Virus record (IMG/VR): IMGVR_UViG_2881684137_000004
Span: 64,001 to 128,000 of that record
Reading direction: 5' to 3' (one strand)
Source of the DNA: a virus
Lineage: Duplodnaviria > Heunggongvirae > Uroviricota > Caudoviricetes
Length of the DNA stretch: 64,000 nt
The translations under genes were made by a program, and so were the position numbers. Below are positions 1 through 64,000 of this stretch, one piece after another. The first letter of the stretch is position 1. Every line of letters begins with the position of its first letter. The notes under the pieces were generated by a model. The model was not told where the DNA came from. It searched no databases and was given only the letters and a program-made list of their open reading frames with translations.

Positions 1-196
1 CATCATCCTCACCATCAAACCCATACCTTCCGTCTCTGTTTTCGATATAGAGTCTCCTCGATTCATGTCTTCCGTCCCTAATTTCATCTAGGGTTTGTAA
101 GTTGGGTGCATAGAACCACTCTAGATCTTCAATATAAACACCTGTCTCATCGGACAACTTTTGGAGTCTTTCAACAAACTCTGAAAATCTTTTCAC
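1..196 (-). CDS. Hypothetical protein, runs off the window edge
   Basis: GTG at 196 after GGTGGTG RBS; open to position 1 (VKRFSEFVERLQKLSDETG...). Confidence 0.55.
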   Translation of the reverse strand, partial: MKRFSEFVERLQKLSDETGVYIEDLEWFYAPNLQTLDEIRDGRHESRRLYIENRDGRYGFDGEDD

Positions 197-397
197 CTAG
201 ATCACACCACCTAAAATTCGATTTACAACCTCGTTGACTAATTTATTGTCTGCCTTGCCTTTTACAATTGGCATAATACTTTTCATTACCGAGCCTTTAT
301 CAACAGCGTGACCATTCTTCGCGAGACCTGAAATAACTAATCCCACTTTGAAAGCAACTTCTCCTTCATCCATCTGTTTATAAATCATTCTATACAC
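197..397 (-). CDS. GatB/YqeY C-terminal-like small protein
   Basis: DKGSVMKSIMPIVKGKADNKLVNEVV resembles the YqeY C-terminus. Confidence 0.6.
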   Translation of the reverse strand: MYRMIYKQMDEGEVAFKVGLVISGLAKNGHAVDKGSVMKSIMPIVKGKADNKLVNEVVNRILGGVI

Positions 398-403
398 CTG
401 TTT

Positions 404-598
404 CTATGTATTTTTTTCACTTTCCATTTTCTCCAAGAATCTGACTGCTTGTAAATATCCCACTCGTACCGACCTTTGAATAAAGCCAATCGACACATCG
501 CTCACCTGTAATTCAGATTCTTTTACAGCAGCTACTGCTAGAGGATACTTCTCAACTTCCCAAAACAGTTCAAGCTCCTCCCATTCAAAATTCCTCAT
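404..598 (-). CDS. Stand-alone FtsK-gamma winged-helix domain protein
   Basis: VSIGFIQRSVRVGYLQAVRFLEKMES matches the FtsK gamma pattern; ATGA overlap with upstream gene. Confidence 0.7.
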   Translation of the reverse strand: MRNFEWEELELFWEVEKYPLAVAAVKESELQVSDVSIGFIQRSVRVGYLQAVRFLEKMESEKNT

Positions 599-777
599 TT
601 GAAGCACCTTCTAAAGGCTTTCTTAGTGAATTTTATAGTGTAGAATGGAATAGTAATTAAATAGTAAACTGCGAACATCACCATTACAAGAAATATCACC
701 AGAGGCATTCCATACCATTTAATATATCTTTTTCTGTCAAATAGTTCCTCCCATGTGTTCGGGAAAATGCTACCCAT
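595..777 (-). CDS. Small membrane protein
   Basis: One hydrophobic segment; AAGGAG RBS before ATG 777. Confidence 0.6.
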   Translation of the reverse strand: MGSIFPNTWEELFDRKRYIKWYGMPLVIFLVMVMFAVYYLITIPFYTIKFTKKAFRRCFK

Positions 778-778
778 T

Positions 779-1111
779 TTACTTCTCCTTCCAAGGAAAC
801 TGTGCCTGCTCTTCACTCAATCCCCATTCGATATAGCGATGTTTAATTTTCTTGAAATAATAATTAATTTGATGTCTCAGTATGTATTTAAATCCAAAAT
901 TAGGTGTGTAGAATCTTTCAGTTCTGTCTGACCAGCCATTTTTATTGTATGTTTTGATATCGACTCGTTGATATAATTTTCGTTGTATCATTTGAATTTC
1001 AACGCCTACGCCCTTATCTTCGTCTAGCAGCCTTTTCACCGTATCTACACGTTCAACTTTAATTCCTGTCAATTTTTCACCTCTCAAGTTTTTTATTTCA
1101 TTTTCACTCAC
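779..1111 (-). CDS. Hypothetical protein
   Basis: 110-aa ORF in operon orientation. Confidence 0.6.
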   Translation of the reverse strand: MSENEIKNLRGEKLTGIKVERVDTVKRLLDEDKGVGVEIQMIQRKLYQRVDIKTYNKNGWSDRTERFYTPNFGFKYILRHQINYYFKKIKHRYIEWGLSEEQAQFPWKEK

Positions 1112-1280
1112 CAGATTATTGAACTTTACTTTTTAAAATGTATAATTAGCTTTATTAGAAGTTAGAGAAGCGATATGTTCCATTTGGTCTTCACTCAAAT
1201 ACACATTAAAAGTTAATCCTTTGTATCTCGTACACCCTTTCTCATAATATTATTTACAATAAAAACTAAAATCTATTGCT

Positions 1281-1317
1281 ACTCTTAACAAGGTTAATTT
1301 TTCACCTTGTTAAGAGT
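1281..1317. repeat. Perfect 14-bp inverted repeat
   Basis: ACTCTTAACAAGGT-N9-ACCTTGTTAAGAGT. Confidence 0.85.
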
Positions 1318-1323
1318 TGATAT

Positions 1324-1352
1324 ACTCTAACACATTAAATTCAGATTTGCAA
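1324..1352 (-). promoter_or_regulatory. sigA-like promoter
   Basis: TTGCAA-N17-TAGAGT with TG extension. Confidence 0.5.
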
Positions 1353-1388
1353 TTTTTATTTTTTAAAATTCTATCTCAGAGGAAACTT

Positions 1389-2399
1389 CTATTTCATCTT
1401 GTGAGCATCGAGTTCATAAATGCTTGATCTAGGCAATTCTCTTCCTTCGATTAATTTGATTTTTCCAGATTTATAAGAACTCCAAAATTTATCTACAAAC
1501 AAAGAACTGTATTGATGAATAGCCTCCTCATAATTGTCAATTGCAAAATCCCTAAACCAACCAGAGCATAGAGTGGTACAAATCCGTTTTAAAGCCTTCT
1601 TGTAGCAATTAAAGTAATCCATCCAATCTTCCCCTGCTTGCGGTATAATGTATCTCTCAAGCGCTATAGTATAAGCTTCTTCCTGGACTGCCTGTAACTG
1701 ATATGTATAAGGAAGTTCAAAGAATAAATCTTTCTCGCATTTAGCCATAGTAAAATCTTTCTTCATCATTTCATAAACTGGTTTCTCATGATGTTTCATA
1801 ACTTCGTGGATATCATCATGTATAAAGTAATTTTTCACTGCTAATTTTGAACTGAAAAAATCTTCGTTGGAAACATTAAGTTTTGGTGTTTTGAATTTTG
1901 AATACCTTTCCTTCGCTTCCTCACTACGCAAGAAATAGTATTCTTGCATCAGCCCATCGTGTTCACTCTTATTAGCCATTTTCCTCAAAAGGTTATAATC
2001 ATCCATATTCTTTTCGAAATGTACTGGATAAACCAAGTGAGATCTCTTGGTTAACATTTGATACTCTGGAGTTAAAGTTGCAAATTGATCATCTAAAAAA
2101 CCGTCTATTACAAAATCGGTAACTGCTTCAGCATTATCTAATAGTAACTTTGCCGATGATCCTTCGGTTGCGATTTCTATTTCATATTGCTTTCTCTCTT
2201 CATTTTTTAAGGCGACTGCTTTATATTTGTTTAATTGTGTAGGATAAATTTTGAGAATATATTTTCTGTTCAAAGAATACCATTTATGAAATTCATCTTG
2301 TGACATGAGTACGTCATAATCTGCTTTGAGACAGCGATTAACTACCTCATCGGTTCGTTGTAGTCTAAATGTCAAAGCTTTTGATCCAATTACAATCAT
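1389..2399 (-). CDS. Hypothetical protein (~336 aa)
   Basis: Long ORF; likely start ATG 2399 after AAGGTG RBS. Confidence 0.65.
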   Translation of the reverse strand: MIVIGSKALTFRLQRTDEVVNRCLKADYDVLMSQDEFHKWYSLNRKYILKIYPTQLNKYKAVALKNEERKQYEIEIATEGSSAKLLLDNAEAVTDFVIDGFLDDQFATLTPEYQMLTKRSHLVYPVHFEKNMDDYNLLRKMANKSEHDGLMQEYYFLRSEEAKERYSKFKTPKLNVSNEDFFSSKLAVKNYFIHDDIHEVMKHHEKPVYEMMKKDFTMAKCEKDLFFELPYTYQLQAVQEEAYTIALERYIIPQAGEDWMDYFNCYKKALKRICTTLCSGWFRDFAIDNYEEAIHQYSSLFVDKFWSSYKSGKIKLIEGRELPRSSIYELDAHKMK

Positions 2400-2409
2400 T
2401 GTCCGCACC

Positions 2410-2673
2410 TTATTCTTCGTAATATGAAGACTCTTCCTCTTCATAGTAAGAACTGCTCTCTTCTTCATAATGATCTGAATCATCTCTGAATTTAGCAATA
2501 AGCTCCTCCGGTGTGACTAATAGTGGAACATTATTCTTTTCGGCATAGTGTTTAACTTCATACAATTTATTTTCTACATGTTCTAAAACATCTCCATAAT
2601 AGGTGTGAATATTCTCCTTAATAAAATCCTCAATCTCCATAATCTTTCTTGCAACATACATGAGGTTCTCCAT
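2410..2673 (-). CDS. Hypothetical protein with acidic Ser/Tyr tail
   Basis: C-terminus EEESSSYYEEEESSYYEE. Confidence 0.65.
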   Translation of the reverse strand: MENLMYVARKIMEIEDFIKENIHTYYGDVLEHVENKLYEVKHYAEKNNVPLLVTPEELIAKFRDDSDHYEEESSSYYEEEESSYYEE

Positions 2674-2724
2674 TTATGTAATCTCCTTTATAATTATAAT
2701 TTGATATGAAACCCTTATTTCATA

Positions 2725-3114
2725 CTATTCGTTTTCATATTTCAATTTCAGCTCATTGTATTTTTTTCTTTCATTATCCTCTTTAATTTTAAGCATTCGT
2801 TCTCGATACCTATCTGCCTCTTCTTTCTTAATTCTTTCGTACTCGCTAATATCATGATCTGTGACAATCCCTTTTGAATTAAGTTCCTTTCGTAGCCAGG
2901 AGTGATCAAACAAATACCTTTTCGCTAAATGCTCTGGAAAAATACTATTACACTTACCATCACTGTCAGATTCAACATCGATAACTAATACTCCACCATC
3001 ACCTGTAACAATTGTTATGTAGTCTGCAAACTGAGCCATATGCGTAAAAACAATTGTTTTGCCTAGTAGTTCTTCCTCTTCTGTAATGAAAAACATTCTA
3101 TTTATCCTCCCCAT
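2725..3114 (-). CDS. Hypothetical phage protein
   Basis: ORF track; GGAGG RBS. Confidence 0.6.
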   Translation of the reverse strand: MGRINRMFFITEEEELLGKTIVFTHMAQFADYITIVTGDGGVLVIDVESDSDGKCNSIFPEHLAKRYLFDHSWLRKELNSKGIVTDHDISEYERIKKEEADRYRERMLKIKEDNERKKYNELKLKYENE

Positions 3115-3117
3115 ATA

Positions 3118-3378
3118 TCAATAATGGTCTGAATTGACTCTAACTGTTTCAACATCGTAGGCAATATCATAGTAATCCAATGCTTTGAAAAAGCCATTAA
3201 TCCTAACATGAATCTTATTGTGATAGTAATCGCCACTCATGATTAATTTATTATCATCTAAGTCATAGAGACTCACATCATATTCATCTTCCAAAAAATC
3301 TCTGTCATCTGGAGCATATGCATTAACTAATCTAAACTTCAATGTTTGATCATCGTTACTTCTAAACATCCATATCAA
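3118..3378 (-). CDS. Hypothetical phage protein
   Basis: ORF track; coupled to neighbours. Confidence 0.6.
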   Translation of the reverse strand: MIWMFRSNDDQTLKFRLVNAYAPDDRDFLEDEYDVSLYDLDDNKLIMSGDYYHNKIHVRINGFFKALDYYDIAYDVETVRVNSDHY

Positions 3379-3748
3379 TCCTTTCAGTGTTTGCCACTAT
3401 AAAGAAGGTTGGATTGTAATTATACTTATTGATCCAGGCGTCAATGACCTCCACAAGTTGCAGCTCAAGCTCTTCATAATGCTCAGTTTTTACGTGGCTT
3501 AAATAGTCTTCAGCAACCTCTCCCAATTCATCGAACATAGAATCGGTAATGTGTTCTAGAATACTGTCCACATCAACAGTGGCACCATTACCCACTTCTT
3601 CGACTTGGGCCACATAGAAACTATTGTAATAATCCTTTTCAAAATATTGTTTACCTTCTTCTATCGCCTGCTCTTTTGTGTCGAAATATTTTCCCTCATT
3701 AAAAAACTCCTCATTACCACTGAACGTCCATTTGCCGTGATTGCTCAT
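3362..3748 (-). CDS. Hypothetical phage protein
   Basis: GGGAGG RBS. Confidence 0.65.
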   Translation of the reverse strand: MSNHGKWTFSGNEEFFNEGKYFDTKEQAIEEGKQYFEKDYYNSFYVAQVEEVGNGATVDVDSILEHITDSMFDELGEVAEDYLSHVKTEHYEELELQLVEVIDAWINKYNYNPTFFIVANTERIDMDV

Positions 3749-3785
3749 AATATCCTCCCTTTTAAACTCCTTTGAGACTTACGCT

Positions 3786-4388
3786 TCATTCACAATAAAC
3801 CTCAAGTAAAAAGCCTAATATTTTTGTCTTAATTGTTCCCGCAGATGATGAAATATTGAGTTCAACTAGATCTCCAAATTCATCATATAACTCTGCGGAT
3901 AAATACATATTCTTAATATCATAATTTAATTTATCAGTAAAAATACTAGGAGGCTTATCGGATTCGTGAAATTGATAATGTTTCTGACTATTATAATCGA
4001 TCACCTTATCACTCATCACATCAAAGTAGAAATTATGTCCAGATAGATTTAGTTTGTATTCATTCAACAGTCTTTCATCTGAAATGAATACATATTCCTT
4101 CTTTCTTTTAGATTCGGCATATCTTGCTTCTTTAACATCAAAATAATCTTGTGACAATGTGTGAATGTACGACTTATTTTTAATTGGAATGATGAAAAAG
4201 TCATAGTATGAACACATATGCCTTACGATATCCTCCAAATTTACGTATTCTTGCTTTACTAATAGTTTGTGCAGGACTTGTTCATAAAGACTATCCAATC
4301 TCTTTTTACTGTAATATTTTCTCGAATAGATCAGCATGTCATCATATTCGCCATTTCCAGTACTCAGTTTATAAGCATAGATTCTCAT
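3786..4388 (-). CDS. Hypothetical protein
   Basis: 200-aa ORF; GAGGAG RBS. Confidence 0.6.
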   Translation of the reverse strand: MRIYAYKLSTGNGEYDDMLIYSRKYYSKKRLDSLYEQVLHKLLVKQEYVNLEDIVRHMCSYYDFFIIPIKNKSYIHTLSQDYFDVKEARYAESKRKKEYVFISDERLLNEYKLNLSGHNFYFDVMSDKVIDYNSQKHYQFHESDKPPSIFTDKLNYDIKNMYLSAELYDEFGDLVELNISSSAGTIKTKILGFLLEVYCE

Positions 4389-4633
4389 CTAGTTCTCCTC
4401 ACTCATTATTCCAGACAAATCTTCTGGAAAATCAAGATAATCATATTCATCCCTCAAATGTTCTATGTCCGTGATGGACAATTCTCCAATAGCTCCATTA
4501 TCGAATAATGCTTTAAGTACGCAAAATGATGACAACGAATGTCTCTCAGCAACTTTCTTTCCGTCAAGGTAAATACTAAATGAATTTTAAGCATTCTGCC
4601 TTCGCTCCTATTGTGGTGTGTTTAAAATTACGT

Positions 4634-4819
4634 TTAACTCTTCGATAAACTTTTTGTAATCTTTACTCTTCCGTCCAATGCATTTACAGTACTGATTGGC
4701 AAATCTACTTCATGTTCATCTAAATAATCCTCAATTTCGGAAACTTTGAACTCGTATTTTTCGATCAATCCAAGCAAATATTCAACAATATCGTACTCTT
4801 TTTCATCCATATGTTTCAT
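4634..4819 (-). CDS. Hypothetical protein
   Basis: AAGGGG RBS. Confidence 0.55.
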   Translation of the reverse strand: MKHMDEKEYDIVEYLLGLIEKYEFKVSEIEDYLDEHEVDLPISTVNALDGRVKITKSLSKS

Positions 4820-4851
4820 TCCCCTTTCATTATGAAATCACCATTTCAATC

Positions 4852-5049
4852 CTAAAGTTCTTCCCATTTAGATATGTATGATTTAGCCGCTGTGTTGTCT
4901 GTTGTGTAAAGAATAGTTTTTCCGTATGTTACGAAGCACAACAGCTTCCCCTTAGAAATCTCTTTAGCAAATCTAATATGAACATCTCCATTGCTAAGAT
5001 ATAGAATAACAACCCTTTTCCCAAATATCTTAAATAGTCTTCTCCACAT
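4852..5049 (-). CDS. Hypothetical protein
   Basis: ORF track. Confidence 0.5.
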   Translation of the reverse strand: MWRRLFKIFGKRVVILYLSNGDVHIRFAKEISKGKLLCFVTYGKTILYTTDNTAAKSYISKWEEL

Positions 5050-5101
5050 TCTTTGCTTCTCACCTTTTCAGTTGTAGTAGCTGCATCAACTTCGAATTAT
5101 T

Positions 5102-6403
5102 TTAGTGTAAACTTGGCCCACTTTTATCATCTCTCAACCGTTTAAATACAGGAAATCTTAATGAGATACCGCCATCTTGATTTGACGATTCTTCAAAGTA
5201 CTGAACCTCAACAATACTGCCCATAATCTCTTCTCTTGTATTCCAAATATGGTCTCGCTCGATATCTGTATAGCCTGAACCTACTTTCACCTCATAGCCC
5301 TTGTAATCCACGATCAAAGCTCCAAGAGTGCCTTTAAATTTACCACTACCCTCTTCATAGCCCGTAATTCTGAGATCAACTGTGTGCATCTCTTTTACTT
5401 TTAGTAAGACATCTGAACGCTTGGTAACATAGTGACCTTCTGCTGTATTAATCATAAGACCTTCATGGCCGTCTTTGATTGCTTTGTTTAACAATTCGCT
5501 AATTTTCGTCTTATCTTCACCAACGTACATAGTTTGCAGCAACTTCACATATTCAGTGGTCAGCAAACTATTAAACAAAATCTCCGAATCAATTCTTCTT
5601 TTTTCATATGTATTTTTGGACTTCCCGTTTACAAACTCTTCTAATGGCAATGCATCAAATAAATGAAATTCCAGATCTTTCTTAACCCCATCTTTCCGAA
5701 CAATTTTTTGTGTAGCCCTGAACAAATCTGCACTTGGTAGATTTCCTGGGTTGGTGAGAAGCAGTTCACCATCGTATACATAGTTATCAGGTAGACTCTT
5801 CTCGATCTGTGATTCAATCTCAACTAGTTCATCAATTGGCTGTCCTTGACGAGTGAAGAACTGAACGCTGCCATTCTTTTTGATTGCTACACATCTGATG
5901 CCATCGAGCTTCAATGTCACATAGAACTTACCCTTGATCTTGTGGCCGTGATCTTTATAGGACTTTGCCAATAGTACTTCGAACTCAGGAATTGTTCCTT
6001 TCCCATACACTTTGTTAATTGTTGATGCTGTAATTCCACACTTAAAATCCTTTGTAAACATCTCTTGAAGAAAATCATGTACAGGTGAATCGATGTTAGT
6101 ATCATATGTATTTATGAAATTTGCAATTGCCTTTATATCTTCATCTTTTCCAGAATTATTAGTAGAGATATATTCCATTACATCAAAAACATTTTGAAAT
6201 TGGACTGGATAGTTTTCGTCTTGAAAGTTAGCAAATTTCAGAAGTTTCTTATATTTAATTCCTGTGAGACAGAATGGATCATACATGAATTTTAGAACAT
6301 TCCTGAATTCCTCATTGTCTTTATTCTTTTCCAAGATTGCTTCTTTATCTTTTCTGCCTGATGTCTCTTTTAAATCGTGAAAAGTTTTAACTATATTTTT
6401 CAT
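5102..6403 (-). CDS. ATP-dependent DNA ligase (long form with N-terminal DNA-binding domain)
   Basis: Motif I TLKLDGIR, III YDGEL, IIIa FDAL, IV EGLMI, V LLKVK, VI LRFPVF. Confidence 0.93.
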   Translation of the reverse strand: MKNIVKTFHDLKETSGRKDKEAILEKNKDNEEFRNVLKFMYDPFCLTGIKYKKLLKFANFQDENYPVQFQNVFDVMEYISTNNSGKDEDIKAIANFINTYDTNIDSPVHDFLQEMFTKDFKCGITASTINKVYGKGTIPEFEVLLAKSYKDHGHKIKGKFYVTLKLDGIRCVAIKKNGSVQFFTRQGQPIDELVEIESQIEKSLPDNYVYDGELLLTNPGNLPSADLFRATQKIVRKDGVKKDLEFHLFDALPLEEFVNGKSKNTYEKRRIDSEILFNSLLTTEYVKLLQTMYVGEDKTKISELLNKAIKDGHEGLMINTAEGHYVTKRSDVLLKVKEMHTVDLRITGYEEGSGKFKGTLGALIVDYKGYEVKVGSGYTDIERDHIWNTREEIMGSIVEVQYFEESSNQDGGISLRFPVFKRLRDDKSGPSLH

Positions 6404-6450
6404 TCATAATCTCCTTTTATTGTCCATTTGTATTATTCTTGAATTAAGTT

Positions 6451-6756
6451 TCAATTACAAAGTTCTTTTAATTCCTTTTCCAAACTTTTAATTTTCGCTC
6501 TAATATAAGCAATTTTTATACCAGTTAATTTATTGTATTTATCTTTGTAGCTACATTTAGCCACACCCTTGGAGCCATCATCTAACAAAACAATAGTCTC
6601 ATCTTTGGTATGAATAACTTTCTGTTTTCGCTCAGGAATTCTAAAATAATCTTGCTTTAGAAAGCCTGATGATAAAGACAACTCTGTGAAGTGTTGGCGA
6701 ACTTCTTTGTAGACAATCTCTTTGACTTCAGTGTTAGTAACTTTATTATTCTTCAT
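6451..6756 (-). CDS. Hypothetical protein
   Basis: Between ligase and PARP; AGGAG RBS. Confidence 0.6.
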   Translation of the reverse strand: MKNNKVTNTEVKEIVYKEVRQHFTELSLSSGFLKQDYFRIPERKQKVIHTKDETIVLLDDGSKGVAKCSYKDKYNKLTGIKIAYIRAKIKSLEKELKELCN

Positions 6757-6772
6757 ATTATAAAATCTCCTT

Positions 6773-7981
6773 TTATCGTAATTCTATTAAGTATTTAATA
6801 GTTAATTGATCTTCTTTGTAAACTACAATCTCGTCATTTTTAAGCATGTCTCCAGCATGGGCATGCAAACAATTGCTTTCTGCACAAGACTTTTGAAGTT
6901 GTTCATAATTAAATTCATAATATTTTTTATCGAAAGAGTGAACATTATATGGTTTTCCGTATGCAACATCGAATATCCCCATGAAAGCTGAATTGGAATT
7001 TCCACCTGCCCAATAAGAACCATTCAAAGAAGTGTAACCCAAGCTTTTCTGTGCTTTAGGTGCAAAGTAGATACCATGCCCAAACATTTTTCCTGTGATT
7101 GCTGCCGCTGGTCTAAGTACTAATCCAGTATTGATAATACTCCAAAAATTCTCGTTTTTAGAGCCATGGAACAACAGTCTCTTATCTTTTAGCTTATTGT
7201 GAATAAGAAAATCATCAAACTTTTTCTGTGTTCTAATATTTGTTACTTTCCAAGCGCGATAAAACTTATTCTTGATTGATCCCATCTGTTCTTTTATTAA
7301 ATTATCTTCTTCAGTTGATGTATCTTCAAATACAAGCCCCATAGCCTCTAAAATAGTTTGTTTGGGCTTAGCATTAATTTCTTCCTGTATCACCTTTTCT
7401 TCATCTTCTTGTGATACCTGACCTTTCATTACATCTAACAAATCTTGCTCCTGTTGAAGGATCTGAACAAAATCATTAGTACTTGTAGCTAGGTGTCCTT
7501 TTACATTTCTCATTTTTCTGGGTATTGTTTTAAACAATTCAATAAGAATAGCATTGAAGCGATCCATGGAATCCGTATTCATTAACTTATTAATTACTAT
7601 TTGAGCTTCATCTATCATTGCCTTTGTCACTTTATTTGACGAGATAGTATAATTGTCTTCAATAGCTTTTTTTGCCATTGCTTGCAGCCTAGTAACAATC
7701 GTGGAGATGCTTATATTTTCAATCTCTAAATATTCTTTTCTCTTTGCTGTAATAGGCTCAGAAACAAGCCTGGTTTGATCTACATATCCTTTCTTCAACT
7801 TGCTCTTTAATGTAGATTCCCACCTTGACATCGGATACCTGGTGGATTGATAACCTGACGTACCTATCCTGCCAAATTGAACATCGAATGAATCTCCATC
7901 TTTAATCATTCTATAAAATTTATTATTATTCGCGTTTGCTTCCACTTTAACCAAATAAACTGAATTCAGTCTGACACTCAA
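6773..7981 (-). CDS. WGR-domain poly(ADP-ribose) polymerase-like ADP-ribosyltransferase
   Basis: N-terminal WGR (KFYRM...QFGRIG...KLKKGY), helical regulatory region, catalytic LFHGS / GHGIYFA / NDEIVVY with H-Y-E triad intact. Confidence 0.9.
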   Translation of the reverse strand: MSVRLNSVYLVKVEANANNNKFYRMIKDGDSFDVQFGRIGTSGYQSTRYPMSRWESTLKSKLKKGYVDQTRLVSEPITAKRKEYLEIENISISTIVTRLQAMAKKAIEDNYTISSNKVTKAMIDEAQIVINKLMNTDSMDRFNAILIELFKTIPRKMRNVKGHLATSTNDFVQILQQEQDLLDVMKGQVSQEDEEKVIQEEINAKPKQTILEAMGLVFEDTSTEEDNLIKEQMGSIKNKFYRAWKVTNIRTQKKFDDFLIHNKLKDKRLLFHGSKNENFWSIINTGLVLRPAAAITGKMFGHGIYFAPKAQKSLGYTSLNGSYWAGGNSNSAFMGIFDVAYGKPYNVHSFDKKYYEFNYEQLQKSCAESNCLHAHAGDMLKNDEIVVYKEDQLTIKYLIELR

Positions 7982-8062
7982 TTTTCATACCCCCTCTATA
8001 TGATAAATAAATCTGTTGCAACTACGATAACAGCAAGTATCTTCAAAATTAAGAGTATCGCT

Positions 8063-8257
8063 TTAATACGTCCATTCTTCTTTTTTGTAATCCCTACAAC
8101 TACTAATTTCATCATTATTGTAAAATCCATCTTTTGCATCTTGATATTTTGATTCACAGAATTCAAAGCAGTCATATTCACCTTCCACAACTTCAACATT
8201 GCATTCGTGATTAAAGTTCTCACAATCCAAGCATATACTATCAGTGTTTACTTTCAA
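8063..8257 (-). CDS. Small Cys-rich protein
   Basis: CxxC...C...C...C; likely metal binding. Confidence 0.55.
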   Translation of the reverse strand: MKVNTDSICLDCENFNHECNVEVVEGEYDCFEFCESKYQDAKDGFYNNDEISSCRDYKKEEWTY

Positions 8258-8260
8258 ATC

Positions 8261-8650
8261 TTATTCCCCTTCTCTTCTTTCTTCAAAGTAGTTAACTGTC
8301 TTACCCTGGCTCAATGCATATTCAATTTCTCTTTTAGTGCTGGTACCAATATACCCACCAACATTAATAACATAAATCTCATCAGCCATATCTATTTTTT
8401 GAAAGTGAATTCCGTCCAACATCTCTTTCTCTTGCTCCGTGACATGAATGTGGTCTGCGTGTCCAAATACACCTACTGAGATTACTACATTACCCTCTAA
8501 AGTTAATGCGGCATTCATTTCATTAAACTGATCTTTGAATTTTGTTGATCCACAGAGTGTGATCACTTTTTTCTTTGATTCTCTCCTGCATTTACTAGGA
8601 TACTTATAATGAATCGTTTCATTACAAACTCCACAAGCCTCAATTCTCAT
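8261..8650 (-). CDS. Nucleoside 2-deoxyribosyltransferase-like (DUF4406-type) protein
   Basis: ITLCGS...KIDMADEIYV.N..GYIG.ST..EIEYA; AGGAGG RBS before ATG 8650. Confidence 0.65.
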   Translation of the reverse strand: MRIEACGVCNETIHYKYPSKCRRESKKKVITLCGSTKFKDQFNEMNAALTLEGNVVISVGVFGHADHIHVTEQEKEMLDGIHFQKIDMADEIYVINVGGYIGTSTKREIEYALSQGKTVNYFEERREGE

Positions 8651-8681
8651 TTCCTGCCTCCTATGAAAGACGAATTTCATG

Positions 8682-8999
8682 CTATTGAACTCTCTCTGAG
8701 AGCAATGGATAAATTTCAGTTGCAGCGTAACTGTTTGGATCATATGTATAGTTATGAATGTCTATAATTTCGGCTGCACCTTCAATCACTGGTTTTTGGT
8801 ATTGATTGTCGCTCAACACTTTGAAACTTTTATCGACAATAACCAATCTTAACTTCTTATTGAACAAGTTAGGCACACTGCCTGAATTGATGTAGTAATT
8901 TGTTCTTCCATGTCTATTTTTGTGCATCCAAAATTCAAAGTTATAATTTTGAACCAATACGATTTCTGCTACTTCAATAAAATCATTATCTGTATACAT
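8682..8999 (-). CDS. Hypothetical protein
   Basis: AGGAG RBS. Confidence 0.55.
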   Translation of the reverse strand: MYTDNDFIEVAEIVLVQNYNFEFWMHKNRHGRTNYYINSGSVPNLFNKKLRLVIVDKSFKVLSDNQYQKPVIEGAAEIIDIHNYTYDPNSYAATEIYPLLSERVQ

Positions 9000-9032
9000 T
9001 TATCATTCTCCTATTCTATGTATTGATAAGTC

Positions 9033-9371
9033 TCATGATTTCATCATAAAGTTCATTCTTTTTGAGATATGATCGCTATAATATGAACCATATTTCTTTT
9101 CATTGAATACTCGTTTATGATCCCTGATTATCTCTTTATGGTTGGCAATTCCATAGACAAAAAACGTCAATGGGAATAGCAATGTAGTAACGCATTTGGC
9201 AATCAAACTCGTAAATCTGTGCATAATAATGTGATTATCATTACAGTAATATTCATAATAATCAGTCCAGGTTCGTTGACGATACTTGAACAGTCTGTTG
9301 TGCTGCTTCTTCGTCAAGTTAAATTGTTTGTATCCGTTTTTCAGTGGATCAGCATATTTAAATTCGCTCAA
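9033..9371 (-). CDS. Hypothetical phage protein
   Basis: GAGGAGG RBS. Confidence 0.6.
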   Translation of the reverse strand: MSEFKYADPLKNGYKQFNLTKKQHNRLFKYRQRTWTDYYEYYCNDNHIIMHRFTSLIAKCVTTLLFPLTFFVYGIANHKEIIRDHKRVFNEKKYGSYYSDHISKRMNFMMKS

Positions 9372-9592
9372 ATATTATCCTCCTCATATATCTTCATGTT
9401 CTCTCCGACTTTTTCTCTAATTTCTTTTAATTTCTCTTCAATTGTGAAGATCGAAGCATACCACTCATTAAGAACAGTCATATCCACTATTTGCCCATTG
9501 TTTTGAAATAGAGAAGCAAACTCTCTTACTTCGTCTGATAGTGCAACAATGTCATTAAAGTACTCTTCCTTGGCTGCTACTATAAGCTTCAA
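9368..9592 (-). CDS. Hypothetical protein
   Basis: TTG start after AGGAGG. Confidence 0.55.
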   Translation of the reverse strand: MKLIVAAKEEYFNDIVALSDEVREFASLFQNNGQIVDMTVLNEWYASIFTIEEKLKEIREKVGENMKIYEEDNI

Positions 9593-9619
9593 TTTACAAC
9601 CTCCTATAAAATCCTGGAT

Positions 9620-9922
9620 TCATGCCACTTCAAATGATAACTTTTTTCCTTTATCATTAAATTCCCATCCTGATTTGCCAGTACCAATACAATCGGGACA
9701 GGTGTAACCTGTGTCGAATGGATGTTCTCTAACAGTGCCATATCCCTCACACCAGCGACAATCAGGTAGTAGCTCCCAATGATGATCTTCTTTAGAGAAA
9801 AGGTATCCTTCAGAAATAGCTTTTTTAAGAAACTTCTTTGTTTTCCTGGCTACTTTGATGTCATTGTAAAAGTTGTCTAAATAGCGATAATGTTTGTGGT
9901 TAAAATAGATTGGTCTTCTCAA
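9620..9922 (-). CDS. Protein with DnaJ-type CxxCxGxG zinc-finger repeats
   Basis: CRWCEGYG and CPDCIGTG. Confidence 0.6.
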   Translation of the reverse strand: MRRPIYFNHKHYRYLDNFYNDIKVARKTKKFLKKAISEGYLFSKEDHHWELLPDCRWCEGYGTVREHPFDTGYTCPDCIGTGKSGWEFNDKGKKLSFEVA

Positions 9923-10116
9923 ACCAGTTCCTCCATACCTCTCCAGAGTTTGTAATTATCTTCGACCAATTTATAAAAGTCTGAAGAGCCTTCACCTGAA
10001 AATTTGTCATTGAGGAGATCAACCATTTTCTCTCCGTAATATGTATTAATATTCTCTGCAATTAAGATATCTGCTACAGAATCGCGATCATAATTATCGG
10101 TTTTAATAATCTTCAT
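9919..10116 (-). CDS. Small phage protein, paralog of 13707..13916
   Basis: MKIIKTDNYDRDSVAD...WRGMEELV. Confidence 0.7.
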   Translation of the reverse strand: MKIIKTDNYDRDSVADILIAENINTYYGEKMVDLLNDKFSGEGSSDFYKLVEDNYKLWRGMEELV

Positions 10117-10288
10117 CTTCATCATCCTCCGCTTTGTTCTCCTCAAACAGTTTCTCAGATGTCTCTTTTAGCTGGTCAATTTTCTCAATAAACTCTGCAA
10201 AATACTTCTCACTGTAGAAGCACTCACCATGTTCAATATCTGCCGAGATGCTGTAATGAAGCTCTCTTACTTCACTTCTCAATGACAT
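10103..10288 (-). CDS. Small acidic protein
   Basis: GGGAGG RBS. Confidence 0.55.
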   Translation of the reverse strand: MSLRSEVRELHYSISADIEHGECFYSEKYFAEFIEKIDQLKETSEKLFEENKAEDDEDEDY

Positions 10289-10341
10289 TTTTGTCCTCCC
10301 TATGAAAAATCTCCATTATTAATATATTTAATATTTATAGC

Positions 10342-10581
10342 TTATCCTCTGAAATTTCGCTTAAACATTACAATAAACCAGATTAGATAAGGCAACCAGA
10401 TGATTGTTAATGTAATGCACCATAACCAATGCGGCACATGAAAATAATCTTTGTACATATAGCTACCATCATCATTAACCTTAACCAATCTTGAAGGTTG
10501 TGGGAGTGCTCTGTAAGCACCAGACCAAAAGAAAATAGAAAATCCTATAATTAAGTAAATACTGGTAACAATATAAAGCAT
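10342..10581 (-). CDS. Small membrane protein
   Basis: Two hydrophobic segments. Confidence 0.55.
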   Translation of the reverse strand: MLYIVTSIYLIIGFSIFFWSGAYRALPQPSRLVKVNDDGSYMYKDYFHVPHWLWCITLTIIWLPYLIWFIVMFKRNFRG

Positions 10582-10654
10582 GTTTTTACCTCTTTAATTT
10601 TTCATTTATTAGTGATTCAGCAATACTACTAACTACTCTTCATTGTGATTTTAT

Positions 10655-10840
10655 TTAAAACTTTGAAAGAATATAACGGTCACTATCAAAAAGTGAAAAA
10701 AACTTTGCTATTGAAGCAAATTTAGCGCAATAATATCTCTTACCAGTAATAGTGTCGAACGCATAAAAATCATATTTATTTATTTTGTTTTCTATTGCTT
10801 CTCGTTGCCTATATTCAATGATATCATTCATGTAATTCAC
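10655..10840 (-). CDS. Hypothetical protein
   Basis: GAGGTG RBS. Confidence 0.5.
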   Translation of the reverse strand: MNYMNDIIEYRQREAIENKINKYDFYAFDTITGKRYYCAKFASIAKFFSLFDSDRYILSKF

Positions 10841-10846
10841 CTCTTA

Positions 10847-11407
10847 TTAAGATAGTTCTCTATGTCTTAAGACTTTCATTACAACCGGAAACGTCGAGTA
10901 AGCAAATTTCTCTGCTGCCAACTCATGAAAATCGAACTTATAAATCAATTCTGGTTTGTCTATAAATGCTAGATCCAAAGCATTATACTGCAAGTCAGTA
11001 AATGTTAATAAATTATCGTATGATTCAACTTCTTTTCTATATTCTTCATATACTAAGACATGACCTAGTTCATGTAGGAAGTTAAAAACTAGCAGACTAT
11101 CATCGTTAAACTCAACGTCTAGAGATTCAAATAACTTTAGCACATCTGCGTTTGAACCTTTATAAATCTCTTCCTGGTAGTAATTCATCATGTTTGAAAA
11201 AAGTGTCATGTGATATTCCATCTGCTTTTTTTTCTTGCTTCTGCTTTTCTTGACAGAAAGACGAGCATAAGGTGGAATAAACTGGTCATCTCTAAAAGTT
11301 CGATCTTCAGGATATTGTTCAATATTATAGGTAAATACAACATCTTTAAGCAAGGGCTTAAGCTCTTTTAATACCTCATAAATCTCTTCTAATTTTACAC
11401 TTCTCAT
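10847..11407 (-). CDS. ImmA/IrrE-like HExxH metallopeptidase
   Basis: FLHELGH plus downstream ELAAEKFA. Confidence 0.55.
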   Translation of the reverse strand: MRSVKLEEIYEVLKELKPLLKDVVFTYNIEQYPEDRTFRDDQFIPPYARLSVKKSRSKKKKQMEYHMTLFSNMMNYYQEEIYKGSNADVLKLFESLDVEFNDDSLLVFNFLHELGHVLVYEEYRKEVESYDNLLTFTDLQYNALDLAFIDKPELIYKFDFHELAAEKFAYSTFPVVMKVLRHRELS

Positions 11408-11489
11408 ATTAGACTCTCCTTCTTTGAGCTATTGTTTACTCAGTTAAAAAGAAATTTCTCACTATATTTATTAATTTAAGAAATCCACT

Positions 11490-11735
11490 TTACACCTTAG
11501 ACCACTGCTCTGTTGTTTTTCCAATTGCTCCACATCTTAAACACTGAAACTCAGCAGCATACTCCCCAGTTGACAGATTTTCATCAGCGTTGATCCTGGT
11601 GTGCTTTACGCCTCGGCATATACCACAGCTTTTATAAAATACTCCTTCCGATTCCAATAAAACTGCAACCTTAAACAAATTCCAGAATAGAAATATAAAT
11701 ATCTTTAATCTATTTAAAGCAGTAGTTAACTGCAT
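11490..11735 (-). CDS. Small Cys-containing protein
   Basis: CxxC...CxxC. Confidence 0.45.
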   Translation of the reverse strand: MQLTTALNRLKIFIFLFWNLFKVAVLLESEGVFYKSCGICRGVKHTRINADENLSTGEYAAEFQCLRCGAIGKTTEQWSKV

Positions 11736-11759
11736 TGTTAAACACTCTCCCGTTGTTTT

Positions 11760-12209
11760 TTAATTATATTCAAAATATTCATTTCTCATTTCAGCATCTT
11801 GAGTGATAGCGATAAATAAATCACCAGTTTGGCTGCAAAATTTATGTAATTGAACAGGATTAACATAATCTGAATCACCAACCCAATCGACATATATGTA
11901 TTCATTAGTACCGTCTTCATAAATTATATCAAGTGCAACAATATCTGCATGTTCAGTTAATCGATCAAGTACAGGCTTCTTCCATTCAACAGGAAAGGAG
12001 TCAGCTTGACAGTCAATTAAGTTTGATTCTTTCGAAATTTTCATGAAGACATGTTTGCAATAAAATGAAGTTCCCAGTCTATTTTCATGTTTGTAAATCC
12101 TTTTTGAAATATCGCTTATAGAAAATGATTTGAGGTTGCTCCATGTAATTCTGTAGGCTTCACAATTTTCAAGTACGATATGGACTTCTTTGAATTTTTT
12201 AAATTCCAT
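11760..12209 (-). CDS. Hypothetical phage protein
   Basis: AAGGAG RBS. Confidence 0.6.
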   Translation of the reverse strand: MEFKKFKEVHIVLENCEAYRITWSNLKSFSISDISKRIYKHENRLGTSFYCKHVFMKISKESNLIDCQADSFPVEWKKPVLDRLTEHADIVALDIIYEDGTNEYIYVDWVGDSDYVNPVQLHKFCSQTGDLFIAITQDAEMRNEYFEYN

Positions 12210-12243
12210 ATACATTCTCCTTTCAAAAACACTTTTCGCTGTA

Positions 12244-12811
12244 TCAATCAATTAAAACCTCATAGCATTTAGTTACTAATTTAATTTGATACTTTACATC
12301 ATCTAAAGCATTATGCTTCACTAACAAATCATCATTGAGCTCTTCTTTCAGTTCCTTTTCAGACATTCCTAGTTTGGCACATGTGAGATCAACAATCGTT
12401 CTTACATCTCTGTCATTTTTATAATAGATGGGGTAATCTAGCCCGTTTTCTTCAAATTGATATTGTATCATTTTATTGTCGAAAAGAATCCCATTTCCCC
12501 AAAAATAAATTTCACCTCCATCTTCTTTTAATTCTTCCAGCCAAGCATGAAAATTCTCTAGCAATTCCTCAATTGACACAGAACCTTGATTTAATAAATT
12601 AGTTAGTAGTTCCTTGTTTGTATTGAGCCACCACTTGAGGGTTAATCCATCGACACGTAGGTAACTGTTTTTTTTCAATGTCTGCAATTTGATTAAAAGT
12701 AGCCAAATGTTGACCAGTATTAATATCAAATGCGACTGCTGATATCTGAAAAATAGTAGCATCAGATTTTACTCCTAGCGTTTCAATATCAGTCATAATA
12801 TCAATTCTCAT
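12244..12811 (-). pseudogene. DEDDh 3'-5' exonuclease (DUF5051-like) split by a +1 frameshift
   Basis: Exo I MTDIETLG in 12599..12811, Exo III HNALDD in 12244..12762; frames join if the A8 run at 12668-12675 is A7. Confidence 0.8.
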
Positions 12812-12855
12812 AAAACTCTCCTTTATGTATGCAGATGAAATCCCGATTTCCTCGG

Positions 12856-13080
12856 CTATGAGCTTACATTCCTACAAGCGAAATCAGTGCAACCTTCATG
12901 TGGCTCTCTTTTATCACTATGTCTGTTACAGAAGCCGTCACCTGTGTATACCCCTTCTTCGTCTCCATTAAAATTATAATATAGGCAGAAATCGCATATT
13001 CCTATTGAATCGTGCAAGTTCTGGCAACCTGTATTGCAAAATTTCATTGTCTTGTTAATAAGAACAACCTCCTGATTCAC
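12856..13080 (-). CDS. Small Cys-rich protein
   Basis: Multiple Cys/His. Confidence 0.5.
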   Translation of the reverse strand: MNQEVVLINKTMKFCNTGCQNLHDSIGICDFCLYYNFNGDEEGVYTGDGFCNRHSDKREPHEGCTDFACRNVSS

Positions 13081-13532
13081 ATCAAATATGCTTCAACAAA
13101 ACTCACTAATTCATCAACATCTGTTTTTGTTGTTTGTTCGGTAATCGTAAAGTATTTAATCATTATGTATTTTTCATATTCTCCATTACCATAGTATTCA
13201 TCGCAAACAATAACTTTGAGCTGAAGGTTGGGAGTAATCGGAACCAAATAATTTTCTGTTCCTGTATTCACAGGAAAACGCAATAAGAATCTATCAACGC
13301 TCTTACATTTGTCACTATTCTTGCTCTGCATATAATCATTAATTAACTCTAAAGTCTCTTCGCTATCATCTTCACCATAACTACCTTTATAATCAGGCAA
13401 TTTCGATCTAAAGTAGCTGCTCAGTTCATTATTAAGCTTTGTTCTCTTGCGTTCAACTACATTTGTCATTGCTGCCATTAAACCTTTTTCCTCTGCTTCT
13501 CTTGCAATACTCCAATCTGATTTAATTAACAT
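13077..13532 (-). CDS. Hypothetical phage protein
   Basis: 151-aa ORF; GGGGAG RBS. Confidence 0.65.
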   Translation of the reverse strand: MLIKSDWSIAREAEEKGLMAAMTNVVERKRTKLNNELSSYFRSKLPDYKGSYGEDDSEETLELINDYMQSKNSDKCKSVDRFLLRFPVNTGTENYLVPITPNLQLKVIVCDEYYGNGEYEKYIMIKYFTITEQTTKTDVDELVSFVEAYLM

Positions 13533-13734
13533 CTATCTTCTCCCCTTGACTAAATCTTATCCCGCACATAGGACAATAGTTAATTGGCAAATACACTTTT
13601 TTCAGACCATCGCTATAGTTATCCCATTCCGATGTTTCAATGATCAGATGATAGCCCAACAAATCATCTACTATCACAATGTCATCTAAACAAGTTCCAC
13701 ACTCAGTCACACTAGTTCCTCCATTCCTTTCCAT
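13522..13734 (-). CDS. Small zinc-ribbon protein (start probably the downstream GTG)
   Basis: CxxC...YCPMCG. Confidence 0.55.
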   Translation of the reverse strand: MERNGGTSVTECGTCLDDIVIVDDLLGYHLIIETSEWDNYSDGLKKVYLPINYCPMCGIRFSQGEKIDVN

Positions 13735-13916
13735 AAAACATAATCGTCTTCTACTAGCTCATAGTAGTCAGGCGAATAGCACCCTTCCCTACAGTCAACA
13801 AATTTATCATTTAGCATTTCCACAATAACCTCACCATAGTATTTGATAATATTTTCAGCAACCAATTGATCAGCAACGTGTTCACGATTGTAATTATCTT
13901 TGCGAATAATCTTCAT
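13707..13916 (-). CDS. Small phage protein, paralog of 9919..10116
   Basis: MKIIRKDNYNREHVAD...WKGMEELV. Confidence 0.7.
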   Translation of the reverse strand: MKIIRKDNYNREHVADQLVAENIIKYYGEVIVEMLNDKFVDCREGCYSPDYYELVEDDYVLWKGMEELV

Positions 13917-13933
13917 AGTTTTCCTCCAACAAT

Positions 13934-14581
13934 TTATTCGAACAATACTCCACCAAGAAATTCATTATGTAGTTTTGTTACTTTTCTAAATGCTTCTTCA
14001 ATCTCATTCCTTTTTTCCCAGTATGTTTTCATCGATCCTTCTGTATACACTCTGTCCCAGTCTTCAGGATATTCGCCGTTCTCTTTTTCATATTTGTAGA
14101 CCTTCCTAGTTTTTAGGTTCTCACTAACCCACTGACTGAACTCATCATTAATAATTTCGATGATATCAGATAGTTTGTAATTGATAACTCTTTCGTTATT
14201 TTCATACCAACTAGAAGGGATTTTTTCAATAGAATCATTTTCCTTAAAGAAAGGAATCTTCATTACCTCTCTAGAGTCAATTTGAATTTCAGTGTGTTCT
14301 CGCCATTGATAGAGAACAGAAAAGTATTCTTTTTTTAAATTAAATACTAATCCTTCCAATCTCAGATCTTTCACCGCTAGAACTTGTCGAATTGGATTAT
14401 CCCAGTATCTAGTCTTCATATTGTAAAACCAAATGTCAGCTTCGACTTGATTCTGATGATAAACAATCTTTCCTTCTGATAGTTTTTTGAGGTTGATCAC
14501 CCCATCATTCAACTCACTGTTTAATACAATTCTATCTCCATTTTTAATTTGAAGATACTTTCCTTTATCCATTTTTATCAC
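13934..14581 (-). CDS. Hypothetical protein
   Basis: 215-aa ORF. Confidence 0.65.
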   Translation of the reverse strand: MIKMDKGKYLQIKNGDRIVLNSELNDGVINLKKLSEGKIVYHQNQVEADIWFYNMKTRYWDNPIRQVLAVKDLRLEGLVFNLKKEYFSVLYQWREHTEIQIDSREVMKIPFFKENDSIEKIPSSWYENNERVINYKLSDIIEIINDEFSQWVSENLKTRKVYKYEKENGEYPEDWDRVYTEGSMKTYWEKRNEIEEAFRKVTKLHNEFLGGVLFE

Positions 14582-14634
14582 TTCTTTCTATCTGTTATCA
14601 AGTCGCTTGCCCCTGAACTTAATCCATGTCATGC

Positions 14635-15090
14635 TCACAGCCCCCATCCAGAACAATTTAGTGCTTCTTGATAAACCTTTTTGATTTGCTCGTCTGTTCG
14701 GATCTCGTCAGGAGTCACTTTGCCCCTGAATATACGATTAATGAACTCAATCATTTTCTCTCGTTCCCCTTGTAGCGCCCTTATTGCTGCCAGACAGACA
14801 GCGTGTGGAGCTGAATCAGTTGTACTCATATCATCATTTTTAAATCTTGCTGACCACCGCCAACCAACCAGGCCTTCGAAGTGAAACAACGCTAACTGGT
14901 ACCCACGCAGTTGCATCTCCTGCTCCACAAAGCGAATCCCCTCCCAGGTGGTGGAGTAGGGTGGAATTGTCCCAAATGTGCCATCTGAATTAAGCTGCGT
15001 AGTCAAGAAACGGTAGCCAATTAACTCTGCAAATACTTCATCGAGTTCCCTTCCTGGCTCCATCTGCTCGATCAAACTCATATCAGTCAT
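14635..15090 (-). CDS. Phage ABA-sandwich (BC1872-like) domain protein
   Basis: GRELD...PPYSTTW...APHAVCLAAIRA pattern. Confidence 0.6.
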   Translation of the reverse strand: MTDMSLIEQMEPGRELDEVFAELIGYRFLTTQLNSDGTFGTIPPYSTTWEGIRFVEQEMQLRGYQLALFHFEGLVGWRWSARFKNDDMSTTDSAPHAVCLAAIRALQGEREKMIEFINRIFRGKVTPDEIRTDEQIKKVYQEALNCSGWGL

Positions 15091-15412
15091 TTGCTTTCAT
15101 CTCCAATTCTTCGAGGTATGCCGAGTGCCAACAAGCTTGGCAAATCATATCATGGTCTATATGAGACGGATAAGGAAATATTCTACCTTTCTTGTAAGGT
15201 TCCCGCGTTTCCTTGCCACAAGACTGACAATCTTCATAGACAATTTCACAAGAGGAAAATGAAGGTTCATATTCTACCTCAACTTCAAAATCCTTTTCAC
15301 AAGATTCGCATTCGCAATCAAATTTATTGTCTCGTGCATCAGAAAGGTACTCATAAACGTCATTTTCGTATCCACAATAAGGACAATCTACAGTTTTACT
15401 CATGTTTTGCAT
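15083..15412 (-). CDS. Zinc-ribbon protein
   Basis: Four CxxC pairs. Confidence 0.6.
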   Translation of the reverse strand: MQNMSKTVDCPYCGYENDVYEYLSDARDNKFDCECESCEKDFEVEVEYEPSFSSCEIVYEDCQSCGKETREPYKKGRIFPYPSHIDHDMICQACWHSAYLEELEMKAND

Positions 15413-15855
15413 CCCTTCTTAGGTTTAATGTGATGTAGGCTGCCTTCATCATCCATGTGATACTCTAGCGTTGGATATTCTTCTACTTCTCTCAGAAATT
15501 TAACATGATCCTTTAGATAATAGTTTTGCTTCCTTAATTGATTTTTTACCTCGTCGCTCATTTCAAGCGACCTTTCTAGCATTAAAACTCTTCCATTCAG
15601 CCGCTCAATCTCATCAAGTGCCGTAGGCCAGCCAGTACTAGCTTCCGTGATGCGCGTTGCGTCATTTAAACAAGCATCCTCAGTCACAGAATGCTTCAGT
15701 ACCGCCACTTGCAAAATATGATAGGCATCCCATTGGGATTGTGCGTTTAATGCTTTCTGGATGTCCCTTTTCAGATCATCAATCGTTTCTTTCAATTCTT
15801 TTATATATGCACATTCGGAGCAGCGCAACCTGCCGTGTTCTTCACAAATATTCAT
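15400..15855 (-). CDS. Hypothetical coiled-coil protein
   Basis: CEEH...CSEC N-terminus. Confidence 0.55.
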   Translation of the reverse strand: MNICEEHGRLRCSECAYIKELKETIDDLKRDIQKALNAQSQWDAYHILQVAVLKHSVTEDACLNDATRITEASTGWPTALDEIERLNGRVLMLERSLEMSDEVKNQLRKQNYYLKDHVKFLREVEEYPTLEYHMDDEGSLHHIKPKKGCKT

Positions 15856-16138
15856 ACCCTTTCCCTTTCCATCACTGTTCAGTATTCAATAAAAGCTCAA
15901 GCTTTTCAGTAAATTCCTCGTAACAAGAAATTTCTGTTTGATGAGATAAATAAAAATTTGTACGTTCATTATTATCATCCAAAGATTCCTCAAGCTGTTG
16001 AATCTTCTCTCTATACTCTTCAATCATTCCTAAAATCACTTCAGCTAACATTTAACCATCTCTCCTGTTCACTAAAATTTATAATATAATTTATTTATTT
16101 AACAAATCACCTTATGACTATTTTTTAAAAATTCACCT

Positions 16139-16474
16139 TTATTGGGGCTGCTTCAATAGTCTACCACCTAGATTAACGTTATAACCTGATGGGAAAAGGC
16201 CACAATATTCAACGATCCCCTCTTGCTCAAGCAACTGAAACTCGCATCCATCGTCGTTTGGATCTATAATAGCAACTTCGTTTTCTTTGGTTTCATCTAG
16301 GTTAACAGTAAGAACAATATTGTCTTGATTATGACTAAGAACTTTACCTACATCTAAAACTATGGCTGGTTTACCATTGTAATATTTTGTTAGATGAATA
16401 TAATACGATTTACCTTTATAATTGATTGGTTCATCTTTTAATAATGTTGAATTCATTTTAAAATCCCCTTTCAA
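16139..16474 (-). CDS. Hypothetical protein
   Basis: ORF track. Confidence 0.55.
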   Translation of the reverse strand: MKGDFKMNSTLLKDEPINYKGKSYYIHLTKYYNGKPAIVLDVGKVLSHNQDNIVLTVNLDETKENEVAIIDPNDDGCEFQLLEQEGIVEYCGLFPSGYNVNLGGRLLKQPQ

Positions 16475-16507
16475 TTATGATGTTAAAACACTTTATTATT
16501 ATTATTA

Positions 16508-16729
16508 TTATTGGCTCTGAATCCATCCCATTGACATTCCGTTACCACCCCAATGCTTTAGTGGTAAATATGTTTGAAGACCTGTAATGACCTTTTGAGC
16601 TTCATGTTTCTTTAAATTGTCAATCGTTGCCGAACTGTAGAAGTGCTGTATGTATTTTTGAACTCTTTCTTCTCCTAATTGATTAATGATACGAGCTACA
16701 TAAGCGGCTTGTTTTTCTGTTGGTTTCAT
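16508..16729 (-). CDS. Hypothetical protein
   Basis: PTEKQ..Y motif. Confidence 0.55.
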   Translation of the reverse strand: MKPTEKQAAYVARIINQLGEERVQKYIQHFYSSATIDNLKKHEAQKVITGLQTYLPLKHWGGNGMSMGWIQSQ

Positions 16730-16914
16730 TTGTTGACTTCCTGGATAGTTGAGACATCATCCATAGCGACCATCAAATCTTTGAAAGTCAGGAACATATC
16801 ATTTGTAATGCGAGTTCTAAATTCAGTTATTGTTTTATATTCGAGATTGTCAACAAGTAATTCGCGTCCACTTTTGGTTGTGATTTTAATATTCATTTTT
16901 ACCTCCATATCCAT
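16726..16914 (-). CDS. Hypothetical protein
   Basis: GGAGG RBS. Confidence 0.5.
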   Translation of the reverse strand: MDMEVKMNIKITTKSGRELLVDNLEYKTITEFRTRITNDMFLTFKDLMVAMDDVSTIQEVNK

Positions 16915-16933
16915 ATAAAAGGTTCATTTAATC

Positions 16934-17128
16934 CTATCTCAAATCGTAATATTCAACCAAGCCTACGACATTATCTCTTGATAGCCATCTTTCTCCGTCT
17001 TTCTTTGCAAACTTTACTTCGGCATATCCAAGAAGCGCTGCATCCAAGTCCACAGCATAAAGATAATGCTCATCAGTCAGTTTTAAAACATCTCTTCCGC
17101 GCTGCTCAATTTTCTGCCAATGATTCAA
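16934..17128 (-). CDS. Hypothetical protein
   Basis: GGAGG RBS, TTG start. Confidence 0.55.
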   Translation of the reverse strand: MNHWQKIEQRGRDVLKLTDEHYLYAVDLDAALLGYAEVKFAKKDGERWLSRDNVVGLVEYYDLR

Positions 17129-17238
17129 TTTCAGACCTCCAAAAAATCCTTATTTTATATGGGTTTTATTTTCTGCAAAATACGATGAAATATTACACCT
17201 CAACCTCTAGTTTTTGTTTTAGCTATCCAAGTTACCAC

Positions 17239-17532
17239 TTACAACTCAGCAAACTCTTGTTCAAATTCTTCAAGCTGCCTATTTAGCTCTGCCCTAATTA
17301 CCTCGATAAGTTTGGAATTTCCCATATATCTATTTAAATTTAAACTGTCTTCTTTGCTATAATCTGCACCGATATTTAGGCTATATAATTGATCGTCGTA
17401 GTATCTATCTTCTTTATAACTTCTTGTTTTGTATCCAGTGTTGATCTTGTCTACAGCCATCCTTGTAACTCCAATTATTCGATGAAGTTCTTGTGCTCTT
17501 TTTAGAGTTTCTTCTGTCATTACACCCTCCAA
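17239..17532 (-). CDS. Hypothetical protein
   Basis: GGAGGG RBS before ATG 17520. Confidence 0.55.
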   Translation of the reverse strand: MEGVMTEETLKRAQELHRIIGVTRMAVDKINTGYKTRSYKEDRYYDDQLYSLNIGADYSKEDSLNLNRYMGNSKLIEVIRAELNRQLEEFEQEFAEL

Positions 17533-17970
17533 AAAATCCTTATTTTATATAGATTTAATTATATCTGAAATACTGTGAAATGTTAGTTTCATTCCAGTTC
17601 TCTTGTTACGTCATCGACCACTGATCTCAACTCACCTTCGAAAATGTCTCCATCGATCAGCAATGATTTAATTACTTCTTCTAATTTTTCATAAGAATAA
17701 CAAACAAATTCCTGTTCTGATTCAATGATTTGTTTCGCTACTTTAAGTCCCTCAAAGTAATAGTGCCTTGCTTCCTCATTTTATAATTTGAGGGGATTTT
17801 GAAGCGTCGATTTCATTTTGGATAATAGTAATTAAAATTTTTCACTTTCAAAATCAACTTTAGTTTTCAAGATTTTATATTACCTGATATTTTAAGAGTT
17901 ATAGTGCAACTGCAACTTGCCATTTTGATGAATATCACCACCGAACATTAACGCAAATGCCCAATCTCTC

Positions 17971-18390
17971 TTATTTGAACATATCTGCATTTTCCAAAAG
18001 TATTTTTCTGATTTCACTGACTACACTAACCCTTTCCAACTCAATCAGGTTTTCATAATCTGTTTTGATTGTCCAATTTTTAAGCAGTTGTCTTCCAAGT
18101 GGCTTTCGAATCCAGTAACTACAGCTAACATACATAAACTTGTTATTTTTTATATTAGCTACTCCCTTGATTCTCTCATTGTTTTCAGCCAGTAGAATTG
18201 ACAATTGCTCTAACTTGAGAAACTCAACTGATTCATCGAACATGACGCTTATTGGGTCATTTGGGTGATGACCAATACAAGAATATTTAGTTTTCAAATT
18301 CAAAGTAAAATTAAGTGTGTGCAATAGAGGTATCATTTCACTATCCAAATCATCAATATCGATTCCAATTTCAGCAAATTTCTTTTCCAT
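17971..18390 (-). CDS. Hypothetical protein
   Basis: TKYSCIGH motif. Confidence 0.6.
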   Translation of the reverse strand: MEKKFAEIGIDIDDLDSEMIPLLHTLNFTLNLKTKYSCIGHHPNDPISVMFDESVEFLKLEQLSILLAENNERIKGVANIKNNKFMYVSCSYWIRKPLGRQLLKNWTIKTDYENLIELERVSVVSEIRKILLENADMFK

Positions 18391-18419
18391 TTCTTATTAC
18401 CTCATGTCAATGTATGTAT

Positions 18420-18833
18420 TCAAATTCCCAAAACAACAAACTCTGTATCGAGTACAACTTCCATGCAATCTTGACCTTTAATTTTTTTACAAATATGAGC
18501 TTCACTGACTTTAACATCATCAATTCTTTTGCAAATATTGTTTAATTTTAAAATTATTTTTTCAACTTTGTCTGTATGCTCAATCCCCTTTCTCTTATCA
18601 TAGTTATCGTAAAACAATTTAAAGTCTCTATCTCTCTCTCTGAGAGTGAAGAAACACTCATATGAAATAAGCATGTCAACTTCAATTGTGTAATTATCTG
18701 TATTAAAAGTATAACTTTCAACCTGATAAACGAAATTATCAAAGTAGTTAACCAACAGTGGAGTACTAAAAATCCGTTTTTGAGTTTTAATTCTTTCTAT
18801 TTTTATATAATCGTGCGAATTAATTACACTCAT
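18420..18833 (-). CDS. Hypothetical protein
   Basis: ORF track. Confidence 0.55.
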   Translation of the reverse strand: MSVINSHDYIKIERIKTQKRIFSTPLLVNYFDNFVYQVESYTFNTDNYTIEVDMLISYECFFTLRERDRDFKLFYDNYDKRKGIEHTDKVEKIILKLNNICKRIDDVKVSEAHICKKIKGQDCMEVVLDTEFVVLGI

Positions 18834-18949
18834 ATTCCTAACATCCGTTCATCTCTCCAATTTCTAGCTTCTTTAACTCAACTGAACTTTTTGTTATTTC
18901 AACTGCTGTGTAAATAACGAGGGTAATAAAGATCATCGTCATCATAGTT

Positions 18950-19540
18950 TCAAATAGGTTCTGGCTTTAAAATTCTAAAGCCAGTCACTTCTACGTTCTT
19001 TTCATATTTATTTGTAAATTCTATTGCCCGTTTTTTTAAGAAGCTCAAAGTCTTGTTACTGGGAATGTGATTAAAGTAAATAATAAAAGACAAATAGGCA
19101 GGGTATTTATTAATACAGGTCGCATTCTTTGCTTTATTTATTTCTTTCTTGCACTCTGTAATTTTACTATTAATAAATGTATCAGAATATAGACTCCTAT
19201 CAAGTTTTATGTACTCATTAATAAATTCCAAGTATAGCTCAATAACTGAGCTTTTATAGTGCTCAAGCGCTTTTTTTTCAGTGTCTTTTGTATAATAATG
19301 TCCATATCCATTATTCCATATATCATTAGTGGGATAAACATTTGATGGAGAACTAATATCTAATAAATCACGCTTAAATAAAACACCATCCAGCTTTTTG
19401 TGATATTCTAAATATTCTACTCTTTCATCTTCACCATCTGATGTATTAGTAGGAGTGTGCCCTGTCATATATGCACACATTCTATGTCTAAATTCTGTAT
19501 ATTTATTTGTGTCCACTATAAAACCAAATTCTGTGCTCAT
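18950..19540 (-). CDS. Hypothetical protein
   Basis: 196 aa; AGGAGG RBS. Confidence 0.6.
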   Translation of the reverse strand: MSTEFGFIVDTNKYTEFRHRMCAYMTGHTPTNTSDGEDERVEYLEYHKKLDGVLFKRDLLDISSPSNVYPTNDIWNNGYGHYYTKDTEKKALEHYKSSVIELYLEFINEYIKLDRSLYSDTFINSKITECKKEINKAKNATCINKYPAYLSFIIYFNHIPSNKTLSFLKKRAIEFTNKYEKNVEVTGFRILKPEPI

Positions 19541-19634
19541 ATTTATAATTCATCCTCCTGAGAATAGAATCTCATTTCCTCTAGCTTTTCAGAAATTTCA
19601 TAACCTAACACAATATAATCTGATCTGTTCACAC

Positions 19635-20234
19635 TCAATTATATGACTCCATTTCCATTGTTCTTAATATTAATTCATAACACGATTGGATTCGATCCTC
19701 AACTTCTCCTCCAACTTCATAGTATTTAACATTATTTAGATTTAAAAATCCGATTATGCCATTATAGATATCGAGCTGATCTTTAATTGATTCATGGCGC
19801 ACTCCATCTTCTACAATCGTACCCGTAGGCGGGAATACAACAATCAAATCAAACCAATAGGTCTTTTTCAGTGTTTTCATATAAAGTTCCTCTAAGAATT
19901 TATATTCTGCTTTTGTCGGTTCCTTCGTGTTTTGTTTTCGCATCAAATTATCAAGCAGTCTCTTTCCAAACAAGTAGCTTGCCATTGCAGGAGTGTCACT
20001 AAGCATTATCTGATTTGTTTCATCTACTGCCCTGTCTCTCGTCTCCTGGTTAGACTGGATGATTAATTGCTCATGCAAATCTTTGGGAATACCATAAGTT
20101 GCAATATAATGTCTCGCATACTCTTTGCTTGTCTCAGCATTTAACTTGTCCTGTTTCAACTTTGATTCTAAGGCAGTGCAGACTGTTGTTTTGTATGTAC
20201 TCGGTGCACCACAAATATTAACTCTAAGACTCAA
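19635..20234 (-). CDS. NadR/AAA_28-like P-loop kinase
   Basis: GAPSTYKTT Walker A variant, EYAR, SDT. Confidence 0.7.
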   Translation of the reverse strand: MSLRVNICGAPSTYKTTVCTALESKLKQDKLNAETSKEYARHYIATYGIPKDLHEQLIIQSNQETRDRAVDETNQIMLSDTPAMASYLFGKRLLDNLMRKQNTKEPTKAEYKFLEELYMKTLKKTYWFDLIVVFPPTGTIVEDGVRHESIKDQLDIYNGIIGFLNLNNVKYYEVGGEVEDRIQSCYELILRTMEMESYN

Positions 20235-20293
20235 ATAATCACTCCTTATGAGCTACCTCCAGACTATTCTAGAGGTAGCAATTAGTTGGGTAA

Positions 20294-20464
20294 TTAGTAC
20301 TCGACGTAACCAAAACCTTCTGAAAAATGAGGGATATCTATGTAATAGCAACTTTCATATGTATTTTCTTTGGATTCTTTCTTATTGTCTTTCTTTCGTT
20401 TTACTTTTTCAAATTTATCATTTGTAAATTTTCTTCTATCACGGTTTTTATTATTCCGAACCAT
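20294..20464 (-). CDS. 56-aa basic protein (not in ORF track)
   Basis: MVRNNKNRDRRKF...GYVEY; GGAGG RBS. Confidence 0.55.
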   Translation of the reverse strand: MVRNNKNRDRRKFTNDKFEKVKRKKDNKKESKENTYESCYYIDIPHFSEGFGYVEY

Positions 20465-20482
20465 ATTTAGATGCCTCCAAGT

Positions 20483-21016
20483 TTAAATGTTGATATTGAA
20501 GAAATTTAACACATCTTGCCAATTACCAACCCTGCGATACTTGTTGCACTTAGAGTTATGCGGTGCACTATAGAGTAAACCGACTCCTTGAAACTCAATA
20601 AAATTTTCTGGTTTGTCATCAATCAACCAACTTGAGTTAATAATTGATTTATTCCTAGTGAACACATAATTTTCTTCAGGAATAAAACCAAAATGCTTTT
20701 TCAACCAATTATATTTAGGAAGTATGTTATTAGGATTAAATGGAGCTGTCACGAAGAATATTTCATAGCTTTCGCTCAATTTACGAATAGCATCTTGACT
20801 GCCTTCGATAACTGGTAAATTAGCAAAGAGTGAAGGATCATCTAAGTATTTGTATATTTTCTTTGAACAACTAGGCTTCACCAACTCATGAAAGTTCCAT
20901 TGTGTAATTTGATCAGATGTTAAATTGTCATTGTAGTCATTATTGTAGCGATATAGCCACACTGATAAAATGTCGGCAATGCACTGATCTTGATCCACAG
21001 AAATTCGTTGTTTCAT
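20483..21016 (-). CDS. yorS: 5'(3')-deoxyribonucleotidase, HAD family (YorS-like)
   Basis: VDQDQCIAD motif I, FVTAP, KYNWL, LIDDKP. Confidence 0.85.
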   Translation of the reverse strand: MKQRISVDQDQCIADILSVWLYRYNNDYNDNLTSDQITQWNFHELVKPSCSKKIYKYLDDPSLFANLPVIEGSQDAIRKLSESYEIFFVTAPFNPNNILPKYNWLKKHFGFIPEENYVFTRNKSIINSSWLIDDKPENFIEFQGVGLLYSAPHNSKCNKYRRVGNWQDVLNFFNINI

Positions 21017-21024
21017 TGACTTTT

Positions 21025-21558
21025 TTATACCTCCAAAATATCCTTAACGTCTTGGATTGCTTCCTCAATATTTCCTCTTTTGTTAGTTACAACATAATCG
21101 TAATGAATCAAATTTGTAATTTCCTCATCATATGTACGAAGACGTTTAGCAATGTTATCTTCTGAATCTCCGCGATCTCGCATGTTAGCTTCAACCTCTT
21201 CCTTTTCACAATAAAAGAAAATTGAGATTGACTCAGGATACATCTTTTTAATTTGCTTCATGCCGTTGAAATCACAAATAAAGAATGTGTCTCCTATTGA
21301 AAGTTTTGTATTAACCTCTTGCTTTGTTAGACCATAGTAATTATCACTGTATTCTGTCATTTCAACTAGTTTTCCACCATCATGCAAGTCTTGAAATTCT
21401 TCTTTTGTGATAAAGAAATAGTCCTTGCCGTGAATTTCTCCTACTCGCGGTTCTCTTGTCGTAAATGATACAAACTCGTTATTCATTATTTCTCGCATGA
21501 TAACAGTTTTTCCACTTCCGCTTACTCCGCTGACTAGTAACAATTTACTCATGCTCAA
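21025..21558 (-). CDS. gmk: Guanylate kinase-like protein
   Basis: GVSGSGKT, SFTTREPRVGEIHGKDYFF. Confidence 0.88.
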   Translation of the reverse strand: MSMSKLLLVSGVSGSGKTVIMREIMNNEFVSFTTREPRVGEIHGKDYFFITKEEFQDLHDGGKLVEMTEYSDNYYGLTKQEVNTKLSIGDTFFICDFNGMKQIKKMYPESISIFFYCEKEEVEANMRDRGDSEDNIAKRLRTYDEEITNLIHYDYVVTNKRGNIEEAIQDVKDILEV

Positions 21559-21911
21559 TCACCTCTGTTATCAAGTCTGGTCGGGATGTCTTGCATTTGT
21601 GGCATTTTTTCTTCTGTATGCATTGCACATTGTAAATTCCAAGCAGCAGCTGCTAAATGATCTTCTTCATTGTCACCATCAAGATATTGGCTTATATGAC
21701 GCATAGCACTATCAATGAACTCTGAGACAGGCATTCCTTTCTCCCAATTTCGGCCATCACCGTATTTAATTTGACCAAGCTCACACCTCACTGCAATACG
21801 TCTAAGCCCCACCGGAGACAATAAGACATATTTCCCTTTACCAGGCTCCCTGTCCCTTTGAGCACCAGTTTTGAAGCTTAATCGATTTCCTGAATCAACA
21901 CATTTGTTCAT
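21555..21911 (-). CDS. dATP/dGTP diphosphohydrolase (DUF5664-like)
   Basis: TGAQRD...GK...KYGDGRNWEKG...SAMRH...EDHLAAAAWN; start re-called at ATG 21911. Confidence 0.8.
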   Translation of the reverse strand: MNKCVDSGNRLSFKTGAQRDREPGKGKYVLLSPVGLRRIAVRCELGQIKYGDGRNWEKGMPVSEFIDSAMRHISQYLDGDNEEDHLAAAAWNLQCAMHTEEKMPQMQDIPTRLDNRGD

Positions 21912-21939
21912 GTATTCACCTTCCCTATTCAGAAACTTT

Positions 21940-22503
21940 TTAACTTTCATAGTAAACAATAACTTCAAGATTTTTCTTTCTACCAAACTTTTTTGCGTCA
22001 ATTTTTTTAACCATGTAAACATCTAATTTCCCTTCAGTGATCGCTCCTCCACGATCCTCACAAACAAAGGTATTATCAAAATAAGGGATAAACACTTTAG
22101 TACCAAATGGCATTGATTTTGGACACGCTAAAGTATGATTAGGTTTTACTTTTTTTCCACTTGCGGTTTTTCCATAATCTTTATGTCCAGGTCTTTTTCC
22201 TGTAGATTCGTAACCTGCTGTATATGCTGAAACATTAAACTTTTGAGTTTTCATTTTAGATTGGTTTTTAGACTGAGTGGACACATTTTCTGTTTTGGGT
22301 TTGACTGAGTTACTAGGTGACTTTTCAGTTTCCTTTTTCATATTTTTATTTTTTTCTTCTTTGATTTCAGTTGCGTTTAATTCTTCAATTTTACTATTGG
22401 ATGAATTAGCATAAACATCATTAAATGATTCCAAATTCATCTCAAATGAATTACTACTAAGAATATAAAACACTGATAACAAAGACAAGATAATCTCTCT
22501 CAT
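21940..22503 (-). CDS. Secreted 3D-domain (MltA-like cell-wall) protein
   Basis: Signal-like N-terminus; SAYT...TASG...FGTKV...EDRGG...KLDVY...FGR. Confidence 0.85.
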   Translation of the reverse strand: MREIILSLLSVFYILSSNSFEMNLESFNDVYANSSNSKIEELNATEIKEEKNKNMKKETEKSPSNSVKPKTENVSTQSKNQSKMKTQKFNVSAYTAGYESTGKRPGHKDYGKTASGKKVKPNHTLACPKSMPFGTKVFIPYFDNTFVCEDRGGAITEGKLDVYMVKKIDAKKFGRKKNLEVIVYYES

Positions 22504-22596
22504 GATTCCTCCTGATAGTTCAGTTTAATATTAAACCACCTAGATATATACTTTATTTTAAAGTCATTTCTCTAGATGGTTTATAGATTTGTAAAT

Positions 22597-22950
22597 TTAG
22601 CTATTTGTTTTTACTGATCCAAGCTGTCTAGTAATAATTGTTACATCATCTGGCGTTAATCTATTTTTCCTCAGAGTATCATAAACTTCAGCTTTAAACT
22701 TTGCGTTTTCTTCGTCTTTTGCTGTTACCTTTGTTTCCAACAGAATTTCTTCCTCTTTTGATATGATAATGACTTCATAAAGAAATGTCATATCTGCGAG
22801 TCCTTTTTGCTGTTGAAAGGTTCCTACTGTTGTAACATCGCCGTATCCATTCCAGGGATAAACTTCTGTCTGATACATGTTTGTACAGTAGTCTTTAAAA
22901 TTGCTTCTGACGCTATTTTGTGTGCGATTGATGTGCACTTTTTTTGTCAC
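22597..22950 (-). CDS. Hypothetical protein
   Basis: ORF track. Confidence 0.55.
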   Translation of the reverse strand: MTKKVHINRTQNSVRSNFKDYCTNMYQTEVYPWNGYGDVTTVGTFQQQKGLADMTFLYEVIIISKEEEILLETKVTAKDEENAKFKAEVYDTLRKNRLTPDDVTIITRQLGSVKTNS

Positions 22951-22970
22951 TCCTTTAAAATTAGCTATTA

Positions 22971-23207
22971 TTATTCGGAACCGTAAACTATAACATCGAC
23001 ATTGAGCTTACCTAAAAGGTAATATAATTTAGCAAAATAAGAAGGCCTGTAGAGAAATCCTTCATCTAGAATCACCCTATTAAATTTAATACCTCTGAGC
23101 GCTTCGAACTGGGCTGCTGAAAATACTCTATTTCTAATATCTACGGGAAATCTTTCAACTCTAGAGCTATTAGACACTATGCAGATTAAATCTCTATCCT
23201 TTCTCAA
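22971..23207 (-). CDS. Hypothetical protein
   Basis: ORF track. Confidence 0.5.
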   Translation of the reverse strand: MRKDRDLICIVSNSSRVERFPVDIRNRVFSAAQFEALRGIKFNRVILDEGFLYRPSYFAKLYYLLGKLNVDVIVYGSE

Positions 23208-23399
23208 TTCAGCTATTACTTTTTCCTGTGCCTCTCTCCATTACATTTACTTGAATCATCTCAGTTATCTCCTTGAGTATTTATACTATGAAATGTAACA
23301 TTTATAGGAATTTTCATTCCCTTCGTCAGCTCATGTTGACCTTAACTAGATGTAAATGTATAGATAATTGATTAAGGTGAAATTAATAAGAAAATTTTT

Positions 23400-24404
23400 T
23401 TATTCGTCATCTTCCTCTTCTGCCTTGCTCTTAATTTCCTCAACAATATCCTCAAGATCGTGAAGGATAACACTCAACACCTGAACCTGTGATTTAGTAG
23501 CATCAGTTATCTTCTTGTCGCGTCCAAGATGCTTTTCAATAATTTCTACTGTTTCGTCATTGCGACCATTTTTGTGAATAAAGCTACCAGCGATCTTGAG
23601 CTGATTCATTAGATCGTCGTACTCAAGTTCAACAGGTTTGTTCATTTCCAATTGCTCTTTTGCTGTAACAGTCTTCACGCCATTGATTTTCTTCTCTTTT
23701 TCAATTGCTTCGTTAACTGCCTTCTCTAGATTCTCAGCGGTAAACTCTTTGATGAAAGGAGTGATATAGTCGAAGCGACTTCTTGCAAAATACTCTTCTG
23801 TTTCCGCAAGGTATGCGCTAGATTTAATAACATTGCCATCTTTATCTGTGCCATTGGATTTCAAGTATATTACAATGTCACTATTATCAATAATAGGGCC
23901 GAGAGCACGTTTGTCGCCTTTAGGCCATGCTTTACCATCTTCATCAATGCTAACATGACCAATGAAGCCGACAGTGTATCCACAGCTAATGAGTTTACTA
24001 ATCTCCGTGAAGAACTCCGTCTCATACTCTGACCAGAGGCCGTAACCAGCATTACCAGATTTAATAGAATCTGATTCGTACTTATCGCAAATATATCCCT
24101 GGCAATATTTCGATGAAGCCCAAATTTCATCAAAAATAATCGTTTGATATAGCTCCTTAACTTTATCGAGTGTCTTTGGATTAGTGAGTTGTTTGTTGAG
24201 TTTTTTAAAATCTCCCCAACTATTGATAATCTCGTAAGGAACTCCATCAATTGCTCCTAGCCCACCTTCAAATGGGAGATAAAAAGGCTTTTTTAGCCTA
24301 GTGAGCTGCTTTGTCTTTCCGGTGGAATTCCCACCAATTACTGAAATAATCTTTCCTTCTAGACCTTCTGCAATACGTGAAATCTTAGGATTAAAAATGT
24401 CCAT
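23400..24404 (-). CDS. yorG: AAA_24-type ATPase, SPbeta YorG-like
   Basis: MDIFNP...GLEGK..., GGNSTGKT, FDE Walker B, ARSRFDYI; close to recalled YorG. Confidence 0.8.
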   Translation of the reverse strand: MDIFNPKISRIAEGLEGKIISVIGGNSTGKTKQLTRLKKPFYLPFEGGLGAIDGVPYEIINSWGDFKKLNKQLTNPKTLDKVKELYQTIIFDEIWASSKYCQGYICDKYESDSIKSGNAGYGLWSEYETEFFTEISKLISCGYTVGFIGHVSIDEDGKAWPKGDKRALGPIIDNSDIVIYLKSNGTDKDGNVIKSSAYLAETEEYFARSRFDYITPFIKEFTAENLEKAVNEAIEKEKKINGVKTVTAKEQLEMNKPVELEYDDLMNQLKIAGSFIHKNGRNDETVEIIEKHLGRDKKITDATKSQVQVLSVILHDLEDIVEEIKSKAEEEDDE

Positions 24405-24644
24405 CTATTAAGTAATCACTCCATTTAATTTTATTTTAGAAATCGCTGTATTTATTTATCTATCTAATTGTCGCTAATAAAGATATTTTTATATTTTGTC
24501 TCATCAATCAACTTTATAAAAATTTTTGAAAATTAAAGATGGTAGAAATAAAAAATATATGTATTTTATATATTATTGGCATTCTGCTATTAGCGATTCA
24601 TTGATGTTATTCTATATAGAATCCTAAATATTACCTAATTAACA

Positions 24645-25589
24645 TCAGAATGGTAATTCATCTTCACTAACATCAGTCGGCTTCCCTGAATCCCCTTTTT
24701 TAAACGGATTCCCACTATCTTTCTTACCTTTGCTCCCTCCACTATTGGAACTGTTCTTTTTCTTTTCAATCATTTCTTCGTGACGTTCCTTACGATCTGC
24801 CAATCCTTGCTTAATAAGTTTTGGATCAAGATATTTACCGTTTTCTTTGTCATCAATTGCTTCCATTCCAGCAGTAACAATATATTCACGAATATCACGA
24901 CGAGTTGTTTTCTTTTGATCTGCCCCAATTGCAGCTTTGATAATTTCCTCAGTTACAATTGTCTTACTTACTAAATCCCCCCATACAGTAACAGTGCTGT
25001 TTTTCTCATAGTTATCCTGCATGTATTCGCCCACTTCTGCATCTTCAACAATAAGTTCAAATGGGAACACTCGCCCTTCGTAGGCAGTTACAATACCTTT
25101 CAGGATAGTCCTACCTGTTTCCTCTTCATCTTTATCTTGCTCGGCAACTACACTAATAACACTCATTTCTAGACGGAATGTGGCTTTTGGCTCAAAGATG
25201 TCACTTGGTTTCAAACGATTAATAAAGTTTGAGCTGATCTGAGGAAATGATTTCAAAAGTCCGTCTTGCCCTACGTATTCATTCAATCCAACCTTACCAG
25301 TAGTAATTCTAACTTTATCAGCATCTTCACCATGAGTTTCAATAGATTTATACTCATTCATAATAGTTTGTAAACTTTTGAACAGCCCATTTTCTTTGCC
25401 TTTACTTGTGAATTCATTCGCAAATACACTTACAGAATGAGTATCTTCGTTTACTAGAATATTTACTTCTCCTCGGACAGAACGTTGAGTCTTACCATCC
25501 TTTTTAAATTCTTGTACTTCCATATTAATAGATGATACAATACCTTCAATTTCTACTACATTTACTGACTCCCGAAGTGTTTTTGCCAT
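24645..25589 (-). CDS. yorF: OB-fold ssDNA-binding protein, YorF-like
   Basis: LRESVNVVEIEG; G/S/K linker; C-terminal SEDELPF SSB tip. Confidence 0.7.
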   Translation of the reverse strand: MAKTLRESVNVVEIEGIVSSINMEVQEFKKDGKTQRSVRGEVNILVNEDTHSVSVFANEFTSKGKENGLFKSLQTIMNEYKSIETHGEDADKVRITTGKVGLNEYVGQDGLLKSFPQISSNFINRLKPSDIFEPKATFRLEMSVISVVAEQDKDEEETGRTILKGIVTAYEGRVFPFELIVEDAEVGEYMQDNYEKNSTVTVWGDLVSKTIVTEEIIKAAIGADQKKTTRRDIREYIVTAGMEAIDDKENGKYLDPKLIKQGLADRKERHEEMIEKKKNSSNSGGSKGKKDSGNPFKKGDSGKPTDVSEDELPF

Positions 25590-25724
25590 TGTTTAATCAT
25601 TCTCCTTAGTTTATGTTTTTATGTATTTTTGTTTATTTTAATTATTAAATATTTATTATAAAATTAGTTATCTGTGTGTCTAAGGAGGATCGCGATTAAC
25701 TATAGCTCTCACCTACTTTCAATG

Positions 25725-26591
25725 TTAAAAATCAAACTCATCGTCTATTACCTCATCATCAACATAATCAAAAGGATCTTGGTTTTCAAAATCTTCTTCT
25801 GAATAATGATGGCTAATTTCTGAACAGCCAGTTACCAGCAACTCTTTCTTCAATCCAGCAATAGAGTCATCCTGTATTAATACAGAGTAAACAATATCTC
25901 CATGAACCATCAATACATCCCGTTTTCTAAGTGAGGAAATATAATTGATCAACTCTCCATTTTCACTTAAATTGAAACTAAATGGTATTTTATTTATATT
26001 ATCTTTGTTCTTTTTGATTATCAAAGCATGTAGTTTACCTTCATCATATGAATCAAACACAATTTCCTGCTGGAAGTAAGCTTGCTGACCATTACCGATC
26101 GATCTAACTTGTCTGTCATCAATTACTGACAACTCTTTGATGACATACTTATCGTAAACCTTATCCTTATGTACTATAAAATCTAAATTTCCTCTGATGA
26201 ATACCTTCATCCCATCTTTTAAGTTTTCTGCAAGTAATTCAGCTGCATCATACTCTAAAAGACTTTCTTCATACGATGCAGACAACTTAACATTGACTGG
26301 CATCATCAACTCGTAATTTTCTAAATTGCTATATCGATCTACCCAATTTACTTCTTTTCGTTCAGTGGAAACATATTTACCTGTTGTTTTATTTCTGAAT
26401 ATTTTATTAATTTTTTTGTTTTTCACACCTAACAGTTCAACATACACAAATGAATTATCGCTTAACTTAATGGAACAAGTTATCTTCCTCCACGGTTGTT
26501 TTTTATCGTCTTCTTTGAAGGTATAAAAGTTATTATTGAGTGTTCCTACTACTGTTCCTACACAAGTAAATTTTCCATAAGTGGGTTTCAT
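25725..26591 (-). CDS. Second SSB-like OB-fold protein
   Basis: Beta-rich pattern; acidic C-terminus DDEVIDDEFDF. Confidence 0.5.
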   Translation of the reverse strand: MKPTYGKFTCVGTVVGTLNNNFYTFKEDDKKQPWRKITCSIKLSDNSFVYVELLGVKNKKINKIFRNKTTGKYVSTERKEVNWVDRYSNLENYELMMPVNVKLSASYEESLLEYDAAELLAENLKDGMKVFIRGNLDFIVHKDKVYDKYVIKELSVIDDRQVRSIGNGQQAYFQQEIVFDSYDEGKLHALIIKKNKDNINKIPFSFNLSENGELINYISSLRKRDVLMVHGDIVYSVLIQDDSIAGLKKELLVTGCSEISHHYSEEDFENQDPFDYVDDEVIDDEFDF

Positions 26592-26687
26592 ATTTTAAAA
26601 CCTCTAAACTATGTATTTTCCTCTTTTAATTGATTAGAAGAGTTGAAATCTTAATCCTATACTATAAGCAGGCTTTTATAATATGTC

Positions 26688-26773
26688 CAGGATAAAGGAT
26701 TTGAACCCTCAACTTTATTAAGGATGATCAAGCCTTAATAACACTTTTGATCCAAAATACTCTCTGTTCCCAA
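26688..26773 (-). other. Degenerate tRNA-like structure
   Basis: T-loop GGGTTCAAATCC; 8-bp stem TATTAAGG/CCTTAATA with 9-nt loop centred on GAT; weak acceptor stem. Confidence 0.4.
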
Positions 26774-26778
26774 GATAA

Positions 26779-26864
26779 TACGGATAAAGGGACTTGAACC
26801 CTTATAATAGTTACCTATTGCAGCATTTTAAGTGCTGTATGTCTGCCAATTCCATCATATCCGC
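26779..26864 (-). tRNA. tRNA-Leu(TAA)
   Basis: Acceptor GCGGATA/TATCCGT, D-loop TGGCAGAC, CAGCA-CTTAAAA-TGCTG, long variable arm, GGTTCAAGTCC; no encoded CCA. Confidence 0.9.
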
Positions 26865-26870
26865 TTAGAG

Positions 26871-26944
26871 TGGGCCGTGGAGGACTCGAACCTCCGACTC
26901 CCTAGTTATGAGCTAGGTGCTCTAACCAACTGAACTAACGGCCC
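26871..26944 (-). tRNA. tRNA with CAT anticodon, probably Ile2 (lysidine) rather than Met
   Basis: GGGCCGT/ACGGCCC acceptor, CCTAG-CTCATAA-CTAGG, GGTTCGAGTCC; C4/C5 and CUCAUAA loop are Ile2-like; no encoded CCA. Confidence 0.9.
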
Positions 26945-27003
26945 AGATTAACAGTTAATTTAAGTATTTATTTTTTAAAAGCACCTACTTAGTTAACGAA
27001 AGA

Positions 27004-27032
27004 AGTATATATTATCTTTTTAAAGCTGTCAA
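27004..27032 (-). promoter_or_regulatory. sigA promoter for the tRNA cluster
   Basis: TTGACA-N17-TATACT. Confidence 0.8.
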
Positions 27033-27087
27033 TATCTTTTTTAGAAATAATTTAAGGGAGAGTGTTCTCCCTTATGTATGAAAATCT

Positions 27088-27438
27088 CTAGATGGCCTCA
27101 CGTTGTCCGAAAGTTAGAAAACTCTCAGTTGTTGCAGTGATATTTTCAATGTCTCCATCAAAAAATTCACCCCATTTTTTAATATCTTCAATATTATTAA
27201 TTGTACGATCTAAATCTTTATAAGTCTTTGAATCTACTGGCAACCCACAAACGTGAATCATAAAATCCAAAAAATTTTCCCGGCTTTGTTCCCACTCTTC
27301 CAATAGTTGATCGTAATTCAATTCATACCCCTCCAAACATACTTTTTTTGTTTTGTCAAGAGAAATTGGAAGGCATGAATATACCTTTACGTTTCTTCTG
27401 TAGTGTTTTACAATAACACTATAGGAAAGAACAAGCAC
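27088..27438 (-). CDS. Hypothetical protein
   Basis: ORF track. Confidence 0.5.
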   Translation of the reverse strand: MLVLSYSVIVKHYRRNVKVYSCLPISLDKTKKVCLEGYELNYDQLLEEWEQSRENFLDFMIHVCGLPVDSKTYKDLDRTINNIEDIKKWGEFFDGDIENITATTESFLTFGQREAI

Positions 27439-27640
27439 TTATTTATGTGTCGGGCGCAATTCGATCATAAATATAGTGTTTTTTTTAAATCAATCCCTCT
27501 TTGATTTAAATTTACCACAATTTATCTCTAATGGTAAAGTGCAATCCATGTACAAAAATACTATCTTTACTATTAGAAAAATATATGCTTCAATTGCATA
27601 AAATGTCTAATCCTGTCGAATAGCTTCAACAAACTACCTT

Positions 27641-28102
27641 TTACCGAAAAACCCAACGTTTGTCGCGTAAACTCTCCTTGACATTCTCATCTACACATCC
27701 CAAATCCTTAAACTTTTTTTTGTTTGGCTTTGAAATTGTTGTGTACATGCCATTCTCAAAATAACATTTACCCATACCTGAACAGTATGACTTAACATTA
27801 TCAATATTAACAATAATTTTATTATCTGAGATAATAAAATTATATTTTTCAAGGAATTTTAGGCACATTTCATGATTCATGCTGTGTTTATATCTTTTGG
27901 CGTTTTTGTGATAAATAACAGTCTCTCTACCATCTCGATCAATGAAATTAATATCATTTATCCATATCCATTCAACTTCATTGGATTCGCCAATGACCTG
28001 CAACAGAGATTCAAACATCTTATTTAAGTTAAGAGTCAGACCTGCTATGTCATCTTTGTATTTATCGATGCTATTAATGACTTCCATGGTAATATTTTTC
28101 AT
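27641..28102 (-). CDS. LytTR DNA-binding-domain protein without a receiver domain
   Basis: WINDINFI...RETVIYH...FLEKYNFIISDNKIIVNIDNVKSY...CYFENG pattern; only ~45 aa precede it. Confidence 0.7.
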   Translation of the reverse strand: MKNITMEVINSIDKYKDDIAGLTLNLNKMFESLLQVIGESNEVEWIWINDINFIDRDGRETVIYHKNAKRYKHSMNHEMCLKFLEKYNFIISDNKIIVNIDNVKSYCSGMGKCYFENGMYTTISKPNKKKFKDLGCVDENVKESLRDKRWVFR

Positions 28103-28120
28103 TAATTCACCTTTTTTATT

Positions 28121-28149
28121 ACTAAGCCGCCAAGTATTGACGGCCTAGT
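28121..28149. other. Hairpin between agrD and lytTR
   Basis: Minus-strand ACUAGGCCGUCAA-UAC-UUGGCGGCUUAGU with G:U pairs. Confidence 0.6.
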
Positions 28150-28160
28150 ATTTTTAGTTC

Positions 28161-28292
28161 TTACTTTTTAACGTTTTTGAGTTCTTCTGGTACTTCTTGT
28201 TTATTTATGAACCAAGCGGAAGCACTCACTGCATGCTCGTATGCAGTTTTTTCAATAGTCTTTGAAGCAAGTTTAGCCACTAATTTTTTCAT
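28161..28292 (-). CDS. agrD: AgrD-like cyclic lactone autoinducer propeptide (43 aa, not in ORF track)
   Basis: MKKLVAKLASKTIEKTAYEHAVSASAWFINKQEVPEELKNVKK; AGGAAGGAGG RBS; amphipathic leader, SAWFI core, EVPEELK tail. Confidence 0.85.
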   Translation of the reverse strand: MKKLVAKLASKTIEKTAYEHAVSASAWFINKQEVPEELKNVKK

Positions 28293-28974
28293 CGATATTC
28301 CCTCCTTCCTCATTTTCTTCAAGGTCTCTTTTATATGCAAAGTACAGTAATGTACCTGTACTAAACAGCAACACTGTGAACATCAAATTAAAAACGTATC
28401 CATTATACTTTTCGACTGAGTACAAAACAAAGGCTCCAGTCGATACCAGAAAAATTAGAATAATAATAAACAATATAAACTTTTTAGTATATTTCTTTAT
28501 TAATCCGAATGGCTCATCCAGATCAAAGGAATAACCTTCATTGGTAATTTTGAGCGTAAACACTGTAGCCACAATTATAAAGAAACAAATCAATTGAATG
28601 AGATAGCCTTTGAAAGTGAAGGCTGCAATATCACTTACTGACACGATTTGGGCAAATGTCAATATTTTAATTAATGATATTTGTATTAGTCCATAAAACA
28701 CATATGATGTTATTGATACCAATGTAGCATGAGACCACTCTCTCTCCAGACTGGCTTTCAACAACAAAGTGTAAATCAGTATCTGTAGAAATGGAGCGAT
28801 ACTGGTTAAATCGAAAATTGTCAAAATTAACGAAAAGCTAGAGAGGAGTAATGATGATAACAGAATTTTTTTCACTCTTGCTAAGTTTAGTTTTATTCTA
28901 AAAAGATATACCCCCAATAAAAAAATTGAAAAATACTCGATTATTGAGAAAAGTATAAAATATATATATTTCAT
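28273..28974 (-). CDS. Polytopic membrane protein resembling an AgrC sensor domain without a kinase domain
   Basis: ~7 hydrophobic segments over 233 aa; ends ~20 aa after the last TM; between agrB and agrD. Confidence 0.65.
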   Translation of the reverse strand: MKYIYFILFSIIEYFSIFLLGVYLFRIKLNLARVKKILLSSLLLSSFSLILTIFDLTSIAPFLQILIYTLLLKASLEREWSHATLVSITSYVFYGLIQISLIKILTFAQIVSVSDIAAFTFKGYLIQLICFFIIVATVFTLKITNEGYSFDLDEPFGLIKKYTKKFILFIIILIFLVSTGAFVLYSVEKYNGYVFNLMFTVLLFSTGTLLYFAYKRDLEENEEGGNIDEKISG

Positions 28975-28980
28975 CTTGAT

Positions 28981-29511
28981 TCACCCAATCATCTTTTTAT
29001 TAGGAATTAGTAGTGTAAGGCTTTGAGCAAAAAAAGAAATAGTTACTGCATCTGAATGAACAAATAAAAAATTAATAGTTACTAAGCTTACTGAAATGAA
29101 TTTAAACAACATATTGGACAAAGCAGGATTCCTATATTGAGAGTCTATATCTCTAGGCGCTAAAATTAATAAAATAGCTATCGATAGAATATTTAAGAGT
29201 GCTGGAATATTATTCATTAGTACTGCTGATAATACGCATATTAGCATACTTGAAACGAGGACACAACTATCAGATTCTTTCAGGTGATACCCACCAGAAA
29301 AGTATCTTAGAGTTGCAAAAGAAATAATAATAATAAGCGTATCAATTGGTCTTCCAATAATAAAACCGAATACCATACTTATTAAAACAACTGCTAACCC
29401 ATTATAAATTATCCTTAACCCATAGTCTAAAACTTCGTAACTCGCAGTTTCTTCTTCGTTTATATTTTTTATGTATTTCGCTGTTTTACTAGATATTTTT
29501 TCAATTATCAA
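28981..29511 (-). CDS. agrB: AgrB-like peptide-processing membrane protease
   Basis: LRYFSGGYHLKESDSC with catalytic His/Cys; start re-called at TTG 29511 after GAGAGGAG RBS. Confidence 0.92.
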   Translation of the reverse strand: MIIEKISSKTAKYIKNINEEETASYEVLDYGLRIIYNGLAVVLISMVFGFIIGRPIDTLIIIISFATLRYFSGGYHLKESDSCVLVSSMLICVLSAVLMNNIPALLNILSIAILLILAPRDIDSQYRNPALSNMLFKFISVSLVTINFLFVHSDAVTISFFAQSLTLLIPNKKMIG

Positions 29512-29534
29512 AACTTCCTCTCCTCTCAAAAAAT

Positions 29535-29564
29535 ATATTACCATATCTTTCAACTTGCTGTCAA
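29535..29564 (-). promoter_or_regulatory. sigA-like promoter upstream of agrB
   Basis: TTGACA-N18-TAATAT with TG extension, in the yopR-agrB gap. Confidence 0.55.
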
Positions 29565-29588
29565 TATAAAATATAAAAAACCTCAAAA

Positions 29589-30560
29589 TTAATTTGAGGT
29601 TCCATAAACTGCTTGAATTGTCCCTAGATTTAAAAATTCATCTTTGATTCGACGTTGGTTTTGGACTCCATTTTCATCGAACTTTTCAAAGACAACTTTA
29701 AATTCTTCCTCATCTAGCTTCCCTGTGACATCATATAATTGCTTTGCTGTATAAAGCATGCCACTATTTATAATATTTCTCGGGATAAAAGATTGTTCAC
29801 CTATTTCATTTGCGATTTTAGTCAGGCGCCTATAAACTATATTTTTATCGGCTTCGTAAAAATTTATTGTCTTGGTATTCGCTGACTTAACTACAAAGTC
29901 ATTTTCGACCAAATTTGCTGTGGCCGATTTAATGTCTGGAGAAGGATTACCATTCATTTTTTCATATTCAGTTTCAGCTGCCGCTTTAAAACATAGTCTG
30001 ATGCAGTTATCATCCACTGTAAGTTCTCTACTGGTCTTATTAGACCTTAAAACTAGTGTATTATCTGATTCTCTTATATCTTTCCTTTGTAGGTTGACGA
30101 CCTCCTGTAGACCGTCTCCTGACACGCCATTAAATAACAAACTTACGACAACAGCATCTTGGTAATTAACTTGATTTTTTATAATCTCATCAATTTCTTT
30201 AGCAGTCCAAAGTGTTTTAGCTTTGGATGTTACAAATTGCTCTTTCCAATCGCTATCCACCGTTAGCAAGGGGTTAACTCCCTTAATATAACCTTTAACA
30301 ATTGACCATTCTATATACTTAGATATCCAACTAATGTTAAACTTTGATACATACGAAGTTCCTGGTTTAAAGCTGTAAAAAAGTCTCTTTAATTCATCAC
30401 GGTCGAATTCTGATAAATCTTTATCTAGAACCATTTCGCTCGTATGTGACAACTTAAAGAACCTCAACACTACCATTTGAGTGCTATTTTCATACTGAGA
30501 TAAGAATTCAACTTTTCTTTCTCGATTAAAAAGCTTATCCATATTCACAACATTACTCAT
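29589..30560 (-). CDS. yopR: SPbeta YopR (MrpR/SroF)-like master repressor, tyrosine-recombinase fold
   Basis: VNYQDAVVVSLLFNGVSG, AAAETEYEKMNG, LVENDFVVK, PRNIINSGMLY match recalled YopR blocks; catalytic R/HxxR absent. Confidence 0.8.
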   Translation of the reverse strand: MSNVVNMDKLFNRERKVEFLSQYENSTQMVVLRFFKLSHTSEMVLDKDLSEFDRDELKRLFYSFKPGTSYVSKFNISWISKYIEWSIVKGYIKGVNPLLTVDSDWKEQFVTSKAKTLWTAKEIDEIIKNQVNYQDAVVVSLLFNGVSGDGLQEVVNLQRKDIRESDNTLVLRSNKTSRELTVDDNCIRLCFKAAAETEYEKMNGNPSPDIKSATANLVENDFVVKSANTKTINFYEADKNIVYRRLTKIANEIGEQSFIPRNIINSGMLYTAKQLYDVTGKLDEEEFKVVFEKFDENGVQNQRRIKDEFLNLGTIQAVYGTSN

Positions 30561-30580
30561 TCAAATTAACCCTCCATCTA

Positions 30581-31936
30581 TCAAAGTAAACCAGCAATCT
30601 TTTCTTCAGCATACTTTTTCAGATTCCGTTTCACCTGGTTACTATTTACTTTGCCTTTTCCCTCAGCGAATAAGACTTTGCTGTATTCACCATCAAACGA
30701 GTAGTCAAATGACTCAACCAATCTGATAATTTCATCCGCTGGGATGTCTTTACCATATTTATCATACAATGCTTTTGCAATTACAAGATATACAACAAAA
30801 GTGTTGTGGTAGTTCCTCAAGCTTGATTTCCTTGCTTTTATTAAAGTCTCTAAATTACTACTGAATTCATCTTTATAACTGTCAACAACGTAATCAAAGA
30901 AATAGACCAATACACTGGCGATATTAATACGATCGGCATTATTTTGTGGATCGAAAATATCTCTTATGCCTTTGGACAATACATTAAAGCTTGTCAGGTA
31001 AGAACGTTTAGAACTAACAGTTGCTTCTTTTGCAATTCTTCCTCTGAGAACCGATTTTCTTTCAATTTCAATTGCAATCTTATCTTCGAGAGTGTCATTC
31101 ATAAGGTAGTTTACAAACGACTTATCAAATTTCGACATTTTATTAATCTGTCCCAAATAGAATCTTGCATCGTCAAAACTTAAGTACTTAATCGCTACAT
31201 CAATTGAATCCTCAAGGTCAGGATCTTGTTCGAGTCTGTTAAGGATTGCAGACAGTCTGTGAAATCCGTCAATAATATACATATCTCCAGAGATGAGTGT
31301 TAGTTCACCAGCATCATATGAAATATCAGATTTGTCATCCATGATGACACAAAAAGTGATAGTATTACTTCTGAACATACCACGTTCCATTAAATTGGTG
31401 ATTTCTTTGACGGATTTAGATATTACTTTAGGCGTTGTTGTTGTATTACCTTTTTTATCAGTCTTTTCTTTAGGTTTACGTTGTAAATCAGTATTATAAA
31501 AAAGTATTTTATTCCATAGTTTCCCAACTTCTTTAAATTTTAAAGAGGTAATATAATCATGTTCAGATGATTGAACAACATAGTTTCCGAATGTATAAGG
31601 TAGCTTCACTTCTTCTTCTTTATGATTCTTTTTGTATTTATTGATGGCACCAATTTGCTTTTGGTTCCAAAAAAACTCTGGGTTTAAATTTTCACTCTTT
31701 GTTGCAATGTAAATTGCATTAACAATAACCCCTTGTTCAAGTGCTGAGTATTGTTCTAATGCTTCTAAATTAGTCAGAATTTCTTCTAGCGTACCAGGGA
31801 GTATTTTGTGCGACAATAAAGTTTCATTGATATTTTCTTGCAAATCTTTATTATTTATAATCTCATGGATCACACTGCTTGAAGATAGTTCTTCAATGAT
31901 CTTAGTGGTTGTTTCTGCTGCTGGCATCTTTATCAT
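30581..31936 (-). CDS. yopQ: SPbeta YopQ (SroE)-like DGQHR/DndB-family protein
   Basis: IIDGFHRL, QR motif, KILPGT, LPYTF; directly upstream of the yopR homolog as in SPbeta. Confidence 0.75.
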   Translation of the reverse strand: MIKMPAAETTTKIIEELSSSSVIHEIINNKDLQENINETLLSHKILPGTLEEILTNLEALEQYSALEQGVIVNAIYIATKSENLNPEFFWNQKQIGAINKYKKNHKEEEVKLPYTFGNYVVQSSEHDYITSLKFKEVGKLWNKILFYNTDLQRKPKEKTDKKGNTTTTPKVISKSVKEITNLMERGMFRSNTITFCVIMDDKSDISYDAGELTLISGDMYIIDGFHRLSAILNRLEQDPDLEDSIDVAIKYLSFDDARFYLGQINKMSKFDKSFVNYLMNDTLEDKIAIEIERKSVLRGRIAKEATVSSKRSYLTSFNVLSKGIRDIFDPQNNADRINIASVLVYFFDYVVDSYKDEFSSNLETLIKARKSSLRNYHNTFVVYLVIAKALYDKYGKDIPADEIIRLVESFDYSFDGEYSKVLFAEGKGKVNSNQVKRNLKKYAEEKIAGLL

Positions 31937-32030
31937 CTCCTCAACAAACTGTAAATATTTTTGTATATAAAAACAATTATATCACAATCATAAAAAAATA
32001 TACACAATTAACGCAATAATTACGCGTCAA

Positions 32031-32291
32031 TTATGTATATTGATCCTTTTGAACTATTTCTATGTTCACACTTTCGACGAAAACCCAGTTATTATCTGTA
32101 TTTTCATAAACATTTATTACGGCAGGAACGTTGTATGAATAGTGTGATAACTGAGTTTGCTTAATCAACTTCTTCGCTGCAAACAAAACTGTATATTTCG
32201 TTTGTGCATAGAAAGGATAAACCTTTACCCCTTTCATTTCAACTTCGCTCTTGAATTTAGATTTTTTCATCTCATTTAATCCTTTTTTCAA
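32031..32291 (-). CDS. Hypothetical protein
   Basis: ORF track. Confidence 0.5.
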   Translation of the reverse strand: MKKGLNEMKKSKFKSEVEMKGVKVYPFYAQTKYTVLFAAKKLIKQTQLSHYSYNVPAVINVYENTDNNWVFVESVNIEIVQKDQYT

Positions 32292-32306
32292 TTGAATAAT
32301 ATATAT

Positions 32307-32335
32307 ATTATAATTTAAAAAACAATTGAGGTCAA
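32307..32335 (-). promoter_or_regulatory. sigA promoter upstream of the repressor region
   Basis: TTGACC-N17-TATAAT. Confidence 0.7.
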
Positions 32336-32342
32336 GTTTTTT

Positions 32343-32678
32343 CTAAAATCTAGGTGACATATTGTAATAATAAGTTGGATCACCATTATACTTTGGGGAA
32401 TGATTATTCATTATTTCTTTCTCCAGCTCAAAAGCTCTCCAATCAGGAATTCCAGTAATAATTTCTATTAAGTAAATTTCATCGTTAAACTTGTCTTTTT
32501 TCTTCAATCTGTGATTATTTAGTCTCTTATTAACATTTCTTGTAGCTCCTACATATATAATCTCTTGTGCTTCAGATAGAAAAATATAGGTAGCCACCTC
32601 TTCGTCATCGTATAACTTACATGTCTTTGGAGAAATGAAAACAGACTCTGCAAGATAAACTTTCCTTATCGGTTTCAT
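32343..32678 (-). CDS. Stand-alone GIY-YIG nuclease
   Basis: ATYIF...IIYVGATRNVNKRLNNH...ELEKEI...PKYN. Confidence 0.75.
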   Translation of the reverse strand: MKPIRKVYLAESVFISPKTCKLYDDEEVATYIFLSEAQEIIYVGATRNVNKRLNNHRLKKKDKFNDEIYLIEIITGIPDWRAFELEKEIMNNHSPKYNGDPTYYYNMSPRF

Positions 32679-33060
32679 GGTTTTCCTCCTGTAATTAATT
32701 TATTAAATAACACAAGACAACAAGTTTTTGAATTTCCCAATATTATTTAACATAATTCATGTTCTCGAAGCAATCATTTCTTTATATGTCTTAATCGAAA
32801 GGTTTGAATGTACCATTCTATCGATAATAAGCCTACCAACATAATAATTATCATATTTGAAATTTGTTAGTGATTTTAACTCCTCAACACATTTATCCAT
32901 CTCTTCTTTAGTGTGGTCAATTGTCAAAAGGTAACATCTCCTTTTTGATTATTGTACTCATTGATTTTAACTAACATAATTTTATCACGAGCCAAAATTC
33001 ACTTCCAGTACCCACCTTGTATTAATTCATCAAGAAACGTTTTGTGTCAACTGTCTTCAC

Positions 33061-33432
33061 CTAAGTCAATTTATTTTTCAAACCATCCACTATAAAAGAT
33101 TCAGTCAAAACTTCTGGAAAATTCTCAATGGAAATAATTCTCTTTTTATTTTCTCTAAACATTTCAACAATTTCAATTATTGTTTTTGTATTGCGTGACA
33201 CTCTACTCCAGTTTTGAACATATAATTCATCAATGTCTCGTTTAATCATGTCGTCTAAGATATCTATAAAACGTTTATCTAACTGGTGAGCAGAGATGAT
33301 ATCTTCATAAACATATTCTATTTTTTTACCGTTAGACTCCAAAAAATTGCTGCATACTGATAACTGCTTATTGAGATTATGCACTGATCTTTCGGGACTT
33401 CCAACACGAATGTAAACAGCAACCATAAGCAC
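33061..33432 (-). CDS. Serine recombinase catalytic-domain-like protein, probably inactive
   Basis: AVYIRVGS (YxRVS altered), YEDIISA, WSRVSRN; no DNA-binding domain. Confidence 0.65.
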   Translation of the reverse strand: MLMVAVYIRVGSPERSVHNLNKQLSVCSNFLESNGKKIEYVYEDIISAHQLDKRFIDILDDMIKRDIDELYVQNWSRVSRNTKTIIEIVEMFRENKKRIISIENFPEVLTESFIVDGLKNKLT

Positions 33433-33461
33433 AACATCCTCTCATGAGATTTTTCAAGTAT

Positions 33462-34238
33462 TTACTCTTCCTCTGATGCAGAATCCTTCAAATTAGTTTC
33501 AATGAAATCATAATCATAATCAAGTTTACTTAACAATAGCCATATATCATCTCTATCACCAATTGATCCATCACCGTATCCATCCCCAGCACTAATTTCA
33601 ATACCGTATGATGAAATTGGGTCTAATTTATATCCATACCATTCTCTCATTTTGTGTGCGACGTCACCAGGGAAAATTGAATCATCCTCTTCACGTTCAT
33701 TATGAATCTTAATTAATGTATTTGCCAAGTCTCTCTTAAAATCATCTCTGTCTTTTCTGTGATGGCGCAATCTAATAGAAAATATTTCACTACCTGTTCT
33801 ATCAAACAATTCAAAACTTTGACTTTTGATTCGCTTCCACGCTTGTGCAGCTGCTAATTGAGCCTGTTCATCTTTATTGTGTCTTCGTCCTAAACCTACA
33901 CGTATAAGTTCTCTTGCAAATCTTTCGTCAGAATCATGCCATTCTTCCCCTGTTACGTGCAGTCTCCAGTGAACAAGTTCATGTAAAAGTATCCTTTTCA
34001 CTCCTTGAAGAGTGTAGTTTACATTGTTTTCATTGTTCATTAATACTGATTTAATATCTGAGCAATAATAACCCCCATAGTTGTCCCAATCCAAAGCTCT
34101 TTCAATTGAGATTGAGTCATTGCGAGTTGCAAGCAAAATAACAGGTATCTCACTGATGCTCCAGTGTTTCTTCACAAGCTGTTTAGCCTGTTTCTGCAAC
34201 CAATCAATTGTAATTTCAGGCATCTTTTTCTTCCTCAC
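33462..34238 (-). CDS. SprT-like metalloprotease domain protein
   Basis: LLHELVHW...WHDSDERF. Confidence 0.7.
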   Translation of the reverse strand: MRKKKMPEITIDWLQKQAKQLVKKHWSISEIPVILLATRNDSISIERALDWDNYGGYYCSDIKSVLMNNENNVNYTLQGVKRILLHELVHWRLHVTGEEWHDSDERFARELIRVGLGRRHNKDEQAQLAAAQAWKRIKSQSFELFDRTGSEIFSIRLRHHRKDRDDFKRDLANTLIKIHNEREEDDSIFPGDVAHKMREWYGYKLDPISSYGIEISAGDGYGDGSIGDRDDIWLLLSKLDYDYDFIETNLKDSASEEE

Positions 34239-34271
34239 AATTCATATGAAATTCAGGTTTTATACCCTTCA

Positions 34272-34745
34272 TCATTTTATGGGCATTCCGTTTTTCTGAA
34301 ACCAATCATAATATACCTGAAAGATCGCTTTAACAGCACCAGCAAGTATTTCAATTTCCACCTGTTCAGAAGTGTTGCCTGTTCCGACACGATCATGAAG
34401 CCATTTTAAAACAACAACTGTCAGACTAGAATCTTCATCATAATTCCTTGTTACAAATTCATTAAAATCTTCACAAACCTGTCTTAGAGTTGAGTAGTGT
34501 ACCTCTAAATGCTCAACAATTTCAGAATAATATAGTGGATAATATTCATCATCTAACTGAATAATTGCCAACATAATTGAAGATGCCATCACATGAATAA
34601 AAAGGCACTCACCTTTATCTTGGAAGTACATCGTATTTTTGTCTTCCTCCATTACTACATCGTGAACCCTGTATGAAAATAGAGTAGCAAGTGAAACAAT
34701 GCCAGAAGTTGATTCTTGATTTACCTTCTTTTTCTTCCAAAACAT
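34272..34745 (-). CDS. Hypothetical protein
   Basis: GGAGG RBS. Confidence 0.6.
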   Translation of the reverse strand: MFWKKKKVNQESTSGIVSLATLFSYRVHDVVMEEDKNTMYFQDKGECLFIHVMASSIMLAIIQLDDEYYPLYYSEIVEHLEVHYSTLRQVCEDFNEFVTRNYDEDSSLTVVVLKWLHDRVGTGNTSEQVEIEILAGAVKAIFQVYYDWFQKNGMPIK

Positions 34746-35042
34746 TTTTTACCTCCAATTAGAAATTGAATTTCATTTTTGCTTGGTAAATGATGCAACT
34801 CTTTCATTTGATGCTCGAAGCCTAAAGTTTTATTGTTTATTTATCTGAAAAATTCTCTTTTAAATAATCTAAAAACATTCAGGATTATTACAACGCTTAC
34901 AGCATCGCTTAATTAATATCTTCTCAGATCAGGAATAATTCTCTATTAGAACCTTCGTTTCTCCCGCTGAATTAATTTATCATCCTTCTTTCCAAGGCAT
35001 TCTCTTTTTCATTCACCTCACTTATTAAAAGATTTGATTTAA

Positions 35043-35810
35043 TCACCACTGTTTTAACTTGCTCGAATCAAGATTGAATGGTTTCAAGACATTCTCCAAA
35101 ATTAATTCGGCCTCCAGATTTCCTCCACAATATACAGGAGATATTGCAATTGTTATTAAGTCCCATGGATAGAGATTCACTAGTCTTTCGGTATACTCTC
35201 TTATTTCGTGCATAGGCGTTAGAACAGGATAAATAACATTATCTGCTTCATTAAAGATATCTATATCAAAATCCAAAATGACTGTCCTGCCATCTACATA
35301 CTCTTTAAAGGAATTCTCATCAAATTGATCGAAAAATAGATCTATTGTTCTAAATCTTTTGTGATTATAGCTGAAATCGGAAGGTAGTTTTGACATAATC
35401 TCAACTGCGTCGTGCTTTATTAGTTCTGCAACTGTACATACTTCAGACTGATCTCTTGAGACATAAATGACTTCTTCAATTGTCTTGCGAGCTAACGAAG
35501 GCCAAATAAAATTTGAAATCTTCATAAGATTTGACTCAGAGATTTCACAGGTCAAGTAATCATGGCCACTACACACTTCCATAATTTCTTCTATAGTCTT
35601 TGCTTCAATTACATTTCGGATCAAAACGCCATCCGGGACATCATCGAGATGCGCATCCACATGTACAAGCAAAGATTTCTCGTCGATTCTTTTCTCAATC
35701 CGAGCGATTTCCCAAGCGGCAAAAGCCCAGTTATGGTCACGCATTATCGATATTCGTTTACCTTGAGTATGAACTTTCCAAGTGACTTCATATTCCCATT
35801 CTCTTCTCAA
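35043..35810 (-). CDS. UPF0489-family (arginase/deacetylase-like fold) protein
   Basis: DHNWAF, HVDAHLD, LDFDIDIF, ITIAISP. Confidence 0.7.
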   Translation of the reverse strand: MRREWEYEVTWKVHTQGKRISIMRDHNWAFAAWEIARIEKRIDEKSLLVHVDAHLDDVPDGVLIRNVIEAKTIEEIMEVCSGHDYLTCEISESNLMKISNFIWPSLARKTIEEVIYVSRDQSEVCTVAELIKHDAVEIMSKLPSDFSYNHKRFRTIDLFFDQFDENSFKEYVDGRTVILDFDIDIFNEADNVIYPVLTPMHEIREYTERLVNLYPWDLITIAISPVYCGGNLEAELILENVLKPFNLDSSKLKQW

Positions 35811-35870
35811 TTTCTTCCTCCCTGAGAAACTAGTATTTCATCGCCTAAGAAAATAAATTATAAGAATCAG

Positions 35871-36710
35871 CTAGAATTTTTGATTAAACTTCTGAGTCTT
35901 TCCTTTTTTTATTGTGATACTGGTAACAACATGTTTATGATCGCGACACTGTTCTCTAAGCGTAAGCATACTTTCAATAAAGTCCTTCATAAAATTTATA
36001 TCACTGGTATCTTGATTAGTGCTACTATATATTGACGAAAGGATTAATAGGTAATATTCGCCCGCAGCGACATTTGAAATTTGGTAATCTCCGTTTTCAT
36101 TTGCTTTTGTCGCATATACTTCCAACCCATCCTTCCAATCGATACCATCAAATTTAATTTTCTTGGATGCATGCTTTTTAGGTATTAAAACTATCTTAGC
36201 ATTGCTATCAGGACTGTCTTTTTTAATAATCCAACCACTCTTATATGTAATGCGGCCTTTTATATTTCCCGACTCCCAAGGAATGTAGTTCCCAAAATTA
36301 ATCATTTTGTGTTTATTGGAGATATTAATTTTCAAACCTGTCATTTCTGAAAAAACTTTACTGGAAATGAGATTTTTATTGGGAAATTTTTTGCGAACAT
36401 CACTATCTATATAATGTTTTTTATTGTTGAAAGAATATGAGTTATCTTTTGGTCTGTAATTAACTTTTAATTTGTTTTTTCCGATTTCATATCGAACAAT
36501 GTCACTATTATCATTAACATATGAAGACAAATAATATAGCATTTCTTCTGGATTAAAATAAACAATATCGTTTTTTACTGCAACACTTGAAATGTTTTGC
36601 TTGTGTCCATTAAGATAAATATTGTATTTAACCTCTGCAAATGTGTTATTAATATTGAGTGAAAATAAAAATGCAATCAAAGTAATAGATACGATCAACT
36701 TTTTCACCAT
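35871..36710 (-). CDS. Secreted protein with a copper-amine-oxidase-N-like domain and C-terminal beta-sandwich
   Basis: Signal peptide ...TFAE; NIYLNG...VKNDIVY; GDYQISNVAAGEYYL. Confidence 0.55.
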   Translation of the reverse strand: MVKKLIVSITLIAFLFSLNINNTFAEVKYNIYLNGHKQNISSVAVKNDIVYFNPEEMLYYLSSYVNDNSDIVRYEIGKNKLKVNYRPKDNSYSFNNKKHYIDSDVRKKFPNKNLISSKVFSEMTGLKINISNKHKMINFGNYIPWESGNIKGRITYKSGWIIKKDSPDSNAKIVLIPKKHASKKIKFDGIDWKDGLEVYATKANENGDYQISNVAAGEYYLLILSSIYSSTNQDTSDINFMKDFIESMLTLREQCRDHKHVVTSITIKKGKTQKFNQKF

Positions 36711-36798
36711 TTAACGATTCTCCTTTTGTTTTGTTATCCCCTGTGTTAAAGATAATTCTACACTCTCCCATGAAACCAATCTTTTATACTAATCTCTT

Positions 36799-37047
36799 TT
36801 ACATCAATCTCCTACAGTTCTCACACTTCTTTGGTTTCAACTTTTCATTGGCATCAATTACATCCTCAAAATAATAGTATCCACCGTTTTTACTGCTGTT
36901 CTCAATGACCTTCTTATTGAAGTTTGCAATATCAACATCGGGACACCGTGTCACATGGATTTTGATTCCAGTGATATCTTTGACAACAAAGTATCCGTCT
37001 TTACTTCTGTACTCTTTAAATTGCTCCGCAGAGGAAATCTCAATCAT
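36799..37047 (-). CDS. Hypothetical protein
   Basis: H..C...C..C. Confidence 0.55.
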   Translation of the reverse strand: MIEISSAEQFKEYRSKDGYFVVKDITGIKIHVTRCPDVDIANFNKKVIENSSKNGGYYYFEDVIDANEKLKPKKCENCRRLM

Positions 37048-37100
37048 TAGAAGTCACCCCATTCAAACTAGTCTAAAACTTCTTAAATAATGGCCGTTTT

Positions 37101-37754
37101 TCATTCTTCAGTATTAATTAATTCAATACTAGAAACTACGGTATCCTTAATCAAAATTTCAGTATTTTTAGAATCGATCTTCATGATATAGTCGCCTTTT
37201 TTAGTAATGGTAATCAAAGATCCATATATGGTTTGTCCTGTTGTCAGAGCAAATCTGACTTTAAAATTTTTTCTCATGTATTTTTGCAATACAATTTCAG
37301 AGAGATTCTTACATGTGTAAAAAATGGAATACATAAATATAGAAATCATTGAAAGAGTAAATATAGACATAGCTATTGGTTCGCCTGATACTGTTTTAAT
37401 TAATATCAAAATTGCGTCTAAAAGAAAATAGGATAAAAATATTTGGAGCGAGATTAATGCGAACAACATGGTTAAATTGCTTATCAATTTTGAAGCAGAC
37501 TTTTGTGTGAAAATAATGGAAATAAAGAACAGTATCGATGGGAACATTAGATGTAGAATATAATGCCCGATGGTATAAAAATATACCCAATAGACATAAG
37601 AAAAAATAAAAGCTAGAGAGAAAGAAAAAAACAGATTTGTCCCCATAAATCTACTAACCTTTATTCTCGTCTGGTATTTCTCAATTTCACTAATGTTCTG
37701 CTCAACGATAACACCTGCAATAGATGCCATCCCTGCAATTTTTTTAATATCCAT
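37101..37754 (-). CDS. Membrane protein
   Basis: Four hydrophobic segments plus a small beta C-terminal domain. Confidence 0.6.
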   Translation of the reverse strand: MDIKKIAGMASIAGVIVEQNISEIEKYQTRIKVSRFMGTNLFFSFSLAFIFSYVYWVYFYTIGHYILHLMFPSILFFISIIFTQKSASKLISNLTMLFALISLQIFLSYFLLDAILILIKTVSGEPIAMSIFTLSMISIFMYSIFYTCKNLSEIVLQKYMRKNFKVRFALTTGQTIYGSLITITKKGDYIMKIDSKNTEILIKDTVVSSIELINTEE

Positions 37755-37991
37755 CTAATCCCCCTTAAAACCAATCTTCTGCTAACTTAATTCCCTAATT
37801 TCTTTCATCGTTAATTCTTTCTCTTGATTTAATTTGTTAAAATCGATTTTATAATATACAAGTGCTTCATCAAGCTCTAATCTTGCTTGAGCAAATGCAC
37901 TATCGCTTGTCCTCGCGACACATGTAGATACAATATAATAATCATGCAACCACTCTAAAAGTAACTAACTACTTGAAATTGAGGTTTTAGC

Positions 37992-39251
37992 TTAAATATT
38001 GACTGAGACATCACGTTTTCCATCTACATTTTCATCCATTTCAATGAACATATAGTTGGTTGAAATAAAATAGTTGTTTGCGCATTGTCGGATATCTTCC
38101 GAAGTTACCGATCTAATCTTAGATATCAAATCTTCTTCTTTAAGTGGGTATCCTCTGTGCAACAAGCCCACTAAAAGATCTTCATTCAACTTTTCAATTG
38201 ATTGATTACTACTTAGTAGGTTATAAAGGAGTTTATTTTTAAGGCGTAATAGCTCTGTCTCACTTACTAAATCTTTTTTAAGAATAGCTGCTTGTTTGAA
38301 AAACACCTCTTTAACCTCTTCAAAATTCTCTTTATTAGTCAATGCTGTAAATACGGACAGCCCTTGGTTATTTAATTCAATATGCCCCATACCAATCTCA
38401 TAAACAATTCCAAGACGCTCTCTCAATTCTCTGTATAGTCTTGACGAAAGCCCATCGGCTAAAATGCTTTCAATAAATAGATAAGGATAGTAATCTACAG
38501 AGTTTTTTGAGGGAGAAAAGTTAGCAATTGCTAAACACCCCTGCTCAAAAGCTTTACTGACTTTATATGTCTCAGAATTTAATTCAAATAAATTATCATC
38601 TTCAATATCATTTATCGTTTTCATGTTGTTATCATTAATTGAAAATGAATTTAAGAATTCTGCTATTTCACTCTGTTGAATATCCCCAGAAATAACCAAT
38701 ACTGCTCGATTCGGAATGTAATGAGAATTTTTATATTCTTGAAGCTGCCTTAAGGATATTTCCCTAACAGATTCCTCCGTCCCGATAACGCTATGCTTTT
38801 CTGGGTTCATTTTAAACAAATTTTGAAAAATAGCGTTCTTTACTGCTGTTATAGGATGAGAGTTCAACGATCTGATTTCTTGAATAATTACTTTTTTCTC
38901 ATTTTCAAAAGAATCTTCTGGTAATGTTGAATTCCAAACTATATCTGACAGTAATTCTAACCCCTTCTTCCAATGCTCATTTAATAATGAGCAATGATAC
39001 ACTGTAGACGTTAAGCTGGTATATGCATTTATTTCGCCGCCGAGATCTTCAATGCAATCAAGTATTTCTTCTTTTGATTGATTCTTCGTCCCATTAAAAA
39101 GCATGTGCTCGATGAAATGAGAAATTCCGGCAGAGTACTTTTTCTCATAAAAAGACCCGACTTTAATCAAATAATGCATAACAACTAATCTAGAACCAGG
39201 AATTGTGTTTGTAAAAATGGTCATTCCATTATCAAGAGTTGCCTTCTCCAT
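37992..39251 (-). CDS. M16 (pitrilysin/insulinase) family zinc peptidase
   Basis: SHFIEHMLF inverted HxxEH; NAYTS; SSRLYRELRERLGIVY. Confidence 0.92.
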   Translation of the reverse strand: MEKATLDNGMTIFTNTIPGSRLVVMHYLIKVGSFYEKKYSAGISHFIEHMLFNGTKNQSKEEILDCIEDLGGEINAYTSLTSTVYHCSLLNEHWKKGLELLSDIVWNSTLPEDSFENEKKVIIQEIRSLNSHPITAVKNAIFQNLFKMNPEKHSVIGTEESVREISLRQLQEYKNSHYIPNRAVLVISGDIQQSEIAEFLNSFSINDNNMKTINDIEDDNLFELNSETYKVSKAFEQGCLAIANFSPSKNSVDYYPYLFIESILADGLSSRLYRELRERLGIVYEIGMGHIELNNQGLSVFTALTNKENFEEVKEVFFKQAAILKKDLVSETELLRLKNKLLYNLLSSNQSIEKLNEDLLVGLLHRGYPLKEEDLISKIRSVTSEDIRQCANNYFISTNYMFIEMDENVDGKRDVSVNI

Positions 39252-39267
39252 TTAAAATACCCCTCTT

Positions 39268-39516
39268 CTATTCACCATTCTGTTCAATGTTACCAAGATT
39301 CATTGATTCCATGGCCTCAATATTTTGTTTTAATTTATTAATGTGAAAACTTATCACTTTAACTTCATTTTCATCAGTCGCTGCCTTCAATTTTCCCTCT
39401 GCTACTCTTAGACGGTTCTTAGCTTCAGTCAGTGGATCAACATTGAATTTCGGATCAATACTTAGCCCAAATTTACCTGCTTTTCTTCTAATCTCATCAA
39501 GCATTTTTTTATCCAT
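39268..39516 (-). CDS. Hypothetical protein
   Basis: AAGGAG RBS. Confidence 0.55.
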   Translation of the reverse strand: MDKKMLDEIRRKAGKFGLSIDPKFNVDPLTEAKNRLRVAEGKLKAATDENEVKVISFHINKLKQNIEAMESMNLGNIEQNGE

Positions 39517-39560
39517 TTAAGATTCATCTCCTTATTATAAATTCCGTGTTTCATCTTAAA

Positions 39561-40031
39561 TTACTTGTAATAAATAAACTCCAGGTCTTCATGATCAATT
39601 TTGAGCAACTCCACTAACTTCTCTAGATATTTGAATTGAAGGGCATGACCCTCATTATCAAACCTGGCAATTGTAGGCTGTGTCACGTTTAGCACTTCGG
39701 CCAATTCAATTTGAGAATAATTATTTTTCAGTCGATACTCTTTGAAATTCCTTATTAAGACAGATTTAATCCTATTTTTCCGATTTGATTGCCAGCTAAC
39801 TGGTATTTTTTTGGTTGTAATGATTCCTCCATTCGGATGTACAGGATAAGACTCAATAAATGCAATATAGCGCTCGATTTTGTCCTCTTGCATTGAATGG
39901 CTTTCTATTTTTTCCCACTGTGAAATATGATTATAAGTTGATTCAACATAATCAGCAAGCTCTCCAGTCAGAGGAATTTCCTTAATTCGTCGTTGCAATC
40001 GCCAATAAGCCTTATCATATTTTTGCGTCAT
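39561..40031 (-). CDS. Xre-family HTH regulator with an N-terminal extension
   Basis: YSQIELAEVLNVTQPTIARFDN. Confidence 0.8.
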   Translation of the reverse strand: MTQKYDKAYWRLQRRIKEIPLTGELADYVESTYNHISQWEKIESHSMQEDKIERYIAFIESYPVHPNGGIITTKKIPVSWQSNRKNRIKSVLIRNFKEYRLKNNYSQIELAEVLNVTQPTIARFDNEGHALQFKYLEKLVELLKIDHEDLEFIYYK

Positions 40032-40053
40032 AAGTAAAGCCTCCTTAAATATA

Positions 40054-40082
40054 ATTATACATGTTTATATATGTAAAGTAAA
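40054..40082 (-). promoter_or_regulatory. sigA promoter overlapped by a TTTACATATATAAA operator-like site
   Basis: TTTACT-N17-TATAAT. Confidence 0.6.
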
Positions 40083-40137
40083 GCGCACATTTAGAATATG
40101 TATATAAATAACCATTTCAGAATACAAGAACACATGT

Positions 40138-40166
40138 TTGCATATTTGCAGAACTCATGCTACAAT
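40138..40166 (+). promoter_or_regulatory. Divergent sigA promoter
   Basis: TTGCAT-N17-TACAAT with TG extension. Confidence 0.65.
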
Positions 40167-40197
40167 AACTTTACAAACAATCCAGGGAGGAACACAC

Positions 40198-40419
40198 ATG
40201 CAACTTTACGTAGTTTACGGTTCCATTACATTTCCACTTCAACTAACTCTTCGTGCTGAAAGTCCTTTTCAAGCTTTCGATGAGGCTCACTCAATTATCA
40301 ACCCCATCGAATTTAGAAGTTTTGAGATGGAGTTACATATGAAAAATAATAAAACACCAATTATTACTGGAAATTGTATTGAATCTATAAACTGGTCATC
40401 TGTGTATTTGGAAAAGTAA
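40198..40419 (+). CDS. Small protein divergent from the Xre gene
   Basis: GGGAGG RBS, own promoter. Confidence 0.65.
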   Translation: MQLYVVYGSITFPLQLTLRAESPFQAFDEAHSIINPIEFRSFEMELHMKNNKTPIITGNCIESINWSSVYLEK

Positions 40420-40457
40420 GGATACCACCTCCTTTTAAAAGAGTAAACAATCACTGT

Positions 40458-40676
40458 TTATTCTTTTTTTATTTTTAAAATTGACAAGTCAGCTTTAGTG
40501 ATCACAACTTTATTATCCAATTCATCAAAAACTCTATACCCCTCCACTAAAAAAATATCTACCAGTAAATTTAAATCATCAGAACATTTATTTGTCTTTT
40601 GCCAGTTCGATATTTTCTTTACTGGATCATTTTCAATCAATCTTTCCAAGCAATAGCGCTTTTTACTCTTTTCCAC
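40458..40676 (-). CDS. Hypothetical protein
   Basis: GGGAG RBS. Confidence 0.5.
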   Translation of the reverse strand: MEKSKKRYCLERLIENDPVKKISNWQKTNKCSDDLNLLVDIFLVEGYRVFDELDNKVVITKADLSILKIKKE

Positions 40677-40823
40677 ATTAACATCTCCCTAATTTATTAT
40701 TTTCAAAGATGACTGAGATTCTATGTATAAAAAAATCAATGAAGTCAACTATTCTTAAACTATAAACTAGTAGATAATGTGGATTTTCCTTCCATTTTAG
40801 CTTGACTCCTAGAGAAGCGGATT

Positions 40824-41096
40824 TCATTTACCGTATTCAACCATTACCTTTTTCCATACATACACAGGCAGCGAAAATTCATTTTTAATCTCTTTTATGC
40901 TTTCTGTAAGACTATCATCCTTAATCATACTAAAGACTTCAATATAGACATGAGATTCCACAATATACGAAATGTTATAGTAAATCTTTTGATCATCCCA
41001 CTCAGGATTCTCAATAATAAAATAGTGTTTAAAATCTTCTCCGTTAAACATATTTATCATTTTTTTTATTTTATCGAACTTATTTGATTCAATCAT
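40824..41096 (-). CDS. Hypothetical protein
   Basis: AAGGAG RBS. Confidence 0.55.
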   Translation of the reverse strand: MIESNKFDKIKKMINMFNGEDFKHYFIIENPEWDDQKIYYNISYIVESHVYIEVFSMIKDDSLTESIKEIKNEFSLPVYVWKKVMVEYGK

Positions 41097-41136
41097 TATA
41101 ATGCTCCTTTCCTCTATAAAATACGAATTTCAAAGC

Positions 41137-41454
41137 CTATTCACTATCTTCTTTTTCAGTAATTTCTAAGTAGGGACTGCCGCCCTGAATGGAGTATGCC
41201 GCTCTGATATTTACAATTGTTCCTCGATTGGTTTTGATATTTATTTGATCGTGAGACACCTGAGCCATTTCATGCAAATCACTTTGATAAAGATAAAACT
41301 CGTCCTCAAACAGATGCTTGAACGTTTTCACCGCTTTCATGTTATCATCTAGAACAATGTAATCACTGAAATCTCCCCAGGAATCAATTACTCGATAATA
41401 TTTTCCATAGGTGAAATTATCGTTGTTTTCTTTGATGAATCTAACTGATTTCAT
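41137..41454 (-). CDS. Hypothetical protein
   Basis: GGAGGG RBS. Confidence 0.55.
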   Translation of the reverse strand: MKSVRFIKENNDNFTYGKYYRVIDSWGDFSDYIVLDDNMKAVKTFKHLFEDEFYLYQSDLHEMAQVSHDQINIKTNRGTIVNIRAAYSIQGGSPYLEITEKEDSE

Positions 41455-41693
41455 TGTTATCCCTCCCTCCTCAAATTACACAGTATACTATCAGGATTAT
41501 CAACTTCATTTTCAGGACACATTGAACTCACTTACTGCCATGCAATCATAGAGGACCCTGGCTTATTATGGAGTAAGAGAACCAATGTCCTTGCTCACAC
41601 AACCTTCAAAATACCAAGTCAATAGACAGTCTTTAAGCTCGTTTAGTTCGATGGTTGCAGGATGAGCCATATCGACATCTCCTTTACTCAGTT

Positions 41694-42086
41694 CTACTTA
41701 ATTTTTACATCAATGTCAGGTAATATGGCTTGCGGCTTAAACGTAACTCTGTAATGATAGGCGCTAACACTTACAGGCTCCAACTGCTCCGCGAAGTACG
41801 TCACATTATCAGATAGTCCTAAAAAATGCTTTTTGTATTTATCTTCTCCTGTTTTACACGTCACTGTTACTTGTACTGAACGATCATCACTATTTCCAAG
41901 TGAGCAGCGACCTTCTATGGTCAGCATATAACTATCTGTGATTCCATTGTAAAAAACAATTCGTCTATTGATCTCAAAATTATCAGCGGCTTTAGATAAG
42001 TTGTTCGAAGCTATGTCAGCATCTGTACAAGCGGTTAGACCGATTGCCGAACATAGTAAAATTAGTACCAGTGTAATTTTCTTCAT
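41694..42086 (-). CDS. Phage lipoprotein
   Basis: Lipobox LTAC; DADIASNNLS..ADNFEINRRIVFYNGITD. Confidence 0.75.
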   Translation of the reverse strand: MKKITLVLILLCSAIGLTACTDADIASNNLSKAADNFEINRRIVFYNGITDSYMLTIEGRCSLGNSDDRSVQVTVTCKTGEDKYKKHFLGLSDNVTYFAEQLEPVSVSAYHYRVTFKPQAILPDIDVKIK

Positions 42087-42154
42087 GTTATATAACCCCC
42101 TATAATAAATTTAATACTACTGTTCATTTAATCCTCATGCTATGAAATTTATTT

Positions 42155-42397
42155 TTATTCATTTATCAGAGCTTCGTACTCAGCAATATCGAAATCATAC
42201 CAAGATTGAATTTCTTCATATTTTTTTATATCGTTGTCATCTTTAAAATCACATTCAACAAATACGGTTTCCCCTTCTTCATCCTCATATGAAACCAGAT
42301 CGTTGTCACATCTAACCCATTGTGGCTCCAAATACTCTGGTTCGCCTCCAGAATCAGTTAAAAACAATTCCCCTGTTAAACATTTAGGACACTTCAA
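42155..42397 (-). CDS. Small zinc-ribbon protein
   Basis: MKCPKC. Confidence 0.55.
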   Translation of the reverse strand: MKCPKCLTGELFLTDSGGEPEYLEPQWVRCDNDLVSYEDEEGETVFVECDFKDDNDIKKYEEIQSWYDFDIAEYEALINE

Positions 42398-42439
42398 ATT
42401 TCATTCCTCCTTTCCATTGAAAGATGAGTTTCATGCTAA

Positions 42440-42763
42440 TTAGTGTCCGTACTCTTCCACAAATTCATCATCAAATTCAAAAGAATGTTCGTTTCTTAAT
42501 TCGTGTATCAAGTTATTCTTGAGATTAAAAAGTCCGTCAGACAAACTTTGGCAACTATGTGAGACTCGTCTAAGTAAAAAACATGATTGCTTAATGCCTA
42601 TAATTTGATTTACTAATTCCCCAATTCCTGTATCAAAATATTTGTCAATTTCAGTATCATTAAATCCTTTGGCTTGAAAATAATCGGTAGCTGTTACAAT
42701 TCTATATGGTATCATCCTACCGTCAATCCTTATATAATCGCCTATATAATCTCTCAATGTCAC
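42440..42763 (-). CDS. Hypothetical phage protein
   Basis: AGGAG RBS. Confidence 0.6.
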   Translation of the reverse strand: MTLRDYIGDYIRIDGRMIPYRIVTATDYFQAKGFNDTEIDKYFDTGIGELVNQIIGIKQSCFLLRRVSHSCQSLSDGLFNLKNNLIHELRNEHSFEFDDEFVEEYGH

Positions 42764-42779
42764 TCACTCCTAATAGATA

Positions 42780-43646
42780 TTATGTTTTACTTTTATACAT
42801 TACGTATGCTCTTCTTGCGCTGCTACTTTGAGACAATCCACAACCAACCCTTAGACATTCTTCAATGAACCCAAAGTCCTCATCATCATACTCCTTTCCC
42901 GATGTGTGAAGGTGCCAATGTACCATCTCATGCAACATCGTATCGAGTACCTTTTTTTTAGACTGTGTTGCGTTCATGTGTTCACTGAAAGCAATTGTCT
43001 CTCGATCAGGGTAGTACACTCCTAACTGATCTTTCCAGTATGTTTTTACAAGAGTTATTTTGCAGGTGAAATCTCTGTTCCAAAACTCTAGACTTTTCTC
43101 TTTACCGAATTCATATAATTCATCTAAAGTGACGCCTTTATGCTTTCTTATAATAGGTTTAATCTTCTTCAGTTCACCATTTTGCTCCCTGAATGAAACA
43201 ATAGGTTGACCTGTGTAGTGCAAATACACTTTTAAGGTTTCAAAAAAATGATTATGTGATTTAAGATGAACATTTTTGAGCTTTTCAACCCAATCAGCCA
43301 CATCCAGCCTTAAATCATTCAAAGTATATTGCTCATCTCTAATTGTTGAGCTGAATACAGATTCCCATTCTTTCAGTTTTAATAAGGCGCACACTGACTC
43401 TGACTTCGGGTTACTCTTTAGTTTAAAATCGTATCTACCAATTGCAGAAGGATTGGATTTCAATCCATAGTATACTTGACAGGCAGATCTTACCTTTTCA
43501 ACATGAAGGACAATAACATCGCAATCATCGTTGCTATTCCTCTCTTTAAGTTTGTCACTTATCAACCAGACATCTCTAAGTCCTTGCTGTTGAATTTTTG
43601 AGCATAAATGGGATATGTATTCTTCCACAATATTTACTTCTGACAT
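42780..43646 (-). CDS. Second SprT-like domain protein
   Basis: MLHEMVHWHLH, similar to 33462..34238. Confidence 0.7.
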   Translation of the reverse strand: MSEVNIVEEYISHLCSKIQQQGLRDVWLISDKLKERNSNDDCDVIVLHVEKVRSACQVYYGLKSNPSAIGRYDFKLKSNPKSESVCALLKLKEWESVFSSTIRDEQYTLNDLRLDVADWVEKLKNVHLKSHNHFFETLKVYLHYTGQPIVSFREQNGELKKIKPIIRKHKGVTLDELYEFGKEKSLEFWNRDFTCKITLVKTYWKDQLGVYYPDRETIAFSEHMNATQSKKKVLDTMLHEMVHWHLHTSGKEYDDEDFGFIEECLRVGCGLSQSSSARRAYVMYKSKT

Positions 43647-43757
43647 AAAAATATCACCTCTCAAACTAAATTCCTAAAGTGGCATAGATAAACATATTTT
43701 CTTGAAGAACGCTGAGAAGAGAGTAGAAAAACGTCTCTCCTCTCAGCCGAACGATTG

Positions 43758-44150
43758 TTACTCCAGTTCTTGCAGCATCTTTTCCAATTGTTCTGGTGAC
43801 ATATTCAGCAATGCTTCGTCCTGTTTATTCCTTAGAACCTCCATGATACGCTGCTTCTTCTCTTTCTGCTCTTTTTCCTTGGAGCGATTTTCTTGTTCGG
43901 TTAGCTTCACATCAACGATGTATTTAACAATTTCAATTTTCACATCTAATTCTTTATTCTCTTTGGTTTTTGTGTTCAGAAGACTTTCCTCTTGTACAGT
44001 TTTTAATTGAGAGTTCAAAGTTTTAAATACTGAGTCCAGGTTCTCAAGGTTGAGATCCCAAAGATCCTCCACAGAAATCAATCCTTTGAATGGAAAGCGA
44101 AACTTGTAACGAACAGCTACCTCGAAGATATTAGTATTAGTCATTTTCAT
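43758..44150 (-). CDS. Hypothetical coiled-coil protein
   Basis: FPFKGLISVEDLWDL. Confidence 0.65.
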   Translation of the reverse strand: MKMTNTNIFEVAVRYKFRFPFKGLISVEDLWDLNLENLDSVFKTLNSQLKTVQEESLLNTKTKENKELDVKIEIVKYIVDVKLTEQENRSKEKEQKEKKQRIMEVLRNKQDEALLNMSPEQLEKMLQELE

Positions 44151-44174
44151 TTCTCCTTTTATGTGTTTTTTATT

Positions 44175-46220
44175 TTAAAATTTAATTTTTACTACACGTT
44201 CTGTCTGACCTTTAACTTTGACAATTAACTCATTACGCTTGGTTGAACTGAAGCCTAGTCCACTTAGTTGAATATCTGCATCTTTTACAGGCAACTTGCC
44301 CCCTAGTGCCTCCATTACTCGCTTATGCTGCATAAACTCTTCTTTCAAGAATTCATTGTACAGAGAGTTTGGCTGTTCTGTATTAATACAATCTTTTAAC
44401 ATGAACATATAATGACGATGACCAATGCCGTGTTGTTGATCCCAATAATTTGGTGAATACATTACAACTGAAACAGGCACAAATTGATTAGTTTTTAAAT
44501 TCCACACTTCTCTTGATGAAACATTCGATGGTAACTTTTCTTTAATAGTAAAACCATTCATTTTATCAAATGTTACTTCGGCAACTTCAATTTTTTCCTT
44601 ATGTCTCAACTCTTTGCTGTACGCAAAAGAGTAGATTTTACCGTCAAACTCTATTTCTGCTTTAAAGCCAGAACGTCCACCATTATTAGAGAAATTATGA
44701 ACAAAAAACTTATAAGAGCCTTCCAACATCTTAGATTGGTCAGACCATGTTATATTTTCTACAGCAGCCTTATTTCTGATAGGTGTAATAATATCTACAT
44801 CAAGTTCACTTGTGGTTCTGTAATTATTTTTATTTCCATAATATATTTCATTGCCATTAGGCTCTAGGCAATGAGCGTCAAAATCATTTGGATTATAATC
44901 ATCGTCATTCCACTGAATAGAAAATCTTAAAACTCCGTTAACATTACCTCCAGCAGATTTCACATTTTCCTTCATTGGACTGTCAGTGATATTTCCTGTA
45001 TACGCCCAGCTAAATCCATTTTTCCATTTAAACATGGTTTTACTATCTTTGTTTTCTGGGGCAATCAAAGATACCGTATTACTGGAATGTTTATTTTCCA
45101 AAAGTACTTCTAGTTCTTTTGTAATCGGCAGAATGTTTTGAACAAATTGTTCTGCAGTGACTTCTTCAACTTTAGAGAACTTTTTAGGATTAACAGCAAC
45201 CTCAGTTGCCATTTCATCAAAGATATTTATTCCAGTAACCCGTTTAACTGAATCCTTATTCGAGAACAAAATATTATTTACAGAAATATCATCCAACGTT
45301 GCGTATCTCCGATTTAGTGACTCCAAATACCCGTTTTCATTCAAAAATTCTTTTGCGTCACCTAATTGTCTTTCGCTGTAAATTGGTTTTACTCGCTTGT
45401 AGTTCTCAGGAGCCACAATTTTTTCATATTTTCTAACCGCAGTATCGAGATCCATTTCTTCACTAATATTCACAAGTAAAGTTCCGATACTATGATTTCG
45501 GATTCTACCTATTGCTCCTCCGACCGTTACAGATTGCTCCCACGCATAATTCTCTTTGTCTGATTGGCCTTGTAGTTTATCATATGCTTTTTTATGCTTT
45601 AGGAATTCGGTCAATGCACCTTTCCACTCTTCTCCCTTGTATAAACTGTTTTGTCCAATAAGTTCGAACACAGTAAGTAAACTTTCTTCTGTAATCTCGT
45701 CCAATGACCGCTTAAACACATTGCGCGTATCTCGATAACTGCCTTGGATTTCAGCTTCTGATTTATTGCTTTTATCAACAAACTGTTCAGGCAATTCAAG
45801 ATAGAAATGATTCCATTCGATAGTTTTTCCATCACTTGTATGTTCAGAGTTTCTATCCACACCAATTTTCTTAAGTTTGCTAATGTACACATCGGAGACA
45901 GTTTTCGACAGTACGAATTTATTAAGTGTATTCAATACAGGTTGAAATTTTTCATCCTTGGTTTCAAAATCCCAAATTGTTTTTACTTTGTTGTCTTTAA
46001 TGGTCACAACGTTCCCAAAATTCCTAATAAAACCTCTATCATAACTTCCATCAAACTCTCGACGAGTTCTGAAAATTTCATTTGTACCTACCGGAAAACT
46101 ATCTAAGTATAGATTCCACAATTTATCTTTATCCAAATCCACTTCGAACAACTTAGTTACACCTTCTGTAATTTGCTTAAAGTTATTTTGAAGCAATGTC
46201 CTCATTTGTTTGAATTCCAT
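44175..46220 (-). CDS. Large hypothetical protein with a C-terminal YfaP/TerD-like region
   Basis: 681 aa; LRFSIQWN...DFDAHCLEP...LDVDI...AVENITW. Confidence 0.65.
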   Translation of the reverse strand: MEFKQMRTLLQNNFKQITEGVTKLFEVDLDKDKLWNLYLDSFPVGTNEIFRTRREFDGSYDRGFIRNFGNVVTIKDNKVKTIWDFETKDEKFQPVLNTLNKFVLSKTVSDVYISKLKKIGVDRNSEHTSDGKTIEWNHFYLELPEQFVDKSNKSEAEIQGSYRDTRNVFKRSLDEITEESLLTVFELIGQNSLYKGEEWKGALTEFLKHKKAYDKLQGQSDKENYAWEQSVTVGGAIGRIRNHSIGTLLVNISEEMDLDTAVRKYEKIVAPENYKRVKPIYSERQLGDAKEFLNENGYLESLNRRYATLDDISVNNILFSNKDSVKRVTGINIFDEMATEVAVNPKKFSKVEEVTAEQFVQNILPITKELEVLLENKHSSNTVSLIAPENKDSKTMFKWKNGFSWAYTGNITDSPMKENVKSAGGNVNGVLRFSIQWNDDDYNPNDFDAHCLEPNGNEIYYGNKNNYRTTSELDVDIITPIRNKAAVENITWSDQSKMLEGSYKFFVHNFSNNGGRSGFKAEIEFDGKIYSFAYSKELRHKEKIEVAEVTFDKMNGFTIKEKLPSNVSSREVWNLKTNQFVPVSVVMYSPNYWDQQHGIGHRHYMFMLKDCINTEQPNSLYNEFLKEEFMQHKRVMEALGGKLPVKDADIQLSGLGFSSTKRNELIVKVKGQTERVVKIKF

Positions 46221-46344
46221 TTCATCAATCTCCCTTTGTTGTGTTTTATGATATTTTCAATCTATGTAACTGAATAAATACAAACTGATCTAATCAACTT
46301 AGTTCACTACCCTAGTCTGTATGAAAGACGAGTTTACGGGATTA

Positions 46345-46890
46345 TCAACGAACATAATTGACAAACTCATTACCGCGGTCACTAAACTCTCTTACCATTG
46401 AGCAAACTAACCCAAATGACATTCCAGAATGATTTTGATTTTCAATTTTTCTCTTTGCTTCATCAAGACTGCCGTTGTTATTTAAAATTTTTACTATGTC
46501 TAAGCAGCAACCTAATTCCATGCCATGATACAAATCACCAAGCCTAATTGGAACAATCTTGTCCCAATACTCCCACTTGTTTTCTGATAGCACTCCTCTA
46601 CCTTTTTTCTTCCATTCTTCACTTAATGAAGGAATATCTTTTTTGAATTCTTTATCTTTTTGTTCGTAGTCTTCTTTCCATTTTCGTTGAGATTCATCGA
46701 ATTCTGTTTTTGTTTTTCCAATGATTTCTTTGTATGCCCCATCCAATGTTACTGTTTCAGAAAATAGTTTGGCTCCATTAAACTCTCCAAATGCCAATAC
46801 CCCCTGATTTTTATACATTAATAGCTCACGCACAGCATCCTCAATAGTACTTCCTGCTACAAAATTAATCTCTTTATATTCTTTAACCAC
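46345..46890 (-). CDS. Hypothetical protein
   Basis: 181 aa. Confidence 0.6.
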   Translation of the reverse strand: MVKEYKEINFVAGSTIEDAVRELLMYKNQGVLAFGEFNGAKLFSETVTLDGAYKEIIGKTKTEFDESQRKWKEDYEQKDKEFKKDIPSLSEEWKKKGRGVLSENKWEYWDKIVPIRLGDLYHGMELGCCLDIVKILNNNGSLDEAKRKIENQNHSGMSFGLVCSMVREFSDRGNEFVNYVR

Positions 46891-46937
46891 AATGTTTCCC
46901 CTCCTAGATTTAATAAACGAATATAAGAATTATTTCA

Positions 46938-47327
46938 CTATACAACTTCAATTAAATTATCAAACAATGGATTTTGCAATTTTCCATTTCTTTTTATTAA
47001 TCGACTAATATCAGGCATAAATCTAAATTCATTAACCTTCCAGGCAAAACAACTTGAAAGACATATATCTAATGTGTCGTCTTCATTTATTCTATAAACA
47101 TACATTGTTTTTCCGTAGGGATCTTCTTCTTGAAAACCTTCTTCGATGAACACGTCTGCCCTATGCACCTTTTGACCATCAGAATATTTTAAGCTGCTTT
47201 TCATTTCAATGTCACTAGCAATTGTCTCTTCTTTATTTAAATCTGCATAGGCGTTTAATAAGGCATTTTTACCTTCTTCTGATTCAAACCACTTGTCCAT
47301 TTCAACTTCCAAATTACTATTTGTCAT
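46938..47327 (-). CDS. Hypothetical protein
   Basis: AAGGAG RBS. Confidence 0.55.
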   Translation of the reverse strand: MTNSNLEVEMDKWFESEEGKNALLNAYADLNKEETIASDIEMKSSLKYSDGQKVHRADVFIEEGFQEEDPYGKTMYVYRINEDDTLDICLSSCFAWKVNEFRFMPDISRLIKRNGKLQNPLFDNLIEVV

Positions 47328-47420
47328 TACGCAACTCCTTACAATTTTTATTCAACAATAGCTAAAACATAAGAAAGATTGTCATAATTAAGATTAGTTA
47401 TGAGAAGTTAAAAACCCTCA

Positions 47421-47615
47421 TCAAGATAACATTATTTTTTTTACATTCTGTTTATTGAGCAGGTAATGGATAATCGCAAAAATACCATATATCAACGAAC
47501 TAACTCCCCAAAAAGCAGGAGTGAACGTAGTTGGAACTACCATGCCAGCAATGGTAAGGAATAAGCTAATGGACGCTAATAAAGTAAACAACTTATAAAA
47601 TAAAGTGCCACTCAA
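47421..47615 (-). CDS. Small two-TM membrane protein
   Basis: Hydrophobic. Confidence 0.55.
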   Translation of the reverse strand: MSGTLFYKLFTLLASISLFLTIAGMVVPTTFTPAFWGVSSLIYGIFAIIHYLLNKQNVKKIMLS

Positions 47616-47758
47616 TCTAATCTCCCCTTCCTTCTAAATATAATTTTCTATTGGATCGATAATTCAACTTTGTTTTCTTAATCTACAATCGGATAACAGG
47701 TAAGCAGCAGTTCATCGCGTTATTCACCTCTATTTCTTCCTCCTGTAAAACATCGATT

Positions 47759-48103
47759 TCATTGTCTTGCCTGGATAAGATCTAGCGAATAAACCTCGTC
47801 AATTGACCAAACTATAAGTCTTTCTTGAAGTTCATCATCAAAGACTCTTATAGTCAGATCTTCCTCAAAATCATCTAGTGATACTATAGTTGGGCCGTAA
47901 CTACCCTCATGAATAAACCCATTATTTCGTAGTAGGCGTGGATCATATAAGAATTTTATTACATTCTCATTTGTTGCATCTTTTAGGCAAACCACTCCAT
48001 AGCGACCACCGCTTGTCTTTACGACCATTCCATTTTGCAAATCACTCTTAATCACTTTCTCACTCCCATGATCATCGATTTTATCCCAAATAAAAATGCC
48101 CAT
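47759..48103 (-). CDS. Hypothetical protein
   Basis: ORF track. Confidence 0.5.
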   Translation of the reverse strand: MGIFIWDKIDDHGSEKVIKSDLQNGMVVKTSGGRYGVVCLKDATNENVIKFLYDPRLLRNNGFIHEGSYGPTIVSLDDFEEDLTIRVFDDELQERLIVWSIDEVYSLDLIQARQ

Positions 48104-48422
48104 CTTTCAGACTTGACTTAAAATCATCGTCTACTTCTAGTGTATCGATATACAAAAGCAATTCATCCTTAGCAACTTTTCTTTTATTTTGTCTTTCCAT
48201 GTATTCCAGGTTGTTTCGACAGACATAGTATTTTGACAACTCACTTCTATCAAAGTTGGGAATAAACTCAATCATTTGACCACATAGGAAGGTTCTTTTC
48301 TCCCATTGTCCGCCATTACAATGCTGATTTACCTTGCCATGAAATATATCCAACTCTTCCTTGATTATAGTGGCTTCCGCACAGATAGGGCAGCATTTTT
48401 CTTTTATAAAGCGAAAGTTCAT
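48081..48422 (-). CDS. Hypothetical Cys-containing protein
   Basis: CCPIC; GAGGAG RBS. Confidence 0.55.
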   Translation of the reverse strand: MNFRFIKEKCCPICAEATIIKEELDIFHGKVNQHCNGGQWEKRTFLCGQMIEFIPNFDRSELSKYYVCRNNLEYMERQNKRKVAKDELLLYIDTLEVDDDFKSSLKDGHFYLG

Positions 48423-48442
48423 AATTGCATCTCCTCTTTTCT

Positions 48443-48757
48443 CTAAATGATTTTTAAACTAATCTCATCTTTCGGGAACTCGGCATCAATCTTTAACCTG
48501 TCAAAACGAAGCCTTATTTTTTCAGGTAATTTAAATGGGGACGCCCTGTCTTCTTTTAAGACCTTTAAAACAGTCCCTGTATCTCCTCTTCTTATGACGT
48601 ATCCAAAAAGACCATCAAATGATATTGGTATTGATTTTTCATTCAATACTTCAAACCTATCTCCTTCTTTCAAATTGATCCACATCCTTTGAAATAGCAA
48701 ATTCATATTACCATTTAATAATAAAATAATCTTGCTGATCGTCACTGGACTGCTCAA
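48443..48757 (-). CDS. Hypothetical protein (start uncertain)
   Basis: ORF track. Confidence 0.45.
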   Translation of the reverse strand: MSSPVTISKIILLLNGNMNLLFQRMWINLKEGDRFEVLNEKSIPISFDGLFGYVIRRGDTGTVLKVLKEDRASPFKLPEKIRLRFDRLKIDAEFPKDEISLKII

Positions 48758-48989
48758 CTGTATAGCTTAACTTAATAAGTTCTGTTTTTGCTTTCTCTTG
48801 CAGAGGAGCAAAAGAAATCCATGGTATCCTATTCAATCTGCTATTTGTAGCAATTTTTAAAGTGTAGCTCGCACTTTCTGCTTGTTGTCTAATTGAGTAA
48901 AATAACTCTGCTTTAAATTCTTCAAACCATCGTTCTGCATTTTCTTTCTCTGTCTTTTCAGAAATAGCATGAGCTTCAGATGCATTCAT
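48708..48989 (-). CDS. Hypothetical protein
   Basis: AAGGAG RBS. Confidence 0.55.
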   Translation of the reverse strand: MNASEAHAISEKTEKENAERWFEEFKAELFYSIRQQAESASYTLKIATNSRLNRIPWISFAPLQEKAKTELIKLSYTVEQSSDDQQDYFIIKW

Positions 48990-49000
48990 GTGAACACTCC

Positions 49001-49759
49001 TTAAAATGTTTTATTTAAACCATTAAACTTGATGTATTGATATGCTTTAAAAAAATCAATAGCTGCAAAACTTCTAATATATTCGTAATGTCTTATTTGT
49101 TCCTTACACATATCACCATTTAAATATCTTGAGTTGGCATTATTAAGGTATTCATGCACGTCTCTTTCCTTTTCTAAAGCAATCCATACATTCTGCATTA
49201 ACTCATCAAGTTTACCATTAACCTCAGCGACAGCTTGCTTTATGTCCTCTTGCAATGAAACTGCGTCTACATCTCCTTTCAGCTCGCCGAATAAATATTG
49301 CAATTTTGAAAGCTCACTTTTTGTAACGCCTGTATAGCTTTCGCCGAGTGTGAATATAGTATTCTGAGCTTGAATATATTTATCTTTAAGCTGAACCAAC
49401 ATGTTCTTTTCTCTGTTTTTGTGTTTCAGATTTTTTAGTATGTTAGAATAAATTAATCTGCTTATACAAACCAAGATGATTAATACCAGGGTTATCAACA
49501 TTATTTTACTTATGGTAATATTAACACTAGGGATGATACGAATCTCTCTTTCTTCTTTTGCAAAAGAAACGTATGAAATAACAAATGACCCTATTGTTAG
49601 TAAAAGTCCAGCTGCAACAAGAGCAAGGTAAGATTCATCAAGCTCATCTCCATAAATTAAATGAAGAATAAATCCAAATAAAATAAGCACACATACACAA
49701 AAAATTAGAACAAATGCTGGATTATAAAAATAATAGTATATATAAATATCATCAGTCAT
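49001..49759 (-). CDS. Membrane protein with a coiled-coil tail
   Basis: Three TM segments. Confidence 0.6.
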   Translation of the reverse strand: MTDDIYIYYYFYNPAFVLIFCVCVLILFGFILHLIYGDELDESYLALVAAGLLLTIGSFVISYVSFAKEEREIRIIPSVNITISKIMLITLVLIILVCISRLIYSNILKNLKHKNREKNMLVQLKDKYIQAQNTIFTLGESYTGVTKSELSKLQYLFGELKGDVDAVSLQEDIKQAVAEVNGKLDELMQNVWIALEKERDVHEYLNNANSRYLNGDMCKEQIRHYEYIRSFAAIDFFKAYQYIKFNGLNKTF

Positions 49760-49869
49760 TTGTTTTCCTCCAGTTTAAACATTAAAATCTCATATTCATT
49801 CAAATGCAAAATACTTTTTAGCTTTTCAACTACCGAATCACTCATTGTTGGTCGCTTCTATAAAAACAC

Positions 49870-50061
49870 TTAACAAACTGCCAGAACCCTGCTATCCAGC
49901 CATTTATGATAGATGTCAATGACCTTTTTAGTATCTTCAGTTTCAGGTTTAATCAACGAATAAAATAACTCCCCTTTTACCTCTAACAATTCTAAAAAAT
50001 CTTTTTGTAAATGTGATAATTCTACAATTAATTCATTTTCAGCAAATTCTACAAGCTTCAT
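49870..50061 (-). CDS. Hypothetical protein
   Basis: GGAGAG RBS. Confidence 0.5.
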   Translation of the reverse strand: MKLVEFAENELIVELSHLQKDFLELLEVKGELFYSLIKPETEDTKKVIDIYHKWLDSRVLAVC

Positions 50062-50227
50062 TCAACACTCTCCATGTATGTATTTATTCTTTTTTGTGTG
50101 GTTTCAATTTCGTTTTCAAGCAATTTTATTTTATCGTCACTAAACTTCCCTTTAGATTTCTCAAGCAGAATTAACTCATACTTTTGCTGTTCCAGGAATG
50201 ATATAATATTCAATTTAATGCTCCTTA

Positions 50228-50566
50228 TTAGGCGTATGTTGCTTTATTATTTTTCGATAGTATATGTTTTATCATTTCAATGTATTCTCTTTCTTTTGCC
50301 TGATCCACGGATAAATCTTTAACTAAATTCAGATAAAACTCATAGGAGAATTTTCCTAAATCATCTAATTTAATATGCTCTTCCCTATTATTACAATAAA
50401 TCTTCGTCGAAAATCCAGTATTATTTTCATGTAATTCAAATGTTACATCTTCTAAGTTCTTCTGTTCATTTAACACTTCATTAATCATTTGTTCTGTTAA
50501 AAATGCTGATTTCTTTTTAATTTTATTGAAAAGATAGTCACGTTCAATGAATCTTACTCGCTTCAT
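50228..50566 (-). CDS. Hypothetical protein
   Basis: AAGGAG RBS. Confidence 0.55.
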   Translation of the reverse strand: MKRVRFIERDYLFNKIKKKSAFLTEQMINEVLNEQKNLEDVTFELHENNTGFSTKIYCNNREEHIKLDDLGKFSYEFYLNLVKDLSVDQAKEREYIEMIKHILSKNNKATYA

Positions 50567-50603
50567 TTGTATCTCTCCTTTTTAATAGAATGAAATCTAT
50601 CTT

Positions 50604-50852
50604 TTAATCTATTTTACTTGTAACCCACCTTAAAAGACGATTAAGCCAGTTTTGCTTTTGTTCTTGCGTCGAAGAAGATTTTCCTTCAATTATGTCAATC
50701 ATCATTTGCAGGGATACACTCTTATCTTTGTTCATGGTAATGTATTTATTATACTTTACAATCCACATGCCATTCTTACAAACAACCCTATGAGAAGTCT
50801 TCTTACTGTTTCTTGAAGGGGAAAATAAATCTGTATAATGATGAAAATTCAA
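50604..50852 (-). CDS. Hypothetical protein
   Basis: ORF track. Confidence 0.45.
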   Translation of the reverse strand: MNFHHYTDLFSPSRNSKKTSHRVVCKNGMWIVKYNKYITMNKDKSVSLQMMIDIIEGKSSSTQEQKQNWLNRLLRWVTSKID

Positions 50853-50853
50853 T

Positions 50854-51048
50854 TCAACTTCCCTCCTTTTTATAGTACATATTTAATACTTGCTCACTAA
50901 TATTGTACAGATAGCTGCCTTCAACTGTTTCAAGCGTGTAACATTTGATTTCGCCATCGACATGAACAATTGAATAACGATTCTCTATTGTTGCCGATTT
51001 GCCAGTAAGAGTATTGTACATTTTCGTCTTCAGTTTGTATTTATACAC
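50854..51048 (-). CDS. Hypothetical protein
   Basis: AAGGAG RBS. Confidence 0.5.
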   Translation of the reverse strand: MYKYKLKTKMYNTLTGKSATIENRYSIVHVDGEIKCYTLETVEGSYLYNISEQVLNMYYKKEGS

Positions 51049-51130
51049 TTTCTCACTCCTTGCTAATATAAGTTGTAAAAGGCGAATTATCTCAAACCCA
51101 TTCTTTTGTTGTATAAATTACAATATCTCA

Positions 51131-51658
51131 CTAAAACCATTCTTTGTTTAATAGTTCATAATACTCTCTATGTATAACACCACACTTTTCTTTAACTTTG
51201 ATAGCACCCGATAGGTTAGAAACTTCTTTTACAGTAAACACGTCACCTTTCTTGAATAGATATGCTTTGTCATAATGCCAGGACGAGTCACGAATAATTC
51301 GAATATTGCTACCTCTTGTCGGATTTTTAGGAAATACTGGTTTATAAACCGCACTATACCTTTTATGAGGAATAAAAATTTCATAATGATTTGGTGCTGC
51401 ACCCATATACTTACTATCACTCGTATATACACCACCATTACCAATACGGTCAATTCTTATCAAATCCTCATCTTCTATAAAGTGATGGAATAAGTCTGCT
51501 TCATTCCAAAAATCATCCATTCCTCTGTGATACGACAATTTATAAAACATTACATAATATCCGACTCGAAGGGAATCCACCTTCACCACCGGTACAGTGT
51601 ACCACTGAGCTAGGAAATTGTCATAAAGTTGAACACGCAAGTCTAACATACTGGTCAA
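51131..51658 (-). CDS. Hypothetical protein
   Basis: 175 aa. Confidence 0.55.
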   Translation of the reverse strand: MTSMLDLRVQLYDNFLAQWYTVPVVKVDSLRVGYYVMFYKLSYHRGMDDFWNEADLFHHFIEDEDLIRIDRIGNGGVYTSDSKYMGAAPNHYEIFIPHKRYSAVYKPVFPKNPTRGSNIRIIRDSSWHYDKAYLFKKGDVFTVKEVSNLSGAIKVKEKCGVIHREYYELLNKEWF

Positions 51659-51767
51659 CCCCTACAGTAAGTTTTATTTTCATTAGTCATTTTGATATGA
51701 ATTATTATAATACTTATCACTGTTATAAAGTTCATGGCAACGCTGCAATGTATTTTCAATTTGCATA

Positions 51768-51986
51768 TTATTTATTCCGATACTTTTTAATTTTGCATTG
51801 GCAGTCTTCGGATAATTTCTTTTTAAGTTCAATGATCTGTTCTCTAAAATCGCTAATTATTATATCGCGTTCATGTATTTCTTCTAGTAGAATATTAATA
51901 TCTTGCCAGGCTTGTCGTGGATCAATATCAACTCGTGCAACATTCTCGAATCTATCCTTAATCACGTCTAATCGTGTCATTTCCAA
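51768..51986 (-). CDS. Hypothetical coiled-coil protein
   Basis: GGGAGG RBS. Confidence 0.55.
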   Translation of the reverse strand: MEMTRLDVIKDRFENVARVDIDPRQAWQDINILLEEIHERDIIISDFREQIIELKKKLSEDCQCKIKKYRNK

Positions 51987-52233
51987 CCTCCCATTCTTTC
52001 GTTTGAAAGACTTATTTTATTTGCTAAGATACGGTCGGAAGGTAGGGGATGGATTCTACATAACCTGAAAATGACGGATACTTGTCTTTGCGCTCTTTGA
52101 TATAATTAAGTGCCTCCGCTTCAGTGTCAAAAACTCCCTCACAGACCAACTCATCACCATAATCACTCGTCAAGACTAAAAACTTTTCCATTTTCATCAA
52201 CCTCCTGCTTTATAATAAAATACTTCTTTTATA

Positions 52234-52539
52234 CTACAAATTATATTTCACTTTAATTCTATGATCATATTTCTCTAGCTCCACTTTTAAGAACTCAGAA
52301 TAAGCTTCTGCAATTTGTCCTGAAGCCCCGTATGATCCACTTAAGCTTATTGAATTCTCGTATCTACGAGATATATCTGCTCCAGTTGACCATCCCCAGG
52401 GTTGTCTATGATTGCCTAGCGAGAATGAAAATTTTTTGGGTAAGTTTTCAACTATTTGATCAATCTCGGTATCCTTGATTTCTTTATTTGATGAAAAATA
52501 AATACTCCATCCCACAGCAATCTCTCCGATCCTCATCAT
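52234..52539 (-). CDS. Hypothetical protein
   Basis: ORF track. Confidence 0.55.
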   Translation of the reverse strand: MMRIGEIAVGWSIYFSSNKEIKDTEIDQIVENLPKKFSFSLGNHRQPWGWSTGADISRRYENSISLSGSYGASGQIAEAYSEFLKVELEKYDHRIKVKYNL

Positions 52540-52711
52540 TTATTGATTTTCAAATAATAACTCCTTCGCCTGTTCAATAAACATAATGGCGTTTTTTATG
52601 TAGTGCTCTCTATTGTCATTGTAATCTCCAGATCTCAAAGCGTATTCAAGCTCATCAATTGCTACGTCTAACTTATGCTTTATTGTCATCTTATATATGT
52701 CATCCTTTCAT

Positions 52712-53014
52712 TCAGACCACTCTTATTTTGTGCTTTGTAATTGTTTTATCATCTAGATGCCAACCAACAGAACCATGCTCACTACCAAAAAACAGCATAA
52801 GTTTATACTCCATTGAAAATCCGACAAATGCATATCTTGATGTGCAGCCATTTAATCGAACTTTGTCTGCTGTCTTTAGTGCTATTCCATTTATGTCTTT
52901 TAGACCAGTTTTCAATCCTTTGGGAATCCATTTATCAGAAATAGTGCAGCCTTTACCTACATCCATGTGCCTTGTCCTCCATTTAACTACCAATGAATAG
53001 AATCCTTTTATCAA
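52712..53014 (-). CDS. Hypothetical phage protein
   Basis: TGLKDING...DKV (YopX-like fragment possible). Confidence 0.5.
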   Translation of the reverse strand: MIKGFYSLVVKWRTRHMDVGKGCTISDKWIPKGLKTGLKDINGIALKTADKVRLNGCTSRYAFVGFSMEYKLMLFFGSEHGSVGWHLDDKTITKHKIRVV

Positions 53015-53035
53015 GACTTCTAAATCTTATCATTG

Positions 53036-53389
53036 TTATCTGAAATTCATCTTCTTGCTCATAAACTCACCGAACATGTTTCTCATCGTATCCCAATCAA
53101 CATCACCATGCTTGCTTACAACCCATAAAGCGCCCCACACCATTGCGGCTTGAATTTCTGTAGGTTTATCTTTTCCGTTTCCTGTATAAAGCCAATCTTC
53201 TAGACTAAAATAAGCGCTTAGAGTGGTGCCCCGTTTTTCCAGTTTGTCCTCACAGTCAGCCAGTGTTTTAAACAGCATTCTTACAGTTTCTTCGTGTGAT
53301 AAGTTTGCAAAACCTTTACCGTCAACAAACTCAATAATGTCTGTGTTCCCTATTCTTCTAGTAATCCTATTCACAAATAATACCTCCAA
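53036..53389 (-). CDS. Hypothetical protein
   Basis: ORF track; own promoter. Confidence 0.6.
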   Translation of the reverse strand: MEVLFVNRITRRIGNTDIIEFVDGKGFANLSHEETVRMLFKTLADCEDKLEKRGTTLSAYFSLEDWLYTGNGKDKPTEIQAAMVWGALWVVSKHGDVDWDTMRNMFGEFMSKKMNFR

Positions 53390-53413
53390 TCAGAAATTGT
53401 TTCCTTTAATTAG

Positions 53414-53442
53414 AATATACCAGTTTATATATGTAAAGTCAA
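53414..53442 (-). promoter_or_regulatory. sigA promoter overlapped by the same operator-like site as at 40063
   Basis: TTGACT-N17-TATATT. Confidence 0.65.
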
Positions 53443-53480
53443 CAATTTTATTATTTTTATTTTTTAAATAAATAGGCTAT

Positions 53481-53510
53481 GTATATCTATATTTTTACAC
53501 GGCAATAATG
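53481..53510 (+). promoter_or_regulatory. sigF/sigG-type (forespore) promoter
   Basis: GTATA-N15-GGCAATAATG matches the B. subtilis sigF consensus GYWTA-N15-GGNRANANTW closely. Confidence 0.6.
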
Positions 53511-53531
53511 ATCGTAAATTAAAGCAATGAG

Positions 53532-53996
53532 GTGAATCATTTGAGCAAAAAAAGAGATGACTCCTGGTTAGAAAGTGATGATAAGTTGTTAATAAAGACT
53601 GTTCTCAAGCATATTACAAATGGAAGCACTCAATTATGTGCTTTCGAGGAGGCCAGTCAAAAATTAAATCGAACTACAGCAGCTTGTGGATTTAGATGGA
53701 ATAGCAATTTAAGAAAAAATAACAAGGAAAAGATATCATTAGCTAAAAAAGAACGTTTCAAGCATAAAAATAGCGAAACGGAATTGGCTGAGACCCCATC
53801 TACTCTTCTGAATAAACTGGCGCAATATATTGCTGATATTGAATCTGTTATCGCGATTCAGAAAGAGGAAATTGATAAGCTCAATAAAGAATTGGCATTG
53901 CAGCAACCTAGCACAGTAGCAAGCGAAGATTTCCATTCACTCCTGGAAATACTATCTAAAGCAAGAGAAATCGGATATCTTGAGAAAGCATATTAA
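53532..53996 (+). CDS. rsfA: RsfA-family sporulation transcription regulator
   Basis: RDDSW..DD.LL...VLKHI..GSTQL.AFEE....LNRT.AACGFRWNS. Confidence 0.9.
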   Translation: MNHLSKKRDDSWLESDDKLLIKTVLKHITNGSTQLCAFEEASQKLNRTTAACGFRWNSNLRKNNKEKISLAKKERFKHKNSETELAETPSTLLNKLAQYIADIESVIAIQKEEIDKLNKELALQQPSTVASEDFHSLLEILSKAREIGYLEKAY

Positions 53997-54002
53997 ACGT
54001 AA

Positions 54003-54038
54003 AAAGAGATTGACTTATTCATTAAGCTCAATCTCTTT
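54003..54038. terminator. Bidirectional intrinsic terminator
   Basis: AAAGAGATTGA...TCAATCTCTTT between convergent genes. Confidence 0.7.
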
Positions 54039-54089
54039 TATCACTCATCTAAAATGTAAAGTTTATTTATAAAGAATAGTATTTCCATA

Positions 54090-54245
54090 TTATTTAACAG
54101 TTAATATTTTTAATCTTTTGTATTCGGCCCTACCAGTTTTTTCAGCTTTCTCAATCACTTCGGCTGGATTGTCAAGCCCCCATGATTTTAGATAATCAAA
54201 CAGTCTATCCTTGATAAATTGACCCTTACCAACCACTAAAAACAT
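54090..54245 (-). CDS. 51-aa protein downstream of mazF (not in ORF track)
   Basis: MFLVVGKGQFIKDRLFDYLKSWG...; AAGGAG RBS. Confidence 0.6.
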   Translation of the reverse strand: MFLVVGKGQFIKDRLFDYLKSWGLDNPAEVIEKAEKTGRAEYKRLKILTVK

Positions 54246-54259
54246 ATTAATCTCTCCTT

Positions 54260-54625
54260 TTAATTTAGTTTGCGTCCAACACTTATATCAAGAGCGTCAA
54301 ATACTTTTTCCATGTCTTCTTCAGAGATTTCTGTCTTTTTTTCAATCAAACGATCTTTATCGATCGTTCTTAGTTGTTCAGCTAGCACATAACTATCGTG
54401 CTCTAATTTGTTTTTATCTTTATCCAAAAAAACATGAGTTGGCATTAGTTTTTTTACTTTTGTTGTTAGGCAAGCCACTACAGTAGTAGGGCTAAAACGG
54501 TTGCCGATATCATTTTGAACAATTAATACAGTTCTCAAACCTCCCTGCTCCGAACCAACCACTCCAGACATGTCAGCATACCATACTTCTCTTCTTTTAT
54601 AGGTTCTCATTTTTATGTACCTCAT
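54260..54625 (-). CDS. mazF: PemK/MazF-family endoribonuclease (NdoA-like)
   Basis: VWYADMSGVVGSEQGGLRTVLIVQNDIGNRFSPTTVVACLTT. Confidence 0.92.
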   Translation of the reverse strand: MRYIKMRTYKRREVWYADMSGVVGSEQGGLRTVLIVQNDIGNRFSPTTVVACLTTKVKKLMPTHVFLDKDKNKLEHDSYVLAEQLRTIDKDRLIEKKTEISEEDMEKVFDALDISVGRKLN

Positions 54626-54654
54626 TTTTATAATTTCTTCTTCTGTTAATATGA

Positions 54655-54683
54655 ATTATACACATTACCTTTCTATCTAGCAA
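54655..54683 (-). promoter_or_regulatory. sigA promoter for mazF
   Basis: TTGCTA-N17-TATAAT. Confidence 0.6.
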
Positions 54684-54742
54684 TGGAACAAATGTTCTAT
54701 TTTATTTTAAGTCAATACTCATCTTTGTAACAACAATTAATA

Positions 54743-54771
54743 TTGACATACTGACACTTTTATGATATAGA
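54743..54771 (+). promoter_or_regulatory. sigA promoter
   Basis: TTGACA-N17-TATAGA with TG extension. Confidence 0.6.
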
Positions 54772-54807
54772 AATAATTACAACATTTTAAAGGAGACGAT
54801 AATTAAA

Positions 54808-55326
54808 TTGCTAATATATGAGACCAATTCAACATTTCCCATCAAAAATCCTACGCCTGGTCAAACATACATAACAACACTATTAGCTGTCAATAGTTTT
54901 GATATCTGTGCTCATATTAAAGACCCCACTCCTTCAGAGATTAGGGTTTTCAAGGAAAATGATTTATTCTTCAATATTTATTTCGAAAAAGATATTCCTT
55001 TCATTTCAATTGCCTATTCTAACTCACCTTGGACTTATGATTGTACAATAAACTTAGCAATAGAGAATGTAGAAACCAGGGAAGCATTCTTACAACAAGG
55101 TAACATAGTTAATTTATTATTAATTGATGCTCAAACAAATTTACTAATAGCAATTAGAACACTCGGGATGTACCAAGACGGCATGAGTGCAATAAAAGAA
55201 GCATGTAAAAATCAATTAGTAAAAGAAGGCTTCGAAGTAAAAAGGGATGCTGATATCATCTTGAATGTGAATAGTACACAGGATTTAATAAGAAAAAGCC
55301 AAATTAAATATCGCTTTAGAAAATAA
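54808..55326 (+). CDS. Hypothetical protein
   Basis: 172 aa; AAGGAG RBS, own promoter and terminator. Confidence 0.7.
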   Translation: MLIYETNSTFPIKNPTPGQTYITTLLAVNSFDICAHIKDPTPSEIRVFKENDLFFNIYFEKDIPFISIAYSNSPWTYDCTINLAIENVETREAFLQQGNIVNLLLIDAQTNLLIAIRTLGMYQDGMSAIKEACKNQLVKEGFEVKRDADIILNVNSTQDLIRKSQIKYRFRK

Positions 55327-55368
55327 AGAATAAGCCTACTCTGATGTTTCGCGAGTAGGCTTATTCTT
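55326..55368. terminator. Bidirectional terminator, perfect 16-bp stem
   Basis: AAGAATAAGCCTACTC-N11-GAGTAGGCTTATTCTT. Confidence 0.8.
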
Positions 55369-55372
55369 GACT

Positions 55373-56212
55373 TTATAGTGTAAATTCGACAAACACAGGA
55401 CTCCTCAACATATTATTTTTAGTCCAATTCCGTGTTTTCACTTTGATTTTTATCTTCGGTTCTAAATAAATAAAATTATTGTCTTCTTTACATATAAGCT
55501 GTTTGCTAAACAATTTAAAAGCGCGTTTCTGTTCAGGTGATACGCCGAATTCGACAATTCCAGAAGGAGTAAATAAACCGTCCGGATTGGTTGTTGAAGT
55601 TAGCCATCCGAACTTCTTTTTTCTTAATCCACTGATAGTGACATCGGCATATATCCAGTTGATTACTTTTCTCCAACTTTTTCTTCTGGTGTCTGGTATA
55701 TAACTTGAGAACAAATCTTTAATGACAATACCCTCTAGACCAAATCGTTTCACAACCTCAAAATAAGCCGTAGCTGACCCGTTAACAGGTTGTATCAATT
55801 TATAATGACTTGTTTCTTCAAATGCCTCAGAGAGCAATTTCTTTCGCTCTAAAAGGGATAATGAAGTAACATCAATCCCTCTATACCTAAGAATATCGAA
55901 AGCACAAAAAACAACAGACACTTTGCTTTTTTTTGATTGAAATCTAGACATTACTGCTTCAAAGTCGGGATGGCCATTTTCATCAGTTACAATCAACTCC
56001 CCATCCAAGATAGTCCCCTCATCAATTGGAGTATCTAACAATTCAGGAAATTTGGATGTTACATTATTATTGTGTCTTGTATATAATCTTACTTTATCTG
56101 TCTTTGAAACAATGAGCCTTATACCATCAAGCTTAAGTTCTGTTAATGTGTTTGGTGTGTCGCGCACCAAATTATTATCAGCGTAAGTTAATAGCATTGG
56201 GGGAATAAACAC
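55373..56212 (-). CDS. ligB: Short ATP-dependent DNA ligase, SPbeta LigB-like
   Basis: PPMLL, ELKLDGIR, LDGEL, AFDIL, EGIVIK, LRSPVF. Confidence 0.9.
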   Translation of the reverse strand: MFIPPMLLTYADNNLVRDTPNTLTELKLDGIRLIVSKTDKVRLYTRHNNNVTSKFPELLDTPIDEGTILDGELIVTDENGHPDFEAVMSRFQSKKSKVSVVFCAFDILRYRGIDVTSLSLLERKKLLSEAFEETSHYKLIQPVNGSATAYFEVVKRFGLEGIVIKDLFSSYIPDTRRKSWRKVINWIYADVTISGLRKKKFGWLTSTTNPDGLFTPSGIVEFGVSPEQKRAFKLFSKQLICKEDNNFIYLEPKIKIKVKTRNWTKNNMLRSPVFVEFTL

Positions 56213-56276
56213 ATTATCACCTCAATGCTATCTTAAAATAGTTATTTGATTACATCAATATTAATGATATTACCAA

Positions 56277-56711
56277 TTATACCAACATTCTGTTAACTGC
56301 ATTGGCAATTGTTTTATTATCAGCCCTCCCTTTTAACAAAGGAATGATTTGTTTCATTATCGGACCTTTGTTTTTATCATCAAAAATCATTTTGGAAACT
56401 ATTTCAAACACTTCATCTTCGTTTAACAGAATTGGCAGATAATCTTTAAGTATTTTATTCTCATCAGAAAGTTTCGTAACAAAATCTAAATCTCCGCGAA
56501 TCTCATATGCAGCAATAGACTCCTCATTTTGCTTTCTAAGCGTTTGAATTAGTGATATTACTTCTGATTCGTCAATCTCTCTAAATAGCTCTTTCTCGCG
56601 CTTCTGGACACGATCAATAACAAATCTGATAACTACCAGTTTATCCTTTTCCTTGTCTTTCATGGCTTGTTTCATATCAGTTTTTAGTTTCTCTTTAATT
56701 GTGTTTGTCAT
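56277..56711 (-). CDS. GatB/YqeY domain protein
   Basis: IKEKLKTDMKQAMKDKEK...YLP..L.E...KGRAD. Confidence 0.88.
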   Translation of the reverse strand: MTNTIKEKLKTDMKQAMKDKEKDKLVVIRFVIDRVQKREKELFREIDESEVISLIQTLRKQNEESIAAYEIRGDLDFVTKLSDENKILKDYLPILLNEDEVFEIVSKMIFDDKNKGPIMKQIIPLLKGRADNKTIANAVNRMLV

Positions 56712-56737
56712 TCTTATTACTCCTCTTCTTATTAACA

Positions 56738-56950
56738 TTATTTTTCTATTTCTCTGCTCATTACATAATGCTTTTCATCTTCTTCACACGCTGACACCTC
56801 CGAGCACAGTAACCATCCGTACTGGCCTAGTTCCTCTAAGGCACACATTAAACTACGCCAATTCCTGGTATTGAATTGATTATGAGCATTAATAAAAAAT
56901 ATTTCTCCATCGTCTCTGATGTGTATTTTAGCATATTCATATTTCTTCAC
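56738..56950 (-). CDS. Hypothetical protein (DUF4177-like)
   Basis: KYEY...LEELGQYGWLL. Confidence 0.55.
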   Translation of the reverse strand: MKKYEYAKIHIRDDGEIFFINAHNQFNTRNWRSLMCALEELGQYGWLLCSEVSACEEDEKHYVMSREIEK

Positions 56951-57564
56951 TTGTTGGTAACTCCCTCTTTCTCATTGACTGTTAATTCTACTGCATACTT
57001 TACTTGATTAATTCGATCAATACCAACACACGCCATCCAATCATTTTCAATATCCCACCAAAAATCGTTATAGCCTGAACTTGGTTGTGAAAAGATATTT
57101 TCTATGGTACTTAATGACCATCCCATGTCACACCATTCTTTATAGCCATAAGGAGTTTTTGATACATGATCTATACACGCCAAGGTGTCTTCAACCCGAT
57201 TCTTGTTACAAATAGTAAATAATTCTCTTTTCTTTTTGTCTTTTATTCCTGTTCCAACAACCCTATAATTATCCCAGTCTTTGGTAATCCTGTTGATCGA
57301 CTTGGGCAGTGCACCCCATTCAAATTCAGCAGACCCCATGTAATCAAATCGAATTAGAGAATCAATATTAACAATATCATTAGTTAATCGAGTATCCTGA
57401 CCTTTAAACCTGCCTCGCTGAATGAGCCAAGACTTCATTTTTAGATTTTTTATATTCTTCTTTATTCCAATAATTTTACTAATTCGATTTTCAGTTTTCT
57501 CTTTCCATAATCCATTGAATACATTCCTGTGATAATATTTCCTCTCATCTAAGTTGAAAAACAC
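56947..57564 (-). CDS. Hypothetical phage protein
   Basis: FDYMGSAEFEWGALPKS. Confidence 0.65.
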   Translation of the reverse strand: MFFNLDERKYYHRNVFNGLWKEKTENRISKIIGIKKNIKNLKMKSWLIQRGRFKGQDTRLTNDIVNIDSLIRFDYMGSAEFEWGALPKSINRITKDWDNYRVVGTGIKDKKKRELFTICNKNRVEDTLACIDHVSKTPYGYKEWCDMGWSLSTIENIFSQPSSGYNDFWWDIENDWMACVGIDRINQVKYAVELTVNEKEGVTNK

Positions 57565-57723
57565 TTCATTGATTCCGTCAGTGTACCTCTCACCTTTTTT
57601 TCAATTTTTCAATTGTAGTCATATTGGTCATCTCTTTTCTAATTTCTATTTTTTATTACTAGGAAATCGTTGTTTTAAACTATAACAATTTTTAACTGGT
57701 CATACTTTAAGACAAAATACCGA

Positions 57724-58788
57724 CTAGTTGGCTTCATTAATATCAAACCATTCTTTTGCAGCTGACAACAAGATATCAGTTCTCTTTTGTACAAAACTCT
57801 TTTTTGTTGTAGACGAATTAGAATACGAAGCATAGCCAGTTGAAGAGTAAGTGTCTACAAAGAAGTTTTTTAAGAAGTCTGTAAATTTAACACTTTCCAC
57901 ATCAGCAAATTTATGTAAAACATATAGAATTGAAGGTGTTTTCGTTTTTGTTTTCTGAAATATACTTGCTCTAGCCTCTACTTCAAGACTTTCGTAAATG
58001 TTATTCAAAAAGAGTATTTTACCTTTCACGTTTTCGATTACTTCATCTGAGAACATATTTTCTTTAACCATCTTATCAATAACGCCGCTGCCTAATCCAG
58101 TGTCATTGTTTGTAATAATCAAAGCCATAGCCTGCTGAACTAGGTCTCCATTTGCATCTCTGTTTAAATCATTTTCGTTTAATCCAGCTTGAATTACTGG
58201 AGAAGCTTTCATTTCTGCAAGAGCAGATCTTAAGGGTGCTGCCATTCTGGATTTTCTCCTTTCAGAAGGTTTTAACGACTCACCGTTGTTCCAACGGTAG
58301 AAAAATTCTTGTTTTTGTTCCTCATCGATCTCATATTCTCTGATATGAATCATATGAGACATAATTCTATTTTGAAATGCACAAGGCAAATCTTTAAAAT
58401 AATAGCCATTTACATCAATAAATACAGTCTCACCATTTTCATCAACGCCTTCAATATAAGGCACATTTGTCAGAGGGAATTTATTTTTCACGTAGTCTCT
58501 AGCTGTAGTTAAGCGTTGTTTCCCATCAATCACGTTTCGTATTTTCTTTTTATTTTCTCTCAAGATTTGAACACTGATTTCTCCGATATAAACTTTTTCA
58601 ATAATCGAAATGATTGCCAAGGATTTCTTTTCAAGTTTCCAAACTGAGTTTCGTTGAATCGGATCATTAAAACGAAACACACTCAGTTTCTCCATGAACT
58701 CAGTAACAGAGATGCTAACATTCGTAGCCTCCACACCAAAATCCACCAGTTTCAAGCTTTCATCGGCTTTTACAATTTTCACTTCCAT
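57724..58788 (-). CDS. DUF262 (ParB-like, GmrS-type) domain protein
   Basis: IQRNSVW, VIDGKQRLTT, FYRWNNG. Confidence 0.85.
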   Translation of the reverse strand: MEVKIVKADESLKLVDFGVEATNVSISVTEFMEKLSVFRFNDPIQRNSVWKLEKKSLAIISIIEKVYIGEISVQILRENKKKIRNVIDGKQRLTTARDYVKNKFPLTNVPYIEGVDENGETVFIDVNGYYFKDLPCAFQNRIMSHMIHIREYEIDEEQKQEFFYRWNNGESLKPSERRKSRMAAPLRSALAEMKASPVIQAGLNENDLNRDANGDLVQQAMALIITNNDTGLGSGVIDKMVKENMFSDEVIENVKGKILFLNNIYESLEVEARASIFQKTKTKTPSILYVLHKFADVESVKFTDFLKNFFVDTYSSTGYASYSNSSTTKKSFVQKRTDILLSAAKEWFDINEAN

Positions 58789-58825
58789 TTATTATCCACT
58801 CCTCTATGTATTCAACTTATAACTA

Positions 58826-58854
58826 ATTATATCATTCAACTTTACATATGTAAA
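58826..58854 (-). promoter_or_regulatory. sigA promoter overlapped by the perfect palindrome TTTACATATGTAAA
   Basis: TTTACA-N17-TATAAT with TG extension. Confidence 0.65.
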
Positions 58855-59019
58855 TAATAAATTTATATATTTTACATATATTTTGCGAATGTCTTAATAG
58901 GTATATATTCGTTGAAGATCGTCACAATATATACTTTCCTATCTATAACAATCCCCCTTAAGTATAGTTTTGTATGATACATTATCAATCTACCTCCTTT
59001 AAATTAGATATTTCATCTT

Positions 59020-59268
59020 CTAATAATTTACGATTCTACATTTGGTGGTCATGCGTAACTTTCTCAACCGCTCTAAAGCTTCCTCTTTTGTATTAAACAG
59101 AAAAGGATGTTCGCTCGTATTGTATCCAAGACTTAATATTTCTCCAATCACATCTTTAGAAGTCCAAAAATATCCATCTTCGTCCCAAGCTGGTGGTTGC
59201 CAGCCTAGATAATCCAATTCAAACTCCTTAGTAACTGGATTTTGAGACTCTTGAACGATTATAAACAT
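59020..59268 (-). CDS. Hypothetical protein
   Basis: GGGAGTG RBS. Confidence 0.55.
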   Translation of the reverse strand: MFIIVQESQNPVTKEFELDYLGWQPPAWDEDGYFWTSKDVIGEILSLGYNTSEHPFLFNTKEEALERLRKLRMTTKCRIVNY

Positions 59269-59293
59269 TTTAACTTCACTCCCTTTAAAATGG

Positions 59294-59608
59294 TCATTTT
59301 ACTTCTAATTCTAATTCTTGATACCATCTAAATTTTCCATACGTTTCTCTATAGTAATTTCTAAACAACTCAATCCACCTGTCTGGATCTTTTTTAAATA
59401 CATGTGTTGATAAATATAGTATGCAATTTAAATTTGAATGTCTGACTTCTTTAAGTTGAACAACATTTTTGTTCACATAATAGTCTATGTAGCCTTTATA
59501 GAATGAATCAAACCGAGCGTGATAGTAAATATTTTTATCAATCACTTCATCTGAATGAAGGATTCGAAGTTTTCCATAATCATTAATAATCTTTGTAATT
59601 TGTCTCAT
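59294..59608 (-). CDS. Hypothetical protein
   Basis: ORF track. Confidence 0.55.
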   Translation of the reverse strand: MRQITKIINDYGKLRILHSDEVIDKNIYYHARFDSFYKGYIDYYVNKNVVQLKEVRHSNLNCILYLSTHVFKKDPDRWIELFRNYYRETYGKFRWYQELELEVK

Positions 59609-60212
59609 TCATATTCAACTCCAATCTCTGAGCCAAATGGTTGCGCTCACTTATTTAAAACCAACTGCTCCAGTCCTTTTGTAAAATCTTCATCCTGTTT
59701 TCTCAACTCTGCAATTTGTTTATTAGTTTTCTTCTGTCTTGAATGAATGTAAATGATGTTAACTACGCCAACAACGGCCATTAATGATGTTGTAATAATC
59801 AATAATAAAATCATAGTCCACACTCCTTCTTATTTTCTTCGTTTTTCCAATTCCTCTGCTACAAACTACACACAAAATACCTTCCATCACTTAGTCTCCG
59901 AACATTAGTATGAACTTTTTTGAATCTACGTCTATATCACCTTTTTTATCTATATCAAATTCTCCTTCGTTCCCACATTCACAAATAATCTTCATTAATT
60001 ACTCAATCTCCTCAATTTACTGTTTTCCTAATTATTTCAATAAGTACGTTTCTCCATCTTTATATAAAACACCTTCTACAATTTCTAACAATGTTGAATA
60101 TCCTCCACGTAAACCAATATTGCACTTATTATCATCATACTTTACCGATGTGACTACAGAACTAATTCCTTGTTTACTGATAAATCTCTCAATGATTTGT
60201 CTATTCATTTAA

Positions 60213-60467
60213 TTAGTCTCCTGTTCTTGAATAGTTTTCAATTTCCCCACCATTCTTAATGTGTTCTACAAGTTTATTTAACCTCTGTTCAGCTTCATAA
60301 ACACTTCCATAACCCCTTGAATACTCATGATCGCTTATGGCTTGCAGTGACTCACTGAGGGTTGCTTCTGAAGTGTCTGGAGCAGATATAACGTATACTC
60401 TGCATTCTATTTCTTTACCAAGTTTTAAAGTAACCCATTTACCAAGCATAAAATGATCACCTTTCAA
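60213..60467 (-). CDS. Hypothetical protein
   Basis: ORF track. Confidence 0.5.
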   Translation of the reverse strand: MKGDHFMLGKWVTLKLGKEIECRVYVISAPDTSEATLSESLQAISDHEYSRGYGSVYEAEQRLNKLVEHIKNGGEIENYSRTGD

Positions 60468-60634
60468 TCTTTAAAATATTGTCTTTATATGCAAACATCA
60501 TATCATGGATTCTTCGATAATTTTTGAATGTCCCTCTGTGTCGTCTTTTTGCTCTTTTCCCAATTAGGATTAGATGGCTCCGTGTTCCCTGTTGCTTGTT
60601 TACGTTTTGCTTCACCCATAATTAAATAACTCCT

Positions 60635-60817
60635 TTACTCAAAGTCTTCAGTCCAAGACACATAAGTTTCATGAGCTAAAACATGATCCTTGAAGAACAT
60701 CTTTAAAGCAGAATTACTCTTCCCTTCTCTTTCAAGTTGCTGAATTAACTCATTTGCTTTTAAGATGTGATTATAGGCTTCTTGAATGTGATTCTTAATA
60801 TGAAATTTTGTTGTCAA
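60635..60817 (-). CDS. Hypothetical protein
   Basis: GGAGG RBS, TTG start. Confidence 0.5.
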   Translation of the reverse strand: MTTKFHIKNHIQEAYNHILKANELIQQLEREGKSNSALKMFFKDHVLAHETYVSWTEDFE

Positions 60818-60847
60818 TACCTCTTCCTCCTTTTATGCATGAATGCA

Positions 60848-61201
60848 TTATTTCATGTTGATTTCTCTATGTTCTTTTCGTAAGTTGATTTGTGCTATAA
60901 ACATTCTACTAATTCTTTTTTCATTTGAGTCACAAAACCCCTTCGCCCAATATTCAGGATTCCCAAACCTATTGACTGCCATTACGTCATCTTGACATTT
61001 GAACTGAAGCCAACCTTCTGGGTTAATTTTAGATTCCACAATATATAGCCGAATTGAATTAATTAGGTTTTCTGAGGATGTTCTGTAAATCATATCTTGA
61101 TTTAGATAGTCTAGATGTGTATCAATTATTTCTTTAGCTTTCTCTTCAACCTCAAAATCAGAATATGATTTTCCAGTATTAATATACTCAATAGTTAACA
61201 T
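60848..61201 (-). CDS. Hypothetical protein
   Basis: AGGAGG RBS. Confidence 0.6.
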   Translation of the reverse strand: MLTIEYINTGKSYSDFEVEEKAKEIIDTHLDYLNQDMIYRTSSENLINSIRLYIVESKINPEGWLQFKCQDDVMAVNRFGNPEYWAKGFCDSNEKRISRMFIAQINLRKEHREINMK

Positions 61202-61241
61202 TTCTTACCTCCTATAATTAACTCGAAATTCTGATTTCATA

Positions 61242-61445
61242 CTACTTTAAATCACACTCACCACAATGTAATGCTTCACTGATAAGCATACACAGATGAT
61301 CTTCATCAATTTCTGTCCATCTTCCCGAATACATGCTTCGATGCCTGTAAGCGGATTTAGATTTATCAAAATGAACTTGAGCAAAAACATTGCGAAACAC
61401 TTTACCTTTTTTGATTTCTTTTACAATTTCAGCAACAGTCTTCAT
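61242..61445 (-). CDS. Hypothetical protein
   Basis: AGGAGG RBS. Confidence 0.55.
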   Translation of the reverse strand: MKTVAEIVKEIKKGKVFRNVFAQVHFDKSKSAYRHRSMYSGRWTEIDEDHLCMLISEALHCGECDLK

Positions 61446-61485
61446 TTTAGAAGCCTCCTTTTATTTCATTCTAGTTCCAAATTCG

Positions 61486-61848
61486 TTATAATCCCAAGGC
61501 TTCTCTCATTTTTTCTTGTGCTGCCAACTTCCCAACCTTGTATCCTTCGCTGCGTTGTTCTGCAATCTTATGTCCTACTCTAACAACGAAGTCGATAACA
61601 CCAAATTTCTGAATAACCAGATTGTACAAATATTCGATGATTTCTGCAGGATCATTTTCTAGGAGTTTTTCTATCTTTTCAACAGCTTCTTTGTCAGATA
61701 TGTAATAACTTTCACCAAATCTACTATTAAACTTGTAAAGTGTTCCAGCATTATAAACTCCACCACTTCTTTTCTCCAACTCTTTGCATTTTGTTTCATA
61801 ATAGCTTCCACTTATATTAACTTCTAGCCCAATCCATTTTCCACTCAT
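61486..61848 (-). CDS. Hypothetical protein
   Basis: GGAGG RBS. Confidence 0.6.
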   Translation of the reverse strand: MSGKWIGLEVNISGSYYETKCKELEKRSGGVYNAGTLYKFNSRFGESYYISDKEAVEKIEKLLENDPAEIIEYLYNLVIQKFGVIDFVVRVGHKIAEQRSEGYKVGKLAAQEKMREALGL

Positions 61849-61849
61849 C

Positions 61850-62086
61850 TTATCTTCCTCCTTTTTTTATAAGTTCAATCCCTGCATAACCTCTCTCACT
61901 TATTACTCGTACATCTATACCGTTGATCAACAGTATGCGAATGTCTCCACTCGGAAGAATTTCAAATCTAAATTGTCGATCATCTATTTCAATAGAAAAA
62001 TCATCTGTTTCAACTATCATTTGATATTCTTTACTTTCTCCACCACATTGTGCCAAAATGACTTTTTTCATTTTAGTGTTCTCCAT
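61850..62086 (-). CDS. Hypothetical protein
   Basis: ORF track. Confidence 0.5.
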   Translation of the reverse strand: MENTKMKKVILAQCGGESKEYQMIVETDDFSIEIDDRQFRFEILPSGDIRILLINGIDVRVISERGYAGIELIKKGGR

Positions 62087-62328
62087 TTTTATTTAGTAAA
62101 AAACAACAACTCATTGAAAGACACTATATCTTTTTCATAAACACCACACATATTCATCATGATTCTCTAAACCTTGTACATTAGTGGTTTCAACAGTGTC
62201 CCCAATTTGAATGTCATCAGTTTCATTCATATGCATCTTCATAACTCCTATGTATTTTAAATACACATATGCAGTTGAGTTATTCTGAATGTTTTTAATC
62301 CCCCTTTCATTTCTAATCCTCCATTGAC

Positions 62329-62613
62329 CTAAAAATTAATTTTAACGTCTGATCTGTGATGATATTTCTCTTTCACAAATGGAATCAATGTCTTAGAAAG
62401 CTCCCATGAATACATTCCATATGCACTCTTATCATAACCGCCCCAGATAGCCAGTGCTTGAAATAACTGAAACTCTTTAGAGGTAGTGACCTTTTGAAGC
62501 GTAATATCGATATCCTCATCATAATAAATATAACTTCTAATTGAGCCATAAGGTGTATGAAAAAACTCAATTCGATCAAAATCTTTGGTTGCTTGGATGT
62601 TTGTGTTGGACAT
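62329..62613 (-). CDS. Hypothetical protein
   Basis: AGGAG RBS. Confidence 0.55.
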   Translation of the reverse strand: MSNTNIQATKDFDRIEFFHTPYGSIRSYIYYDEDIDITLQKVTTSKEFQLFQALAIWGGYDKSAYGMYSWELSKTLIPFVKEKYHHRSDVKINF

Positions 62614-62728
62614 TTCAATTCTCTCCTTTTTGATTATGCACTTCTATTAAATAATCAATTTACTCCAATAACTCTAATATTATTCATTCTAAACCCTCTT
62701 AAATATGATGGTTTTTCATACATTCTTT

Positions 62729-64000
62729 TTAAGACGCGTATATTTGATCAGTCATCAAATACTTTTGCAAAAACTTGAATAATTCTTTAGTGAGAGTATC
62801 AAAAGTTTGAATGCATACGCCCTGACCAATGCTTTCCACAATCAATTTATTACTATCACCCAAATAGTAGTTCTTGTCAATTCCGTGTAATTTTCTAATT
62901 TGCTCACCTGTTAAATAAGCAAACAAATTTGGATTGGTTGGATGTTTAATCCAATTTTCTGGTTGAATTTTGTGGTGACTTTTCGTGATTGTTCCAATAA
63001 AAGAATCCTTAGTTATATCAAAAAGAGTCATACGATGATTGTGAGTCATTGCTTTCTTTTCTCTCTCCAGAAAGTAGCTTAATGTCCCACTTTCTTCTGC
63101 TGTCATCCATTTTAATTCATCAATACTTAACACACCATCCGCGGCAATGCTATTTATCTTTTTCCTTATTGGAGTTGGGAATGAGAACCCCTCATAGACT
63201 GAAGCCACCATAAAAAATCTTTCTCTTTTGGTTCTACTGCCATAATCTAATGAATTCAATTTCCCCATTTTCATAAAAAATCCTTCTTCCTCAAAGCACA
63301 ACTTCAAGCTATTACCTGCCGTTTTTTCAAACTCTGGAACGTTTTCAATCAAGATAGCTGAAGGCCTGTCCTCTTTTCTGCGCTCCCAAAACAGACGCAT
63401 CAAATGCATGTACAGATGCATTGTATGATATTCCTTTTTCGTGCCATTGGAAGCTTTGCTATAGTCTGTACAATCTAATGTTGCTAGCCATACATCAGCA
63501 TATGGTAAATCAGTTCCGCTCAACATTTGCATGGGAAGGTTGAACATAACTGAGTCAGGATGGTTGACAGAATAAATATTTGAAAACTTATCCTCACTAC
63601 CCTCTTTTGGGTTCCATTCAACAGCTGCCACCTCATCAAATCCTGCCTGCTTCATGCTTTCAGTACTGATTCCAGCACCAGCACAGAAAGTAATACTTTT
63701 CAATTTTTCGTTAGTTATTTCATTTTCTTTTATTGTTGCCGCTGTTTTCTTAATACCTTTAATCAAGACTCTCTCATTAAAGAATGTGATTTTGATTTCA
63801 TCGCATCCCTCTAAAGCAGAACGAATTTCATGACCTGATTTATCGATCACAGGAACAATCGATTTCTTTCTAGTTTTTTTCGATACTTTATTTGATCCTG
63901 TATTATGTATTTTGAATTCAATAAGATTGTTATCTGGATCAGATACGGTATCGAAACGCTGCCCAGGACCGAATCCTGCTTGTGTTAAAGCTGAACGATC
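62729..64000 (-). CDS. C5 DNA cytosine methyltransferase with an N-terminal extension, 5'-truncated by the window
   Basis: FCAGAG (I), LDC (IV variant), ENV (VI), RERFF (VIII), GQGV (X); frame open from 63850 to 64000 (DRSALTQAGFGPGQRF...). Confidence 0.85.
   Translation of the reverse strand, partial: DRSALTQAGFGPGQRFDTVSDPDNNLIEFKIHNTGSNKVSKKTRKKSIVPVIDKSGHEIRSALEGCDEIKITFFNERVLIKGIKKTAATIKENEITNEKLKSITFCAGAGISTESMKQAGFDEVAAVEWNPKEGSEDKFSNIYSVNHPDSVMFNLPMQMLSGTDLPYADVWLATLDCTDYSKASNGTKKEYHTMHLYMHLMRLFWERRKEDRPSAILIENVPEFEKTAGNSLKLCFEEEGFFMKMGKLNSLDYGSRTKRERFFMVASVYEGFSFPTPIRKKINSIAADGVLSIDELKWMTAEESGTLSYFLEREKKAMTHNHRMTLFDITKDSFIGTITKSHHKIQPENWIKHPTNPNLFAYLTGEQIRKLHGIDKNYYLGDSNKLIVESIGQGVCIQTFDTLTKELFKFLQKYLMTDQIYAS

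Follow-up and report, generated by a model that had tools for sequence, protein, structure and literature searches.

A putative agr-type peptide-signalling cassette with a kinase-less AgrC-type sensor homologue and a LytTR-only regulator behind the mrpR gene of an SPbeta-like prophage

Results and discussion

An SPbeta-like prophage of about 220 kb (222 kb; 33% GC in a host of 48% GC) carries a peptide-signalling unit of four genes, all on the minus strand, that run from agrB through a gene for a seven-helix membrane protein and agrD to a LytTR-only gene. On balance, and with modest conviction, we regard this cassette as the phage version of a form of agr signalling that is widespread, as yet undescribed and would work without phosphotransfer, along the steps proposed below. 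No paper was found that describes the four genes as a unit. The window, by which we mean the whole 64,000-nucleotide stretch of DNA analysed (positions 64,001 to 128,000 of the IMG/VR record IMGVR_UViG_2881684137_000004), had been the subject of a sequence-only reading that recognised here a compact operon with its own promoter, an AgrB with GGYH...C residues, a membrane protein of about seven helices that ends after the last one and has neither DHp nor HATPase, a coupled AgrD and a LytTR protein without a receiver domain. All of these were recovered in our analysis, with a corrected start for agrB, while the position behind yopQ-mrpR, the recurrence in related phages and the absence of AimR had gone unmentioned.

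Position and layout of the cassette

The cassette lies directly behind a lysogeny gene pair. The first gene of the pair (30581..31936, minus strand) is yopQ-like, or DndB-like (PF14072 DndB, E 4.2e-6; phrog_5732, E 1.2e-69; 28% identity to SPBc2 yopQ by tblastn, E 4e-23), and the second (29589..30560, minus strand) is an mrpR (yopR)-like master repressor gene (PF22822 MrpR_N_CB, E 2.8e-23; PF22823 MrpR_C_cat, E 2.9e-22) encoding the sole MrpR in the genome. The pair is closed, directly after the mrpR stop, by a terminator-like hairpin with an 11-pair stem and a T run (29577..29603, minus strand), a layout that recurs in related phage loci. Behind it we predict a cassette promoter of the sigma-A type (29535..29564, minus strand; TTGACA, 18 nt, TGgTAATAT; scan match 10/12 plus the TG extension), in which the -35 hexamer begins at position 29564. 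Five other loci (L023, L026, L030, L031 and L033) have a strong promoter equivalent to this one behind the mrpR terminator.

Downstream of the last gene is a conserved backbone motif, TTCGACA-N4-TAGACA (exact match at 27604-27620), which overlaps a promoter-like site (TAGACA, 18 nt, TATATT; the whole at 27580..27620, minus strand). Seven viral loci (six distinct stretches) have this motif after their cassette, and SPbeta has it directly after the mrpR terminator; the cassette thus sits between two elements that adjoin in SPbeta. Further on is a small acidic ORF (27088..27321, minus strand; 77 aa from TTG 27321, ribosome-binding site GGAGGGG), with no match in Pfam or PHROG, which stands where related phages have a gene of 124-141 aa after the cassette.

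AgrB and AgrD

The first gene of the cassette, agrB (28981..29511, minus strand), encodes an AgrD-processing peptidase of 176 aa (PF04647, E 1.7e-20), and the His/Cys pair of its GG[YF]H...C motif, seven residues apart, is invariant in comparison with two paralogues. Judging from the nucleotide sequence, translation most likely starts at the TTG at 29511, behind the ribosome-binding site AGAGGAGAGGAAG, rather than at 29586. The precursor gene agrD (28161..28292, minus strand; 43 aa) starts at ATG 28292 behind the ribosome-binding site GAAGGAGG and overlaps the final 20 nt of the membrane-protein gene. Its product matches TIGR04223 over the full model (E 0.0018), marginally, given a score of 18.4 bits against a curated cutoff of 19, and could be aligned, through the (V/I/A)PxEL motif, with 39 further AgrDs from such cassettes. 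A Ser stands 10 residues before the Pro of VPEEL, the spacing seen in the other cassette AgrDs, and the ring is therefore predicted to be SAWFI with this Ser as the nucleophile. Paenibacillus AgrBD pairs are known to yield peptides active at the nanomolar level (PMC12180512).

The AgrDs of two cultured phages that carry the cassette, Abouo and Harrison, have a conserved Lys and neither Ser nor Cys at the ring position. Such precursors hint at lactam autoinducers, and to our knowledge none have been reported.

The seven-helix membrane protein

The second gene (28273..28974, minus strand; 233 aa, without kinase) encodes a member of an unnamed family of stand-alone proteins, homologous in sequence and in fold to the sensor domain of AgrB-linked receptors. 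The protein has no Pfam or NCBIfam match. Its AF2 model, built on an 88-sequence alignment, has seven helices (pLDDT 93.6, pTM 0.90), and the modelled C-terminus lies about 10 residues past the cytoplasmic extension of helix 7, so that there is no DHp or ATPase domain. Word-indexed searches with the protein or with its alignment returned the query alone and then six matches, and the family was recovered by an exhaustive profile search, which gave 548 representative clusters at E<=1e-3, of which 318 reach E<=1e-10. The 150 best of the 548 matches are 153-293 aa long, nearly all of them 200-250 aa, and the named members are all 'hypothetical' proteins of Cohnella or Paenibacillus.

The fold matches the N-terminal membrane part of GHKL/HATPase_c_5/ComD kinases with TM scores of 0.54-0.68. 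At the sequence level, a SPOB_a+HATPase_c_5 kinase encoded directly upstream of agrB at locus L091 is matched by the family profile over its residues 1-212 (E 1.5e-9 genome-wide, 1.5e-12 in a separate comparison), as are five other AgrB-linked proteins of 413-450 aa (1e-16 to 1e-21), the C-terminal 200 aa of which have no Pfam or PDB match. The profile does not match a host AgrC-like kinase without an adjacent agrB (L005). Foldseek against the PDB and Swiss-Prot models returned generic 7TM noise only (TM about 0.2-0.3) and a PDB sequence profile search returned nothing, as did megablast with the region and tblastn with the protein against 50,697 phage records; no fusion of the 7TM protein to LytTR occurs among the frames found. 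The sequence-only reading had named a comparison of the protein with the AgrC N-terminus as a check, and had also allowed for a truncated AgrC remnant. A broken or decayed AgrC is ruled out by the existence of a large stand-alone family homologous to AgrB-linked sensor domains.

Our neighbourhood survey, a step that the same reading had envisaged, tied the family closely to peptide processing: the 7TM gene adjoins agrB in 30 of 30 bacterial loci from Bacilli genomes, 20 of which have the LytTR-only gene, and in 12 of 12 IMG/VR agrB loci, often overlapping it. The cassettes usually end in the LytTR-only gene. The order receptor-agrB-agrD-regulator is common to kinase-bearing and kinase-less forms. 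In the window, agrB comes before the 7TM gene, as in L043, while in other cassettes both agrB and agrD stand between the 7TM and LytTR genes. Mixed variants also occur: at L067 and L068 a REC+LytTR regulator accompanies a stand-alone 7TM protein, and at L022 two genes, one for REC-LytTR and a small one for HATPase_c_5, come after the cassette. A kinase may thus still take part in some lineages.

Such constant adjacency to agrB would also suit a 7TM protein that is not a receptor but a partner of AgrB in making or exporting the peptide, or in immunity, comparable to MroQ or an exporter in S. aureus, with the LytTR protein controlled otherwise, for instance by re-imported peptide. The translational coupling of agrD to the 7TM gene in the window is in keeping with this, and AIP maturation in S. 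aureus is reported to require extra membrane proteins (PMC9388083; bioRxiv 2026.09.29.755489). We nevertheless consider such a role quite improbable, since the protein is homologous, in sequence and fold, to the sensor part of receptors linked to AgrB (a true kinase among them), occupies the agrC position in the C-B-D-A order and bears no protease or transporter signature. Moreover, a host trio (C22, 421.6-422.9 kb) has kept the 7TM, AgrD and LytTR genes and lost agrB, which fits a receptor-regulator pair better.

The LytTR-only protein and the search for its operator

The last gene (27641..28102, minus strand; 153 aa) encodes a DNA-binding protein in which PF04397 covers residues 45-134 (E 3e-8), with no transmembrane or receiver part, and which aligns with 14 cassette LytTR proteins of 110-156 aa. 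The earlier observation that the window has no other histidine kinase or response regulator extends to the whole 222 kb prophage, where home-made HMMs found no REC and no HK core; as a positive control, the same HMMs picked up 60 REC frames and 27 HK frames elsewhere in that genome.

No operator for the LytTR protein emerged from the searches. Only about 12 nt separate the mrpR terminator from the -35 hexamer, leaving no room for upstream LytTR repeats. Neither in the window nor in related loci does the cassette promoter have repeats of 9-10 bp with a spacing of 19-23 bp, and searches on both sides of the cassette, here and at 15 related loci, found no direct repeats. In the intergenic DNA of the prophage, 22 repeat pairs were counted against about 10 expected, and none recurred. 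The sole triple repeat (2591-2643 of the window) was rejected as an operator as it lies inside a coding region, and a downstream motif, TTCGACA-N6-GACA, was rejected as a LytTR site as cassette-less SPbeta has it at the same backbone position. A LexA box adjoins the cassette at L023, L026, L031 and L033, is degenerate at L030 and is absent from the window.

Distribution in phages and in the host

The arrangement yopQ-mrpR-cassette was found, at the same place, in 15 of 18 related viral MrpR loci, a fraction that overstates the frequency among all MrpR phages, since the sample was drawn with patterns from cassette-linked MrpRs. The same full cassette is carried by phages of several host genera, including cultured Brevibacillus and Paenibacillus phages. 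AimR (PF22871) had no match in the whole host genome, with a B. subtilis control matching as it should, and was likewise missing from four cassette phages (complete, 160-218 kb). The host genome encodes two further complete cassettes besides the trio without agrB, and several HATPase_c_5 kinases with LytTR regulators.

These host copies, and the 30 Bacilli loci, show that bacterial chromosomes often carry the cassette outside phages, and it could accordingly be a moron of lysogenic conversion. The prophage would then supply its host with an autonomous quorum-sensing unit acting on host genes, such as those for secondary metabolites, sporulation or competition, instead of on the lysis-lysogeny switch of the phage, though signalling might proceed by the mechanism proposed below. 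The cassette has a strong promoter of its own and lies between a terminator and a conserved backbone motif, as an inserted moron would; searches of the window, the related loci and the prophage intergenic DNA revealed no phage operator for the LytTR protein; and Paenibacillus AIPs control antibiotic gene clusters (PMC12180512). We think this unlikely, if well worth weighing. The insertion site directly behind mrpR is conserved in the cassette-linked sample, Abouo and Harrison, phages of 45 kb, have the cassette beside their integrase and repressor genes, and the cassette phages checked are without AimR. Furthermore, identity between the phage proteins and their host counterparts is only 20-25%, so that the cassette was not acquired recently from this host.

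The presence of three related systems in the host, together with its HATPase_c_5 kinases and LytTR regulators, also raises the question of interference. The phage could use a decoy receptor, a competitor at host LytTR promoters, or a peptide agonist or antagonist of host receptors, the cassette being an eavesdropping or jamming device that needs host parts. The phage AgrD, with SAWFI and INKQEVPEEL, is indeed closer to those of host C33 (SYFLI-NKPEIPEEL) and of the trio (SYLFI-NKPEMPEEL) than to other phage AgrDs. However, the cassette is complete and, on paper, self-sufficient, its receptor is as distant from the host receptors as the identities above indicate, and the whole unit travels in phages of several host genera, so that we give interference little credence.

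A possible mechanism

Under the reading that we favour, AgrB would cut off the C-terminal tail of the 43-aa AgrD and close a five-residue ring, and the predicted product, cyclo(SAWFI), a lactone closed through Ser and bearing a short N-terminal tail, would be released from the cell. The 233-aa seven-helix protein would be the AgrC sensor module alone and would bind the peptide outside the cell. As the LytTR-only protein lacks a receiver domain that could be phosphorylated, the receptor would have to act on it by direct contact, which could mean keeping it at the membrane or setting it free, in the manner of LytTR regulatory systems. Peptide binding that frees or activates the LytTR protein without phosphorylation appears to us the most economical reading. 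Candidate contact surfaces are a conserved cytoplasmic loop (consensus GFxFVP) and a conserved tail (YxSxKKD-like).

The cassette would be transcribed from its own, constitutive-looking promoter, after the yopQ-mrpR terminator and just before the early lytic region, a position from which expression in the lysogen is expected, so that the peptide would report the density of phage-carrying cells. The output, through target genes of the LytTR protein, would bear on the lysis-lysogeny balance or on superinfection, in the place held by arbitrium in SPbeta. As a more far-reaching and tentative possibility, in which our confidence is low, SPbeta-like and other temperate Bacillota phages might possess a second, independent phage-phage communication system, in which a secreted cyclic lactone is read at the surface by a kinase-less AgrC-type receptor that gates LytTR directly, and LytTR together with MrpR sets lysis-lysogeny; this would be a functional replacement for arbitrium and the first agr-type pathway without phosphotransfer.

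Comparison with known systems

The agr system is the classic example of a peptide being sensed by way of a histidine kinase. With its canonical forms (AgrBDCA of S. aureus; agrC-agrB-agrD-agrA in other Bacilli, as at L091 and L088) the cassette shares an AgrB with the His/Cys pair, a ring position 10 residues before the Pro of VPxEL in AgrD, an AgrC-type sensor membrane domain, a LytTR output domain and, in most cassettes, the gene order. However, AgrC has DHp and GHKL ATPase domains and the cassette receptor has neither, AgrA is a receiver fused to LytTR whereas the cassette regulator has no receiver, and the AgrA-type direct repeats of the operon promoter are missing. The ring residue is Cys in canonical agr and Ser in the window, where agrB also precedes the receptor gene. 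The Clostridioides difficile phage phiCDHM1 is described as carrying agrB, agrC and agrD without the response regulator AgrA (PMC3901668). Both are temperate phages with agrB, agrD and a receptor gene, but the receptor of the cassette lacks a kinase part and is accompanied by a LytTR-only regulator.

The sequence-only reading had likened the unit to the LytTR regulatory systems HdrRM and BrsRM, and the likeness stands as a functional one: a soluble LytTR-only regulator beside a kinase-less polytopic membrane protein and, by analogy, a phosphorylation-free relay from membrane to DNA as the logical mechanism. It does not extend to the architecture. Those systems have no peptide-synthesis genes, and they form two-gene operons with the regulator gene first, whereas the cassette membrane gene lies upstream of the LytTR gene with agrD between them. 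Their operons have 9-bp direct repeats about 10 bp upstream of the -35 and positive feedback (PMC6193735). Such repeats were not found in the window or in related loci, and the cassette promoter shows no sign of the autoinduction typical of these operons and of agr P2. Finally, the cassette membrane protein lacks DUF2154 and is of the AgrC-sensor lineage.

The cassettes of Brevibacillus phage Abouo (gp44-gp47) and Paenibacillus phage Harrison (genes 38-41) have the same four genes in the lysogeny region of a temperate phage (7TM, E 1e-39 to 1e-42; AgrB; a 42-aa AgrD; LytTR-only, E 1e-8 to 1e-17). They differ in belonging to 45 kb phages, in the order 7TM-AgrB-AgrD-LytTR and in lying by the integrase rather than by mrpR. 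The papers on these phages tabulate AgrB only, and the LytTR genes are annotated 'peptidase'.

With arbitrium (AimR-AimP-AimX of SPbeta and phi3T) the cassette would have in common a peptide module in the lysogeny region of yopQ-mrpR phages, which is a functional analogy only. The proteins are unrelated, and AimR is absent from the host genome and the four cassette phages. AimP gives a linear hexapeptide sensed inside the cell by AimR. The positions differ too, arbitrium being found upstream of yopM-yopR and the cassette behind mrpR. The location of the cassette where lysogeny is controlled, together with the failure to find AimR in the cassette phages checked, makes it a concrete candidate for a viral communication system. 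Should the reading favoured here be right, a widespread form of agr would have kept its peptide factory and sensor domain and dropped both phosphotransfer domains, taking a different route from the cell surface to DNA. LytTR regulatory systems, for which we know of no ligands, would then gain a defined one, and the candidate system is amenable to testing in cultured Brevibacillus and Paenibacillus phages.

Gene content and expression signals of the cassette

Nearly every gene of the window lies on the minus strand, where a yopQ-like gene (30581-31936) comes first in transcription order, followed by an mrpR-like gene (29589-30560; PF22822 and PF22823), a terminator hairpin (29603-29577) and a putative sigma-A promoter recognised in the sequence (TTGACA at 29564, 18 nt, TGgTAATAT). 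By DNA reading, agrB starts at TTG 29511 (RBS AGAGGAGAGGAAG); its product matches PF04647 (1.7e-20) and keeps the His/Cys pair. A gene for a polytopic membrane protein (7TM; 28273-28974) lies between agrB and agrD, and the agrD start (ATG 28292, RBS GAAGGAGG) falls within its last 20 nt. AgrD aligns over the full length of TIGR04223 with 18.4 bits (cutoff 19), and the LytTR gene (27641-28102, start ATG 28102) matches PF04397 and nothing else. The four-gene make-up claimed by the sequence-only reading is thus correct; the operon it placed at 27641-29564 stands as well, except that 29564 belongs to the -35 element and not to agrB. That reading had also found no other histidine kinase or response regulator in the window, and this extends to the surrounding 222 kb prophage, where home-made HMMs of the receiver domain and the AgrC-type kinase core matched no frame; outside the prophage, the same genome gave 60 and 27 control frames, respectively.

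A search for a LytTR operator, around the cassette and through the rest of the prophage, identified none. An inverted repeat (TTTACCA-N14-TGGTAAA, 27511-27538, minus strand) within the leader that separates the cassette from a 77-aa ORF may be an operator. Four related loci (L023, L026, L031 and L033) have a LexA-box promoter (GAACxxxxGTTC) after the cassette, L030 having a degenerate version only, and no LexA box was found downstream of the cassette in the window. The sole perfect LexA-type box of the window (54686-54697, GAACAAATGTTC) is just upstream of a mazF-like gene (54260-54625).

The membrane protein and its kinship with AgrC

The 7TM protein has no sequence match in Pfam, NCBIfam or PDB. 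A family profile built from the three copies of this genome and searched against 1.84 billion representatives recovered 548 clusters at E<=1e-3, of which 318 also pass E<=1e-10; lengths among the best 150 of the 548 are 153-293 aa, nearly all within 200-250 aa, and the named members are all 'hypothetical protein' from Cohnella or Paenibacillus. The possibility that the gene is a truncated AgrC remnant was tested and is not upheld, as the protein represents a family of its own, with 548 clusters, nearly all of the best 150 being 200-250 aa long.

The AF2 model (88-sequence alignment; pLDDT 93.6, pTM 0.90) has seven helices, the last extending into the cytoplasm, and the loop positions of Lys and Arg agree with an extracellular N-terminus and a cytoplasmic C-terminus. 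Near-invariant positions are E13 (helix 1), F25, S48 and Q98, and conservation also extends to a motif in a cytoplasmic loop (consensus GFxFVP) and to a YxSxKKD-like tail. Foldseek returned no match among PDB and Swiss-Prot models; in the AlphaFold cluster library and ESM Atlas, the matches outside the family were N-terminal membrane parts of GHKL-domain, HATPase_c_5, SPOB_a and ComD-named proteins (TM 0.54-0.68).

Over 401 Bacilli genomes, the profile matched two kinds of frames: stand-alone ones of 193-270 aa (E 1e-17 to 1e-61 for full-length matches) and long ones of 413-467 aa, in which it covers the first ~210 residues (E 1e-6 to 1e-18). In all six long-frame loci fetched (L087-L092), agrB is directly downstream. 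L091 encodes a true kinase by Pfam (SPOB_a and HATPase_c_5), and Pfam places a REC+LytTR regulator after the long frame of L088. The other five (L087 1895-3145, L088 1946-3298, L089 2288-3553, L090 2433-3674 and L092 1734-2999) are proteins of 413-450 aa joining the 7TM sensor domain to an unmatched C-terminus: Pfam at its default threshold matched none of these ~200 aa stretches, re-testing four at a laxer threshold and one against PDB gave no match either, and they may represent a degenerate or novel transmitter domain. The profile did not match an AgrC-like host kinase without an agrB neighbour (L005), and E13 of helix 1 is common to all AgrB-linked forms. By profile, the 7TM protein matches the N-terminal sensor part of AgrB-linked receptors, including the kinase L091. 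Judged by sequence and model, of which the sequence evidence is the stronger, it is best described as an AgrC-type sensor module.

Recurrence of the cassette

The host genome holds two further complete sets (7TM-AgrB-AgrD-LytTR), on contigs C61 and C33. A 7TM-AgrD-LytTR trio without agrB is found just outside the prophage (C22 421.6-422.9 kb; L093 2629-3875). Its 7TM (221 aa) shares 43% identity with that of C33, its AgrD has the ring SYLFI, and its LytTR-only protein measures 128 aa; the trio may be a receptor-regulator pair relying on the C33 AgrB. A neighbourhood survey placed the 7TM gene next to agrB in all 30 of the best bacterial loci. A LytTR-only gene (110-136 aa) comes next in 20 of these, a longer LytTR protein (242-253 aa) occurs in three (by Pfam, L067 has a receiver domain and L083 LytTR only), and no LytTR gene was detected inside the short flank of the remaining seven. 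The family is present in 43 of the 401 sampled Bacilli genomes, concentrated in the host's own family (16/33) and one other (15/34). Among IMG/VR loci found by AgrB alignment, the 7TM gene accompanies agrB in 12/12 and a LytTR-only gene was seen in 10/12.

Cultured carriers are the Brevibacillus phages Abouo, Davies and Emery and the Paenibacillus larvae phages Harrison and Paisley. For Abouo (gp44-47) and Harrison (38-41), the cassette maps to the lysogeny region, the LytTR gene being labelled 'peptidase', and in papers on such carrier phages AgrB appears only in tables. Mixed arrangements also occur: L067 and L068 combine a kinase-less 7TM of 214 aa with AgrB and a REC+LytTR protein of 253 aa, and L022 (5923-7636) has a REC-LytTR gene and a HATPase_c_5 gene of 276 aa after a full cassette. 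Given these variants, kinases may contribute in some lineages.

Position in the prophage

The window (C22 248198-312197) lies inside a ~220 kb island of contig C22 (roughly 185-405 kb, boundaries set by GC shift alone) with 31-37% GC, in a 7.7 Mb host genome of 48-52% GC. Because of this low GC and the many phage-family matches in the window (Sak4-like annealing protein, phrog_2367 pair, MrpR, yopQ homologue), the sequence points to a very large SPbeta-like prophage. Such a size is unusually large among temperate SPbeta-like phages. The host probably belongs to the Paenibacillaceae, since the cassette proteins have their named relatives in Cohnella, Paenibacillus and Brevibacillus or in phages of these genera.

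In SPbeta the order is aimR-aimP-(aimX)-yopM-N-O-P-yopQ-yopR(mrpR), terminator, motif TTCGACA-N4-TAGACA, SPBRE palindrome and early genes, MrpR being the master repressor that binds SPBRE (PMC10516654). The window has yopQ, mrpR and terminator as in SPbeta, then the cassette, and only then the motif (TTCGACAGGATTAGACA, 27604-27620, minus strand), which overlaps a promoter-like site; the same motif is 3' of the cassette in L023, L026, L030, L031, L032 and L033. Since the motif directly follows the mrpR terminator in SPbeta but comes after the cassette here and in relatives, the cassette has been inserted at a conserved junction of the phage backbone, with the lysogeny operon on one side and the early region on the other. 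The form TTCGACA-N4-(T/C/G)(A/G)GACA is kept where the early region begins, both in SPbeta (L037 10333-10349) and in cassette-bearing relatives. Further downstream in the window are the 77-aa acidic ORF, tRNA-Leu(taa) and tRNA-Met(cat) (26779-26944, minus strand), the phrog_2367 pair and Sak4, and the same early genes are likewise downstream in related phages.

An IMG/VR scan with an MrpR alignment gave 18 loci, 15 of which have yopQ-mrpR-cassette, a proportion that reflects conservation within a clade and not frequency among all MrpR phages, the sample being biased to relatives of the query. In one of the 15 (L043) AgrB precedes 7TM, as in the window, and the three loci without a cassette are fragments estimated to be 7-31% complete. 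AimR is absent from four complete cassette phages (160-218 kb), and PF22871 (AimR) had no match in the complete genome, the B. subtilis control matching. Upstream of yopQ-mrpR-cassette, one related contig (L022, 1-337) has a 450-aa HTH protein, with no recorded AimR Pfam match, and then a 38-aa ORF; these two may form an RRNPP-type pair present alongside the cassette.

The predicted peptide signals

The 40 distinct cassette AgrDs align on (V/I/A)PxEL. In S. aureus AgrD-I (YSTCDFIMDEVEVPKEL) the ring Cys is 10 residues before the Pro of that motif; at this position the window AgrD has Ser (SAWFI-NKQE-VPEEL), as do most cassettes, and two have Cys. From its sequence, the phage signal is predicted to be SAWFI closed as a Ser-lactone and carrying an N-terminal tail. 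In a third group, Ser and Cys are both missing from the ring position and a Lys is conserved at -9 from the Pro of PxEL, suggestive of autoinducers with a lactam ring; this group includes the host C61 copy (L001 1994-2113), L059-L064, L069-L071, L024, L034 and L066, as well as Abouo gp46 (L035 4019-4147) and Harrison 40 (L036 4016-4144) from cultured phages. Although the phage receptor shares only 20-25% identity with those of the host, the ring and tail of the phage AgrD resemble the host C33 (SYFLI) and trio (SYLFI) AgrDs, which continue INKPE.PEEL, so peptide cross-talk between phage and host may occur.

Mechanism and comparison with known systems

As the LytTR protein lacks a receiver and the receptor lacks a kinase, the shortest path would be control of the LytTR protein by the receptor through direct protein-protein contact, a reading that we favour by a small degree. 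A role in the lysis-lysogeny or superinfection decision of the phage is conceivable, though rather doubtful. In full-text literature we found no paper on the four genes as a unit, or joining AgrB to LytTR regulatory systems. A 2025 review covers only phage agrB/agrC/agrD without AgrA, and a 2025 study reported AIPs active at the nanomolar level in Paenibacillus polymyxa without addressing the receptor (PMC12180512). The cultured carrier phages make the cassette experimentally approachable.

All MrpR-linked loci have a predicted strong cassette promoter a few bases past the mrpR terminator, which leaves too little space upstream for LytTR repeats, and no such repeats were found, in contrast to agr P2 and to the operons of streptococcal LytTR regulatory systems. 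The gene order of most kinase-less cassettes is identical to agrC-agrB-agrD-agrA (in the window agrB comes before the receptor gene), with both the kinase core and the receiver missing. The direct receptor-LytTR control proposed here would be as in the streptococcal systems, which work by protein-protein contact (PMC6193735), and we class the cassette as agr signalling re-wired in the manner of those systems.

Follow-up and report, generated by a model that had tools for sequence, protein, structure and literature searches.

A kinase-less cyclic-peptide signaling cassette directly 3' of the master-repressor gene in a giant SPbeta-like Paenibacillus prophage without arbitrium

Introduction

Of the systems by which phages communicate through a signal of their own, arbitrium is the best understood. 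The locus described here, in which genes of agr type stand directly behind the master repressor of an SPbeta-like phage, raises the question of whether phage density could also be reported by a different kind of peptide. A sequence-only reading of the window (the whole stretch of DNA analyzed, 64,000 nucleotides of IMG/VR record IMGVR_UViG_2881684137_000004) had proposed that a cyclic lactone is used here instead of arbitrium. In the published record, kinase-less agr genes have only been noted in passing, in three phages, and nothing further (Hargreaves et al., 2014; PMC3901668).

Genome organization of the locus

The window belongs to a giant, intact-looking SPbeta-like prophage of ~218 kb in a Paenibacillus host, with serine recombinase, DNA polymerase, terminase, portal and tape measure genes all present. 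A nucleotide search with the region gave no match among 50,697 phage records, PADLOC returned no defense-system matches, and the Rfam matches were two tRNAs only. All features described below lie on the minus strand and are co-oriented, in the order yopQ-like gene, MrpR/YopR-like gene, terminator, near-consensus promoter and AgrB gene.

The yopQ-like gene (30581-31936) encodes a DndB/DGQHR-like protein of 451 aa (PHROG 5732, E 1e-69) that shares 28% identity with SPbeta YopQ by tblastn; its Pfam DndB score of 26.5 bits is under the cut-off. An extended -10 element read from the sequence, TGaTATAAT (31976-31984), is the likely promoter of the yopQ-mrpR pair and is immediately preceded by a terminator (32041-31997, terminator scan). 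The next gene (29589-30560) encodes a 323-aa homologue of the MrpR/YopR master repressor with a recombinase fold (PHROG 5830, E 3e-64) and 30% identity to SPbeta YopR. Both MrpR-specific Pfam domains, each with a cut-off of 27 bits, were matched well above it (MrpR_N_CB, 82.8 bits, 2.8e-23; MrpR_C_cat, 79.9 bits, 2.9e-22), and with yopQ in front the pair constitutes an SPbeta-type MrpR/YopR module. A putative SPBRE-like operator motif, AAATACATA, has 46 occurrences where 9 are expected; it runs in the direction of transcription and often follows TATAAT.

Pfam, PHROG and tblastn matches thus agree with the sequence-only reading on the identities and co-orientation of the yopQ-like, yopR-like and agrB genes. 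The 77-bp gap that it reported between mrpR and agrB is exact, extending from the mrpR stop codon at 29589 to a TTG start at 29511. The gap contains both an intrinsic terminator (29577-29603; an 11-bp stem followed by a T run) that overlaps the mrpR stop codon, and a promoter found by promoter scan, TTGACA-N18-TGgTAATAT (29535-29564). Three more genes, unnamed in that reading, are present within 27641-31936 and encode a 233-aa membrane protein (here Mem), a 43-aa AgrD and a LytTR-only protein. Directly 3' of the master-repressor gene there is therefore a four-gene, kinase-less cyclic-peptide signaling cassette in the order AgrB-Mem-AgrD-LytTR. It is located in the immunity region, between the mrpR terminator and promoter on one side and the first early gene, p77, on the other, and all four genes are intact, with translational coupling, and are served by a strong promoter of their own. 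The cassette is best read as a self-contained, phage-borne peptide-signaling module.

Proteins of the cassette

AgrB (28981-29511) is a peptidase of 176 aa when read from its likely start, TTG 29511, which has a ribosome-binding site (AGGAGAGGAAG) upstream. It belongs to the AgrB family (Pfam AgrB, 73.6 bits against a cut-off of 23, E 1.7e-20; PHROG 10353) and carries the motif RYFSGGYH-x6-C, in which the catalytic His and Cys align with those of its relatives. The AgrD precursor (28161-28292; 43 aa, MKKLVAKLASKTIEKTAYEHAVSASAWFINKQEVPEELKNVKK; ribosome-binding site GGAAGGAGGG) scores 19.5 bits with TIGR04223, for which the cut-off is 19. The peptide is Cys-free and Ser replaces the ring Cys, so the product is predicted to be a Ser-lactone with the ring S-A-W-F-I.

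Mem (28273-28974; 233 aa, PHROG 15604) has seven helices and no Pfam matches. Its family comprises 628 cluster representatives, nearly all of 205-240 aa and stand-alone, so its members are not truncated kinases. When compared by hhalign with the N-termini of two AgrC-like kinases of the host, Mem gave a probability of <1%. The AF2 model (pLDDT 93, pTM 0.90) reproduces the seven helices and has no fold relative by Foldseek and VIA in Swiss-Prot AFDB and 48,161 PDB chains. An earlier, low-confidence model had resembled the SpoIIGA membrane domain (TM ~0.45) and had no match in the PDB by Foldseek; the SpoIIGA likeness was gone with the pLDDT-93 model. A word-index protein search with Mem retrieved only itself, and a contig scan with the single protein gave no match. 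The alignment of 138 Mem sequences is too diverse to serve as a pattern for scanning.

The last gene (27641-28102) encodes a DNA-binding protein of 153 aa (PHROG 15081), in which the LytTR domain occupies residues 45-134 (Pfam, 3e-8), leaving no room for a receiver.

With four intact frames, good ribosome-binding sites and catalytic residues in an intact-looking prophage, and with conservation of the cassette in many loci (see below), it is very improbable that the locus is a decaying remnant without current function.

Proposed circuit

We propose that AgrB processes the 43-aa AgrD to a secreted cyclic Ser-lactone peptide with the predicted ring SAWFI. Mem, a candidate signal receptor or anti-regulator, would sense the peptide and set the amount of LytTR-only regulator that is free for DNA, without phosphotransfer. 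The wiring would then be that of a LytTR regulatory system joined to an agr-type signal factory. The signal would most likely report the density of infected cells or of lysogens and bias maintenance of lysogeny against lytic growth, in functional analogy to arbitrium. We give close to an even chance to this reading of the cassette, as a phage-borne module whose density signal biases lysogeny versus lysis.

Known LytTR sites consist of 9 bp, a 12-bp spacer and 9 bp, and the repeat sequences are poorly conserved from system to system (PMC6193735). A search for operators of this type, as repeat pairs matching at 8 or more of 9 positions, found none near the cassette or p77 in the window and four close relatives, and no binding site connects the LytTR protein with genes of the phage.

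Promoters and the region after the cassette

Immunity regions are classic sites for prophage-expressed accessory genes, and the cassette promoter looks constitutive. Both points count against a role in the lysis-lysogeny decision and favor the alternative of an accessory (moron) module, expressed from the prophage, that alters host behavior, such as sporulation timing, competition or interference with host paralogues, outside that decision. We regard this alternative as a realistic possibility, if short of probable.

In cassette-less relatives p77 directly follows mrpR, and in one of them (L037) the same promoter after mrpR drives p77 directly. By comparison, the cassette is interposed in the window phage, where p77 has a new regulatory region. 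This contains a promoter-like site, TAGACA-N18-TATATT (27580-27609, promoter scan), that points toward the first early gene, and a tandem TTCGACA repeat, TTCGACAggaTTAGACA (27604-27620), that overlaps its -35 element. The gene p77 (27088-27321; 77 aa) has no family in Pfam, PHROGs or NCBIfam and no informative Atlas neighbor, and its 254-nt leader is weakly structured (z -2.2). An inverted AACACTATA pair at 27415-27480, also considered as a candidate element, has no further copy within the window.

The tandem TTCGACA site is the single one within the 218-kb prophage, and the motif is found 3' of the LytTR gene in 13 of 14 MrpR-linked cassettes. It gave 10 matches against 0.36 expected, a count to be read with the motif having been picked after viewing the data. 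TTCGACA is the Spo0A 0A box, TGTCGAA, in reverse complement, and the tandem TTCGACAggaTTAGACA equals two head-to-tail 0A boxes on the other strand. We had considered the repeats as the LytTR operator and downgraded that candidate, because of this correspondence to the 0A box, because tandem copies mostly have a 10-bp period and known LytTR sites are 9 bp-12 bp-9 bp, and because the motif is invariant and the LytTR proteins are divergent. Since the motif does not vary while the LytTR proteins are only 25-32% identical, the element more likely binds a host factor than LytTR, judging from sequence conservation. There is no LexA box near the cassette in the window; one is present in another group of these phages (L044). 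The promoter region 3' of the cassette would also add host-state inputs to the proposed circuit, through 0A-box-like repeats in the window and a LexA box in other lineages. The 0A-box-like repeats also tie the locus to sporulation control, as an accessory module would predict.

Distribution of the cassette

Conservation of position had been set beforehand as a test of the lysogeny proposal, which withstood it: the cassette was found directly 3' of mrpR in ~16 loci, from Paenibacillus genomes, three viral contigs and metagenome contigs. In the host family, 5 of the 29 other MrpR loci sampled carry it there. Named genome loci have an mrpR-linked cassette in 7 of 14 cases; three of these are genomes counted in the family sample and four are new (P. 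oleatilyticus, P. filicis, Paenibacillus sp. FSL H7-0331 and P. radicibacter). It is also present in all three IMG/VR contigs (127-179 kb) and in three metagenome contigs. MrpR identity across the cassette loci falls to ~30%. That the cassette comes in two gene orders speaks for its repeated assembly at the mrpR site. Wherever a sampled context reaches that far, AgrB and a small peptide gene are accompanied by Mem and LytTR-only partners. The cassette is absent from four close relatives (MrpR 42-53% identical) and likewise from most MrpR prophages of the family; therefore, it is dispensable for the MrpR switch.

Outside this phage group, Brevibacillus phages Abouo, Davies and Emery carry the cassette between the integrase and a CI-type repressor. 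The same type of cassette is also found on plain chromosomes, twice in this host. The peptide of one host cassette (C33), SYFLI-NKP-EIPEEL, is similar to the phage peptide, SAWFI-NKQ-EVPEEL. Because the phage cassette proteins share only 22-37% identity with their host counterparts, the cassette does not represent a recent capture of host genes.

These data bear on the accessory-module alternative in both directions. The cassette family is common on chromosomes without phage context, the host has two paralogues, one with a similar peptide, and the cassette is optional among close relatives, all as expected of such a module. Against it, the precise post-mrpR site recurs in deeply diverged phages and with either gene order, the cassette also occurs in the CI module of the unrelated Brevibacillus phages, and the phage proteins have the low identity to the host copies given above.

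The host cassettes also suggest that the phage could hear or jam chromosomal kinase-less agr signals, and would thus read host rather than phage density. Either Mem and LytTR would answer to peptides of the host, or the phage peptide would block receptors of the host. The two host cassettes have the same architecture and the ring and tail motifs of the C33 peptide are like those of the phage; however, the phage encodes a synthase and a precursor, for which pure eavesdropping has no use, and Mem is only 22-26% identical to the host paralogues. We consider such interception improbable. Since the cassette is kept at the mrpR site in many related phages, these phages may sense their own density through it.

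Absence of arbitrium and significance

The prophage lacks arbitrium, as neither an AimR TPR receptor nor an adjacent AimP was found. That no AimR was seen in the window extends to the genome as a whole: PF22871 had no match in the 7.7-Mb genome (100% complete), and SPbeta AimR as a tblastn query gave none. There was also no TPR_12 match inside the prophage, and AimR was not found among the 10 related lysogens and the 301 host-family genomes searched. Of the proposal that a cyclic lactone is used instead of arbitrium, the absence of arbitrium holds and a lactone is predicted, but "instead of" is too strong. With the cassette in 5/29 other MrpR loci and AimR in 0/301 genomes, the cassette is optional and no one-for-one replacement of arbitrium.

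More tentatively, the cassette may give Paenibacillus SPbeta-like phages a second "language", unrelated to arbitrium and independently evolved, in which lactone, Mem and LytTR would form a phosphorylation-free chain that sets lysogeny or lysis together with Spo0A and SOS inputs at the p77 promoter. If true, it would be the first case of an agr-type signal read by a receptor that is not a kinase. Phage communication would then have evolved more than once, since such a peptide system differs from arbitrium in its parts and yet is fixed beside the same master repressor. The circuit would be a simple one, with a single peptide, membrane protein and DNA-binding protein. Kinase-free sensing of an agr-type peptide would also matter for chromosomal cassettes of this family, which number in the hundreds.

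Comparison with known systems

The closest known relatives are the sets of Abouo (gp44-47), Davies and Emery, which likewise consist of a membrane protein of ~220 aa, AgrB, a small AgrD-like peptide and a LytTR-only protein of ~122 aa, and are likewise placed within the lysogeny module. AgrB shares 34% and LytTR 32% identity with the window proteins. These sets differ in gene order (Mem-AgrB-AgrD-LytTR versus AgrB-Mem-AgrD-LytTR), in lacking the TTCGACA element downstream, and in the annotation of the LytTR partner as a "peptidase". They are carried by phages of 45-58 kb with integrase and CI-type repressors, whereas the window phage is an MrpR-type giant.

Canonical agr (agrBDCA of Staphylococcus aureus; agrC-agrB-agrD of phage phiCDHM1, PMC3901668) shares with the cassette an AgrB with the catalytic His-Cys pair, an AgrD whose leader is amphipathic and whose EVPxEL tail is acidic, and a LytTR DNA-binding output domain. 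It has an AgrC histidine kinase (HisKA/HATPase_c_5), while the window cassette has none and Mem has no kinase domain; similarity of Mem to AgrC sensors was undetected in sequence (hhalign, two host kinases) or fold (Foldseek). Canonical AgrA combines a receiver with LytTR, in contrast to the receiver-less window regulator, and the ring residue is Cys rather than the Ser of the window AgrD.

The LytTR regulatory systems HdrRM and BrsRM of Streptococcus mutans (PMC6193735) also pair a LytTR-only regulator with a polytopic membrane protein, and signaling in the cassette, as in these systems, would be phosphorylation-free. Inhibition of the regulator by the membrane protein is a further trait of LytTR regulatory systems. 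The window operon adds a peptide synthase and precursor and has its regulator last, not first. The autoregulatory direct repeats (9 bp-12 bp-9 bp) of these systems, expected 11-13 bp apart and immediately 5' of the -35 element of the operon, were not found in the window and four relatives, and Mem is of another family than their membrane proteins, without a Pfam entry.

Arbitrium (AimR-AimP-AimX of SPbeta-group Bacillus phages) uses a cytoplasmic TPR receptor and a linear hexapeptide signal, and none of its parts is homologous to the window cassette. It lies upstream of yopM-R, whereas the window cassette lies downstream of mrpR. Both are phage-borne secreted-peptide systems near yopQ-yopR/mrpR, in phages of the same architecture.

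Prophage setting and the yopQ-mrpR locus

The window corresponds to positions 248198-312197 of contig C22 in a Paenibacillus host genome (G000; 7.7 Mb, 48% GC). A block of ~33% GC spans ~184 to 402 kb of this contig, begins with a large serine recombinase, and encodes DNA polymerase, terminase, portal, a 1878-aa tape measure and tail proteins. Based on this gene content, the block is an intact-looking prophage of ~218 kb with an SPbeta-like layout. The nearest relatives of its master-repressor homologue, MrpR, are encoded in named Paenibacillus genomes.

Every gene at 27-32 kb of the window lies on the minus strand. The sequence-only reading had described co-oriented yopQ-like and yopR-like genes with agrB 77 bp behind them, and database matches confirm this arrangement. 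The 451-aa protein (30581..31936) is YopQ-like (PHROG 5732, E 1e-69), the 323-aa protein (mrpR, 29589..30560) contains both MrpR-specific Pfam domains with scores well over the cut-offs, and the most likely agrB start, TTG 29511, is exactly 77 bp past mrpR. The yopQ-mrpR pair has its own extended -10 promoter with a terminator just before it, and no arbitrium-like genes were seen 5' of the pair. The mrpR stop codon lies within a further intrinsic terminator, past which comes a promoter whose -35 matches the consensus and whose -10 is extended. The 9-mer AAATACATA has 46 copies in the prophage (G000:C22:185000-403000) versus ~9 expected, with window sites including 24558, 25620, 26610 and 29470. 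Almost every copy points in the direction of transcription, and copies often lie ~10 nt past TATAAT and directly 5' of early genes; the 9-mer is also found 3' of the cassette promoter in the related loci L044, L055 and L065. It could be a master-repressor operator or an early-promoter element.

The agr-like cassette

The cassette consists of four genes, encoding AgrB, a 233-aa membrane protein, a 43-aa AgrD and a 153-aa LytTR domain protein that lacks a receiver domain. AgrB retains the catalytic His-x6-Cys pair. The agrD gene overlaps the 3' end of the membrane-protein gene and has a strong ribosome-binding site, and its product clears the NCBIfam AgrD cut-off. AgrD contains no Cys; alignment of its EVPEEL tail with staphylococcal AgrD predicts an S-A-W-F-I ring with Ser at the ring position. 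Sequence evidence thus gives good support to the prediction that the phage produces an agr-type lactone signal of its own.

The membrane protein matched no Pfam family, and no family was consistent across 138 relatives. Searched by profile, 1.84 billion representatives yielded 628 relatives, almost all stand-alone proteins of 205-240 aa; the protein thus represents a separate family and is no truncated kinase. AlphaFold (138 sequences) produced a confident seven-helix bundle (pLDDT 93, pTM 0.90), for which neither Foldseek nor VIA-align found a fold relative, and hhalign did not relate the protein to the sensor regions of two host AgrC-like kinases.

Conservation of the cassette and absence of AimR

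The position of the cassette recurs in many related phages. HMM scans of 300 host-family genomes, 26 of them with MrpR homologues, placed it directly 3' of mrpR in 5/29 loci. It is present in seven of 14 usable named loci (P. oleatilyticus, P. filicis, Paenibacillus sp. FSL H7-0331, P. radicibacter, Paenibacillus sp. GCM10027627, P. xylaniclasticus and P. illinoisensis, the last three being genomes that also belong to the family sample), in 3/3 related IMG/VR viral contigs (127-179 kb), and beside MrpR on three metagenome contigs found via the membrane protein. Two gene orders occur behind mrpR: AgrB-first in the window and its clade, and membrane-protein-first in a more distant clade (MrpR ~30% identical). 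The cassette is missing from four close relatives, in which MrpR is 42-53% identical. In one cassette-less locus, L037, the promoter past the mrpR terminator directly drives p77, a 77-aa gene (27088..27321 in the window); in the window the equivalent promoter drives the cassette, and p77 lies behind it. A tRNA-Met and tRNA-Leu pair (26779-26944), preceded by its own strong promoter (27032..27004), stands between p77 and the recombination/replication genes.

Several related prophages have a further LytTR-only gene, either close to the cassette or a few kilobases 5' of yopQ (L072 8565-9047, L075 8460-8891, L044 17489-17836, L047 16913-17254); that of L075 has a TTCGACA motif on its 5' side. In the AgrB-first cassettes of the Paenibacillus sp. 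GCM10027627 (L041) and P. xylaniclasticus (L042) prophages, the small peptide is not AgrD-like. Its signal-peptide-like N-terminus and C-terminus (...KVWLFCDNKK or ...KFWIFCDLEK) without an EVPxEL tail suggest a maturation route other than that of AgrD.

The AimR Pfam model matched the Bacillus subtilis positive control and nothing in the complete host genome, ten related lysogens or 301 host-family genomes, and no TPR_12 protein was found within the prophage. An agr signal had been proposed in place of arbitrium. The lack of AimR holds genome-wide, but it is common to the whole host family and is nothing special to cassette-bearing phages.

A TTCGACA element behind the cassette

TTCGACA lies directly 3' of the LytTR gene in 13/14 MrpR-linked cassettes, often in tandem with a 10-bp period. 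In the window the tandem element reads TTCGACAggaTTAGACA (27620..27604), and a promoter-like site facing p77 has a -35 that overlaps it; the 218-kb prophage has no second tandem element of this kind, and the whole genome has five. TTCGACA is absent 3' of mrpR in cassette-less relatives (1 match in 6.4 kb of control sequence). The Spo0A 0A box, TGTCGAA, is the reverse complement of this 7-mer, which is invariant, whereas the LytTR proteins are merely 25-32% identical. On both grounds, host Spo0A is somewhat more probable than the LytTR protein as the factor that would bind it. Similar TCGACAA repeat arrays occur at three other AT-rich host sites (G000:C21:27948, C32:9699 and C39:36479); none is close to a LytTR gene, and they thus fit a Spo0A regulon better than a LytTR one.

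Membrane-gene-first cassettes have a LexA box beside TTCGACA; in the window none accompanies the motif. With the 0A-box-like motif here and the LexA box in that clade, the region 3' of the cassette looks like a place where host-state inputs converge, and its link to the peptide signal is hypothetical. Within the window, the one perfect LexA box, GAACAAATGTTC (54686-54697), lies ~60 bp 5' of a MazF-like gene (54260-54625) seen in the sequence-only reading, which would then be a DNA-damage-controlled toxin. Relatives in this phage family use host MazEF in their decision.

Role in lysogeny and comparison with known systems

Conserved placement is what makes it plausible that the signal tunes lysogeny, the main argument being recurrent linkage of the cassette to lysogeny modules (mrpR; integrase/CI). 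Against such a role, MrpR phages can lack the cassette, accessory genes are frequent in immunity regions, and the cassette family is also chromosomal: another genome has one cassette amid metabolic genes, and the host itself has two further kinase-less copies (membrane protein, AgrB, AgrD, LytTR-only) at G000:C61:15610-19041 and G000:C33:248880-252269. Also against it, no LytTR-type repeats (9 bp, 11-13 bp spacer, 9 bp; PMC6193735), and hence no LytTR-protein binding site, were found near the cassette or p77 in the window and four relatives. One host-cassette peptide, ending ...LTGSYFLINKPEIPEEL, resembles the phage peptide, so cross-talk between phage and host signals is possible.

Literature searches turned up neither a paper describing this cassette in SPbeta-like phages nor a functional test of it. 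In LytTR regulatory systems, the partner of a bare LytTR regulator is an inhibitory membrane protein; the paper cited for them draws no connection to agr (PMC6193735). Phage phiCDHM1 is known to carry agr genes, and AgrB and AgrD, together with membrane proteins lacking a kinase domain, were mentioned in passing for phages Davies, Emery and Abouo (PMC3901668). In these three Brevibacillus phages, whose architecture is unrelated to that of the phage described here, all four cassette genes lie with integrase on one side and a CI-type repressor on the other.
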